Assembly: GCA_964016885.1 (NCBI GenBank)
Contig: OZ024742.1
Coordinates: 7,750,001 to 7,814,000 of the forward strand
DNA length: 64,000 nt
Direction: 5' to 3'
DNA from: Eledone cirrhosa
Lineage: Eukaryota
Part shown: positions 1 to 64,000 of the stretch, one piece after another
Numbering within the stretch: position 1 is the first letter of the stretch
How the letters are laid out: every line of letters starts with the position of its first letter
Notes under the pieces: model-generated
The model's input: only the letters and a program-made list of their open reading frames with translations
Database searches by the model: none
Told to the model about the DNA's origin: nothing
Position numbers and translations under genes: made by a program

Positions 1-73
1 AAAGCATAACAATATCGGTTATAACACACCTTTTCAGATAAAGAATCTTGCTAAACAAATTCAGAAACGAAAT
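1..73 (+). mobile_element. 3' tail of a Penelope-like element (encodes ORF N-terminal peptide), ends in (TA)n
   Basis: Translates KHNNIGYNTPFQIKNLAKQIQKRN, homologous to KYNNICFDTRFHIKNLAKLIHRRY at 28327-28398, and stops at about the equivalent point before (TA)n. Confidence 0.7.
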
Positions 74-482
74 ATATATATATATATATAATTTGGCGGT
101 CATTCTGATACGGAGAGAGACAACCGCTGACATGGGATTAAAACATCGGTAAGAACATTTTTTTTATATCGATGTTTGACGGGCATCCACTGATGATTTA
201 TAAGTGCCCACCTGCATATATTCCTACGGAATGTTGTGAAGGCTTCTACATAACCCGGACACATTCTCCCAACTTGTAGAAAACTTATAATGAAACAATT
301 GTTTGGAAAAGGAGATATATTTTAATTATGCCTCATATAAAATAATACTACCGGTTTTCCGCAAAATACATATAGTTAGCACCCCAATCGTAAAATTGGG
401 ATTATACTAAGGTATATCCTAATGTTTGTTGAGTGAGATGGAAGCCAGTCAGAGTATAGCTTAAGGCTTTCTCTGTTAATTT

Positions 483-536
<54 letters not shown>

Positions 537-537
<1 letters not shown>

Positions 538-672
538 CGAAGGAAGTGTTGCAAGGAACGAGGTGGACCATAATGCACCAGAGTACTCGATACTTTGGGT
601 AGTAGAGTGGATAATAGGAAAATGTTCAGGAAACGGCTTGAGCTCTGCCGTTGGGGTCATGAACATTTTCCC
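537..672. mobile_element. Short pLTR-like fold-back insertion, family B
   Basis: Similar to 7884-8060, 14598-14790, 29013-29120 and 52995-53176; flanked by (TA)n. Confidence 0.65.
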
Positions 673-797
673 ATATATATATATATATATGTATAGCGAG
701 AGAAATAAATATCACAGGAGAGAATGATGGGCAGAAGGTATACTGAATGAATAAAACAAAGGGCAAAAAAATAAAAAGGCAGAAATACTCCATATAA

Positions 798-985
798 TTG
801 TTTCTACTTTAGGCACAAGGCCAGCAAATAGCCAGTGCATTACTGGTACTTTATTTTATCGACCCCGTAAGGATGAAAGGCAAAGTCAACCTCGGCGGGA
901 TTTGAACTCAGATCGTAAAGGGACGTAACTATGCTGGAAAGCATGGCGTCGGACCCTCTACTGATACTACCAATCCACCGCCCTT
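798..985 (-). mobile_element. tRNA-derived SINE
   Basis: Reverse complement of 37302-37490; B-box-like GAGTTCAAATCCC; shared body gttgactttgcctttcatcc...gtcgataaaataaagtaccagt. Confidence 0.8.
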
Positions 986-1807
986 TGTAATATTCCATAT
1001 AATGATATTATTTTACACTCAACACTACGGAAGTACGTCTACAGCTTAATTTATTACCGGAAGTAATGACACAGTTCAATCGAAACATGTTAACATCGGC
1101 TTTATAACTAATGGCTTTTTCTGAACGTAGCGATATGTTTGTCGTGACTAGGAGAAATATTATTTTAATGATCTACATTCTCTTTAAAACACACATTGCA
1201 ATATTACTGTCTGTACACATGTCTGTCTCTATAAACAGACATACACACACCCACATACTGCGTATACTATACTCACACATATACACATATACATGCTCAC
1301 ACACATATACATACATGCATAAAGGAAATTCTGTCATTGTATGTACGTTTGTGTAGGCATAATATCTCAGTCTCTCGGTTCAAACACATATACACACATT
1401 CACACACAGAACACACACCGAAAACACCATGACGCATATATACACATAGACATGTTCACACATACACATACATAAATGAATGAGATTCTTTCGGTGTATG
1501 TCTGTGCACGCTTGTTTCTCTGATTTTATGTTTCAATACACTTACACACTTACATACTTACACACTACACATACACCTCACACACCTCATAAATACACTT
1601 ACACACTTACACAATACACGGACACCTCACACACCTCACAAACACATATACACATATACATGCTCAAGTAAATATACATACATGCTTAGAGTCCTTCCTT
1701 GTAGGTATATCTCTGTATATTTACCTGTCCGTCAGTCTTTTTAATAGTAGTCGTCATGATATCTAATTTGAATATACGTGTCTGGACACCCACCTTCTAC
1801 ATATGTG

Positions 1808-1882
<75 letters not shown>

Positions 1883-2461
1883 TATATAATATGTATATAT
1901 ATATATGAGGGCTGCTTCTCAATTTAGAGTAATGTCATCGCTTGATACTTAAGCATGAGCATCACGGATAGGGTTTTCAGTCCTGCTAGGAACTTGCTTC
2001 TGGCCAGCAATACCATGCATCGTAAAAAATGTCACATATCAAGCGATACCTGTGCTTGAATCTCTTTTAAGCGAGGAAAGGCTTTGCACGGAGCCAATCC
2101 CACTCTCTGAACATCGGATGCATTTACTCCAAAAGTGGAACTGGTCTACATCATTTGGATGCAAACGAAGTCACAGGTTTTATATCAGAGTGACCTTCTC
2201 CTCTTAATGAAGACTAGGGTCTCTTACTCTACGAAAAAAAGACTTTATTGAATGGCCGTTGACTCTCTTGAGTTCCTGCGCCCTTTGACGTGTTTTGTTT
2301 TTCATCCCGCAGGGTGTCCAAAACCACCCCCCTCACCAAGCTTGGCGCGGTTGCCGGTTTAGTCACCGACCACCCCTCCATGCTCAGGTTTGTACTGGGT
2401 TACATATTACCAGCAGCACTGTAGAGTGACCTGACATTTTTCTATCAATCCATCTATCTAT

Positions 2462-2493
<32 letters not shown>

Positions 2494-2640
2494 GATGTTG
2501 AGTTTATGTTGGTTGTATACCAACACCTCAGTATGCAGCTGGAGCACTCGTCGAAGTGCGCAGGTTGGTTTGGTTACTCCGGAGTAGTGTAAAATAAAGT
2601 TAAATAAAAGTCAAAGGATTAAAATTTAGCTTCGTTTATT

Positions 2641-2695
2641 ACTGCTATATATATTTCAGTGACAGCCATCTTTGGCTGTGACCTCTTCAGGCAGT
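2641..2695 (-). ncRNA. Minimal type I hammerhead ribozyme
   Basis: Reverse complement of 2922-2976. Confidence 0.75.
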
Positions 2696-2921
2696 TTGAA
2701 TTAGTATGGTATAGACAAGTACATATGTTGTTGAGGTGTATAATATTCTCAATACTCTGATATGCCCAGTTCCTTGTTGGGTATTTCACTGAGGAACTGG
2801 AGTCATATGACTCCAGTTCCTCAGTGAATTAACAACCCAACAAGGAACTGGGCATATCAGAGTATTGAGAATATTATACACCTCAACAACATATGTACTT
2901 GTCTATACCATACTAATTCAA

Positions 2922-2976
2922 ACTGCCTGAAGAGGTCACAGCCAAAGATGGCTGTCACTGAAATATATATAGCAGT
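2922..2976 (+). ncRNA. Minimal type I hammerhead ribozyme
   Basis: actgc-CTGAAGA-stem II (acagcca/tggctgt)-GAAA-tatata-TA-gcagt; stem I actgc/gcagt; palindromic loop III. Confidence 0.75.
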
Positions 2977-3020
2977 AATAAACGAAGCTAAATTTTAATC
3001 CTTTGACTTTTATTTAACTT

Positions 3021-3080
<60 letters not shown>

Positions 3081-3081
<1 letters not shown>

Positions 3082-3129
3082 TATTTCGTTTCTGAATTTG
3101 TTATTGGCAACATGACCCTCCCAAAGTAT

Positions 3130-3136
<7 letters not shown>
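3081..3136. mobile_element. Micro-remnant of PLE tail (inverted piece + MTLPKYNNI start)
   Basis: atttcgtttctgaatttgtt is the reverse complement of 54-73; atgaccctcccaaagtataacaat matches 28315-28338 with one mismatch. Confidence 0.65.
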
Positions 3137-3214
<78 letters not shown>

Positions 3215-3336
3215 AGTGTGGCATGTATATATCTATATGTATATCTGTGTGTATGTGTGTGTGTCATGAATATATATATACATATGTATATATATATATG
3301 TGTGTCCTGTATATGTATATATATATGTGTGACCTG

Positions 3337-3385
<49 letters not shown>

Positions 3386-3444
3386 CCTGTATATGTATAT
3401 ATATATATGTATGTCCTGTATATGTATATATATATATGTGTGTC

Positions 3445-3534
<90 letters not shown>

Positions 3535-3793
3535 ATCCTATATACTATATATATATATATGGAAGTGGTGTAAATTTGAGAGTAACATCTCATATGATAT
3601 CTAGACTCTACTTTCTTTAAAGCTACAGACGCACACATACACACATACATATACACACACACATACACACACACACATACAACTCACACACACACACGCA
3701 AACACACACACATACAAACACACACACACGCACACACACTCATATATATATATATGCATAGACACACACACATATATATATATAAAGAGAGAG

Positions 3794-3827
<34 letters not shown>

Positions 3828-3916
3828 GAAGAGAGAGAAATAAAGAGAGAGAGGGAGAGGAAGAGAGAGAAATAAAGATATATAGAGAGAGAGCGAGAGA
3901 GAGAGAGAGAGAGAGT

Positions 3917-3948
<32 letters not shown>

Positions 3949-4175
3949 TCTTAAAAAGTCCTGCGGGTCTAAGACATATGAAGTAGGAGTATACAGGCTA
4001 GGGAGAGGGTTGTCTCGTAAGAACGGAATATAAAACGATGGAGGACACAGAAATAATGTCTTCTGTTATGTATTCGACAGCTTAATGTAAAAAATGTTAC
4101 TCATGTGACGTATATATGACAGATATACTGGAGTTTTCTTTATAGCTTGGAAGATCTATCTTAACATTATATACG

Positions 4176-4318
<143 letters not shown>

Positions 4319-4586
4319 ATATATATATATATAATAATAAAATGTGGAGAGGAAGCACACGAGTTAGGATATACATATATATATATATATGAAAACAGGG
4401 AGAAAGAGACGATTATTAGGAAGAACAATATTTCTTTTTGCTTTTTTGTTTCTCTCTCTCCCTTTTCTGTGTTAGAAAATGATTAAAACGAAATGTTTTA
4501 CTTTGTGTGAAGTGTTAAGGTATTAGTTGATTTATTTATTATTTAACAATGGCATTTATTTATCTATTTATATATTTAATTATTGT

Positions 4587-4625
4587 CTATTACCGGTTTC
4601 AGCATTTTTATGCATTATCAAATGA
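4587..4625 (-). ncRNA. Minimal hammerhead-like motif, U3-A8 core variant
   Basis: Minus strand cat-TTGATAA-tgcat aaaa atgct-GAAA-ccgg-TA-atag; palindromic loop III, weak stem I. Confidence 0.5.
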
Positions 4626-4689
4626 TAGTGAAATGTATTAGTGTGGTGTCGCACATGTTAGACAGAAGGTACAGAAAGAATAATGCTAT

Positions 4690-5491
4690 TTACAAACAAG
4701 GTTTATGAAGTGAAAAGAAAAAAGAAAAAGAAAAAATCGTGCATAATGTGGAACGTAAAATATCAACGTGGAAGAAAAAAATAATGTTATTTACAAGCAA
4801 AGTTATTGAAGTTAAGCGGATCAAAATGTGTTGATATAGCAAGGGTGCTTAGGTGATCCATGATTCCGTGATGGAGGCAAATGGATTCCACCATTTGCCT
4901 CCATCAATGGAGTCCACCACTTGCCTTCGTATGTCGAAGTATCTTGGGTCTGCTGCAGCAAAGCAGCGTAAATAGCTCGTGCCTTCACGCAGATTACAGC
5001 CTCCGTCACGGTATCTCCTGCGAACTGCATCTCCGTCAACCACACTATCAGCAACTTTTCCATATTTTCATGGATAGATGTCCGCTGTTTAGAAATGATT
5101 GTAACTCCCTTGGCTGGGGGTATAGCCTTTATCGGCCCCTTCTGCTTCAGTATGGTGCAGATCGTAAAAGTACTAAACACGTACTGCTTCGCCAAGTCGA
5201 CTACACGCATACCGTGGTCGTTGTTCGATAATTTCTTTCTTTAATTCAATGCACATCATCCGTTTCTTCTTCTCAGCACCGTCATTCGTGCTCATTTTCT
5301 TCGGACTTATGGGATGCTGGGCGGATGTTACGGCGTTCACTGTGGCGGTCGCTACGCCAACTGGCGGGGGGATATCTGAAGCTGGCTCGTAACCCGAATT
5401 TTAGCTCGCAACTCAAAGCAAGATATCGGCGAAGATACGGCTCGTATCTCGAAAAACTCGTTAGTTGAGACACTCGAAAGTCACGGTACCA

Positions 5492-5494
<3 letters not shown>
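4690..5494 (-). mobile_element. Tigger/pogo-like DNA transposon 5' fragment (CENP-B-type HTH region), decayed
   Basis: ORF 4821-5210 (DLAKQY..STFTICTILKQK..ISKQR..MEKLLIVWLTEMQFAGD..ICVKARAIY); upstream KKKRMMCIELKKEII; terminus TA|CAGTGGTACC at 5494; inner boundary approximate. Confidence 0.8.
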
Positions 5495-5572
<78 letters not shown>

Positions 5573-5714
5573 AGGAACGATCGACTTTCGTCAAATTGGA
5601 CGGAGGAAACTATGTTTCCATTGGTCTTTACAATTGCTAATACTATCTATCGGTCGCAACTGCAGGTAGAAGGAACAACATGAAATAAAGTATCTTGCTC
5701 AAGGTACGGGAAAG

Positions 5715-6073
5715 GGTTTACCGAACATTTATTATAATGTTCGCGATATGCAAATTAGGCTGCTCAGCCGTTAATATGCATGAGGAAAGTATATACTTTC
5801 AAACATTCAATCAACTGACGGGAAGGTATACGGTGCTGATGACAGCTAATAAGCTAGAAACTAGTACATCGTTCCTTTGTCAGTGTTGAACAAAAGGGTA
5901 ACGATGGTTGCCGATCACTGTACGGCTTAATTCGTGATGTTTGTTTACAAACAAACCGAACATTATAATAAATGTTCGGTAAACCTATGCGTACATATAT
6001 GTATGTGTGCATGTATGTATGTATATGCATACTACTGTACATCTGTATACATATATGTATGTACGTATACATA

Positions 6074-6077
<4 letters not shown>
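5715..6077 (+). mobile_element. Monomer of HHR-containing ~430-bp family R (retrozyme-like)
   Basis: Homologous to the tandem units at 16533-17740 and to 38663-39052. Confidence 0.75.
5832..5870 (+). ncRNA. Minimal type I hammerhead ribozyme
   Basis: ggtg-CTGATGA-c agct aata agct a-GAAA-ctag-TA-catc. Confidence 0.75.
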
Positions 6078-6149
<72 letters not shown>

Positions 6150-6151
<2 letters not shown>

Positions 6152-6538
6152 AAAGGTAAATAGAAATAACAACACAATCGGTACAGTATATGGAAGGTAT
6201 ATATTAGGTTAATGCTTTATATTACAGGAAGAGGGCCTTAACGTTTCGGACGCTAGTCCTTCATCAGAAGAAAGAATGAGAAATAAAATAGATTAAGGGG
6301 ACGGGCGGGATGGAATTGGAAAAAATGTCTTTAGACAAAAATAATAGGTCCATTCATGTTGACACCTCTTGCAAAACTGTTGGCGTTGGCGTTTTGTGTA
6401 TGATTTGTTTTTTAGAAAAGTGGATGATGGAGCGCGTCTACCTGAAATGAAAAAAACCGTTTTGTAAAAAGAGCTAAACTTCAGCACGTGCGTAAGCATG
6501 AGTGTGTGTGTGTGTGTGTATGTGTGTGTGTGTGTGTT

Positions 6539-6637
<99 letters not shown>

Positions 6638-6830
6638 ATAGGTCCGTACGAAACTAAGAAGAGATATGTTTGTATATATGTGAGTAAAAGTGTGTGTGCA
6701 TGTAAGTAAGAAGCTATGAGCAAAGAGAAAGCGATAGGTATCTAAGGGTGTGATAATGGACGGGGTATTAGAGAACTTGGGGAGGTGAGTTGAGTCCAAG
6801 AGGGGAATAGGACCCTAGACGGTGAACCAG
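6150..6830 (-). mobile_element. Probable PLE 3' end/pLTR with internal (CA)n
   Basis: Carries the HHR at 6236-6270 followed by aataaa, then ends in (TA)n. Confidence 0.5.
6236..6270 (-). ncRNA. Minimal type I hammerhead ribozyme
   Basis: ctt-CTGATGA-a ggac tagc gtcc-GAAA-cgt-TA-agg. Confidence 0.75.
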
Positions 6831-7072
6831 ACTTTGTTCAGTCCTGGTGCGCGAGACCTGTGATCAATGATGTAAAAGGACATCCATGACTGAAACATGT
6901 AGGGAAGAATGACCAGGAGAACAGAAATGGCGGGCGACAGGAGTATCCAAACCGAGTCGTATGTCTCTCAAATATTCGGCAAAACGGTCCGCCATACGGC
7001 GTCCCGTTTGTCCGATATATAAAGACCCGCAAAGGGAACACCGGAGAGCATAGACAACGTGGGTGGATGGTC

Positions 7073-7600
7073 AGGTCTGTTGGCAGCCCACGTTAAGTTT
7101 CAGGGAGTGTTATGCACATAAAAAATTCAACTTTTTGATCCTCTAGGTGAAAAACTGCGTTTTTTCGGCTTTTTGGGGGTATTTATAGGCGTTACGTCAG
7201 ACCGATTTCCTTGAAATTGTAACTATCTATTATTCACACCGTGAGCAAAGAAAATCCAACTTTTTTATTGCCTAGGGCCCGTATTAGGTGAAAAACTTCA
7301 TTTTTTCAGCTTTTTAGGGCTTTTTGTAGGCGTTACGTCTAGCCGATTTTACCGGAATTTCAAGGCCTATTATGCATATAGAAAAAAATCATTTTCTTCA
7401 TGCCCTACGGCCCGCATTACGTGAAAATCTGCATTTTTCCTGCTTCATCGAGGAAAATCTTAAAGATTATCCAGCCATCAGAGTTTCGGTTTATTTTCTT
7501 TACATATTGTCGAGGCATGCATTTTTTCGACGATTAGGTCTGTTGGCAGCCCGCGTTCCAAAATACCTTATCCCGTGCAACGCCGGGTCCCACTGCTAGT
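7073..7600 (+). mobile_element. Non-autonomous Helitron-like element 3' part
   Basis: Ends in hairpin cccgtgcaacgccggg followed by ctgCTAGt; internal ~120-bp subrepeats; aggtctgttggcagccc duplicated at 7073 and 7537. Confidence 0.5.
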
Positions 7601-7883
7601 ATATATATATATAACTGTAGGAATTCTGATATTTCTCTGCTTGTTATTCGCCAATTTGTTGTATATGTTTGACCCTTCCTATGAACGAATCAATTAGATG
7701 TAATCTGGAGTACGTTTCTCACCCACGTGACTTAGCATACGTAGAGCCGTCTATAAAAAAGCTTCATCAGATGAGTCAAATATTAACAGTTTCCATTGAT
7801 ATATAAATCTTGTCAAAATTTTGCAAAAGATAGTTCTCATATTCTGTCGACTCTTAGAATATATATATATATATATATATATA

Positions 7884-8154
<271 letters not shown>

Positions 8155-8740
8155 TATATCGTTTTTTATATACATTGTAACGCAAACGACTGTTTGGAAT
8201 GAAAACATTTATTTTATACTAAGATAAATCTTTCAAGTTATAAAAAACAGTAAATAAATCTGTCATATATACATCACGTCACTAATATTGTTTACAACAT
8301 TTAACTTTCTATTACATGACAGTTAACAAACACTCTCCCTTCTAAGATTGTTAAGGCCATGTCAATCATTTATAAGTCTAGAGAAAGCCTCTTCTATCTA
8401 TACGTTTCATCTGAGGTAGTGAGGTACATTCACCACGAAAGATTAATCGATGTAAATTTGTTTCTTCTTTAAGTTCCACGCTTCACTTTCATGAATTACT
8501 TTTCTTGGTGTAGTCTACACTTTATATATGTTTTTAGGAAGTTTTCAGATGCAAGCAACCTCGTCTACAAATATCCGTTTTGAATCATGCAGAAGAAACC
8601 ATCTGTTGCTATCAATATTTATTTCTGAATTATCTCAAACGATGAAGTTTACTCTTGATAGTTTTAATTTTGGACCATGCGTTAAGTAACTAATCAATTC
8701 AGACTCCTCCACTATGACACAGCTTGCACTACACATTTTT

Positions 8741-8915
8741 AGTAAGGTACATACTACTCTACAGATCTTCAGGAAGGTACGTACAACTCTACAGATGTTC
8801 AGTAAGATAATACAACGCTACAGTTATTCAGTAAGGTGCATACAACTCTACAGATCTTTAGTAAGGTACATACAACTCTACAGTTCTTCAGTAAGGTGAC
8901 TAATAGTCTACAGAT
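8741..8915. repeat. 30-bp minisatellite, ~5-6 copies
   Basis: Repeated unit agtaaggtacatacaactctacagatcttc. Confidence 0.8.
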
Positions 8916-10339
8916 ATTAGTTTCTAAATCATCAACTGAGATAGTCTATTCTCCAGGTTTCTGTTTCTAAATCATCTAATCTTGTGCCTGATGATAATTG
9001 TGTGGGTTTGACAATTTTCTTCCAATATTTTGTGACCCTTTAATGGCCCATAATTTGGTACTTGAAGTGGACGTCTACAATACATATGTTATTGTGTTTC
9101 TTGCGAACTTTTTAAAAGATACATATTGCTTCCACAGGCAAAAGACTTCTTCAGATATTTTTGTTTTGGTCTGGTTTACAGTTTTCTAAGAAGTTTTACA
9201 AGACAAACTGTTTTCAAACCCAACTTAGAACTTCATCTCATACTGTCGGGTCTTCAATAATCACTTTTACGATTATTAATTCTTGAAAATTTTCCAACCC
9301 GATCCCGCTCTTATTCTCCCTCCTCCCGCTCATTATAGTTTGCTAATCTATCTCCGCCTAAATTTTATTTTAAGTGGTAGCATACCTGCGACAATTAATT
9401 TTCTTTAGTCATTAAAAAACATTATACATAACAAAAAAAGTACATTACTAGAAATCCCATTCGTTATAAAATAGGATGGCTTGGATTCTCAATATGTAAA
9501 CTAAACGATTAATTCTGGGTTTTTTTTAAATCAAGAGAGACAATCTAGAAAGATTAATGACCCCTCCCGTGCATGTTCCAACCCCCTCCCCATTACTCTA
9601 GGACCAGAGAGTATTTGAGATAAAGGTTTCTCATATATAAGATAGTAAAATTATTCTGCTTCTTATTTCTATTGGCAATAAACCACCACATCTAACTTCA
9701 GAACCGTTATCACGTTTAATTAATTACATTACTAAATTAAATATTGTTTCACAATTTTGTAGGAGAAGAAATGGTTTCATGAAAATATTCCATTTCCTGT
9801 GAAATCATTTTTATATTTACTGGAATCTCTGTGTGGCACATACTACATTCTTTGTCTCCAAATTATCTTCTAGTTTAATAAGGTTCCCAGCTCAAGCATA
9901 AATTCAGATTAATTCTATCAATATTCTGATACTTGCTGAATGTTTTTCGGTTTAGATGAGATATTAATCTTATTCCCATACATTCACACTTTTAGGCTTT
10001 AATTTCCACTTGCGTTAAGTTCATGAAATGTGATTTAAGCTTGCCGTAAGTTAATTCTTAATGCACGCACTGCTTTGCTGTGTTCGTAGGTATACACAAC
10101 CACGCGATTAACACACCACAGTTAGAAAGTTATTAAGTGAATGAGAAGCTTATATAAGATTTATGATTACAAAGTGAGGGGTGTTTCCTAGATTATATTA
10201 CACTTTTATCGATGCGGTAAAACGATATGTTAAGATCGCTTACTGTAAATATCAAAGTAGCAAAAGATGAGTTATTGTGTCTAGTAAGTAAAGCTAGTTT
10301 CACATGTTTGTAGGATTCCCTTGATAATGTAATATGGTC

Positions 10340-10670
10340 GCTTAGTTGCTGTCTCTACACGGCCGAATCTCAAATAACAACGTCCGAGAACAATGCCAGA
10401 AGCAGCCCACCATTGAAGACCAAACCCAGCAATGCAGGCTACAGTGGTTTGGTCACGTCTGCAGGTCATGCACCGGAAGACTATCTCACCATCTTTCGTC
10501 ACTAGAATTCAGCGCAGTGCACCGAAGAAGACATGGGGGAACAAATTGAGGAGGACCTGATATCGAAGCGAGTCGATCTCGACCATGCTAAGATCAGTGC
10601 CATGGATAACAAAGCGTGGAAGAACATCATCATCGAGCGGTACACACAGTAGGGTATAGGTTGAGAGGAC
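10340..10670 (+). mobile_element. Decayed LINE (RTE-like) 3' fragment
   Basis: Translates to CRLQWFGHVCR, the typical C-terminal RTE ORF motif. Confidence 0.55.
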
Positions 10671-11669
10671 AACCTCCTCCAATCACTAGATAGTGATGGA
10701 AGAGATGAGAATGTGGAGGATACCAGTTAAAAAACACGCTATAACATACAACTTTTCTTCAACACATAAAATACAATTGATCATTCACTGTATCTAATAG
10801 GTGTGTGATAACATTAATCACACAGTATTTCTGACAATGTTGAAATGTAAGGAATACAAATGATATATATATATATTATATATATATTAGCACACGGTGA
10901 CACATCAGTTCTTCTCTGGCATTTGTGATACAAATTACAATTTCAGTAATTATCAATACCGATAGAAGTGATGGAATACTAATTACCACTGTCTTAGTAT
11001 GTGAGCTACTTCTTATAACAGGGTTGGATTCCTTAGCCAGCCTTTTCATATGCTTCAGAGCATCAATATAATCAAGCTATTTTCTCTATCTGGGATATAC
11101 CACCTGTGCATATCAATTTACTAAACATATATCAATAGGACTTTAGAAATAGCATATTCAAATAGACTCCAGTGCCATAGAACAAAGAAGTTCTATTGTG
11201 GAATATTTAATACATTAGATAAGACATTTTATCTCACCTGCACGACAATCACATCTGTGTGAAATGTTCTTACCGTAGATACACTAACAACAATTAAATG
11301 TCAAATTCACCAATAATAATGTTTCCGTTATATAAATCAAATATTTTTGTTAATACAAGGAGTATATTTTTGTTTCTGAACTCAATATATTTTAAAATGG
11401 TTTTATTATAATTTAATTAAAGAAGAAATAATTGTGTAGGAGACCCTTAGTTTATACTCTCTATGATTGGTTGGACGGAGAGAGGAAGTTATCTTTAGGA
11501 GGCAAACATCATCAGTGTCCACTTATCCCTATGAGGTTCGTGAGCGCAGAGTACTGAAACACTCCTTCGAACGGGACCCGTGAGAAGCAACCTTCTTAAG
11601 TGAGACGTATTCAAAATCTTTTAAAATCTGAGGGGTGTTGAAAAATTTCAGGCTTTAAGGGTATTGCGA

Positions 11670-12000
11670 AAGAGTAGAGCTGTTACCTTTACAGGGGAGG
11701 TAGAACTGCGAAAGAGTAGAACTGTTACCTTTACAGGGGAGGTACACTTTGAAAGGGTAGTGCTGTTACCTTTACAAGGGACGTACACCGTGAAAGGGTA
11801 GTGCTGTTACCTTTACAGGGGAGGTAGGACTGTGAAAGGGAGTACTGTTACCTTTACAGGGGAGGTAGGACTGTGAAAGGGTAGATTTGTTACCTTTACA
11901 GGAGAGGTAGGACTGTGAAAGGGTAGAACTGTTACCTTTACAAGAGAGGAAGGTCTGCGCACGGGTAGAGCTGTTACCTTTACAGAGGAGGTAGGTCCAC
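11670..12000. repeat. ~42-bp minisatellite, ~8 copies
   Basis: Repeated unit gggtagagctgttacctttacaggggaggtaggactgtgaaa. Confidence 0.85.
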
Positions 12001-12457
12001 TGCAATAATTGTGTGAATCTGAGAGGGGAATATGTTGAATAAAATCATAATTAAATGATCCTCCTGTATTTTCTTTTCATTTACCCAAAGCCAGGAACTT
12101 TTCCACACCTCTTCAATATATGTATCTATATACTACTAAAATTATCTGATTGTCTGCTTGTCTGTAATTTAATACAGTCAAACCTGCGCATAATGGGAAA
12201 ATACTTTGAAAGGAAGTTGCCCCTGAAATGGGAATACAAATGAAATAAAACAATTTTCGCGTGAATCGGAGCACGGGTTCCCGAGATACGTGGTTTTCCA
12301 GGTACATTCATAAATAGGGAGTGAGAAAGATAGAGAGAAAGTGATAGTGGGTGTGAGTGAGAAGCGAATAATTCCTGCTAAATAGAAAGGGTTTCTAAGT
12401 GTGTGTGTATATATATATATATATACACACACAGATACACACACATACACCCCCCAC

Positions 12458-12531
<74 letters not shown>

Positions 12532-12836
12532 CCTTCCAATTTCATTTTACATTATATGCATGTCTCTGTATATTTTAATTATATAAAAAATATTTTTAAG
12601 GTAACGTGACCCAACGGGACAGGGGTAGTCTAGTATACTACTACTAATAATAAAACGAAGTCTTAGATCTTCATTACAATCCCTAAACTATATATATATC
12701 ACCAAAGATTAATATGGTTCAATGATTATTCAATGAATACAATTTTACAATAGATTAAAAGCACTCAACAGTAGAGTATTCCTGGAGTTTTTAATATTAT
12801 TCACAATATTAACAAATGAAGATATTCACATAATCA

Positions 12837-13090
12837 AAATATATGTTTTATTATATATATTTCGAAGGTACTGTGTTGTTTTTTTCAGTACGACCTCGTC
12901 AGATAAAATACATGATGTGATATATGACATACCTCTACGGTATTGATAGTTCAATTCCAGTATTGGCAGATACAGGAATTGAACTATCAATACCGTAGAG
13001 GTATGTCATATATCAAATCATGTATTTTATCTGACGAGGACGTACTGAAAAAACAACACAGTACCTTCGAAATATATATAATAAAGCATA
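12837..13090. mobile_element. Fold-back pLTR-like insertion with an HHR on both arms
   Basis: Arms 12841-12958 / 12975-13090 with a short loop. Confidence 0.75.
13026..13085 (+). ncRNA. Minimal type I hammerhead ribozyme (mirror copy 12846-12908, minus strand)
   Basis: tttat-CTGACGA-gga cgtactg..cagtac cttc-GAAA-tatata-TA-ataaa. Confidence 0.7.
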
Positions 13091-13108
13091 TATATATATA
13101 TGTGAATA

Positions 13109-13189
<81 letters not shown>

Positions 13190-13190
<1 letters not shown>

Positions 13191-14069
13191 CCTCGCCCCT
13201 TTACCATTCCACTCTACTGCTGCTATGCCCTCTGACCACCTCCCAGCACACACAGACACACAACACTCCTACCGCCTTGACCACTTCCTGTTGCGCGCGC
13301 ACACCACATCTCTCCTTTTCCGACCATCTCTTCATGGATTACTCGTATGTGGAGCTTGACCGCGGAATCAACTACCATCCTAGGAGTTTACCAACCTTTC
13401 AACCACATCTTCTTACGGAATCACCTTTATAACTCACCCACAGACACACCCAAAAACATGTCTTTCCCACACGCCACCTATACCCACAACACGCTTAAAC
13501 CCCACACACACGTGCTTTCCACCACATATTTACACCTTCAGCCTCCAGATTCCTCTCCCCCCACCCCTCTATCCACACACGCACACACACTCCGACCTAC
13601 ACCCAACCCCACACACACCTCTTCCTGAACATGCAACCCCGTTCTTCCCCCAAACCTTGCTTTCACATACACACACACACACACACACACACGTACACCT
13701 ACACACACACCACCACCTTCAGCCCTCCCCGCTAGGACACACCGTCTCCCTCTCCCCACTCCACCTGCCACCACCCCTACACACCCCACACCCTTCCACC
13801 ACCTGGTTTACCCCATTTTAATTTTATTTTATTTTGATCATGCTTTTATTTTTAATTTCATTCGCACCGTTTCCTCCCACCCCCTTTTCGCTATATGTCT
13901 CTCCATCACTCCCCTACACACCCTTTGAACTCTGTTCCCACACACTTCTCACCCGAGGAAGGGCTTATGCCCGAAACGTCGTTCCCCACCACCACCCCAC
14001 TCTCCAGAGCGTGAAATTAATAAACATTCGTTGTACTGCCTCTCTGTTTTGTTCCTGTTCAAATTTTCC

Positions 14070-14070
<1 letters not shown>
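13190..14070 (+). mobile_element. Decayed PLE 3' end with HHR-like motif at 13951-13982
   Basis: ac-CCGAGGA-a gggc ttat gccc-GAAAC-GTC; downstream aataaa; flanked by (TA)n. Confidence 0.5.
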
Positions 14071-14125
<55 letters not shown>

Positions 14126-14129
<4 letters not shown>

Positions 14130-14426
14130 AAGAATGAAGAGTAACATGTTTGGCTTTATTTCAAGTATTGAAAATTGTTTCATTGATCAGGTGAATCTAG
14201 ATTGTCGCTAATCGCTTGAAGTTGCGTCATCGATCTCCTTTACATGATTAACCTCTGATCAACACATCAGAATACGAAGATATTTAGGTAACTAATGTAA
14301 TGGAGATCGAGTGACGCAACTTCAAGCGATTAGCGACCTCTAGACTCACCTGATCAATGAAACAATTGTCAATACCTGGAATAAAGCCTCTTGTACAGCC
14401 AAACATGTTACTCTTCAATCTTTCTA
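14126..14426. repeat. Imperfect fold-back insertion next to (TA)n
   Basis: Arms 14128-14245 / 14294-14425 with a ~45-nt loop. Confidence 0.75.
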
Positions 14427-14597
14427 TTATTACTCTAAGTATAACCTGCATAGGAAATACCGCGAACTCGTTACCTAACTATGGATACATCTTGTTGTGT
14501 TAAACAAAACCGTACGTTAAAACTATCCACGACACAGAGTACACACAACCTCTAACTGGATTACCTATAACGATAACTTGTTACCCCATATATATAT

Positions 14598-14783
14598 AAC
14601 GAGGGAATTGTGGTAAGGAATCAGGTGGACCATAGCGTACCAGAGTACTCAATACTTAGGGTAGTAGTATGGGTGTTAGGAAAAGGTATGACCACGACGG
14701 CAGAGCTTAAGCCGTTTTGACGGCTATTTCAGGACTGAAATAGCTGTCGAAACGGCTTGAGCTCTGCCGTCGGGGTCATACAT

Positions 14784-14790
<7 letters not shown>
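14598..14790. mobile_element. Family B fold-back insertion
   Basis: Hairpin centred on ctatttcaggactgaaatag; flanked by TA repeats. Confidence 0.7.
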
Positions 14791-14850
<60 letters not shown>

Positions 14851-14857
<7 letters not shown>

Positions 14858-15100
14858 ACTAGAAATTGACTAACATAAATATATACATGAATAATCACAG
14901 GAGATAATTTTTACAAGCGTGTAGCCACGCATGGCTAGTTGGGTAACAAATAAATATATACCTTTAAGTATGATTAATCATACTTAAAGGTATATATTTA
15001 TTTGTTACCCAACTAGCCATGCGTGGTTACACGCTTGTAAAAATTACCTCCTGTGATTATTCATGTATATATATATGTTAATCAATTTCTAGTTATTATA
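14851..15100. repeat. 250-bp near-perfect palindrome with no spacer
   Basis: Centre tgattaatca at 14971-14980; arms of 125 bp. Confidence 0.9.
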
Positions 15101-15249
15101 AAATGCTCGGACATATCTTTGAGCTTATTTCCAGGCGATATGGCGCACGCCTTTATGGCATGACACCCACAATTTCGATTTGGATTAAATTCATTTAATT
15201 TATCTTAATTTTGGATATATATATATATATATATATATATTTATTTATT

Positions 15250-15990
15250 TATTAAAATGACAGATTAAAGTTTAAGCAAAAAATCGCTGCTTTCACCCTT
15301 AACGGGATCTTCTGAAACTAACAAAGTCAATCTGTAAACACAGAAGTGGATATTTCAAAAAACGTTGCAACTTCATGTTTTGGTTGACGTTCCTCTCCGA
15401 ACATGTGTGTATTTATATGTAGGTATGTGCGTGCGCTTGTGATATACGTATTTATTTATTTATATACTTATTTATTTGTATAAACGCACACACACACACA
15501 TTTATTTAATTTCAATTACCTCTGTATTGTATTTTATTTACTTTATTCTTTACTCTGAAGCGGAGAATCATTCGGTTTCCTAGTTAGAATTTTAGTCTAC
15601 GACTTCAGCTATACCATTTACGTGGTTTTGTCTTTGCGTGCAATTGCTCTCCACGCTCCACATATGACGTATTATCTTCGTTTTTTCCGTTCATTGCCAG
15701 AGAACGTCTCTATGAACCACCTAAGAGAACATTAGTCTACGACTTCTTTTATACCAAAAACGTGGTTCTGTCTTTGCGTGTAATTGTTTTTCACCGCTCC
15801 AAATAATAACGTATTATATTCGTTTTTTTCCCGTTCTTTGCCAGGGAACGTTTCACGAACCAAAGTATCGTCTTCCTGTCTTCCTCCAGTTGCAACGTTT
15901 TTTGAAATATCCACTTCTGCGTTTACAGATTGACTTTGTTAGTTTCAGAAGATCCCGTTAAGGGTGAAAGCAACGATTCTTTGCTTTAAT
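15250..15990. mobile_element. Family I element with terminal inverted arms and HHR-like variants
   Basis: Arms 15270-15371 / 15889-15986; HHR topology agttt-CAGAAGA-tccc gttaa gggt-GAAA-gca..tgc-TT-aaact at 15269-15319 (minus); homologous to 29437-30645. Confidence 0.65.
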
Positions 15991-16267
15991 GTGTTATTTT
16001 AATAAATATTTGCTCTACGGTTTTTATATATTTGATATATATTTATCCTTATCGAGACCTCTTTCGATTTTAGTCTTCAAATTTATTATTATTACTATAT
16101 ATATATATATATATATATATAAATATTTAGGTTTGTTGGTTCACCACTGGATAGAACTGGTCATTCCGTATGGACAATCTCGATGTAATATTATGGAGAG
16201 CACTCACCGTAATGCAACTTACCCGTCTTCGTTTGTGTAGTTGGTGGTGCGAGTACGGAGTTAATTA

Positions 16268-16507
16268 TTATAAAATAACAGGAAGCTGGACTGGTGTAAA
16301 TACTTGAAAGGTTTATTATACTATGATCATTTCAATAACCGGGCTCAGTATGAATCCGGTGACATCTTCAGGTATTCAAAATCCTTTGTTATATTTTGAA
16401 TACCTGATGATGCCAACGGATTTATACTGAGCCCGGTCATTGAAATGATCATAGTATAATAAACCTTTCAAGGATTTACACCAGCCCAGCCTCCTGTTAT
16501 TTTATAA
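16268..16507. mobile_element. Fold-back pLTR-like insertion with an HHR on both arms
   Basis: Arms 16268-16382 / 16394-16507. Confidence 0.8.
16400..16457 (+). ncRNA. Minimal type I hammerhead ribozyme (mirror copy 16318-16375, minus strand)
   Basis: atac-CTGATGA-...-GAAA-tgatca-TA-gtat; palindromic loop III. Confidence 0.7.
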
Positions 16508-16532
16508 TATATATATCTATATATATATCTAT

Positions 16533-17945
16533 ATAAACGGAAAAAATGATACGAGATTTCATTTCTCACTTTAGTACGGTTGTTACATAAATATAAGTAT
16601 GTATACGTACATACATATATGTATACAGACGTACAGTAGTATGTATATATATACATACATGCACACATATATATATATGTACGTATGGATTCACCGAACA
16701 TTTATTATAATGCTCGGTGTGTTTGTAAACAAACATCCCGTATTAAGCCGTACAGTGTCTAGCAACCATCGTTGCTCATTTGTTCAACACTGACAATGGA
16801 ACGCTGTACTAGTTTCAAGCTTATTAGCTATCGTCAGCAACGTATACCTTCCTGCCAGATGGTTGAACGTCTGAAAGTATATACTTTCCTTATGCATATT
16901 AACGGCTGACCAGCCTAATTTGCATATCGAGTGAGTTAATCGGCCGGGGTACCGAAAACGATAAACGGAAATAAATGAAACGAAATTTCATTTCTCACTT
17001 TAGTAAGGCTGTTACTTAAATATAAGTATGTATACGTACATACATATATGTATACAGACGTACAGAAGTATGTATATATATACATACATGCACACATATA
17101 TATATGTATGTATGGATTCACCGAACATTTATTATAATGCTCGGTGTCTTTGTAAACAAACATTCCGAATTAAGCCGTACGGTGTCTAGCAACCATGGTT
17201 GCTCATTTGTTCAACACTGACAAAGGAACGCTGTACTAGTTTCAAGCTTATTAGCTATCGTCAGCAACGTATACCTTCCTGCCAGATGGTTGAACGTCTG
17301 AAAGTATATACTTTCCTTATGCATATTAACGGCTGAGCAGCCTAATTTGCATATCGAGTGAGTTAATCGACTGGAGTACCGAAAACGATAAACGGAAAAA
17401 ATGAAACGAAATTTCATTTCTCACTTTAGTACGACTGTTACTTAAATATAAGTATGTATACGTACATACATATATGTACACAGACGTACAGTAGTATGTA
17501 TATATATACATACATGCACACACATATATATATATGTACGTATGGATTCACCGAACATTTATTATAATGCTCGGTGTGTTTGTAAACAAACATCCCGAAT
17601 TAAGCCGTACAGTGTCTAGCAACAATCGTTGCTCATTTGTTCAACACTGACAAAGGAACGCTGTACTAGTTTCAAGCTTATTAGCTATCGTCAGCAACGT
17701 ATACCTTCCTGCCAGATGGTTGAACGACTGAAAGTATATACGTTCCTTTGTCAATGTTGAACAAATGAGCAACGATGGTTGATAGACACTGTACAGCTTA
17801 ATTCGGGCTGTTTGTTTACAAACACACCGAGCATCATAATAAATGTTCGGTGAATCCATACGTACATATATATATATATGTGTGCATGTATGTATATATA
17901 TACATACTACTGTACGTCTGTATACATATATGTATGTATGTATAC

Positions 17946-17950
<5 letters not shown>
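16533..17950 (-). mobile_element. Tandem array of ~428-bp HHR-containing units (retrozyme-like) plus an inverted partial unit
   Basis: Units start ~16535, 16963 and 17391; HHR on the minus strand at 16802-16842, 17229-17269 and 17659-17699; inversion from 17741. Confidence 0.8.
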
Positions 17951-18013
<63 letters not shown>

Positions 18014-18027
18014 ATCTCTCTCTCTCT

Positions 18028-18062
<35 letters not shown>

Positions 18063-18479
18063 CTACATATTATCATAACCACACTTGGCTATGAAGCAAA
18101 AAATCTGAGTAAAACCCTAAAATTCCTGATTTGTCTTGAAGAAAGAAATCTTTAAAGTGAATTATCTCATCTGTACCTAATTATTTAATGATACAGTGTT
18201 AACCTCTAACCCATTCCAAAGATTCTTCGTTTGAATTTCTTGAAATGAATAATTACATGCATTCACAGAGAATACAGAAACACATACATAAGGAGCAACC
18301 ATTCACACGCCCACATACACACACATAAACTAATGAAAGCTGTATAATTATAGCATCAACATATACACACACTTTAGATATGTCACATAGTCACGAATCC
18401 TTGCAACTGATTGAAACAAATACTTGACACTTAGTGACCATCTTGACTTCCCTTATTTAGTTGGTCTTCCATTGATATA

Positions 18480-18950
18480 AGCCGTGTCCTTCTGACGATG
18501 TAAGAAAATACTGTATAAGTCGGCAAGTTAACGATGCTGCCTGATCCAACGACTCCCACATTAATTAATATCGTCTAACCAAAGCTTAACAAATGAAATA
18601 ACACACTGCCTTCTCCAAGTCATTTACAAAACTCACTCTTTTATCTTATATTGGAACACAAAACAAATAGATTTGATAGGCAGCAAGATAACAAATATGC
18701 TGGCAGACATGAACCACTCTTTGCGATGGTGGAATGACGGAAGCTTGCCTTATATGGTCAGGTATCTCGCCACAACTGTTTGTATAAAATCATACTTCAG
18801 AGCACAGGCGAGGGAGGACAAAGTAGAGGCAGACAAAGAAATTCCTGGTCTGACAACATCAAAGATTCGACTGGTCAATAGACCGAGATCCTTCTATATA
18901 CGACGGAGGATAGGGGCCGAACAGTGGCGACGGCTGACTACGAAATAAGC
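18480..18950 (+). mobile_element. Decayed LINE (RTE-like) 3' fragment
   Basis: Frameshifted remnants of GH..R...K.IL.G...G..SRGR.R..W.DNIK motifs; boundaries approximate. Confidence 0.5.
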
Positions 18951-18955
18951 TAAAG

Positions 18956-21442
18956 CGGCACCCAGCGACTGGCTGTACCAGTGGTACATCTATAGTGGCA
19001 CCCCAGCAACTGGCTGTACCAGTGGTACATCTATAGTGGCACCCCAGCAACTGGCTGTACCAGTGGCACATCTAGAGTGACACCCCAACTACTGGCTGTA
19101 CCAGTGGTACATCTATAATGGCACCCCAGCAACTGGCTGTACCAGTGGCACATCTAGAGTGACACCCCAACGACTGGCTGTACCAGTGGCACATCTAGAG
19201 TAGCACCCCAGCGACTGGCTGTACCAGTGGCACATCTATAGTGGCACCCCAGCAACTGGCTGTACCAGTGGCACATCTAGAGTAGCACCCCAGCGACTGG
19301 CTCTACCAGTGGCACATCTAGAGTGACACCCCAGCAACTGGCTGTACCAGTGGCACATCTAGAGTGACACCCCAGCGACTGGCTGTACCAGTGGCACATC
19401 TAGAGTGGCACCACAACGACTGGCTGTACCAGTGGCACATCTAGAGTGACACCACAACGACTGGCTGTACCAGTGGCACATCTATAGTGGCACCCCAGCG
19501 ACTGACTCTACCAGTGGAACATCTAGAGTGACACCCCAGCGACTGGCTGTACCAGTGGCACATCTAGAGTGACACCCCAGCAACTGGCTGTACCAGTGGC
19601 ACATCTAGAGTGACACCCCAGCGACTGGCTGTACCAGTGGCACATCTATAGTGGCACCCCAGCAACTGGCTGTACCAGTGGCACATCTAGAGTGACACTC
19701 CAGCGACTGGCTGTACCAGTGGCACATCTAGAGTGACACCCCAGCGACTGGCTGTACCAGTGGCACATCTATAGTGGCACCCCAGCGACTGGCTGTACCA
19801 GTGGCACATCTAGAGTAGCACCCCAGCGACTGGCTGTACCAGTGGCACATCTAGAGTGGCACCCCAGCAACTGGCTGTACCAGTGGCACATCTATAGTGG
19901 CACCCCAGCAACTGGCTGTACCAGTGGCACATCTAGAGTGGCACCCCAGCAACTGGCTGTACCAGTGGCACATCTAGAGTAGCACCCCAGCGACTGGCTC
20001 TACCAGTGGCACATCTATAGTGGCACCCCTGCAACTGGCTGTACCAGTGGCACATCTAGAGTAGCACCCCAGCGACTGGCTGTACCAGTGGCACATCTAG
20101 AGTGACATCTCAACGACTGGATGCACCAGTGACACATCTAAAGTGACACCCCAGCGACTGGCTGTACCAGTGGCACATCTAGAGTAGCACCCCAGCGACT
20201 GGCTGTACCAGTGGCACATCTAGAGTGACATCTCAACGACTGGATGCACCAGTGACACATCTAAAGTGACACCCCAGCGACTGGCTGTACCAGTGGTACA
20301 TCTAGAGTAGCACCCCACCGACTGGCTGTACCAGTGGCACATCTAGAGTGGCACCCCAGCGACTGGCTGTTCCAGTGGTACATCTAGAGTGACATCCCAA
20401 CGACTGGCTCTACCAGTGGCACATCTATAGTGGCACCCCAGCAACTGGCTGTACCAGTGGCACATCTAGAGTGGCACCCCAGCAACTGGCTGTACCAGTG
20501 GCACATCTAGAGTAGCACCCCAGCGACTGGCTCTACCAGTGGCACATCTATAGTGGCACCCCAGCAACTGGCTGTACCAGTGGCACATCTAGAGTAGCAC
20601 CCCAGCGACTGGCTGTACCAGTGGCACATCTAGAGTGACATCTCAACGACTGGATGCACCAGTGACACATCTAAAGTGACACCCCAGCGACTGGCTGTAC
20701 CAGTGGCACATCTAGAGTAGCACCCCAGCGACTGGCTGTACCAGTGGCACATCTAGAGTGACATCTCAACGACTGGATGCACCAGTGACACATCTAAAGT
20801 GACACCCCAGCGACTGGCTGTACCAGTGGTACATCTAGAGTAGCACCCCACCGACTGGCTGTACCAGTGGCACATCTAGAGTGGCACCCCAGCGACTGGC
20901 TGTTCCAGTGGTACATCTAGAGTGACATCCCAACGACTGGCTCTACCAGTGGCACATCTAGAGTGGCACCCCAGCGACTGGCTGTTCCAGTGGTACATCT
21001 AGAGTGACATCCCAACGACTGGCTCTACCAGTGACACATCTAAAGTGACACCCCAGCGACTGGCTGTAGCAGTGGCACATGTATAGTGGCACCCCAGCGA
21101 CTGGCTGTTCCAGTGGCACATCTAGAGTGACACCCCAGCGACTGGCTGTACCAGTGGCACATCTAGAGTGACACCCCAGCGACTGGCTGTACCAGTGGCA
21201 CATCTAAAGTGACACCCCAGCGACTGGCTGTACCAGTGGCACATCTAGAGTGACACCCCAACGACTGGCTGTACCAGTGGCACATCTAAAGTGACACCCC
21301 AGCGACTGGCTGTACCAGTGGCACATCTAAAGTGACACCCCAGCGACTGGCTGTACCAGTGGCACATCTAAAGTGACACCCCAGCGACTGGCTGTACCAG
21401 TGGCACATCTAAAGTGACACCCCAGCGACTGGCTGTTCCAGT
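18956..21442. repeat. 41-bp GC-rich minisatellite, ~60 copies, with higher-order structure
   Basis: Unit tctagagtgacaccccagcgactggctgtaccagtggcaca. Confidence 0.95.
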
Positions 21443-21862
21443 TGCGGAAACATGAATAATTGATTATATGTATTTATGTAAGTAGCCGTAAATTATATTG
21501 GAGTCATAGGTTTACTGTGTTGCCATACGCCACATTCCACTTCTGGACAGAACACAGCTAATTTCTTCCAGAGAATGAAAGAGAGAGAGAGTGATGAAGA
21601 AGAAAGGTGAAAGAGATATAAGTCGACCCTAGTGATGGACTGCTAATGTTTTTGTTGATATCAAAATGATGAAAGGCAAAATTGAGCGCGGTGAGATTTG
21701 AACTCAGAAAGTTAGATCCTGCTAATTCATGGCCAACATGTTGCCTTAAATAACACATGTGGCCGATTATGTGAGACATCAACTTTGAGAACATATAATG
21801 TATTTTAGTAGTTTGATTACACTTCTCTGACTCCAATATATATATTATATATATATATATTG

Positions 21863-21909
<47 letters not shown>

Positions 21910-22499
21910 TATATATATATATATATATTGTTATACTTGGGGAGGGTCATATTTGTGTAATATTGCCAGAATTAATAACAGAACACACTCACTGTTTGGT
22001 TGGTTTTCGCTTCTCGCTGTCTTTTATATCTGCGATGTAACTTACTCGGTCCTCAATGTTGCCATTGACTGACCGACGGTCAAAAATAATACAGATACAA
22101 TATAGACACAAACACATATATATAGTTTACATAATTTACATAAATCTTTCGTTGCACATCTGCAACATCGTCAATGGTGTTATATTTTTCTTTTCCTCCT
22201 GTTGTGTTGTATGTCTGCGCCATTTTTTATTCAGTCTGTCTATATATTTTTTTTTTATTTATTTGCTTGTTTGTTTATTTTATTTTGTCTTCTTTGCGCA
22301 TGCGTTTGCGTGTGTGTACAGTGTTGTGTGTGCTGTGTGACTAGTGTGTATAGTGTTGTGTCTGCTGGGTGACTAGTGTGTGTTTATGTGCTTGTTGTTA
22401 TTGTGCTTGTGTATGTATTTATTTATCTTATTTTATTTTATTTTATTTATTTACTTATTTATACTTCTCTTATGTCAGTGTTGTTTGTTTGGGTGTTGT

Positions 22500-24250
22500 T
22501 GTTGTTCCACTCATTCTTTCTGTTTAGCTTTGGTCTTCTAATTTCTATTTCACTGGCCTCTCTGATTTGCCTATCTGCTGGGTCATTCCTATGTTTAGAT
22601 ATTATTCTAATTTCTATGTTGTCTATGTTACCGTCATGTTGTTGTCTAGCATGTTCGTATAGTACTGACCCGTCTTTTCGTCCTTTTAGTTCCCCCAGTG
22701 TTGGTCTATCCTTTCGCCTATGCTACGAGCTGTCTCACCTATGTATGTTGTTGTCATGTTTCTGCAAGTACCCTCTGTAGATCTTATGCTATAGACTACG
22801 TTTCTAGTTTTACAGTTTATCCGGGGGTTCACCTTACATATGATACATTTCCTATTGGTATAGTGGGTTTTCTTAAAAGGGTAGGTTTTGCTGATCAGGG
22901 ATTTTATGGTGGTTCCTGGCTTTTCTACCACCTTTATTTTTAAGTGGGTCTTTCTCAGGGCCTTTCTACACTGGTTAGCTAATTTCCCTCCAGGGGTGGC
23001 GTCCACAAACATGACACTCTGATATCTCTGGTTGTCGTATCATGATGTGGCCCTCCCTATCTTATGTCTAGCCCTATCTAAGCTATTCCATGATTTTCTC
23101 CTGTATAGTGGGCAAATTCCTTTCATGTCCAGTTCTATGAGGGTCTTATACTTTTCCATGGCTCCTTCGTATACTCTGACTCTGTCTCTTTGGTTGTAGC
23201 CAGAGAACTGCATGCGGTTGATGAAGTGTTGGATGTGTCTTTCCATTTCTGTTGGGTCGCACATGCCGGACACATTCTTCATCACTCGTACCAAATCTGC
23301 GATCAGAATATTAAACTTAGCACTACTGGACATTGCTGAGTTTTTGAGTATCAGGTATTTGGAGGCCATGGGTTTAGCATAGTGTGAGTGGAGAATTTGG
23401 GCTCTCTCGTCTATAGTGTTAATCCAGAGTTCTGTGTCTAATACAGGTAGTCTATTGTTAGGGTGTTTGGAAAGGAAGTCTATAGTTACAGTTATACTCT
23501 GGTGTATGGAATTAGCTATCTGCTGGATGCTTTCCATCGTGCTACGTTCTAAATCAAACTTGTTAGTGCTCTCCAGTGGGGGTGTTCTTATAACTATATT
23601 GATATCGTCTACATAACGAGAGTACATGATGAGGTCTATGGAGCTTTCATTAAGGAGATCTTTAAGTCTCCTTTCCCACCATACCATGAAAAGGTTGGCA
23701 ACATCACCAGCTATGCTGACGCCGATGGCCGCTCCCTCATTTTGGGTGTAGATTTTCTCATTGAACTTAAATATGTGGCCCTTTAGGGTAGTTTTGATAC
23801 TAGCACCTATTGCATGTGCGACCATTTTTCTTACCTGATCAGTGTTTTGGGGGGTCCGTATAGCTTTGGTCCACCCAATCCACCTTCCTATGGGAGTCTT
23901 TTTAGCCATTGAGGTTATGGTGGGGGGTCTACCTCTTATAGGTCTACTAGGGCAGAAACATCTAAGGTCATGGCTGTCTAGGTAGTCAGTGTCGTAGGTA
24001 AGTCTAAGTAGGAGGCCCAGTTCGTCTGTGTCGACGTCGCAGAACTCCACCTCACTCTCAATGATCATCTCCACACATCTTTTCACAGCAAAATCAATGT
24101 TAATGGATGGGTACAGTGACACCACATCCATGCTGCCTATTATGCAGTTGGATAGGCTCCTGTTTTTGTTGCACTCACTGATTCTGCTGAGGAGGTCCTC
24201 TGTACTTTCACATACATCTGGGGACATCTTGATTATGGGGCGTATAACCA
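22500..24250 (-). pseudogene. Inverted, 5'-truncated PLE RT/GIY-YIG copy
   Basis: ORFs 23040-24251 and 22686-23012, nearly identical to the plus-strand copy. Confidence 0.9.
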
Positions 24251-27200
24251 AACTAATTCATCGCCGCTACGGCATTAGCTTGTGCCAAGCTGAAAGGTTA
24301 CTGAAAGACACTGTTTTCTGTTATATAAAAACTACAATAACAACAGAACAAATCCGCTTCTTAAAACACTGTGTTTCCTCCAAAACATACACAACAAACA
24401 TATCAAAACAAGTAAATAATTTATTATTGAACAAAACACAAGCCGGACGACTAAAACACATAATAACAGTTAATATGAAAAGAACAACATACACAAAAGT
24501 CAACGCACTCTACAAACAGAAACGCATTAACGGTAAGGAAATCCGAAATCTCATCACACCAAACGAGAGAGATAACTTCATGAGCGCCATCCGACGTGAA
24601 ACGAAATACGCTCAAAACGAATGCAATAGGCATTTCAAGAAGAAATTAGAATGGATGAATAAGAAAAAACTACAAGAAAGGAAAACCGAATATTCTCAGA
24701 AATACCCAGATAACATCGACAATATCCGTATGACTGATGTAAAACTACCGGAAGAATTTACCAATGACCACACAGTAAATATCTATGGGAACACTTTCAT
24801 CAGCGAACAAGAACAACAAATCCTACGGTTACCACCAAAATTTGCCATCTACAAAAAGATTCACCCTATGGAGTGCAAAACGGAGCTGGAAAAGTGTTTC
24901 ACAAAAATACGTTGGAATGCAAAGGTAAACAACAACAACAATAATAACGGTAGTAGTAATATAAACAATAACTCTGGGTATAGAAATAACAGCCATAACC
25001 ATAACAATGGCAGGAAAGTGAGAAATAGTGATAATGGCAATAATACTAGCGATAGACGGAACAACAACAACCACAATAATAATAATAATAGAAACGTTAA
25101 CCACAGACACAGCAACAGTGACCACAGTAGTAATAACGGTAACAATACGAACAACAACAACAATAACCACAGTGGTAATAATGGAAATAGTACATGTAGC
25201 AACATCAACAAAAACAAGAAACATAATAATAGTAACAACCACAATGGTAGAAATAACAGTAACAACAACAACAATAACGGTGAAGTAAACAACAATACAT
25301 CTAGCAATCATAACAATAATAATAATGCTAATGATAGAAACAACAACAACCACCATGATAACAATAATAGCAACACACACAACTATGACGATAGATATAA
25401 TGACAACCCCTTGGAGAAACTATTTTTCAACCCAGCTGACAAAACATATAAGATGGGTAATATCTATCCTACGAGGTTACCCTTTAATAAAAGAGTTTGC
25501 ATACCACAGCAAATAGATGACGAGACGGAGGCACAGTTCACCATAGCTAGAAATAAGATTAGACAAGTAGTAGACAGGTATACTAAGAGACAGAGCAGAC
25601 CAGAGGCCCAACAACTTGGGAGAAAACCTGTAGAAGGCTTGGTTAGCCTCAAGCAGCGCACAAGGGATGGTGAGGTAGTGTGTCTACCCACAGATAAGTC
25701 TGGTAGGATGTCAATAGATAGCATGCCGAACTACATCGAGGCTATGCAACCCCACATCACCAACACGAGCGAAGTTGCACAACAAACACACGAGGGAAAA
25801 AATCCTCAACGCTCACATGATGATGTGGACTGACATCCTAAAGCCAAGCAGACGCACTGTCAACAACTTCCAGGCGTCTAACAATGGCATACCACCCTTG
25901 TATGGGCTCCGCAAAGACCACATGACAGTCAACGACCCAACAACAGGACCACCAACAAGACCCGTATGCGGAGCTAATATAGCTAGCAACTACAGGATCT
26001 CCTACTTCCTCTCAATGGTTATACGCCCCATAATCAAGATGTCCCCAGATGTATGTGAAAGTACAGAGGACCTCCTCAGCAGAATCAGTGACTGCAACAA
26101 AAACAGGAGCCTATCCAACTGCATAATAGGCAGCATGGATGTTGTGTCACTGTACCCATCCATTAACATTGATTTTGCTGTGAAAAGATGTGTGGAGATG
26201 ATCATTGAGAGTGAGGTGGAGTTCTGCGACGTCGACACAGACGAACTGGGCCTCCTACTTAGACTTACCTACGACACTGACTACCTAGACAGCCATGACC
26301 TTAGATGTTTCTGCCCTAGTAGACCTATAAGAGGTAGACCCCCCACCATAACCTCAATGGCTAAAAGGACTCCCATAGGAAGGTGGATTGGGTGGACCAA
26401 AGCTATACGGACCCCCCAAAACACTGATCAGGTAAGAAAAATGGCCGCACATGCAATAGGTGCTAGTATCAAAACTACCCTAAAGGGCCACATATTTAAG
26501 TTCAATGAGAAAATCTACACCCAAAATGAGGGAGCGGCCATCGGCGTCAGCATAGCTGGTGATGTTGCCAACCTTTTCATGGTATGGTGGGAAAGGAGAC
26601 TTAAAGATCTCCTTAATGAAAGCTCCATAGACCTCATCATGTACTCTCGTTATGTAGACGATATCAATATAGTTATAAGAACACCCCCACTAGAGAGCAC
26701 TAACAAGTTTGATTTAGAACGTAGCACGATGGAAAGCATCCAGCAGATAGCTAATTCCATACACCAGAGTATAACTGTAACTATAGACTTCCTTTCCAAA
26801 CACCCTAACAATAGACTACCTGTATTAGACACAGAACTCTGGATTAACACTATAGACGAGAGAGCCCAAATTCTCCACTCACACTATGCTAAACCCATGG
26901 CCTCCAAATACCTGATACTCAAAAACTCAGCAATGTCCAGTAGTGCTAAGTTTAATATTCTGATCGCAGATTTGGTACCAGTGATGAAGAATGTGTCCGG
27001 CATGTGCGACCCAACAGAAATGGAAAGACACATCCAACACTTCATCAACCGCATGCAGTTCTCTGGCTACAACCAAAGAGACAGAGTCAGAGTATACGAA
27101 GGAGCCATGGAAAAGTATAAGACCCTCATAGAACTGGACATGAAAGGAATTTGCCCACTATACAGGAGAAAATCATGGAATAGCTTAGATAGGGCTAGAC

Positions 27201-27800
27201 ATAAGATAGGGAAGGCCACATCATGATACGACAACCAGAGATATCAGAGTGTCATGTTTGTGGACGCCACCCCTGGAGGGAAATTAGCTAACCAGTGTAA
27301 AAAGGCCCTGAGAAAGACCCACTTAAAAATGAAGGTGGTAGAAAAGCCAGGAACCACCATAAAATCCCTGATCAGCAAAACCTACCCTTTTAAGAAAACC
27401 CACTATACCAATAGGAAATGTATCATATGTAAGGTGAACCCCCGGATAAACTGTAAAACTAGAAACGTAGTCTATAGCATAAGATCTACAGAGGGTACTT
27501 GCAGAAACATGACAACAACATACATAGGTGAGACAGCTCGTAGCATAGGCGAAAGGATAGACCAACACTGGGGGAACTAAAAGGACGAAAAAACGGGTCA
27601 GTACTATACGAACATGCTAGACAACAACATGACGGTAACATAGACAACATAGAAATTAGAATAATATCTAAACATAGGAATGACCCAGCAGATAGGCAAA
27701 TCAGAGAGGCCAGTGAAATAGAAATTAGAAGACCAAAGCTAAACAGAAAGAATGAGTGGAACAACAACAACACCCAAACAAACAACACTGACCTAAGAGA
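24250..27800 (+). pseudogene. PLE RT + GIY-YIG endonuclease ORF, disrupted
   Basis: Frameshift near 25790, TGA at 27224-27226, frameshift near 27572; C-terminus continues SVLYEHARQQH..RQIREASEI..LNRKNEW; Asn-rich insert ~24930-25400. Confidence 0.9.
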
Positions 27801-28085
27801 AGTATAAATAAGTAAATAAATAAAATAAAGTAAAATAAGATAAATAAATATATACACAAGCACAATAACAACAAGGACATAAACACACACTAGTCACCCA
27901 GCAGACACAACACTATACACACTAGTCACACAGCACACACAACACTGTACACACACGCAAACGCATGCGCAAAGAAGACAAAATAAAATAAACAAACAAG
28001 CAAATAAATAAATAAAAATATATAGACAGACTGAATAAAAAATGGCGCAGACATACAACACAACAGGAGGAAAAAAAAAATATAA

Positions 28086-28128
28086 CACCACTGACGATGT
28101 TGCAGATGTGCAACGAAAGATTTATGTA
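28086..28128 (+). ncRNA. Minimal hammerhead motif in PLE 3' UTR (mirror ~22138-22180, minus strand)
   Basis: CTGACGA-t gttgca gatg tgcaac-GAAA-gatt-TA-tg; weak stem I. Confidence 0.6.
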
Positions 28129-28394
28129 AATTATGTAAACTATATATATGTCTTTGTGTCTATATTGTATCTGTATTATTTTTGACCGTCGGTCAGTCAA
28201 TGGCAACATTGAGGACCGATTAAGTTACATCGCAGATATAAAAGACAGCGAGAAGCGAAAACCAACCAAACAGTGAGTGTGTTCTGTTATTAATTCTGGC
28301 AATATTACACAAATATGACCCTCCCCAAGTATAACAATATTTGTTTCGACACACGATTTCATATAAAAAACCTCGCTAAACTAATTCATCGCCG

Positions 28395-28428
<34 letters not shown>

Positions 28429-28525
28429 ATTAAAATACTGGAGCGTGTTGGAGTTAAACACCCTCTTCGTATTATAGAAATGACAGTAAAAGGTATAGCT
28501 CAATGTAATTAAACAGAGCCGAAGA

Positions 28526-28656
28526 ATTATGAAAGTAAAACAAAGAAGAAGCCTTCAATACATCAAAAGTCTTTATTAGCCAACAATGTTTCGAAACATT
28601 GTTGGCTAATAAAGACTTTTGATGTATTGAAGGCTTCTTTGTTTTACTTTCATAAT
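28526..28656. repeat. Palindrome centred on tttcgaaa (3' half of an HHR/pLTR folded back)
   Basis: aacaatgtttcgaaacattgtt; each arm reads gaaac...aataaa outward. Confidence 0.8.
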
Positions 28657-28668
28657 ATATATATATAT

Positions 28669-28732
28669 TAAAGAAAAAAGTAAAGTAAATTCTACGACCT
28701 AGGTCGTAGAATTTACTTTACTTTTTTCTTTA
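28669..28732. repeat. 64-bp perfect palindrome
   Basis: Centre acgacctaggtcgt. Confidence 0.85.
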
Positions 28733-29012
28733 CACTTATTTGCTTTTCTTCACTCTCAGTATTTTTTCTTTCCTATATATTTCTACCCCCCATTGTTCTA
28801 CCTACCGTTCCGACTTCCTCCCCCTCTCCCTCCCCTGTATCTTCTTTGACCTCATGCCCAGCTGTAGCTGGCACTACCAACGCTTGATTGGGTCTACTCC
28901 ACCACCTCCCCTCTTTCTCCTACTGGCAGGTTTAGCCACCATCTCCCCTACTAATTTGCAACCACAGAATTACTACTGATTTTTGACAATCACTTTGACC
29001 ATATATGGAATT

Positions 29013-29106
29013 ACCCCTTGAGAAGATCGGCTATTTAAATACCAGGATAAATTTTCATTTAGTCCAGAATTAGCCGTCGAAACGGCTTGAGCTCAGCTGT
29101 CGGGGT
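29013..29106 (+). ncRNA. Type I hammerhead with U3-A8 core, family B (mirror 29286-29379, minus strand)
   Basis: acccc-TTGAGAA-gatcggcta...tagccgtc-GAA-Acggct tgagctc agctgT-C-ggggt; all three stems pair; GUC site at 29099-29101. Confidence 0.7.
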
Positions 29107-29116
29107 CTTACTGGTT

Positions 29117-29276
<160 letters not shown>

Positions 29277-29378
29277 AACCAGTATACCCCGACAGCTGAG
29301 CTCAATCCGTTTCGACGGCTAATTCTGGACTAAATGAACATTTATCCTGGTATTTAAATAGCCGATCTTCTCAAGGGG

Positions 29379-29436
<58 letters not shown>

Positions 29437-29440
<4 letters not shown>

Positions 29441-30645
29441 TAAAATAACAGATTAAAGTTTAGGCAAAGAATCGGTGCTTTCACCCATAACGGGATCTTC
29501 TGAAACTAACAAAGTCAATCTGTGAACGCAGAAGTGAGTATTTCAAGAACGTTTTAACCGGAGGAAGACAGGAAGACGATACTTTGGTTCGTGGAAAGGT
29601 TCCCTGGCAAAGAGCGGGAAAAAACGAATATAATACGTCATTATTTGGAGCGGTGAAAAACAATTACACGCAAAGACAGAACCACGTTTATGGTATAAAA
29701 GAAGTCGTAGACTAATATTCTCTTAGGTGGTTCATAGAGACGTTCTCTGGCAATGAACGGAAAAAACGAAGATAATACGTCATATGTGGAGCGTGGAGAA
29801 CAATTGCACGCAAAGACAAAACCATGTAAATGGTTTAGCTGAAGTCGTAGACTAAAATTCTAACTAGGAAATCGAATGATTCTCGGCTTCAGAGTTAAGA
29901 GTAAAGTAAATAAAATACAATACAGAGGTAATTGAAATGAAATAAATACATACAGGCATCCATATGTGTACATACACAGGCATACGCGAAAATACTCACC
30001 ATAGGTATACAAATACACACACACACACACACAAAAAACAAAAACAAAAAAACGCACCTACATACAGTACCTACGCAACGCCTGTACCCGCACGCACGCA
30101 TACGAATGTATACACCAAATACACATAAAAATATATATAAAAATAAAAATATATATATATAAGTGTGTGTGTGTGCATGTATACATATGACCTACGTGCG
30201 TGCGTTTTTTTTGTTTTTTTTTGTGTGTGTGTGTGTACGTGCGTGTATTGGTATACCTATGGCGAGTATTTTCGCGTATGCTTGTGTATGTACGTATTTG
30301 GATGCGTGTATGTATTTATTTAATTTCAATTACCTCTGTATTTTATTTACTTTATTCTTAACTCTGAAGCCGAGAATCATTCGGTTTCCTAATTAGAATT
30401 TTAGTCTAGGACTTCAGTTATACGATTTACGTGGTTTTGTCTTTGCGTGCAATTGTTCTCCACGTTCCACATATGACGTATTATCTTCGTTTTTTTCATT
30501 CATTGCCAGAGAACGTCTCTATGAACCACCTAAGAGAATATTAGTCTACGACTTCTTTTATACCATAAACGTGGTTTTGTCTTTGCGTGTAATTGTTTAT
30601 CACCGCTCCACATAATGACGTATTATATTCGTTTTTTCCCGTTCT
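29437..30645. mobile_element. Family I element with long internal inverted arms
   Basis: Arms ~29613-30060 / 30190-30645; ~140-bp internal subrepeats; HHR-like motif 29457-29507 (minus). Confidence 0.7.
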
Positions 30646-30666
30646 TTATTATTATTATTATTATTA

Positions 30667-31428
30667 TTAGTTTTTGAGTCTCAGTATCGGAGTGTTCTTG
30701 CTATTCCCAGCAAGCATGTCTTTTGAAGCGTTCCAAAAAGCGTGAAGGGGCCAATTTTCTTTAACCATCCCTGGAAACTTTTTGAGATAGTCCCTAGTGC
30801 GCCTATGACAATCGGGATCACTTTGACAGTTCCAAATCCTTTGATAGTTCCAAATCCTTTGGCAGTTCCAAATCCTTTTTACCTCCCACTTTAAGTCCTG
30901 GTATCGGTTAATTTTCTCCCTCTCCTTCTCTTGCACTCTCGTGTCGAATGGGCAGGCCACATCCACAATCAGGCACGATCTTTTTTCTTTGTCCAAAACC
31001 ACCAGGTCAGGTCTATTGTGTTCCAGTTTCTTGTCCGTCTGTATCCTCAAATCCCACAGCACCTTCACCTGATCGTTTCCTATCACCGCCTCTGGCTTAT
31101 GCTCATACCACTTCTCAGAATGTGGTAAATTGTTTACTTTGCATAGGTGCCAGTGGATCACCCTGCCCATCACATCATGTCTCCAGCCCTTATAGTGAGT
31201 CTGGGCTAGGTGTTTACACTCGGATAAAATGTGAGCCACAGTCTCCTCTCTCTCTCCACAGATCCTGCACAGTGGGCTAGCCTCCTCTTTGTAAATGTGG
31301 TGTTTCAACCACTTCGTTTTGAGGGCCTGCTCCTGCGCAGCCATTAACATTCCTTCTGTAGCCTTTTTAAGGTCTCCTCTTTTCAACCAGTTCCATGTCT
31401 GTGGATCTCTAAATTCAGTTTTCTCAAA
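30667..31428 (-). mobile_element. 5'-truncated Dong/R4-like non-LTR retrotransposon (zinc knuckle + restriction-like endonuclease)
   Basis: AAQEQAL.T, CRICG..ETVAHILSEC, RHD, LWD, RPDLV, DVACP, EKINRYQDL; (TAA)n on both sides. Confidence 0.9.
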
Positions 31429-31668
31429 TATATTATTATTATTATTATTATTATTGAATGCTATGGTTGACGGAGGCTCGGCTCTGTAAGGTATTGTAAA
31501 TTTTGACCGCTATAACAATTGTAAATTGTTTAAAACTTTAACCAACTTGTAGACAAAAACACCCTCCTCCTCGTGAGAGGGGTCTTTCTGCCCGTTATTT
31601 GGCCCTTCGGGGTTAAATAACCGCTTATTGTGGTTTTGTGCCCAATATTTATTTTAAAAAAAAACAAC

Positions 31669-33817
31669 ATGGCTACGAAAAAGAATTTTCATAGGTCACT
31701 CCCACTCATTCCGTCTTCTTCTTCCGCAATCGTCACTACAGCAGAGAGAAGATTGTCTCTCTCCCTCCCTTCTTTAAATGTGTCTCTCTCCTTCCCTTCT
31801 CTTTCGCAAGCGACGACAGAAAAGAAAAATCTCGTGCAAAGCGTGCAAGATTTCTCCACGACGACGACGACAACGACGAAACAGGTGTGCGGGAATTACG
31901 AAAACCCATTTCATTCGTGTGACGTCAGGAATAATAACAGTAGCAGCCGTAATAACAACAGCAACAGTGACAATGAAAACAACAGTAGCAGCGGCAACAG
32001 CATCAGCAGCAGCATAAACAACAACAGCATTAGCAGCAGCAACACCAACAACAACCACAGCAACAGCGGCGTCGGCAGTAGTCGTAGTACCTGCAGCAAC
32101 AACAAAAGTAACATCAGCTGTGACGACAACAACATCAACAAGAGCAGCAAAGAAAAACCAATCTCGTTTGCAGGTATCGCAAATAACCTGGAAACCATCC
32201 TCATAACAAATGAGGAATTAGAGGAAGCGAAGAAGATGGTGACAAAAACTGGACACCGAGCAATCTGCAAGGCAGCGGAAAAATATTTCGAAACCCAACA
32301 GCACTGTACGGTCACGTACCGTACAGTAAGTACAAAATCCCGTAGGGTTGAAAGAGCCACAGAGGCTCAAATACAAAAAGCCTTGGGGTCTGTGTGGCAG
32401 CGGAAAACGCACATCACCCGAGGCAAGAAATATACCACCGTAGACGTACTTTTTGTCACACCCCAGGAGGCAACGGCTCAATCCTTAGTGACCCTAAGGA
32501 GCGAGGAAATGGTGTTTGTGCCCTCCTACTGCGGGCAAAAAATTGTGAGGGTCAAACTGAACACGTGCCCCCCCCCCCCCCCCCCCCGGGATGGCCCCTT
32601 CTTGGCTGGCCGCGGCGTCTGTCCTCGCCGGAATCGAGGACAAAACAACTGTACTGCAAGTACAGAAAAAAGTATGAGAAGATTGGGTCGGCACCTCCAT
32701 TGAGATGTTAATCCAAACCAACCAGGAGTGCATCGAAGCTATCCCGGATGTGATAGACTTCGATAACGGCACTCAACTGCCCATAAGTGTTGAGGGCAAA
32801 CGCCCGAAATGCTTTCGCTGTGGATCGAAGACTCACCTCGGGCCTTCTGCAACGAGAAGACCCTGAGAAAGGAGAAAAACCCCCTCCTTCCGAAACCAGC
32901 TCCACGGCTACCAGCAACAGGACAATCGGCAACCAGGAACGATAGGTCCGTGGCACCCATACCCACGCCACGGAAATCAAAACCAGCAGCAGCAGTGGAA
33001 ATATTAACAACAACAACAGCAATACCAAATGCAGCTGCAACAGAGACTCCAGTGCAAACATCACCAACAACAACAAGTGAAAGAGTGGAGCTGGTACCCC
33101 TCCCCGACCTCACAGAATCAGACATGGAGTGTGAGGTGGGAGAGGGATAGCAAAGGGTCGTAAGAAGGCACAAACGCAGAAGCAGCGCATCGTCGCCTTT
33201 GAAAAGGGAGGAAAGAAATAAAAAAAAGGGTAAAGGCTACTGCAAAGAGACTCACAGCAGCAACACCACCAACACCATCACCACCCACACTAGCACCACC
33301 ATCACCACCGGCGACAACCCCACCGCCAACAACACCTTCAACACCACAAGGACCAACATCGCAAATACAACAACAAAACACACACACCCAGCAACAACGA
33401 CAAGAAAATAACAGAACCACACCCCACCCCCAGAAAAACAAATGCACGGCAATAAATACACACAACAAGAAACTAATGACTTATATGATTGAACACACAG
33501 ACATTTCACAACACGACTACATAATACCAGCACCAATCAAAACGCCAACTAACATAAGACTGCTAAAAATAGCACAGAAACAATACACAAACATTAAAAC
33601 GAAATTCCCCAACGCAGTTGGTGATTTCAGAGACCTAGGAGGGACACTCAACCGAAGAGTATATTCGGACATACTCATAGAAGGGCCGACGACCAGCCGA
33701 AGGGACGATTCAACGGTCCCTTCACCAGACGATCAAGTGAAAAGGGATGGAAAAACCATCCCTCCTCTACGAAAAGTACGCTGTGTGGTCTTTCCCATCT
33801 TTTCCACTCTATTTTAA
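31669..33817 (+). pseudogene. Tx1 ORF1 (gag-like, CCHC knuckle), frameshifted
   Basis: ATG at 31669; C-run 32568-32588 shifts the frame; KCFRCGSKTH at ~32807-32837; low-complexity N/S/T tracts. Confidence 0.65.
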
Positions 33818-33819
33818 AC

Positions 33820-36800
33820 ATGACCTCACTCAGAATAGGCAGCATAAATGCGCGTGGCTTGGGGTCGTCATGGAAGCAGGGTCACCTGCTCAACGACCTC
33901 AGGTCACTAAACATAGATGTAGTGGCCATCAGCGAGACCAGAATCTCCGAAGCACGGGCCTTCGCACCAATTTTCGGCGGCTACGATGTGTACGCATCTC
34001 CCAGCCGTCCTGGATCGGGGGGAGGAGTTGCTGTGCTTTTACGGAGAGGTTTGGATCTCGCCATACGGGCCATCTTCCTGGACCCAGAGGGTAAGTTGGT
34101 GGTGCTGGACGTGACCAGCGGAGACGGGCAAGCTTTCAGGCTAGTGGCCGTCTATGCCCCGACAGGAGCAGGGCGGCCTGATTTCTTCCGGCGTCTGGAG
34201 ACCTTTCTTGGAACGTCCCGCTCTTTAGTGTTAGTGGGCGACTGGAAGGGGATCTTAGATGCACGCTGGGACTGTGTGGGATTAGTGGATAGGGGTGGAG
34301 GGTGCAAGAGCCTCACCAACCTGCTCAGGCGTTTTGAACTGTCTGACAGGTACCGATTGGATTTCCCGAATGTGCCAATGTGGACTTGGACAAATCGCAT
34401 AGGGTCATCCAGATCATATCTAGATAGAGTATTTTGTAGGGAAATAGATAGGTCTAGCATAGGCTGTCCACAATTCAAGATAGTCAGCTACACGGACCAC
34501 AAATTCGTGATCTGTGTGCTTGACTTAGATAGGCTTCATAGACGAGGACCCGGCTACTGGAAGCTAAACGCGTCCTTACCAGCGCGCAAGGCCTACAGAG
34601 ACCGGATTAGCGAACTAGTTAAGCGGGCATCGACGGGGGCCATCGTCAACAACAAGTGGTGGTTTGCTCTGAAAAGAGCGATTAGAATAGAATCGATTAG
34701 GTTTAGTAAGGCTTTAGCAATAGAGAAAAATAGAGCAGAGGGAGAACTATTTAGAAAATTAGACGAGGCGCTTAGCAAAGGCATTGCGACCGACGTGCTT
34801 GCGGCGAAATTGGCCCTTGACCAATTCTTCAATGCAAAGCACGAAGGCTGCGTTGTCAGAGCTAGGGTGCGTGCTCTTAGACACGAGGGGACGAAAGCCG
34901 TTCAATGGGCCCGAGTGGCGGAGGCGCGTCATGGCAACAAAGCCACGATCCGGTCTTTGGTGGACCGCGACGGGCGCATGCTACTCGATCCCGGGCAAAT
35001 GTGTGAAGCTTTTCAGCGACACTTCGCTCAGCTGTTCGGTGGCAGCGGTGGGCCGGGTCGAGGGATGGAGTTTAGTGTCTATCTCGACGGACTGCCGCGG
35101 CTCTCGGCCACTGAGGCGGAGTGTTGCGAAAAGCGGATAACAGCCGCTGAAGTACGGGAGGCAATGACTGGCTGCACAAGGGGTAAATCGCCTGGTTTGG
35201 ATGGTCTGCCCTATGAACTTTACGTACAGATGCCAGACTTGTTCGGAGGCCTCTTGGCGGACGTCTACTGCAACAGGCAACAGAACGGGAGAATTCCCAG
35301 TTCTGTGAGCCGAGGAGCGGTGGCACTGCTGAGAAAGAATCCGAACAAGGGGGATAACATAGATCATTTCCGGCCCATAACTCTGCTAAACACAGAGTTC
35401 AAGATTTTGGCCAAGGTGCTAGCAAAGAGGTTGGTGCTTGTCGTTGGTGGTCTGGTGGGAGAGGCTCAGACATGCGCCATTCCCGACAGATCCATCCACG
35501 ACAACCTCCACCTGATGCGATACATCGTAGAGAGGGTAGCTAGGGAACCTGGCACGGGTGGGTGCTTGATCAATTTAGATCAGTCTAAAGCTTTCGATAG
35601 GGTCGACCATCGTTACCTAGCGGCAGTCCTGAGGGCGGCTGGCTTTGGGCCCGTCTTCAGAGGCTGGAACGCTGCCATGCACAGCGACATCTGCTCTGTG
35701 GTGAGAGTGAACGGTCACCTGTCGGAACCGTTCAACATCATGCGCTCGGTCCGCCAAGGATGTCCCCTCTCGTCCCTCTTGTACGTATTGACTCTCGAGC
35801 CATTACTGCACAAACTGGAGACGTTGAGAGGCGTCCCGCGCGAACTAGGATGCGGAAGATCCATGTCAGCATATGCGGACGATGTCACCGTAGTGGTGTC
35901 GAACGCCAAACACATCGAGGCGATCGGCACTACACTAAGAGAATACGAAGCGGTGACAGGAGCAATGATCAACCAGGAAAAGTCAGTGGGCCTGCAGCTC
36001 GGCACCTGGAGAGGCAGGTCCATGCCGTCCAACAGCGTCGTCGGACGCTGGACGGACGGACCGGTTAAATTGATAGGGGCCTGGTTCGGTCCGGACCACC
36101 AGACGGACAAAAACTGGGACGATGTGACGAGCAGGGTGGCTTCTCTCACCCAGAAATGGGCGGAGAGGAAGCTATCCCTGAAAGGTCGAGCGGAGGTGGT
36201 TAACGCGTACATCGCGTCTGTCATCTGCTACCGCCTGACCGTCATACCTTGTCCAAAGCCCCGCCTGACTGCGCTGGAGCGTTTGCTCTTTCGCTTTTTG
36301 TGGAAGGGACGCGCTCCGATGGTCAGGCGGTCCATCTGCTGTCAACACCCGCTACGTGGAGGGCTGGGAATGCCGTGGCTGATGATGCGCAGACACGCGC
36401 TCAGGCTACGACATCTCCACCTCCTCCTCGACGGTGATCAGGTGTGGTCGCCGTTTGCTAGACACGTATTTCCCCAGCTCGTTTCCTTGACGGAGCTGCA
36501 GTCCTGGGTCAAGCGAAGACCGAGAGGGAGCGCCTGGAGACTGGAATGTCTTCAGGCACTCACAGCCCTCGACCAATCGGGCAATGTGATCGGTGGAAAC
36601 TCCACCTCGGCGTTCTATAGAGGATTAGTGGAGGGGAAGAGCGACGATGTACTTGGAGAAACTCTAGGCGTCGACGAAAATCAACTAGCCAATCTCTTCG
36701 GAAGAACTTTCGGGCCAGGGTCTATGGAGAACTTCCAGAAATCTCTGGCCTGGCAGTGCTACCGAGGAGCCTTGCCAGTTCGGGATAAACTCTACAGGCA

Positions 36801-36885
36801 TGGAGGTGCCGTCAGCCGGGCATGTCCGAGATGTGCGCAGGGCGACGAAACCGTCCTGCCCGCACTCGTCCAGAGTAGAGAGTAG
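33820..36885 (+). CDS. L1/Tx1 ORF2: AP-like endonuclease + reverse transcriptase, C-terminus truncated
   Basis: SINARGL, ISET, VYAP, GDW, SYLDR, TDH, PGYWKLN, KSPGLDG, FRPITLLN, DQSKAFDRVDH, VRQGCPLS, AYADD. Confidence 0.92.
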   Translation: MTSLRIGSINARGLGSSWKQGHLLNDLRSLNIDVVAISETRISEARAFAPIFGGYDVYASPSRPGSGGGVAVLLRRGLDLAIRAIFLDPEGKLVVLDVTSGDGQAFRLVAVYAPTGAGRPDFFRRLETFLGTSRSLVLVGDWKGILDARWDCVGLVDRGGGCKSLTNLLRRFELSDRYRLDFPNVPMWTWTNRIGSSRSYLDRVFCREIDRSSIGCPQFKIVSYTDHKFVICVLDLDRLHRRGPGYWKLNASLPARKAYRDRISELVKRASTGAIVNNKWWFALKRAIRIESIRFSKALAIEKNRAEGELFRKLDEALSKGIATDVLAAKLALDQFFNAKHEGCVVRARVRALRHEGTKAVQWARVAEARHGNKATIRSLVDRDGRMLLDPGQMCEAFQRHFAQLFGGSGGPGRGMEFSVYLDGLPRLSATEAECCEKRITAAEVREAMTGCTRGKSPGLDGLPYELYVQMPDLFGGLLADVYCNRQQNGRIPSSVSRGAVALLRKNPNKGDNIDHFRPITLLNTEFKILAKVLAKRLVLVVGGLVGEAQTCAIPDRSIHDNLHLMRYIVERVAREPGTGGCLINLDQSKAFDRVDHRYLAAVLRAAGFGPVFRGWNAAMHSDICSVVRVNGHLSEPFNIMRSVRQGCPLSSLLYVLTLEPLLHKLETLRGVPRELGCGRSMSAYADDVTVVVSNAKHIEAIGTTLREYEAVTGAMINQEKSVGLQLGTWRGRSMPSNSVVGRWTDGPVKLIGAWFGPDHQTDKNWDDVTSRVASLTQKWAERKLSLKGRAEVVNAYIASVICYRLTVIPCPKPRLTALERLLFRFLWKGRAPMVRRSICCQHPLRGGLGMPWLMMRRHALRLRHLHLLLDGDQVWSPFARHVFPQLVSLTELQSWVKRRPRGSAWRLECLQALTALDQSGNVIGGNSTSAFYRGLVEGKSDDVLGETLGVDENQLANLFGRTFGPGSMENFQKSLAWQCYRGALPVRDKLYRHGGAVSRACPRCAQGDETVLPALVQSRE

Positions 36886-37242
36886 AGAGGGAAGTGCTCT
36901 CTTCCCAGCATTTTGTTGAAAGATGGGTGAGAGAAGCAAGAATGGCCCGAGTGAATGGGCCTACTCTGAGTATATATCTGTAAATTAAAGGTGGAAAACT
37001 GGGAGAGGGCACTTGCCTTGGTGGTCAGGGTCATTGTGGCTTTTTACTGGGCTTTCTCCACAAATGTCCCTCCGAAGTCTCCCCCCTATTGGGGAATTTT
37101 TCATTGTTATTTTCATTGTTATTTTTGTTACATCCTCTGTTTTTGTTTTTTACACGCAGAAATGCCCATTTGTACCGTCCTGCATTGTCCTGCACTGTCC
37201 TTAATGTCTACTTTATGTAAACCCTTGTGGTTAATAAAGAAA

Positions 37243-37301
<59 letters not shown>

Positions 37302-37490
37302 GGGCGGTGAATTGGCAGTATCGGTAGAGGGTTAGACATGCTTTCCAGCATAGTTACGTCCCTTTACGATCTGAGTTCAAATCCCGCCGAAGTTAACTTT
37401 GCCTTTCATCCTTACGAGGTCGATAAAATAAAGTACCAGTAATGTACTGGGTGATTGTTGGCCTTGTGCCTAAAGTAGAAACAATTATTA
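37302..37490 (+). mobile_element. tRNA-derived SINE
   Basis: A-box-like tggcagtatcgg, B-box gagttcaaatccc, att-repeat tail; multiple copies in the window. Confidence 0.8.
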
Positions 37491-37495
37491 TTTTT

Positions 37496-38540
37496 ACTAA
37501 CTGACGTACCCAGCTTCGCCCGGGTAAACAGATGATAAGAGAATACAGGTAAAAGAGAAAATGACTGTATTGGATGTTTGTCTGGTTAGAGTATGAGGCG
37601 AGTCCGTGGTGTCTGTGTGATACAGAAAACTGTAAAAAAAAATCTTCCAGATATACCAGATTCTTCGTTGTATAGTATATGAACAATTCTAGGTGCTCCC
37701 ACCTACAATAGTGACCTCTAGGAGATGGTTCAACTTCTGTCTGACTGTAAAACGTGTATCATTGCATAGACGTGGTTGTTCCACGTTTCTCTTTTATATT
37801 ATATGTAGATATAGATATAGGTAATTAATATAAAAGATGATGCTCAGCACGCCGTCGCTGCTTGGCTCCAGTGTTTCGTCGGCGTTGTTCAGCCAGCTCC
37901 TCTTCATTCATGGCGGCACGTCTTCGCCTCTGAAGTTCGGCGTGCCGATGGCACTGTTCGGCCCGTTTTTCTTCATTGCTGGCTGCACGCCGTCGCCGCT
38001 GTAGTCCCTGTTTGATAAAGTCGAATTGCTTTTATTATCAGTATTCATTTCGAGCAATTGTCAAAACATGACACAATAATAAATATAAAAGATGTCCGTC
38101 AATGTAAAAAAAAGGTCTCTATTAACTCCCTTCACAACTCTGTGTATGTTAGACTGACAGACAGGTACACAGACAGATAAACTGCGTGGCGATTGTGGAA
38201 CGCCCCACATACACACACATACACGAATGGAAACGCGCACACGTTCGGAAACTTACACACGCACCCGTGCGCTTATACACACTTACACATTCACACATGT
38301 TCATAGTTTTTACTTTCTGTGGAACGCTGCACGTACGCACACACACATAAACATACGCGCACGTACATACACACGCACACATGATAATAGTTACAGCGTT
38401 CACTTTGTCTCTCTGTTTCTTACTCTCCCCTCTCACTCACTCATTAGCATTATGCATATTAATTTAAGTTTGGTGTCATTGAGGTGGGCGGGGTCGTTTG
38501 AAACCTATGAACCGATGATAATCGAGAATTAAGACACACG
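37496..38540 (-). mobile_element. Helitron-like element (3' hairpin end) with an Arg/Glu-rich coding remnant
   Basis: Minus-strand end acccgggcgaagctgggt..ttagt; 37830-38008 reads LQRRRRAASNEEKRAEQ..LQRRRRAAMNEEELAEQRRR; distal boundary uncertain. Confidence 0.45.
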
Positions 38541-38560
38541 GAATACTGAAGTTGTTGAAA

Positions 38561-38615
<55 letters not shown>

Positions 38616-38662
38616 GTCCCCTACGGTATGCTATACTTTCTGTTGTTCTCCTGTCTCGCTGC

Positions 38663-39049
38663 TTAACCGTTAATATGCATAAGGAAAGGATATACTTTCA
38701 GACGTTCAATCATCTGGCAGGAAGGTATATGGTGCTGACGATAGCTAATAAGCTTGAAACTAGTACATCGTTCCTGTGTCAGTGTTGAACAAAGAGGCGA
38801 TGATGGTTGCCGAACACTGTACGATTTAATTCGGGTTGTTTGTTTGTTTACAAACAAACAAACCGAGGATTATAATAAATGTTCGGTAAACCCATACGTA
38901 CATATATATGTGTGCATGTGTGTATATATATACATACTACTGTACGTCTGTATACATATATGTATGTACGTATACATATACATACATACTTACATTTAAG
39001 TATCAGCCGTACTAAGAGTGAGAAATGAAATTTCGTTTCATTCTTTTCC

Positions 39050-39052
<3 letters not shown>
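38663..39052 (+). mobile_element. Family R monomer with HHR at 38731-38769
   Basis: ggtg-CTGACGA-t agct aata agct t-GAAA-ctag-TA-catc; ends in (TA)n. Confidence 0.78.
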
Positions 39053-39083
<31 letters not shown>

Positions 39084-39104
39084 TTTGTTCCCTTATATAT
39101 TAAT

Positions 39105-39146
<42 letters not shown>

Positions 39147-39299
39147 ATTAATATATAAGGGAACAAAGAAACAGTGTTGCATCATATACATATTTAATTA
39201 CATATTACATATGTTTCACTGTCGATCACCTCGAGGAACGATCTATTAATGATTGAATCTGACTCTGGAATATATATATGTATATACATATAATATCTC

Positions 39300-39560
39300 C
39301 GACACTATGGGCGTGTGGTTAGGAAATTGTTCAGGGAAGAATCGCTGGACAGATTTAACGGGCAAAACCAACCGGCAGGAGACCCAGGGGTAGACTGCGA
39401 GAAAAATGGTTGGATGCCATCCATGTGATTGGCTGGTCCCTCTTTGGGATCAAGCGGGATCCGTTGGAAACGGTTGATTCTGACAGGATCGTATGGAAGG
39501 AGTGTTTGAGGATTCTACCCCCACGACCCTCTCAGGAATAAGTGGGTGAAGATGATGAAG
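39300..39560 (+). mobile_element. Decayed LINE (RTE-like) 3' end
   Basis: GRVVR...RPRGR..W motif remnants, ending in gaa repeats. Confidence 0.45.
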
Positions 39561-39585
39561 AAGAAAAAGATATATATTTTATTGT

Positions 39586-39624
<39 letters not shown>

Positions 39625-39635
39625 TGTATGTGTGT

Positions 39636-39732
<97 letters not shown>

Positions 39733-40165
39733 TCTGTTTGTTATATTATGTTGTAGCGTGTTGTATTACACTTACATTATAATATACATGAATAATTATA
39801 TGCGTGTTCTCTTATCAAAAACAAATATTTTTATTTTCTCTTCTCATTCTCGTTGTCCTCATAGGTTTCATTTGTGTCATTTTCTAGTGTCACTTGGGAT
39901 ATCTAGAATAGAATTTATGGCAAGAATATTTTAAGGTCAAACTAACCTTGTCTTTATTTCCAACTTCAATGTAACATGACAACATTTTACAACTAGATTC
40001 TACGAAAATAAATTGTAAGGCACAAAATGGCTCATTATAGATTATAAAATTATAACACGTTAGCTTATGTTCGTTTATATCACGTCAATAAAATTTATCC
40101 CGGATTCAATCGGGGGTAACCACAGTAAGTAAGGTACTCAATACAAAGCAGAGTATAAATATTTA

Positions 40166-40280
40166 ATATAGAAAAGTTTCTACAGGACTAGAACTGTTTC
40201 ATTCGTGAGAAATCATCAGAAGCTTCCTGATGCTTTCTCACGAATGAAACAGTTCTAGTCCTATAGAAACTTTTCTATAT
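40166..40280. mobile_element. Fold-back with a minimal HHR on both arms
   Basis: Minus strand CTGATGA-tttc tcac gaat-GAAAC-agttcta-GTC; apex agaagcttcc lies immediately 5' of the core. Confidence 0.7.
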
Positions 40281-40389
40281 ATATCTGTTAGACACGCAGT
40301 GACTATCAACAGAATGTTTTAAGTTTGCGTGTCTGACATATATGCGTAGCTTGTGAATAAAAAATTCAAGGGGTGTCGCTGGCTGTGGT

Positions 40390-40590
40390 GATCACGTGCC
40401 AAACATGTTTTGTAATGTATCGTCTTATTGGCTAATTTCATCGTCTTATTGGCTAATCAACCAACGAGAGTAATTGTTGCTGAAAAGTATTCGCCATTTT
40501 GTTTGCACGTTTATTTAACGTTTCGCTTTCGAATCTTCCTCTTGTATTTCGTCGTTATCATCGAAATATTTTTCTCGTTTTGGTAAGTTA
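40390..40590 (+). promoter_or_regulatory. Possible Pol II promoter/first non-coding exon
   Basis: CACGTG at 40393, duplicated ATTGG boxes 40419-40457, CGCCATTTT at 40492, donor-like GTAAGT at 40583. Confidence 0.3.
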
Positions 40591-41011
40591 TATTGTTAAT
40601 TTATATATGATTTTTAAAATTTATATCAACAATTTTTTTGTTCAGCTCATTATAACATGCTTATAATATTGGTTGTATCATATTTACTTGTATATTTGTC
40701 CACATTATTGTTCGCTTTATGTTAGATTATTTTATTATTATTATGTTAGACTATTTGTATGTAATATTTAATGTTTATTAATTCAACTATAACAATTAGT
40801 ATGTAAAATATATTTATTTAATATTGATTGTTTTTTGTAGTTGTTTATATTAAAAGTCTGAAAATATTTTTATACCTCTTACAATAATATTTATAAGATC
40901 ATTTATAATAACAATTATATAATTTCATTACATTACAACGAAAATGTATTATTAATATGTATCATGTTTAACTAGAGTTATTGCAAGCGTTGCCTTAAAA
41001 ATTATTTAACA

Positions 41012-41455
41012 AGACCTGAAAAATGCGCAAGCTCAAAAGAGCCACAGAATGTTATAATAAACCTTCAAAAGTGTGAGACTAGAGTTGTTGCTCAAAAATA
41101 TTGTAATCATTATCTATCGTACACTCTGTGGCATCCTTTTATAAAAAAAAAAGAGACTCATAATGAACTCAAGAAGACACGATAATTATTTAAGTGAATT
41201 TATAATATAGAATTCGGTTTAAGTGCATTTCCTATTAATAATTACTAAACATCTAATATGAGATATCGAACATTAGCTTAAATAATAATCGTGTCGACTT
41301 GAGATCATTATGAGTCTCTTTTTTATAAAAAGATGCTACAGAATGTACGATAGATAATTATTACAATATTTTTGAGCAACAACTCTAGTCCCACACTTTT
41401 CAAGGTTTATTATAACATTCTGTGGCTCTTTTGAGCTTGCGCATTTTTCAGGTCT
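41012..41455. mobile_element. MITE-like element with ~160-bp inverted arms
   Basis: 41012-41172 pairs with 41298-41455. Confidence 0.7.
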
Positions 41456-42216
41456 AGTATGTATCTCCCTACACATCCATACACATACTTATGCATGTAT
41501 ATATTGTTGTAGATGTGTTAAATATATAAAATACCAAACATTGATTGAACGAAGGACTCAATACATCAATAAAATCAAATATTTATTATAATATTTCTGA
41601 TAGGGACTTCGAAATGTCGCTTTTACAAAAGTTCAAACCAGTCGACATCCATTTCACATTTTATGCGAGGTCGATAAATAAAGTACCAGTCCAATACTGG
41701 GTATCTCTTTCTCACGTTCTTTCTATCACACACACACACTCTCTCTCTCTCTTTCTCACGTCATTTTTATCACACACACACACATTCTCTCTCTATTTCT
41801 CTATGACTCTCTCTCTTTCTCATATCCTTTCTATCACACACTCTCTCTCGCTCTTCCTTTCTCTCTATATCTCTTTCTCGTTTTTTTTTCTTTCCCTCTT
41901 TCTCGCGTCGTTTTTATCACTCTCTAATTATCTCTCTTTCTTTCGTTCTTTCTTTCTTTCTCTCTCTTTCTCTCTGTCTGCCTCTCTCTTTTTCTTTCTC
42001 TCTTCCTCTATCTCCTTCGCTGTAAGAAACCGCTGAAGCGGTTAGTCTCCCCTAGGTTTAAAGTACTCAAGCATGTCACTTGGGTGCCCCTACCAATCCA
42101 CTGGTTGACACACCATACACTACTAACATAATCCCTGCTCAATGTTCAAGGATGTTGTGAAACATTTAAGGATTCCATTTCAAATATTGACTTTTATATG
42201 ACTTAGTTATTATGTA

Positions 42217-43075
42217 TATATAATAGAGTGTATAAATTGATATTAACTATATATAATAGAGTGTATAAATTGATGTTAACTATATATAATAGAGTGTATA
42301 AATTGATGTTAACTATATATAATAGAGTGTATAAATTGATATTAACTATATATAATAGAGTGTATAAATTGATATTAACTATATATAATAGAGTGTATAA
42401 ATTGATGTTAACTATATATAATAGAGTGTATAAATTGATATTAACTATATATAATAGAGTGTATAAATTGATATTAACTATATATAATAGAGTGTATAAA
42501 TTGATGTTAACTATATATAATAGAGTGTATAAATTGATATTAACTATATATAATAGAGTGTATAAATTGATATTAACTATATATAATAGAGTGTATAAAT
42601 TGATGTTAACTATATATAATAGAGTGTATAAATTGATGTTAACTATATATAATAGAGTGTATAAATTGATATTAACTATATATAATAGAGTGTATAAATT
42701 GATGTTAACTATATATAATAGAGTGTATAAATTGATGTTAACTATATATAATAGAGTGTATAAATTGATATTAACTATATATAATAGAGTGTATAAATTG
42801 ATATTAACTATATATAATAGAGTGTATAAATTGATGTTAACTATATATAATAGAGTGTATAAATTGATGTTAACTATATATAATAGAGTGTATAAATTGA
42901 TATAAACTATATATAATAGAGTGTATAAATTGATGTTAACTATATATAATAGAGTGTATAAATTGATGTTAACTATATATAATAGAGTGTATAAATTGAT
43001 GCTAACTATATATAATAGAGTGTATAAATTGATGTTAACTATATATAATAGAGTGTATAAATTGATGTTAACTAT
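42217..43075. repeat. 33-bp AT-rich minisatellite, ~26 copies
   Basis: Unit tatataatagagtgtataaattgat(a/g)ttaacta. Confidence 0.95.
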
Positions 43076-43079
43076 GGCA

Positions 43080-44630
43080 TGGGAGACGTGACTCTCTACT
43101 TACCAGTGACCCTCCAATGGACATACCACATAGTCTATGCACTTGCTCGGCACTGTGTCTTGTTACACCTACGTTATCAATAATATTGAGAGCATTGAAT
43201 TAGGATTTTGTTGGGCAAGTTACTGTCCTCCCGTAGTAAGTCTCTTTGATATTTCGTTCAATAGTTTGTAATCGTATGATTGAAAGGAAGTGTTTGTATC
43301 GATGCTATAATTTCCAGGTGTACTGGCTTGCGGGTTGATGAATGGATCAAACTAATCGACATGTCTTTTCTAATTTAGTTCGAATATCTGATTACATTCA
43401 ATATAGATCTTACTTCATATATGAGGTTTTGTTGAATATGTTTTAAGGGAGGGGCGTTAAGGCAGCCACAACTAAATTTTTAACTAAATTATATGTTTTT
43501 TGGTGTCATTGGAAGATTTGTCGGTAAATTGCAACTTAGCTTTGTTGATGATTTTTTTGTTTTATTTTGTGGGTTCGTATAAAGAATAATTTAATCTTAA
43601 GATGACATTTAGGAAATGTTTTATATTAAGAAGGTTGCCCGCTATGTTTCTTAAACAATTGATAGAGTTTCTCCCGGAATCGAACGGTAGATTGGAGAAG
43701 GGTAATCTCTAAGTAGGAACAAGCCCTGGAGAAAACTGAATATTTTAATCTATACAGATTGACAATTATATTAAATTTGGTGGAATACTTCATTATCCTT
43801 CTCAAGACGAATGGATCAGTGTTGAATATGATGATAAAAGATGATAAAATAATTGTTTCTACTTTAGGCATAAGGCCAGCAATTACTCAGTGCATTACTG
43901 GTACTTTATTTTATCGACCCCGTAAGGATGAGAGGCAAAGTCAACCTCGGCGGGATTTGAACTCAGATCGTAAAAGATGATAAAATAATGTAAGTTTTCT
44001 AGCATGTAATGTGACATAAATATCGAGAGGTGATAGTGGTAATTGTTTTCATGAATTTATGAGCAGCTATATGAAGGTGGTTGATGACAGATTTGTTTTA
44101 GTTGTGAATATTGAAGTGGTAAAGGTAATAATTGTTTTGGTCGTTGGCAGCTTTGTTGACAAAACTGACAACTCTATTTATTCCAAATAATAAGGTGTGA
44201 ACCGATTTTAATTTTGGAAATCGTGGAATCGTAAGCGGTTATGTTGACATGTCAAAAATTGGATTTTAATATATTGTTAAAAGTAATTGAGGATGTGTGG
44301 TTGGTTCAGTAAGTTGCTTCCTTTTTTATAGAATTTTATAGAATGTTTTAGCTGTTAGATTATATTTTCTATATCCTCTGTTGAATGTTTTGACTGTATT
44401 TTTCACTGAAGTAATGATATCGTTTAGAGTTTCCAGGTAAGTATATTTATAGGCGCTAGAAATAGATTTTGATAAGAATCGCTGTTAAAGCCGTTTATCT
44501 AATTCTCGTTTATCTAATTATATGTTCTTAATTTTGTTTTGGTTTACAAACATATTTTTCCATTTCTTAATCCGTTTAATTTCTCCTGGGGTTATTTTAC
44601 AAAGGATTGTATATATGCTCACTGAATTAA
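43080..44630 (-). mobile_element. Highly decayed PLE (Naiad-like) coding remnant interrupted by a SINE
   Basis: Frameshifted fragments LSKSISSAYKY, KHF/FPKCHL, SCGCLNAP, YTWK on the minus strand. Confidence 0.3.
43850..43975 (-). mobile_element. SINE, 5'-truncated
   Basis: Matches 798-920. Confidence 0.8.
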
Positions 44631-44689
44631 ATACACTTGATCATCAACATTATCTCATGTTTGAATCGTTGTAAGATATGGTTTGTGAT

Positions 44690-44815
44690 TTAAGCACAAG
44701 GCCAACAATTTTGGAGAGGAAGCGAAAGTGCGTTACAGGTACTTTATTTTATCGACCCAATACAGATGTAAGGCAAAGCTACCCCTGGCGGGATTTGAAC
44801 TTAGAACGTAGAGGC
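44690..44815 (-). mobile_element. SINE, diverged
   Basis: ggtactttattttatcgaccc...ggcgggatttgaact. Confidence 0.65.
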
Positions 44816-46249
44816 CGGAAAATGGTTGTAACATAGTGTTAGTCCGTATTAGTACGTATTTAGGATGTTTGACAGAATCATTCGTGCATAGATAAACTCG
44901 TCGTATTCTTAACAAAATTTGACGGTATTTTAAAAGTTGATATTTGAGGTATATTTTCTGTGGCGAGTGGAATATTCTTGTGGTAGTAACATATGTATTT
45001 TGTAAATCAACAGAATGTTTTGAAACATTTCAACGAAAGGAGGGAAATTGTGAACATTTAACAATGTAGGTTTTTTAATAAACCTCGCTTGAAGATGTCT
45101 AAATTATTCAGGCTGTAATGTGATGAAAATGAACGGTAGTGATATTTTATGAATAATATATATATAATTGATTATATGATTTACATGTTTTTTTTACAAG
45201 AAATCTAACTTTTACCAATAATAATATCGTGTGATTCCTCTCTGTTCGAAAGTTTTAGCGCTTTAGATTGAGGCGGTATTGGTGAACCACAGATCGAAGT
45301 GTTTGGCGGCAACAAGTAATCGAAGTGTTTGGCAAACACCTAAGACCATTCCTTATTATATCATCTATCATTCTTTCTCTTAAATATTTTTTTTTCAAAT
45401 TCATGTATAATATAACCTAACCACAAGAAACCAAATAGGTTCTCCTCGTTTTATGTAAATAAGACCATTGTTTGCCTTTAACCTGTAAACAAAACTCTTA
45501 GATTTCCTGAACCCATAAACATAACACCCAGAAAACACCGTAAACCTGCACTCGTAACATCTACCAAACCAAACCCGATTTTGTAAACCAGCTATATATG
45601 TATAGCCCCATAACTCCTGATGTGTGCCAGGAGCATTTAAAGCCTGGCGGAGACTATCCTCTCTCCAGCTCTGATCACGGCTAATTTCTTTCACAGACAG
45701 AGATAGGGAGAGTAAATGAGAAAGATATATAGAGGAAAAATGGACCTCAGGAATGGACGGTTAGGTTTTCTTGACCTCGAACGGAAGAAAGTTAAAGTTA
45801 ATCTCGGCGAGGTTTGAACTCAACGCGCAGAGAACCAGAAATAATACCATAAAAAATTGTATCAGATGTTTTAATGAATCTGCCAATTTCTCGCCCACAT
45901 CATAGTATACTTAATGTAAATAAATGTTTCAAATCTATTTAACGGAAGAATCTTCACAAAGTTAAACCAGGTTAGGAAAACTATATTTCTTTGGCGATAA
46001 ACATATCTACTCTGTGTAAACTTCAAAGTAAGAATTTATGCTTGGTAGAATACTAACATAGCAATCTTCAGATATTTGAAAACTCTACTCTCTTGCTGTC
46101 TTACAGCAATACCGTTCAGTGACTTGTCGAAAGGTATAGTACAAAGTAGTGAAAACTTTCGGTAGATTCGTTTTATCTTGAGGTCTGTGTGAGACAGAGA
46201 GATAAACAGTTAGTTACATATATATATGTATATATATATTTATTGTGAA

Positions 46250-46336
<87 letters not shown>

Positions 46337-46521
46337 TAGATAGATTGAAAAATAGATAAATAGATGGATGGATAAATTGGTAGATAGATTGATTGATTGG
46401 TGTATTGGGCAGTCTATAGACAAAAAAATTTTGTGACATACAAACATTCATTTGCTATATAAATACATGCATACATAAATGCACACACAGACAAACGCAC
46501 GCACGCACACACACATACACA

Positions 46522-46567
<46 letters not shown>

Positions 46568-47012
46568 CATGCCTACATATATATATACATACATGCCTAC
46601 ATACATACACATATACATACATACACACATACATGCATACAAACATAAATATATACATACTTAAATATACATACATACATATATATATACATAATATCTA
46701 CATGCATACATACACACATATATACATACATAAAAAGCGTGCTGGCCTAGGGGTATAATTTTAGTGCTCTGCAGTGAATGTAGACAAACACTTTAGGTTT
46801 AGAATGATGGAATCAATCTCTGAAAACACGCAACTATTTCTACTGTCAATTAATTTATATCATAATTCCAGACGAACGATGAAAATGTTGTGCAAAACAA
46901 ACAAAAAAAAAGTATATATATATATATATATGTAAACATTTTCATAGAAATCTTTTCACAAAATTATTTCTTCTTATCATTCACTTTCCTTTTTTTTTGA
47001 ATAAACACACAC

Positions 47013-47047
<35 letters not shown>

Positions 47048-47072
47048 TATACACACACATATATATATTCAT

Positions 47073-47135
<63 letters not shown>

Positions 47136-47262
47136 TACATACACACACAGATATATACGTATATATGTGTGAGTGTATGTGCGTGTGTGTGCGTGTGTGT
47201 ATGCTTTTTGTGTGTCTGTGTGTTTGTGTCTCTATGTGTGTGTGAATATCTTCCTATAATTC

Positions 47263-47356
<94 letters not shown>

Positions 47357-49434
47357 TTTCTTCTTTCTTCTATACTCTAAGTCTCTGTTGATATTTCTTC
47401 ACTGTTTTTATTTTCATTTAATATTTCTGTTTGTGTTACGACATTGGAATTTCTCAAGTTTTTATTTCTCTGAAGTTAATCTGAAATCTAAACAGCGATG
47501 CCATTAAATAAGGTGCTACGTTAAAGGTAGACAATGGTTTGTCGGGCATTCGAGGGAAATATAAGGACATCTTTATGTTTTCCTTACTTAAAGAAAAACT
47601 TTGTAAGGGAAGAATGTAGGGAGAGTGTTCCCCTTTTAAATATTATTTGTATTAAGCACGATATGTGAGAAAAGGGAAGGGACCAAATGATATTGTATCT
47701 ATAACACACCAGCACCAGTTTCAATGCTACCAAGGTCAAATTTTCCTTTCATCTTTCGGTGTCGATAAAAAGTATGTCAGTCCAGTATTAGGGTCTATTA
47801 TTCCTTTATGTCTTTTTAACTTCTCTCTCTCTTCTCTCCTGTCACTCTCTTTCCCCTTCTCATTCTCTTGGAGAAATCTCCGGTTCTCAGATCTGGAGAG
47901 TGGATTAACCCTACCACCTTTAAAATGCCCGAGATACGCCGTATATCACGTTAGCACCCCTAAGACCCAATCAGTATTTACGCACGAAGTACCTATCAAA
48001 CAGAACTACATCATGTTACACATCATAAATGAAGAGATCCAATGATTGGTTTCCTAGACATTAGTTACTGCGATATAAAATATGAATTAATAAAAAAAAC
48101 AACTAGTAATATCCGTACGGATATCGCCATACCAATAAGATATACACATATCCACCATGATAAAATACATGAACTCCTATCAAACAAACCAATATTTTCG
48201 AATGGTTAAGAAGCTCGGCTTCAACTCATGTCAACCATTTGATCCTACTGTATTGAATGTGGGCCTCCTATCATTTATTAAAACCCCAGTATGACTGAAC
48301 TTGTGTGATTAAAAATATATAGGTGGAAACCGAATTGATTGTAACTGTAATTAGAGAAATTAGTTTTAGTACACTGTGTCTTTTTGAATCTCTTCAAGAA
48401 TTAGGTTAATGTCACAATCATGTCATTTTAATGTGCAGGCTGGTCTCTTTATTTAATAACTGGAACACTCATCGTCAAAACCAAAGTAAGTCCATTCCAG
48501 AGAATCCATATTTAAATAAATTCCCTTATTCGGTATTCACCGACGGTAAACGTTTCTCTATAATTTCATTACAATTATCTTTAGCCCAATTCTGGCCTTA
48601 TAAAAACAATGCAACCATGTTTTGTTGTTGTTTTTTTTGTATTTATCCTCCTTTTTCTCCGAAATAGTGTACTTAGGTTCTGTTATTCATTCTCACATTT
48701 CTTTTCTGATGAACATATCACTGTTATTCAGAAAAGGACGATCGAAGAAGTAGAGACCAATTTCTTCTGGTACCATAATTCTTCTCCCACTATGAGCTCT
48801 CCTAAAGTTTTAATGACTTCATACTAATTTAGAAATTTGTACAAAATATTTTAGGGATTAATGGGATTGAAGGTGTTGTGTAAGTAGTAATTATGTGATG
48901 TCAACTAATTAGATGTTAACTACAGGAGGGAAGTGAAGGGATTTGAACATTCTCTCGGTAAATGGAAATAGTCACTGACCAACTAGGAGGTGACTTCTTG
49001 TATGTTGTCGCTGCATGCATCTGTAATAATGTGTCGTGTTGCAGGATATTATTTCAACATGGTTACCATGCCTACGGTTTCTGTCAGAACAAAGCCAGTG
49101 AGTCATCGAAACCTTCAATATCCAACAAAACTACAGATAGCCCCTCCATTATATTATGTCTTTCAATACATCACACTCACGTTCACATGACACCTATACA
49201 GGCACATACAGGGAGGAACGCATATACACACAGATACACAAGCACGTACATACACATGCACATACAGGGAGGCACGCATATACACACAGATACACAAGCA
49301 CCTACATACACATGCAAATATGGAGAGGCACGCATAGGAATACACCCACACGCGCGTGCGTACACATGCGCATATAGACGTGCTAATACATACAAGCTCG
49401 AGAAACATATGCTTGTGTGCATACGTACACATTC

Positions 49435-49800
49435 AAATATAGACACGTATATACACACACAGGAACACAACCACACACACGTGTGTACACATGCGCATAT
49501 AGACACACATATACACACACAGGAACACAACCACACACACGTGTGTACACATGCGCATATAGACACACATATACACACACAGGAACACAACCACACACAC
49601 GTGTGTACACATGCGCATATAGACACACATATACACACACAGGAACACAACCACACACGCGTGTGTACACATGCGCATATAGACACACATATACACACAC
49701 AGGAACACAACCACACACACGTGTGTACACATGCGCATATAGACACACATATACACACACAGGAACACAACCACACACGCGTGTGTACACATGCACATAT
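49435..49800. repeat. 60-bp minisatellite, ~6 copies, CA-derived
   Basis: Near-identical 60-nt lines from 49441 to 49800. Confidence 0.9.
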
Positions 49801-50332
49801 AGTCATGTATATACACACATAGGAACAAAAACGTATGTGAGTTTGTACACATGTGTATATAGTCACGTATATACACACACACACAGGGACACAACCACAC
49901 ACGCGTGTGTAGAAGAACGCATATACTCACGCATACACACACCTAGAAAGAGAATGATACGCTGGGTTGTACACGAGCAAACATACACACACACATCCCT
50001 AGAAACACATACACACACACGACATACATTGAGACACAGAAAGGAGCACGATTACATTGGCACCAATTCAAAATATCTGGCAGACAAAATATAGAGAATG
50101 TAGCTGTTAACCAAATAGCACAGTGGCAATAGAAGTGAGCGCTACGTTGGTAACATAGTCTCCATAGAATAGAAAATAGGTGTTAACTGTTTTAGAATAT
50201 CAAAGACGGTTGTCTAATATCGAAAGTAATTCAATTTATGTCAGATTCACTCCTGTTCTTTACTAAATCTATTTAGATTTCACACCTTAATTGCTTTACT
50301 TAAATTCCGCTTCTTTTCGAGGAAACTACATG

Positions 50333-51535
50333 GTAACAACAACAACAGCAGTAATAACAACAACAGCAGTAACAACAATAGCAACAGCAATAACAACAAT
50401 AGCAACAGCAGTAATAACAACAGCAGTAATAACAACAACAGCAGTAACAACAATAGCAACAACAGCAGTAACAACAATAGCAACAACAGCAATAATAACA
50501 ACAACAGCAGTAATAACAACAACAGCAGTAACAACAATAGCAACAACAGTTGTAACAACAACAGCAGTAATAACAAAAACAGCAGTAATAACACAACAGC
50601 AGTAACAACAATAGCAACAACAGTAATAACAACAACAGCAGTAATAACAACAGTAGTAGCAACAACAACAACAATAGCAACAGCAGCACTAACAAGAGCA
50701 GTAACAACAGCAGTAACAACAATAGCAACAACAGTAATAACAACAACAGCAGTAATAACAACAGTAGTAGCAACAACAACAACAATAGCAACAGCAGCAC
50801 TAACAAGAGCAGTAACAACAGCAGTAACAGCAGTAACAACAATAGCAACAACAGTAATAACAACAGCAGTAACAACAACAGCAGCAGTAACAACAACGAT
50901 AGTAACAACAACAACAACAACAGTAGAAACAACAGCAACAGTAGTAATAAGGAAAACAGACACAGCAGCAGTAGCAACAGCAACAGCAGCATTAACAACA
51001 GCAGCAGCAACAACGCCAGCAACAGCAGCAGTAACAACAGCAGCAGCAACAACACCAGCAACATCAGCAGTAACAACAGCAGCAGCAACAACACCAGCAA
51101 CAGCAGCAGTAACAACAGCAGCAGCAACAACACCAGCAACATCAGCAGTAACAACAGCAGCAGCAACAACACCAGCAACAGCAGCAGCTACAACACCAGA
51201 AGCTACAACACCAGCAACAGCAGCAGTAACAACAGCAGCAGCTACAACACCAGCAACAGCAGCAGTAACAACAGCAGCAGCTACAACACCAGCAACAGCA
51301 GCAGTAACAACGGCAGCAGATACAACAACAGCAGCAGATACAACAACAGCAGCAGCAGCTACAACACCAGCAACAGCAGCAGTAACAACAGCAGCAGCTA
51401 CAACACCAGCAACAGCAGCACCAGCAACAGAAGAAGCAACAATAGCAACAGCAGCAGTGACAACAAAGACAACAGCAGCAGTAACAACAACAGCAACAGC
51501 AACAACAGCGACAGCAGCAGTAACACCAGCAACAA

Positions 51536-51568
<33 letters not shown>

Positions 51569-51892
51569 CAGTAACAACAAGGAGAACAGTAGCAGCAACA
51601 ACAACAACAACAGCAGCAGCAGCAATAACAGCAACAACAACAACAACAGCAGCAGCAATAACAGCAGTAACACAACAGCACCAGTAACAACAGCAGCAGC
51701 AACAACAGTAGCAGCAACAACAGCAGTAGTAACAACAGCAACAACAACAACAGCAGCAGCGATAACAGCAGCAGTAACAACAGCAACAACAACAGCAGCA
51801 ACAACAGCAGCAGCGACAACAGCAGCAATAGCAGCAGCAGCAACAACAGCAGCAGCGACAACAGCAACAATAACAAGGACAACAATAACAAA
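50333..51892. repeat. Compound trinucleotide (ACA/GCA/GTA) array with a 39-bp higher-order unit
   Basis: acagcagcagtaacaacagcagcagcaacaacaccagca repeated across ~51020-51420. Confidence 0.9.
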
Positions 51893-52010
51893 AACCAGAA
51901 ATTCTTTCTCTTTTTTTTTTCTCTCGTGGAAATAGAAATAAACAACTTCAGAAGAAAGATACAACAGTTGTAGCTAATAGTCCATCTAGTGGTAAAGAAT
52001 GAAATACATA

Positions 52011-52067
<57 letters not shown>

Positions 52068-52102
52068 AGTGTATATTTATATACACGTGCGGGGGTTAGT
52101 GA

Positions 52103-52178
<76 letters not shown>

Positions 52179-52270
52179 AAATACATCATCTATATATACA
52201 TATGTATATATAGGTGTGTGTGTGTGTGTGTATATATGTTTATATGTACCTATATCTCTCTATATATATT

Positions 52271-52309
<39 letters not shown>

Positions 52310-52368
52310 GTGTGTGTGTATATATGTTTATATATATCTATATGTATATGTATATGTATATATATATA

Positions 52369-52400
<32 letters not shown>

Positions 52401-52496
52401 CATATATATTTCTATATATGTGTATATATATATATATACATATATATATTTCTATATATGTGTATATATATATATATATATACATATATATATTTC

Positions 52497-52531
<35 letters not shown>

Positions 52532-52532
<1 letters not shown>

Positions 52533-52870
52533 CGATATTAAACAAATGGAAACTATATTTATAAAACCATATTTATTTCATTATACATATTTCAGGGATA
52601 CCATATTAAAAATATGGCATGCCTTCGTCAGATAAAATACAATATATAAAAAGTTTTATAAATAGTTTTGACGTACCATACATATAAGCGACCATTGAGA
52701 TAGGAGGCTGGCTTGGTAGTGAAGTGTTTATAATTATTTAGTTATAGTGTTAAGCACAGTTAGAGAAGAGAAGTTTAATATCGTATATCTACTCCAAAAA
52801 CTTGTCGAGTGCTTTATAACGGTTATAAAATATTTACTTGTTGTAACCCAACAATTTTAAATAAAACTTT

Positions 52871-52874
<4 letters not shown>
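52532..52874 (-). mobile_element. Family M pLTR-like insertion with HHR (~52576-52638)
   Basis: Minus strand CTGACGA-aggcatgccatatt..aatatggtatccct-GAAA; related to 57504-57565. Confidence 0.65.
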
Positions 52875-52955
<81 letters not shown>

Positions 52956-52956
52956 C

Positions 52957-52987
<31 letters not shown>

Positions 52988-52994
52988 ATATATA

Positions 52995-53172
52995 ACGAAG
53001 GAAATGTGGTAAGGAACCAGGTGGACCATAACGCACCAAAGTACTCAATACTTAGGGTAGTAGAGTGGGTAATAGGAACAAGTAAGACCCCGACGGCTGA
53101 GCTCAAGCCGTTTGGACGGCTAATTCTAGCCGTCAAAACGGCTTGAACTCAGCCGTCGGGGTCTTACTTGTT

Positions 53173-53176
<4 letters not shown>
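52995..53176. mobile_element. Family B fold-back insertion
   Basis: Palindrome centred on ggctaattctagcc. Confidence 0.7.
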
Positions 53177-53234
<58 letters not shown>

Positions 53235-53376
53235 TATATTTCTATATATATATATATAAATATATTTCTATATATATATATATAAATATATTTCTATATA
53301 TATATATATAAATATATTTCTATATATATATATATATATATATAAATATATTTCTATATATATATATATTTATATA

Positions 53377-53437
<61 letters not shown>

Positions 53438-53472
53438 ATATTTATATATATTTATATATATATATATATTTA

Positions 53473-53517
<45 letters not shown>

Positions 53518-53538
53518 GTATATATATATATATATTTA

Positions 53539-53583
<45 letters not shown>

Positions 53584-53608
53584 GTATATATATATATATA
53601 TATATTTA

Positions 53609-53683
<75 letters not shown>

Positions 53684-53684
53684 G

Positions 53685-53737
<53 letters not shown>

Positions 53738-53808
53738 ATATATATATATACTTATATTTATATATAGATATATATATATTTATATGTAATTATATATATA
53801 TAATATAT

Positions 53809-53895
<87 letters not shown>

Positions 53896-53911
53896 TATAT
53901 ATATATAAATA

Positions 53912-54180
53912 TATGTTTGAATATGTGTAATAAAGCCAAAACAATGCAGGTATGGACATAGAAAAAATAATGCAATGGTAAAAGATATTGTTGACAATTC
54001 GTCCTTTATCTTAAATTTATTTAAATAAATTTAAGGTAAAGGACGAATTGTCAGCAATATCTTTTACAATTGCATTCTTTTTCGTATATCCATACCTGCA
54101 TTGTTTTGGCTTTATTACACATATTCAAACGTTTATACCTCATTACACATTGCTTCAAGTGAAGTATAACCTCCTCCCAT
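53912..54180. repeat. Fold-back insertion (duplicate at 58945-59212)
   Basis: Centre aaatttatttaaataaattt at 54013-54032; arms ~105 bp. Confidence 0.8.
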
Positions 54181-54200
54181 ATAAATATATATATAAATAT

Positions 54201-54249
<49 letters not shown>

Positions 54250-54704
54250 TATATATATAAATATATATATATAAATATATATATATATAAATAAATATAT
54301 ATATAAATATATATATATATATAAATAAATATATATATATATATATAAATATGTATATATATAAATAAATATATATTATATATAAATATATATATATATA
54401 AATATATATATATATATCAATAAATATATATATATATAAATATATATATATATAAATAAATATATATATATATAAATAAATATATATATATATATATATA
54501 TAAATATATATATATAAATATATATATTTATATATATATAAATATATATATTTATATAAATATATATATATAAATATATATATTTATATATATATAAATA
54601 TATATATTTATATATATATATATATATATATATAAATATATATTATATATAAATATATATATTATATATAAATATATATATATTATATATAAATATATAT
54701 ATAT

Positions 54705-54736
<32 letters not shown>

Positions 54737-54787
54737 AATATATATATATTATATATAAATATATATATATTATATATAAATATATAT

Positions 54788-54820
<33 letters not shown>

Positions 54821-54874
54821 AATATATATATTTATATATTTATATATATATATATATAAATATATATATTTATA

Positions 54875-54910
<36 letters not shown>

Positions 54911-54941
54911 TTTATATATATATATATATATATATATAAAT

Positions 54942-55000
<59 letters not shown>

Positions 55001-55031
55001 TTTATATATATATATATATATATATATAAAT

Positions 55032-55068
<37 letters not shown>

Positions 55069-55142
55069 AATATATATATTTATATATTTATATATATATA
55101 TATATATAAATATATATATATATATGTATATATAAATATACA

Positions 55143-57610
55143 TGGAAAGTTATATTTAAAATTGTTGGGTTACAACTAGCAAATATTTATAACTGATATA
55201 AAAGCACTCGACAAATATTTGGAGTATATTTACAATATTAAATAAATGGAAAACTATATTTATAAAACCATATTTATTTCATTATATATATTTCGGGGAT
55301 ATCATATTAACAATATGCTATGCCTTCATCAGACAAAATACAATATAAACAGTTTTATAGATAAATAGATTCGACATACCGTTATAACACCGACTTCATT
55401 TGAAGAGGTTTAAGCTTGCAGTGAAAAAATTTTACACAGAGAGAAAGAAAGAGAGAAAACAGAAAGAAAGACAGAAAAGGAAGAAAAGGAAGAAAAAGAA
55501 GAGAAAGAGGAAATGCATGGAACAAAATAGAGAGATGGAAAGATAGATAAAGCGAAGAACTTCATGTAAAGAAACAGAAAGAGATATATATATATAGAGA
55601 GAGAGGAAATAGAGATAGATACATATATATATAGAAAATTAGGTAGTGGGAGGTCATTTTGAGTAAATGTATCAATGATACGTTCATTTATTCATTTATT
55701 TATTTAGCTCAAGTATTAATGTAAGGGAGATACATAGAGAGAGAAAACAATATAGAGAGAGGAAAAAAATAGCGAGAGAAAAAAAAAAATTTAAAAATAG
55801 CCAGACATATTCGAGGCGTAAAAACCCTATGTTTTAAAGTATTAGTATTTATAAAACTTACACTATATTGTAAATATCAGCATTCCTGAACGAGACAAGC
55901 ATCCACAATGTGTGAAAATCAATCATCCTATGCCTAGTTTTAAAAAATTCATATGTCCATGTGACAGCTAAAAACATCCATGCGAATCCAACTGATTCAC
56001 TCTGCAAACTCTAAGTTCACGGAAAACATTCTCAATGTGGTATAAAAATTTGAGCATACAAATATGTGTATTATTATTCTTGTCATTACTCTACAAGACT
56101 ATCTATCAAGCAGAAATAGAGAGCAGATTTCCATATACTAATAAAAATATATATCATAAACAAAACTAAAAATAAAAAGATAACAATAATAATAATAAGT
56201 AAAAATATAGAATAGAAAACTAAAAAAAAAAAAAAAAAATATTACGAAAGAATATTACATAATAAAAATATTATATATTAAACATACTACGTATTAAAAA
56301 TTATTACGTATTAAAAATTTACATATTAAAGATATTAAAAATAAAATAAAAATAAAAAATATTATAGAATACTACAATAATAAAATTAAAATAAAAATAA
56401 AAATAAAAATAAAAATAAACCACAAAGATCAACCCTCCAAAGCCAACTGACAACATATCGCCAAGCTCATTACAAGACAAAGCCAAAAATCATCTATCAA
56501 ATCACATCCAGCAAAGATCATTTCAAATAGATTATGATGTCCAATTACGTCTACATATGTTCTTACATCCAATATAGAAGTTTATCTAGCGCAAGGTTTA
56601 TTCAAAAAATTTGGAGCATCAGCCTTCAGGGCAGCTTAATTTTTCATGAGGAATGTTTAGATAAAAATAAAATAAAAATAAACAATAAAAAAAGAGTAAA
56701 AAGAAGGAATCAAAGATTTAGGAATCAAAAATTTATCGGCTAGTTTCCCATATAAACATAAATCAAACCAAATACACCACACCTTAAATTTAAATTTACA
56801 TCCAAACGTTGAGTTCAATCCACGTCTGCAACAACTGAACAAACCTGTCCGCAGGTCAAGGGAACCCTTAGATTTTAGCACAAAGAATATCTCCTCCGCG
56901 CAGAGGCCACATGTCCCAGAGGACGAATTAAAAGGAATCCCTCTTGAGACAACATTCCAAGCCGTCGAATATCCAACGTTATCTAGCCCAAGTCGCCAGA
57001 GTACGCCTGACAGTGCCGCTGAAGACCCCTTACCTGGATCCGTGAAAGAACTCCCGCGGCTACCACAGCTAAGTTTTTTCCTCTCTCTATATTGTTTTCT
57101 CTCTCTATGTATCACCCTTACATTAATACTTGAGCTAAATAAATAAATGAATAAATGAACGTATCATTGATACATTTACTCAAAATGACCTCCCACTACC
57201 TAATTTTCTATATATATATGTATCTATCTCTATTTCCTCTCTCTCTATATATATATATCTCTTTCTGTTTCTTTACATGAAGTTCTTCGCTTTATCTATC
57301 TTTCCATCTCTCTATTTTGTTCCATGCATTTCCTCTTTCTCTTCTTTTTCTTCCTTTTCTTCCTTTTCTGTCTTTCTTTCTGTTTTCTCTCTTTCTTTCT
57401 CTCTGTGTAAAATTTTTTCACTGCAAGCTTAAACCTCTTCAAATGAAGTCGGTGTTATAACGGTATGTCGAATCTATTTATCTATAAAACTGTTTATATT
57501 GTATTTTGTCTGATGAAGGCATAGCATATTGTTAATATGATATCCCCGAAATATATATAATGAAATAAATATGGTTTTATAAATATAGTTTTCCATTTAT
57601 TTAATATTGT
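55143..57610 (-). mobile_element. 5'-truncated Naiad-like PLE (GIY-YIG C-terminus + long 3' UTR + HHR) with an inverted 500-bp copy of its 3' end
   Basis: Arms ~55233-55750 / 57092-57610; LS..LW.L...Y...W......F.....C.LC.EE....L.R....CCR pattern at 56800-57075. Confidence 0.75.
57504..57565 (+). ncRNA. Minimal type I hammerhead ribozyme, family M
   Basis: ttttgt-CTGATGA-agg..catatt gtt aatatg..cccc-GAAA-tatata-TA-atgaaa; further copies ~55276(-), 57845(-), 58053(+), 60702(-), 60857(+). Confidence 0.7.
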
Positions 57611-57692
57611 ATATATAAATATATATATTTATATATATATATATTTATATTTATATATATATATATATATAAATATATATATTTATATATAT

Positions 57693-57731
<39 letters not shown>

Positions 57732-57743
57732 AATATATATATT

Positions 57744-57799
<56 letters not shown>

Positions 57800-57800
57800 T

Positions 57801-58247
57801 ACGGTATTAAATAAATGGAAACTATATTTATAAAACCATATTTATTTCATTATATATATTTCAGGGATATCATATTAAAAATATGTTATGCCTTCTTCAG
57901 ACAAAATACAATATAAACAGGCTTATAAATAGATAGATTCGACATACCTTTCAACTTCGACTTCTATTTGAAAAGTTGATTTGGTAGTCAAATAGAAGTC
58001 GAAGTTGAAAGGTATGTCGAATCTATCTATTTATAAGACTGTTTATATTGTATTTTGTCTGAAGAAGGCATAACATATTTTTAATATGATATCCCTGAAA
58101 TATATATAATGAAATAAATATGGTTTTATAAATATAGTTTCCATTTATTTAATATCGTAAATATACTCCAAATACTTGTTGAGTGCTTTTATATCAGTTA
58201 TAAATATTTACTCGTTGTTAACCCAACAATTTAAATAAAACTTTGCA
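57801..58247. mobile_element. Family M fold-back with an HHR on both arms (duplicate 60659-61050)
   Basis: Apex ctatttga..tcaaatag at 57964-57995. Confidence 0.75.
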
Positions 58248-58267
58248 TATATATAAATATATATATT

Positions 58268-58364
<97 letters not shown>

Positions 58365-58375
58365 TATATAAATAT

Positions 58376-58412
<37 letters not shown>

Positions 58413-58425
58413 TAAATATATATAG

Positions 58426-58498
<73 letters not shown>

Positions 58499-58519
58499 TA
58501 TATATTTATATATATATAT

Positions 58520-58586
<67 letters not shown>

Positions 58587-58590
58587 TATA

Positions 58591-58684
<94 letters not shown>

Positions 58685-58813
58685 TATATATTTATATATA
58701 TATATATATATATATATAAATATATATATACATATATAAATATATATATTTATATATATATATATATATATAAATATATATATACATATATAAATATATA
58801 TATTTATATATAT

Positions 58814-58872
<59 letters not shown>

Positions 58873-58891
58873 AATATATATATTTATATAT

Positions 58892-58924
<33 letters not shown>

Positions 58925-59237
58925 AATATATATATATATAAATATATGTTTGAATATGTGTAATAAAGCCAAAACAATGCAGGTATGGACATAGAAAAAA
59001 TAATGCAATTGTAAAAGATATTGTTGACAATTCGTCCTTTATCTTAAATTTATTTAAATACATTTAAGGTAAAGGACGAATTGTCAGCAATATCTTTTAC
59101 AATTGCATTCTTTTTCGCATGTCCATACCTGCATTGTTTTGGCTTTATTACACATATTCAAACGTTTATACCTCATTACACATTGCTTCAAGTGAAGTAT
59201 AACCTCCTCCCATATAAATATATATATATATATAAAT

Positions 59238-59269
<32 letters not shown>

Positions 59270-59619
59270 TATAAATATATATATATATAATATATATATA
59301 TAAATATATATATATATAAATAAATATATATATAAATATATATATATATATAAATAAATATATATATATATATATAAATATATATATATATAAATAAATA
59401 TATATTATATATAAATATATATATATATAAATATATATATATATATCAATAAATATATATATATATAAATATATATATATATAAATAAATATATATTATA
59501 TATAAATATATATATATTATATATGAATATATATATATTATATATAAATATATATATATATATATATAAATATATATATATTATATATAAATATATATAT
59601 ATTATATATAAATATATAT

Positions 59620-59652
<33 letters not shown>

Positions 59653-59765
59653 AATATATATATTTATATACTTATATATATATATAAATATATATATTTA
59701 TATATTTATATATATATATATATATATATACATTAATATTTTTATATATATATATATATATAAAT

Positions 59766-59798
<33 letters not shown>

Positions 59799-59825
59799 AA
59801 TATATATATTTATATATTTAAATAT

Positions 59826-59915
<90 letters not shown>

Positions 59916-59946
59916 TATATTTATATATATATATATATATTATATT

Positions 59947-59979
<33 letters not shown>

Positions 59980-60000
59980 ATATATATATATAAATATAAA

Positions 60001-60535
60001 ATAAAGTTAAATAAAGTCAAATGATTAAAATTTAGCTTCGTTTATTACTGCTATATATATTTCAGTGACAGCCATCTTTGGCTGTGACCTCTTCAGGCAG
60101 TTTGAATTAGTATGGTATAGACAAGTACATATGTTGTTTAGGTGTATGATATTGTCAATACTCTGATATGCCCAGTTCCTTGTTGGGTTGTTAATTCACT
60201 GGGGAACTGGAGTGATATGACTCCAGTTCCCCAGTGAATTAACAACCCAACAAGGAACTGGGCATATCAGAGTATTGACAATATCATACACCTAAACAAC
60301 ATATGTACTTGTCTATACCATACTAATTCAAACAGCCTGAAGAGGTCACAGCCAAAGATGGCTGTCACTGAAATATATATAGCAGTAATAAACGAAGCTA
60401 AATTTTAATCATTTGACTTTTATTTAACTTTATCTTACACTACTCCGGAGTAACCAAACCAACCTGCGCACTTCGTCGAGTGCTCCAGCCTGCATACTGA
60501 GGTGTTGGTATACAACCAACATAAACTCAAAATCT
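60001..60535. mobile_element. Family C fold-back, HHRs at 60047-60101(-) and 60332-60386(+)
   Basis: Reverse-oriented homolog of 2495-3026 with the same apex. Confidence 0.8.
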
Positions 60536-60563
60536 ATATATAAATATATATATTTATATATAT

Positions 60564-60596
<33 letters not shown>

Positions 60597-60608
60597 AATA
60601 TATATATT

Positions 60609-60643
<35 letters not shown>

Positions 60644-61071
60644 ATATATATAAATATACGATATTAAATAAATGGAAACTATATTTATAAAACCATATTT
60701 ATTTCATTATATATATTTCAGGGATATCATATTAAAAATATGTTATGCCTTCTTCAGACAAAATACAATATAAACAGTCTTATAAATAGATAGATTCGAC
60801 ATACCTTTCAACTTCGACATGTCGAATCTATCTATTTATAAGACTGTTTATATTGTATTTTGTCTGAAGAAGGCATAACATATTTTTAATATGATATCCC
60901 TGAAATATATATAATGAAATAAATATGGTTTTATAAATATAGTTTCCATTTATTTAATATCGTAAATATACTCCAAATACTTGTTGAGTGCTTTTATATC
61001 AGTTATAAATATTTACTCGTTGTTAACCAACAATTTAAATAAAACTTTGCATATATATAAATATATATATT

Positions 61072-61130
<59 letters not shown>

Positions 61131-61133
61131 ATG

Positions 61134-61232
<99 letters not shown>

Positions 61233-61246
61233 TTAAATATATATAG

Positions 61247-61282
<36 letters not shown>

Positions 61283-61283
61283 T

Positions 61284-61316
<33 letters not shown>

Positions 61317-61363
61317 AATATATATATTTATATATATATATATATATATATTTATACATATAT

Positions 61364-61440
<77 letters not shown>

Positions 61441-61484
61441 AATATATACATTTATATATATATATATATATAATATAAATATAT

Positions 61485-61517
<33 letters not shown>

Positions 61518-61540
61518 AATATATACATTTATATATATAT

Positions 61541-61593
<53 letters not shown>

Positions 61594-61614
61594 AATATAT
61601 ATATTTATATATAT

Positions 61615-61651
<37 letters not shown>

Positions 61652-61758
61652 AATATGTATATAAATATATATATATAAATATATATATATATACTATATA
61701 TATATACTATATATATATACTATATATATATACTATATATAAATATATATATATATAC

Positions 61759-62945
61759 TGGAAAAGTAGGTGAGTGGCTGCATGGCATCCTAAGGGACAG
61801 AAGCCAGGCAGTCGCAGCAAATGGGGCCCTCTCGAGGGAAACACCGATAACAAGTGGGGTGCCTCAGGGGACAGTCCTGGGACCACTACTGTTTTTGGTG
61901 GCTCTCTCGGACATGCCCTCTGTGTTGCATGCAACAACATCCCTCACTAGCTATGCTGATAACACTAAGGTAGCACAGGCAATCAAAAACCCGGCTGACG
62001 CTGGCATCTTACAGCAGGATCTGGATGCCATATACAGATGGGCGGAAGAAAACAACATGCAGTTTAATGCTGGCAAATTTCAATCCCTACAATACAAACC
62101 TGCAAAGACAAACACAAATATAGCGGAACACAGCTACACAGGACCAGGAGCGACCGATATCCCGTGTCAAAATCGATACGAGACCTGGGCATAGACATGA
62201 GCGATGATGCATCTTTTTCTTCACACATCATGAAGGTGGCGACAGCATGTAGACGATTCGCTGGCTGGATCTTGAGGACTTTCCTTACAAGAGATCGAGA
62301 CACCATGTTGACACTGTGGAGGACTTTCGTCCTAAGCCGCCTGGACTACTGCTCCCAGCTATGGTCACCCCCATAGTGTCAAACTAACCACGGAGCTTGA
62401 GGCAATCCAGCGAAGCTACACTAAGAGGATTGCCAAGATGAGGGAGACAAGCTACTGGGAGAGGCTGAAGGAACTGAACCTCTACTCCTTGGAGCGAAGA
62501 CGGGAGAGATACGCAGTGATCTACATGTGGAAAATCCTGAAGGGACTAGCACCAAACTTTGGCATTGGGAGCTGGACCAACCGTCGAACAGGACGTCACT
62601 GTGTCGTGTCAAAGGTCCCGTCTTCCACATCTAGAATAAGGAGCAGGTATTGCAATAGCCTGGGATTCAAGGGCCCTCAACTCTTCAACAGGCTGCCGAG
62701 GGCATCTGCGAGACTTGCATGACGTGGAGGTGGATGTCTTTAAGAAACATCTCGACACCTTGTTATCCAGGATCCCGGATGATCCCACAGCAAGACACGA
62801 GGGAAACCTAAGGGCAGCAGCAACAAACTCCCTCCTACACCACTGGCCAACCTATACAGGCTGGAGATAAAATGTGTAGCAACAAGGGCGGTGCCCCAGC
62901 ATGGCCTCAGCCGGATGGCTGAAACAGGTAAAAGAGTAAAAGAGT
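61759..62945 (+). mobile_element. 5'-truncated CR1/L2-group LINE (RT C-terminus), decayed
   Basis: GVPQGTVLGPLLFL, SYADNTK, LQQDLD.IY.WA..NNMQFN, RDLG, SRLDYCSQLWSP, YWERLKELNLYSLERRRERY; tail gtaaaaga repeats; inserted in (TA)n. Confidence 0.9.
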
Positions 62946-62968
62946 ATATATATATATATAAATATATA

Positions 62969-63012
<44 letters not shown>

Positions 63013-63062
63013 AATATATATATATATATATATTTAAATATATATATTTAGATATATATATA

Positions 63063-63182
<120 letters not shown>

Positions 63183-63186
63183 TATA

Positions 63187-63222
<36 letters not shown>

Positions 63223-63226
63223 TATA

Positions 63227-63329
<103 letters not shown>

Positions 63330-63335
63330 TATATT

Positions 63336-63480
<145 letters not shown>

Positions 63481-63577
63481 TATATAAATATATATATATA
63501 TATATAAATATATATATTTATATATATAATATATATATTTATATATATATATGTATATAAATATATATATATATATT

Positions 63578-63637
<60 letters not shown>

Positions 63638-63649
63638 AATATATATATT

Positions 63650-63682
<33 letters not shown>

Positions 63683-63707
63683 GTATATAAATATATATAT
63701 ATATATT

Positions 63708-63756
<49 letters not shown>

Positions 63757-63828
63757 ATATATATATATATAAATATATGTAAATATATATATTTATATAT
63801 ATAAATATATATATTTATATATATATAT

Positions 63829-63867
<39 letters not shown>

Positions 63868-63886
63868 AATATATGTATATATAAAT

Positions 63887-63947
<61 letters not shown>

Positions 63948-64000
63948 ACTATATATATTTATATATATATTTATATATATATTTATATATATATATATAT

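What the first reader, a model, noticed from the sequence alone, without database searches (positions are those of the whole stretch)
16533..17950. Tandem ~428-bp hammerhead array resembling a non-LTR retrozyme (circRNA source)
Seen: three near-identical head-to-tail units, each with cgttg-CTGACGA-tagctaataagctt-GAAA-ctag-TA-cagcg on the minus strand (16802, 17229, 17659; spacings 427 and 430). Dispersed monomers occur at 5715-6077 and 38663-39052. Stem I varies between copies (cgttg/cagcg vs cggtg/catcg) while staying paired. Established: tandem minimal HHRs cleave as dimers and release monomers that circularise. Inference: an active or recent non-coding retrozyme family.
Basis: partly seen in the sequence, partly recalled or inferred. 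Interest (0 to 1): 0.75.

Follow-up and report, generated by a model that had tools for sequence, protein, structure and literature searches.

The report
Penelope-pasted hammerhead retrozyme array
This is one copy of a 427-base non-coding repeat, present over ten thousand times in this animal genome, that carries a predicted self-cutting RNA motif and has the insertion ends typical of Penelope-type jumping genes, which likely paste it in from a circular or multi-unit RNA; it is a new member of a known class, the retrozymes.

Summary
Observation confirmed and extended. 16533-17748 holds 2.85 minus-strand units of 427-430 bp, each with an intact canonical (not minimal) type I hammerhead motif. 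The 25-nt core occurs 12,217 times in the genome (control 0). Two sister families share the fold with compensatory changes. Copies are 5'-truncated, lie in (TA)n and are often two-armed, head-to-head. In 35 of 37 classifiable two-armed insertions, one arm ends at a 'short' site and the other at a 'long' site 56-59 nt further on. A young Neptune-type Penelope-like element (PLE) in the same window follows the same rule, with a 58-nt tail. No copy sits as the terminal repeat behind a PLE ORF. Insertions do not start or stop at the cleavage site, so the template is likely a circle or an uncut multimer. Cleavage, transcription and circles are untested; no RNA run was available. Verdict: a non-LTR retrozyme, likely mobilised in trans by a PLE. 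This scan reported the same pattern before on other DNA, probably for the 422-bp subfamily of this family (e1-8665316).

The parts
16533..16960 (-). Unit 1 (3'-most). Ends at the 'long' 3' end (unit position 427) against a TA-rich run
16961..17387 (-). Unit 2, full 427-bp unit, used as reference (unit position 1 = 17387)
17388..17748 (-). Unit 3, 5'-truncated (unit 70-427)
17741..17949 (+). Inverted 5'-truncated arm (unit about 158-362). Joined head-to-head to unit 3 through a 6-nt microhomology at 17743-17748; starts 3 nt after the predicted cleavage site; ends 6 nt before the 'short' 3' end, then (CT)n/(TA)n
   Evidence: (I1, 96% complementary)
16801..16843 (-). Type I hammerhead motif, unit 1; predicted cut between 16807 and 16806
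17228..17270 (-). Type I hammerhead motif, unit 2: helix I 6 bp, CUGACGA, U.U then 4-bp helix II with AAUA loop, GAAA, palindromic ACUAGU helix III, GUA cut site between 17234 and 17233
17658..17700 (-). Type I hammerhead motif, unit 3; predicted cut between 17664 and 17663
17209..17295 (-). Extended helix I around the motif of unit 2 (same in the other units)
   Evidence: z -3.3; covariation
16961..17019 (-). 59-nt 'tail' between the short end (unit 368, in the loop of a small hairpin) and the long end (unit 427), shown for unit 2
5744..6083 (+). Dispersed 5'-truncated copy of an older subfamily (unit 32-371, short end into (TA)n), preceded by a short inverted piece at about 5715-5743
38658..39055 (+). 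Dispersed 5'-truncated copy (unit about 47-427, long end into (TA)n)
24250..28398 (+). Neptune-type coding PLE (RT, Zn-finger-like linker, GIY-YIG; this copy is broken by stops/frameshift), long 3' end at 28398. Candidate helper family, not part of the array
21930..24257 (-). Inverted arm of that PLE, ending at its short 3' end (equivalent to 28340); left boundary approximate

Best explanation
The array is one insertion of a non-coding, 420-430-bp hammerhead-bearing repeat family (a non-LTR retrozyme) that is likely copied into (TA)n microsatellites in trans by the reverse transcriptase and endonuclease of a Penelope-like element, probably of Neptune type. Steps. (1) Shown: the unit has a conserved type I hammerhead fold and a conserved branched fold over its length. 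(2) Inferred from known retrozymes: tandem copies are transcribed, cut as dimers at GUA/CAGCG through the palindromic helix III, and the 427-nt monomers are ligated into circles. (3) Shown: insertions end in (TA)n at two fixed sites about 210 and 270 nt downstream of the cut site, are 5'-truncated at scattered points, and two-armed insertions carry one end of each kind. (4) Inferred: both strands of a cut TA run prime reverse transcription, one at the short site and one at the long site. Each arm runs through the cleavage junction on a circular or uncut multimeric RNA, and the two cDNAs are joined head-to-head by microhomology. (5) Shown in some loci: arrays later grow by DNA-level duplication.
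For: Copy number: 12,217 exact cores, 17,400 of a second 26-mer, 40,422 of a relaxed core, with controls 0, 0 and 31. Hammerhead pairs across three families: 93.7% of cells paired, 9 of 22 pairs changed on both sides, covariation score 0.362 against 0.172 shuffled and at most 0.092 slid. None of 28 subfamily-level variable sites (of 263 scored) lies in the 11 core positions. Whole unit: 24 of 112 predicted pairs show double changes in 7 sequences; circular fold z -6.9 and -6.6. Of 165 outer 3' ends, 74 are long, 73 short, 3 near the cut site and 15 other; 117 of 165 run into (TA)>=3. One long plus one short end in 35 of 37 classifiable two-armed insertions, p=1e-8; 33 of 35 without two segmental duplicates; 8 more of the 45 had an unclassified end. 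The same rule holds, read from the tables, in sister families B (3 of 3) and C (4 of 4) and in the window's PLE family (5 of 5, tail 58 nt), whereas Hydra-type PLEs have a tail of about 89 nt. No excess of 5' ends at the cut site: 5 of 114 at risk against a mean of 0.036 per window. Segments of one insertion share 8-14% of rare variants against 1% between insertions, also across inverted arms. The PLE tail on one of the inverted repeats, head-to-head arms and TA targets are described in PMC3846280 and PMC8557442.
Against: No RNA data: transcription, cleavage and circles are not shown. The base of helix II is U.U or C.A, not G-C, in families A and C; a U.U axolotl hammerhead cut only 22% in an hour as a monomer, and 8 of 9 predicted Xenopus retrozymes did not cut. 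The covariation rests on three related families and on a structure I drew from them; the count of doubly changed pairs (9) is not above shuffles (7.4; 74 of 500 as high). The opposite strand also folds well (z -3.7 to -6.3 for the window monomers). There is no sequence similarity between the unit and the Neptune-type PLE (best 12 nt, E 0.17), and the hairpin at the short end is not predicted for that PLE, so the helper is assigned by tail length and target only. Young long arrays are not uniform as one circle would predict: the 30 units of a family-B insertion and the 7 monomers of L155 show mosaic variants. The cut-site hazard test includes long arrays that are not independent.
Confidence: 0.8

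Rival explanations
1. The template is a linear uncut multimer transcribed from tandem source arrays. The hammerhead is slow or vestigial and circles play no part in spreading.
For: Arms run through the cut site without stopping; helix II has a mismatched base pair; units in long young arrays are mosaic, not identical; arrays of 25 and more units exist as possible sources.
Against: The core is unchanged across three families whose helices have covaried, which points to selection for catalysis. Both arms share rare variants at the same unit positions. An 11-segment two-armed insertion is almost uniform outside the microsatellite.
Confidence: 0.3
2. The repeat is the detached pseudo-LTR of a coding PLE not found here, and the copies are truncated insertions of that PLE.
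For: The ends behave exactly like PLE ends. Xenopus retrozymes are related to PLE pLTRs. A 30-codon frame spans the unit junction in some subfamilies, near where pLTRs hold the ORF start. My search for a parent was limited to top hits.
Against: Copies run on into further units, not into an ORF. Among 82 loci no shared coding flank adjoins the unit. Of 96 stretches, 16 have PLE-like hits; only L164 is directly joined, and there in the opposite orientation. All 150 scored matches of the 30-aa frame lie in open frames of at most 69 aa. The PLE families read here carry different hammerheads.
Confidence: 0.1
3. Ordinary satellite DNA spread by DNA-level recombination or extrachromosomal circles, with a dead ribozyme motif.
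For: A 25-unit array has a higher-order repeat of about 8 units and L158 alternates ABAB, both signs of DNA-level duplication.
Against: Fixed strand-specific 3' ends in (TA)n, scattered 5' truncation, the long/short rule and RNA-type covariation.
Confidence: 0.04
4. The inverted arm arises by self-priming on an antisense template, as proposed for PLEs, rather than by priming at both ends of the target cut.
For: PMC3846280 argues this from palindromes at the junction. The window's junction uses two sides of a helix.
Against: It does not by itself explain why the two outer ends fall at two different fixed sites in 35 of 37 cases and both run into TA. L164 joins arms from two unrelated elements.
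Confidence: 0.2

Closest known systems
Metazoan non-LTR retrozymes of coral, mussel and axolotl (Cervera and de la Pena 2020, PMC7229834; parts 2-4 of 6 read plus a term search; supplement not readable)
   Same: Tandem non-coding repeats of a few hundred bp, low GC, canonical type I hammerhead with short palindromic helix III, thousands of copies, co-resident PLEs. U.U at the base of helix II as in axolotl HHR_Amex2.
   Different: Unit slightly longer than the 170-400 nt quoted. Circles are shown there and not here. That paper's main text has no hit for 'inverted', 'microsatellite', 'truncat' or 'head-to', so the two-armed long/short anatomy is not described in it.
Li, Clavereau and Pollet 2026, bioRxiv 10.64898/2026.07.22.740005 (parts 1-3 of 5 read plus a term search; supplements closed)
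   Same: [quoted passage not shown]
   Different: Argues from co-occurrence and pLTR homology, mostly in vertebrates. No hit for 'tail'. Here no homologous pLTR was found, and the link is the insertion anatomy.
EN+ Penelope-like elements, Neptune/Nematis type (Craig et al. 2021, PMC8557442, passages; Arkhipova et al. 2013, PMC3846280, passages)
   Same: 5' truncation, partial tandems, inverted head-to-head arm, a tail on one end only, (TA)n targets, hammerhead near the 3' end.
   Different: No ORF. Tail 56-59 nt against 30-40 nt in those papers (58 nt in this genome's Neptune-type family). Canonical rather than minimal hammerhead.
Newt satellite 2 (known here only through citing passages in PMC7229834 and PMC2220036; the original paper was not held)
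   Same: Tandem repeat with a dimer-acting type I hammerhead.
   Different: An snRNA-type promoter was not found here: the host's U1/U2 upstream regions share no significant element with the unit.

Membership tests
Non-LTR retrozyme | Tandem units of about 150-450 bp, at least two in a row with a complete type I hammerhead | tested here: met
   three motifs spaced 427 and 430
Non-LTR retrozyme | Non-coding, low GC, no LTR organisation | tested here: met
   GC about 0.35; no protein-like ORF of 90 aa or more in the array, one low-complexity frame overlaps it; a 30-codon frame only
Non-LTR retrozyme | Dispersed multi-copy family with monomers, dimers and multimers | tested here: met
Non-LTR retrozyme | Highly self-paired monomer | tested here: met
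   65-69% paired, z about -6.7 as a circle, 30 shuffles; covariation
Non-LTR retrozyme | Self-cleavage of the transcript | not testable with these tools
   fold and conservation only
Non-LTR retrozyme | Accumulation of linear and circular monomer RNA | not testable with these tools
   no RNA holder listed
Canonical type I hammerhead | CUGANGA, GAAA, UH core with helices I-III | tested here: met
Canonical type I hammerhead | G10.1-C11.1 pair at the base of helix II | tested here: not met
   U.U or C.A in families A and C, G-C in family B; U.U has a precedent in axolotl HHR_Amex2
Canonical type I hammerhead | Loop 1-loop 2 tertiary contact | tested here: inconclusive
   a helix I bulge (UAU/UAA) and loop 2 (UAAYAA) are conserved across families; the contact was not modelled
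Canonical type I hammerhead | Match to an Rfam hammerhead model | tested here: not met
Minimal PLE hammerhead (min-HHR) | No helix III insert, helix II of 7-8 bp, short helix I | tested here: not met
   definition; structure
pLTR of an autonomous PLE | Lies behind an RT/GIY-YIG ORF on the same strand | tested here: not met
   0 of 96 stretches; a sample, not the whole genome
PLE-type insertion | 5' truncation, inverted head-to-head arm, tail on one end only, (TA)n target | tested here: met
PLE-type insertion | Mobilisation by a named PLE RT/EN | not testable with these tools
   tail length fits the Neptune-type family (58 nt) better than Hydra-type (about 89 nt); no shared sequence

The most novel reading that the evidence does not exclude
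These insertions record how Penelope-type enzymes integrate: one complex primes both strands of a cut TA run at two non-equivalent RNA sites about 58 nt apart and rolls around a small ribozyme circle. The two arms can come from different RNA molecules, as in the retrozyme/Hydra-PLE chimera at L164. A 427-nt circle plus the co-resident young Neptune-type protein would then be a minimal system to reconstitute PLE retrotransposition.
Probability: 0.35. Interest if true: 0.72.

Novelty: new member of a known kind. Interest (0 to 1): 0.45.

Why it matters
The two retrozyme papers read here propose, but do not show, that PLEs mobilise animal retrozymes, and PMC8557442 lists an in vitro PLE system as the next needed step. 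This family gives a countable footprint (35 of 37 long/short pairs), a matching young helper candidate and a short RNA to test. The class itself is known, and this scan has reported the pattern several times, so the locus adds support rather than a new kind of system.

Tried and rejected
Expression: no RNA holder listed; contigs of four runs laid on the array say nothing on RNA. snRNA-type promoter as in newt satellite 2: an ATGCAAAT octamer is kept in three families, but the 16 host U1/U2 upstream regions examined have no full octamer and no significant match to the unit, and the octamer also forms one arm of a hairpin; dropped. The promoter is unknown. A-to-I editing scars (lead from earlier notes): A>G 54 of 8052 against T>C 41 of 6769, p=0.68; among variants shared within an insertion A>G 6, T>C 2 of 34, too few to call. 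Linear cut monomers as templates: no pile-up of 5' or 3' ends at the cut site, although this locus's inverted arm starts 3 nt from it. Parent PLE through the 30-codon frame: none; the public protein collection was not searched with it. Hydra-type PLEs near some copies: separated by TA runs, with unrelated 3' ends. Rfam miRNA hits are microsatellite hairpins, all below gathering score. Paper searches for 'cephalopod' with 'hammerhead ribozyme', for hammerhead/octopus/retrozyme and for Penelope/twin priming/head-to-head/inverted listed no description of this family; listings only, and the host taxon was a guess.

Full report
Observation. The window lies in a 3.0-Gb animal genome rich in (TA)n. 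16533-17748 is a tandem of period 427, 2.8 copies, 95% matches. On the minus strand there are two full units and a third that starts at unit position 70. It is joined head-to-head to an inverted arm at 17741-17949 through a 6-nt microhomology. Two more copies lie at 5744-6083 and 38658-39055; both are 5'-truncated insertions. Rfam gives no hammerhead match.

The ribozyme motif. It is a canonical type I hammerhead: helix I of 6 bp extended beyond a bulge, CUGACGA, a 4-bp helix II, GAAA, and a palindromic ACUAGU helix III suited to dimers (definitions from passages of PMC4209133). The 91-nt region folds with z -3.2 to -3.7 in 5 of 5 window copies. Subfamilies differ at tolerated places: N7, the cut nucleotide (A or U), a U.G/G.U/A-U swap in helix I, and U.U or C.A at the base of helix II. 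None of 28 variable sites of 263 is in the core. Many loci were picked through the core, so the lower rare-variant load there (20 of 1067 against 443 of 15759) is not independent evidence. A relaxed pattern gave 40,422 matches against 31 and showed two sister families: C, about 470-500 bp and 72-79% like this one, and B, 466 bp with G-C at the base of helix II. Over 18 distinct sequences, 93.7% of cells pair and the covariation score is 0.362 against 0.172 shuffled; the number of doubly changed pairs (9 of 22) is not above shuffles. The whole unit keeps a branched fold, with 24 of 112 pairs doubly changed in 7 sequences. Cleavage is not shown, and the mismatch in helix II is a real weakness.

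The family. There are 12,217 exact copies of a 25-nt core and 17,400 of a downstream 26-mer, with controls 0. I read 96 stretches chosen by four searches (top hits or first places on contig 1) plus follow-up fetches, not a random sample. Outer 3' ends fall at two sites: 73 short (unit about 368-371), 74 long (about 421-427), 3 near the cut site and 15 elsewhere, of 165; 117 run into TA repeats. 5' ends are scattered. Of 45 two-armed head-to-head insertions, 37 had both ends classifiable and 35 of these carry one long and one short end (p=1e-8; 33 of 35 without two duplicates). This locus is one of them: long end at 16533, short-type end at 17949. Families B and C follow the same rule (3 of 3 and 4 of 4 read).

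The likely helper. The window holds a coding PLE at about 24250-28398 with an inverted arm. Its family is young: 150 of 150 scored matches are 98-100% identical, many in frames of about 1217 aa. Intact copies have a CX4CXXC linker before the GIY-YIG domain, the Neptune/Nematis mark in PMC8557442. Its 3' ends lie in TA runs at two main sites 58 nt apart, one of each in 5 of 5 two-armed cases. The retrozyme's sites are 59 nt apart (56 for the variant short end). Hydra-type PLEs (CxCX5C linker) in the genome have tails of about 89 nt. No sequence is shared with the Neptune-type element, so the pairing is inferred. No unit lies behind a PLE ORF in the same orientation. One locus, L164, joins two units head-to-head directly to the 3' part of a Hydra-type PLE that ends at an internal TA-like site. 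It is a single duplicated case and could be two successive insertions.

Template. Arms cross the cut site without extra stops (5 of 114 against a mean of 0.036), so linear cut monomers are unlikely templates. Segments of one insertion are closer to each other (3.1% tandem, 4.9% inverted) than to other insertions (7.9%) and share more rare variants (13.8% and 8.0% against 1.0%). One 11-segment insertion is nearly uniform outside the microsatellite in both arms. This fits repeated copying of one circle, but also a homogeneous source array. Against a single circle, long young arrays show mosaic variants, and a 25-unit array and L158 show DNA-level duplication. Circle against uncut multimer is open; I put it at about 60:40.

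Comparison. It works like, and by all sequence criteria is, a metazoan non-LTR retrozyme (PMC7229834, parts 2-4 read; preprint 10.64898/2026.07.22.740005, parts 1-3 read). The tail on one inverted repeat, head-to-head arms and TA targets are known for PLEs (passages of PMC3846280 and PMC8557442). Term searches in the two retrozyme papers' main texts found no description of this anatomy for retrozymes. Their supplements could not be read and may list related elements. Earlier AI notes of this scan describe the same anatomy in this and other genomes, one with a 422-bp unit and ends 59 nt apart; my counts came before I saw them.

Verdict. A real, ordinary member of a known class with an informative insertion footprint. 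New member of a known kind; interest 0.45; confidence 0.8 in retrozyme plus PLE mobilisation.

Noticed in passing
window 16266-16509: Head-to-head palindrome (117-nt arms, 93%) whose arms each carry another hammerhead-like motif with U.U at the base of helix II; a different PLE-type family. The array sits in the TA run at its right end.
   Followed up: no
window 15271-16098: 3' end of a Hydra-type PLE with a short inversion and an 89-nt tail; the same sequence follows a PLE ORF in L169 and L176.
   Followed up: partly
window 2690/2927, 6267, 12902/13031, 28091, 52631, 55332, 57510, 57900/58059, 60096/60337, 60757/60864: Further hammerhead-like motifs of at least four families, several as inverted pairs with a palindromic ATATATAT helix III; probably PLE ends.
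   Followed up: no
L164 5385-6865 (G000:C1:18484000-18493999): Chimeric head-to-head insertion: two retrozyme units on one arm, the 3' part of a Hydra-type PLE on the other, joined without a TA run; duplicated nearby in inverted form.
   Followed up: partly
L166-L167 (G000:C1:5738000-5752800): Family B insertion of about 31 units of 466 bp, 0-4 mismatches from the commonest unit, with a short inverted arm and long/short ends; variants are mosaic along the array.
   Followed up: partly
L031-L032 (G000:C3:72261500-72272400): 25-unit array of this family with a higher-order period of about 8 units.
   Followed up: partly
L182-L205, upstream of U1 and U2 genes: By eye, host U1 and U2 genes share TCAGT near -57, a TA-rich box near -30 and a CT-rich motif near -255, with no octamer.
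   Followed up: no
window 33625-36882 (+): 1086-aa open frame beginning like an AP-endonuclease non-LTR retrotransposon ORF2 (read by eye, no family scan), with an upstream frame at 31621-32700.
   Followed up: no
window 18950-21442 and 42215-43075: Minisatellites: 41 bp x 61 copies and 33 bp x 26 copies.
   Followed up: no
family-wide, RNA sense: Rare C>G changes outnumber G>C (53 against 37, p=0.02, one of six comparisons); unexplained, possibly chance.
   Followed up: no
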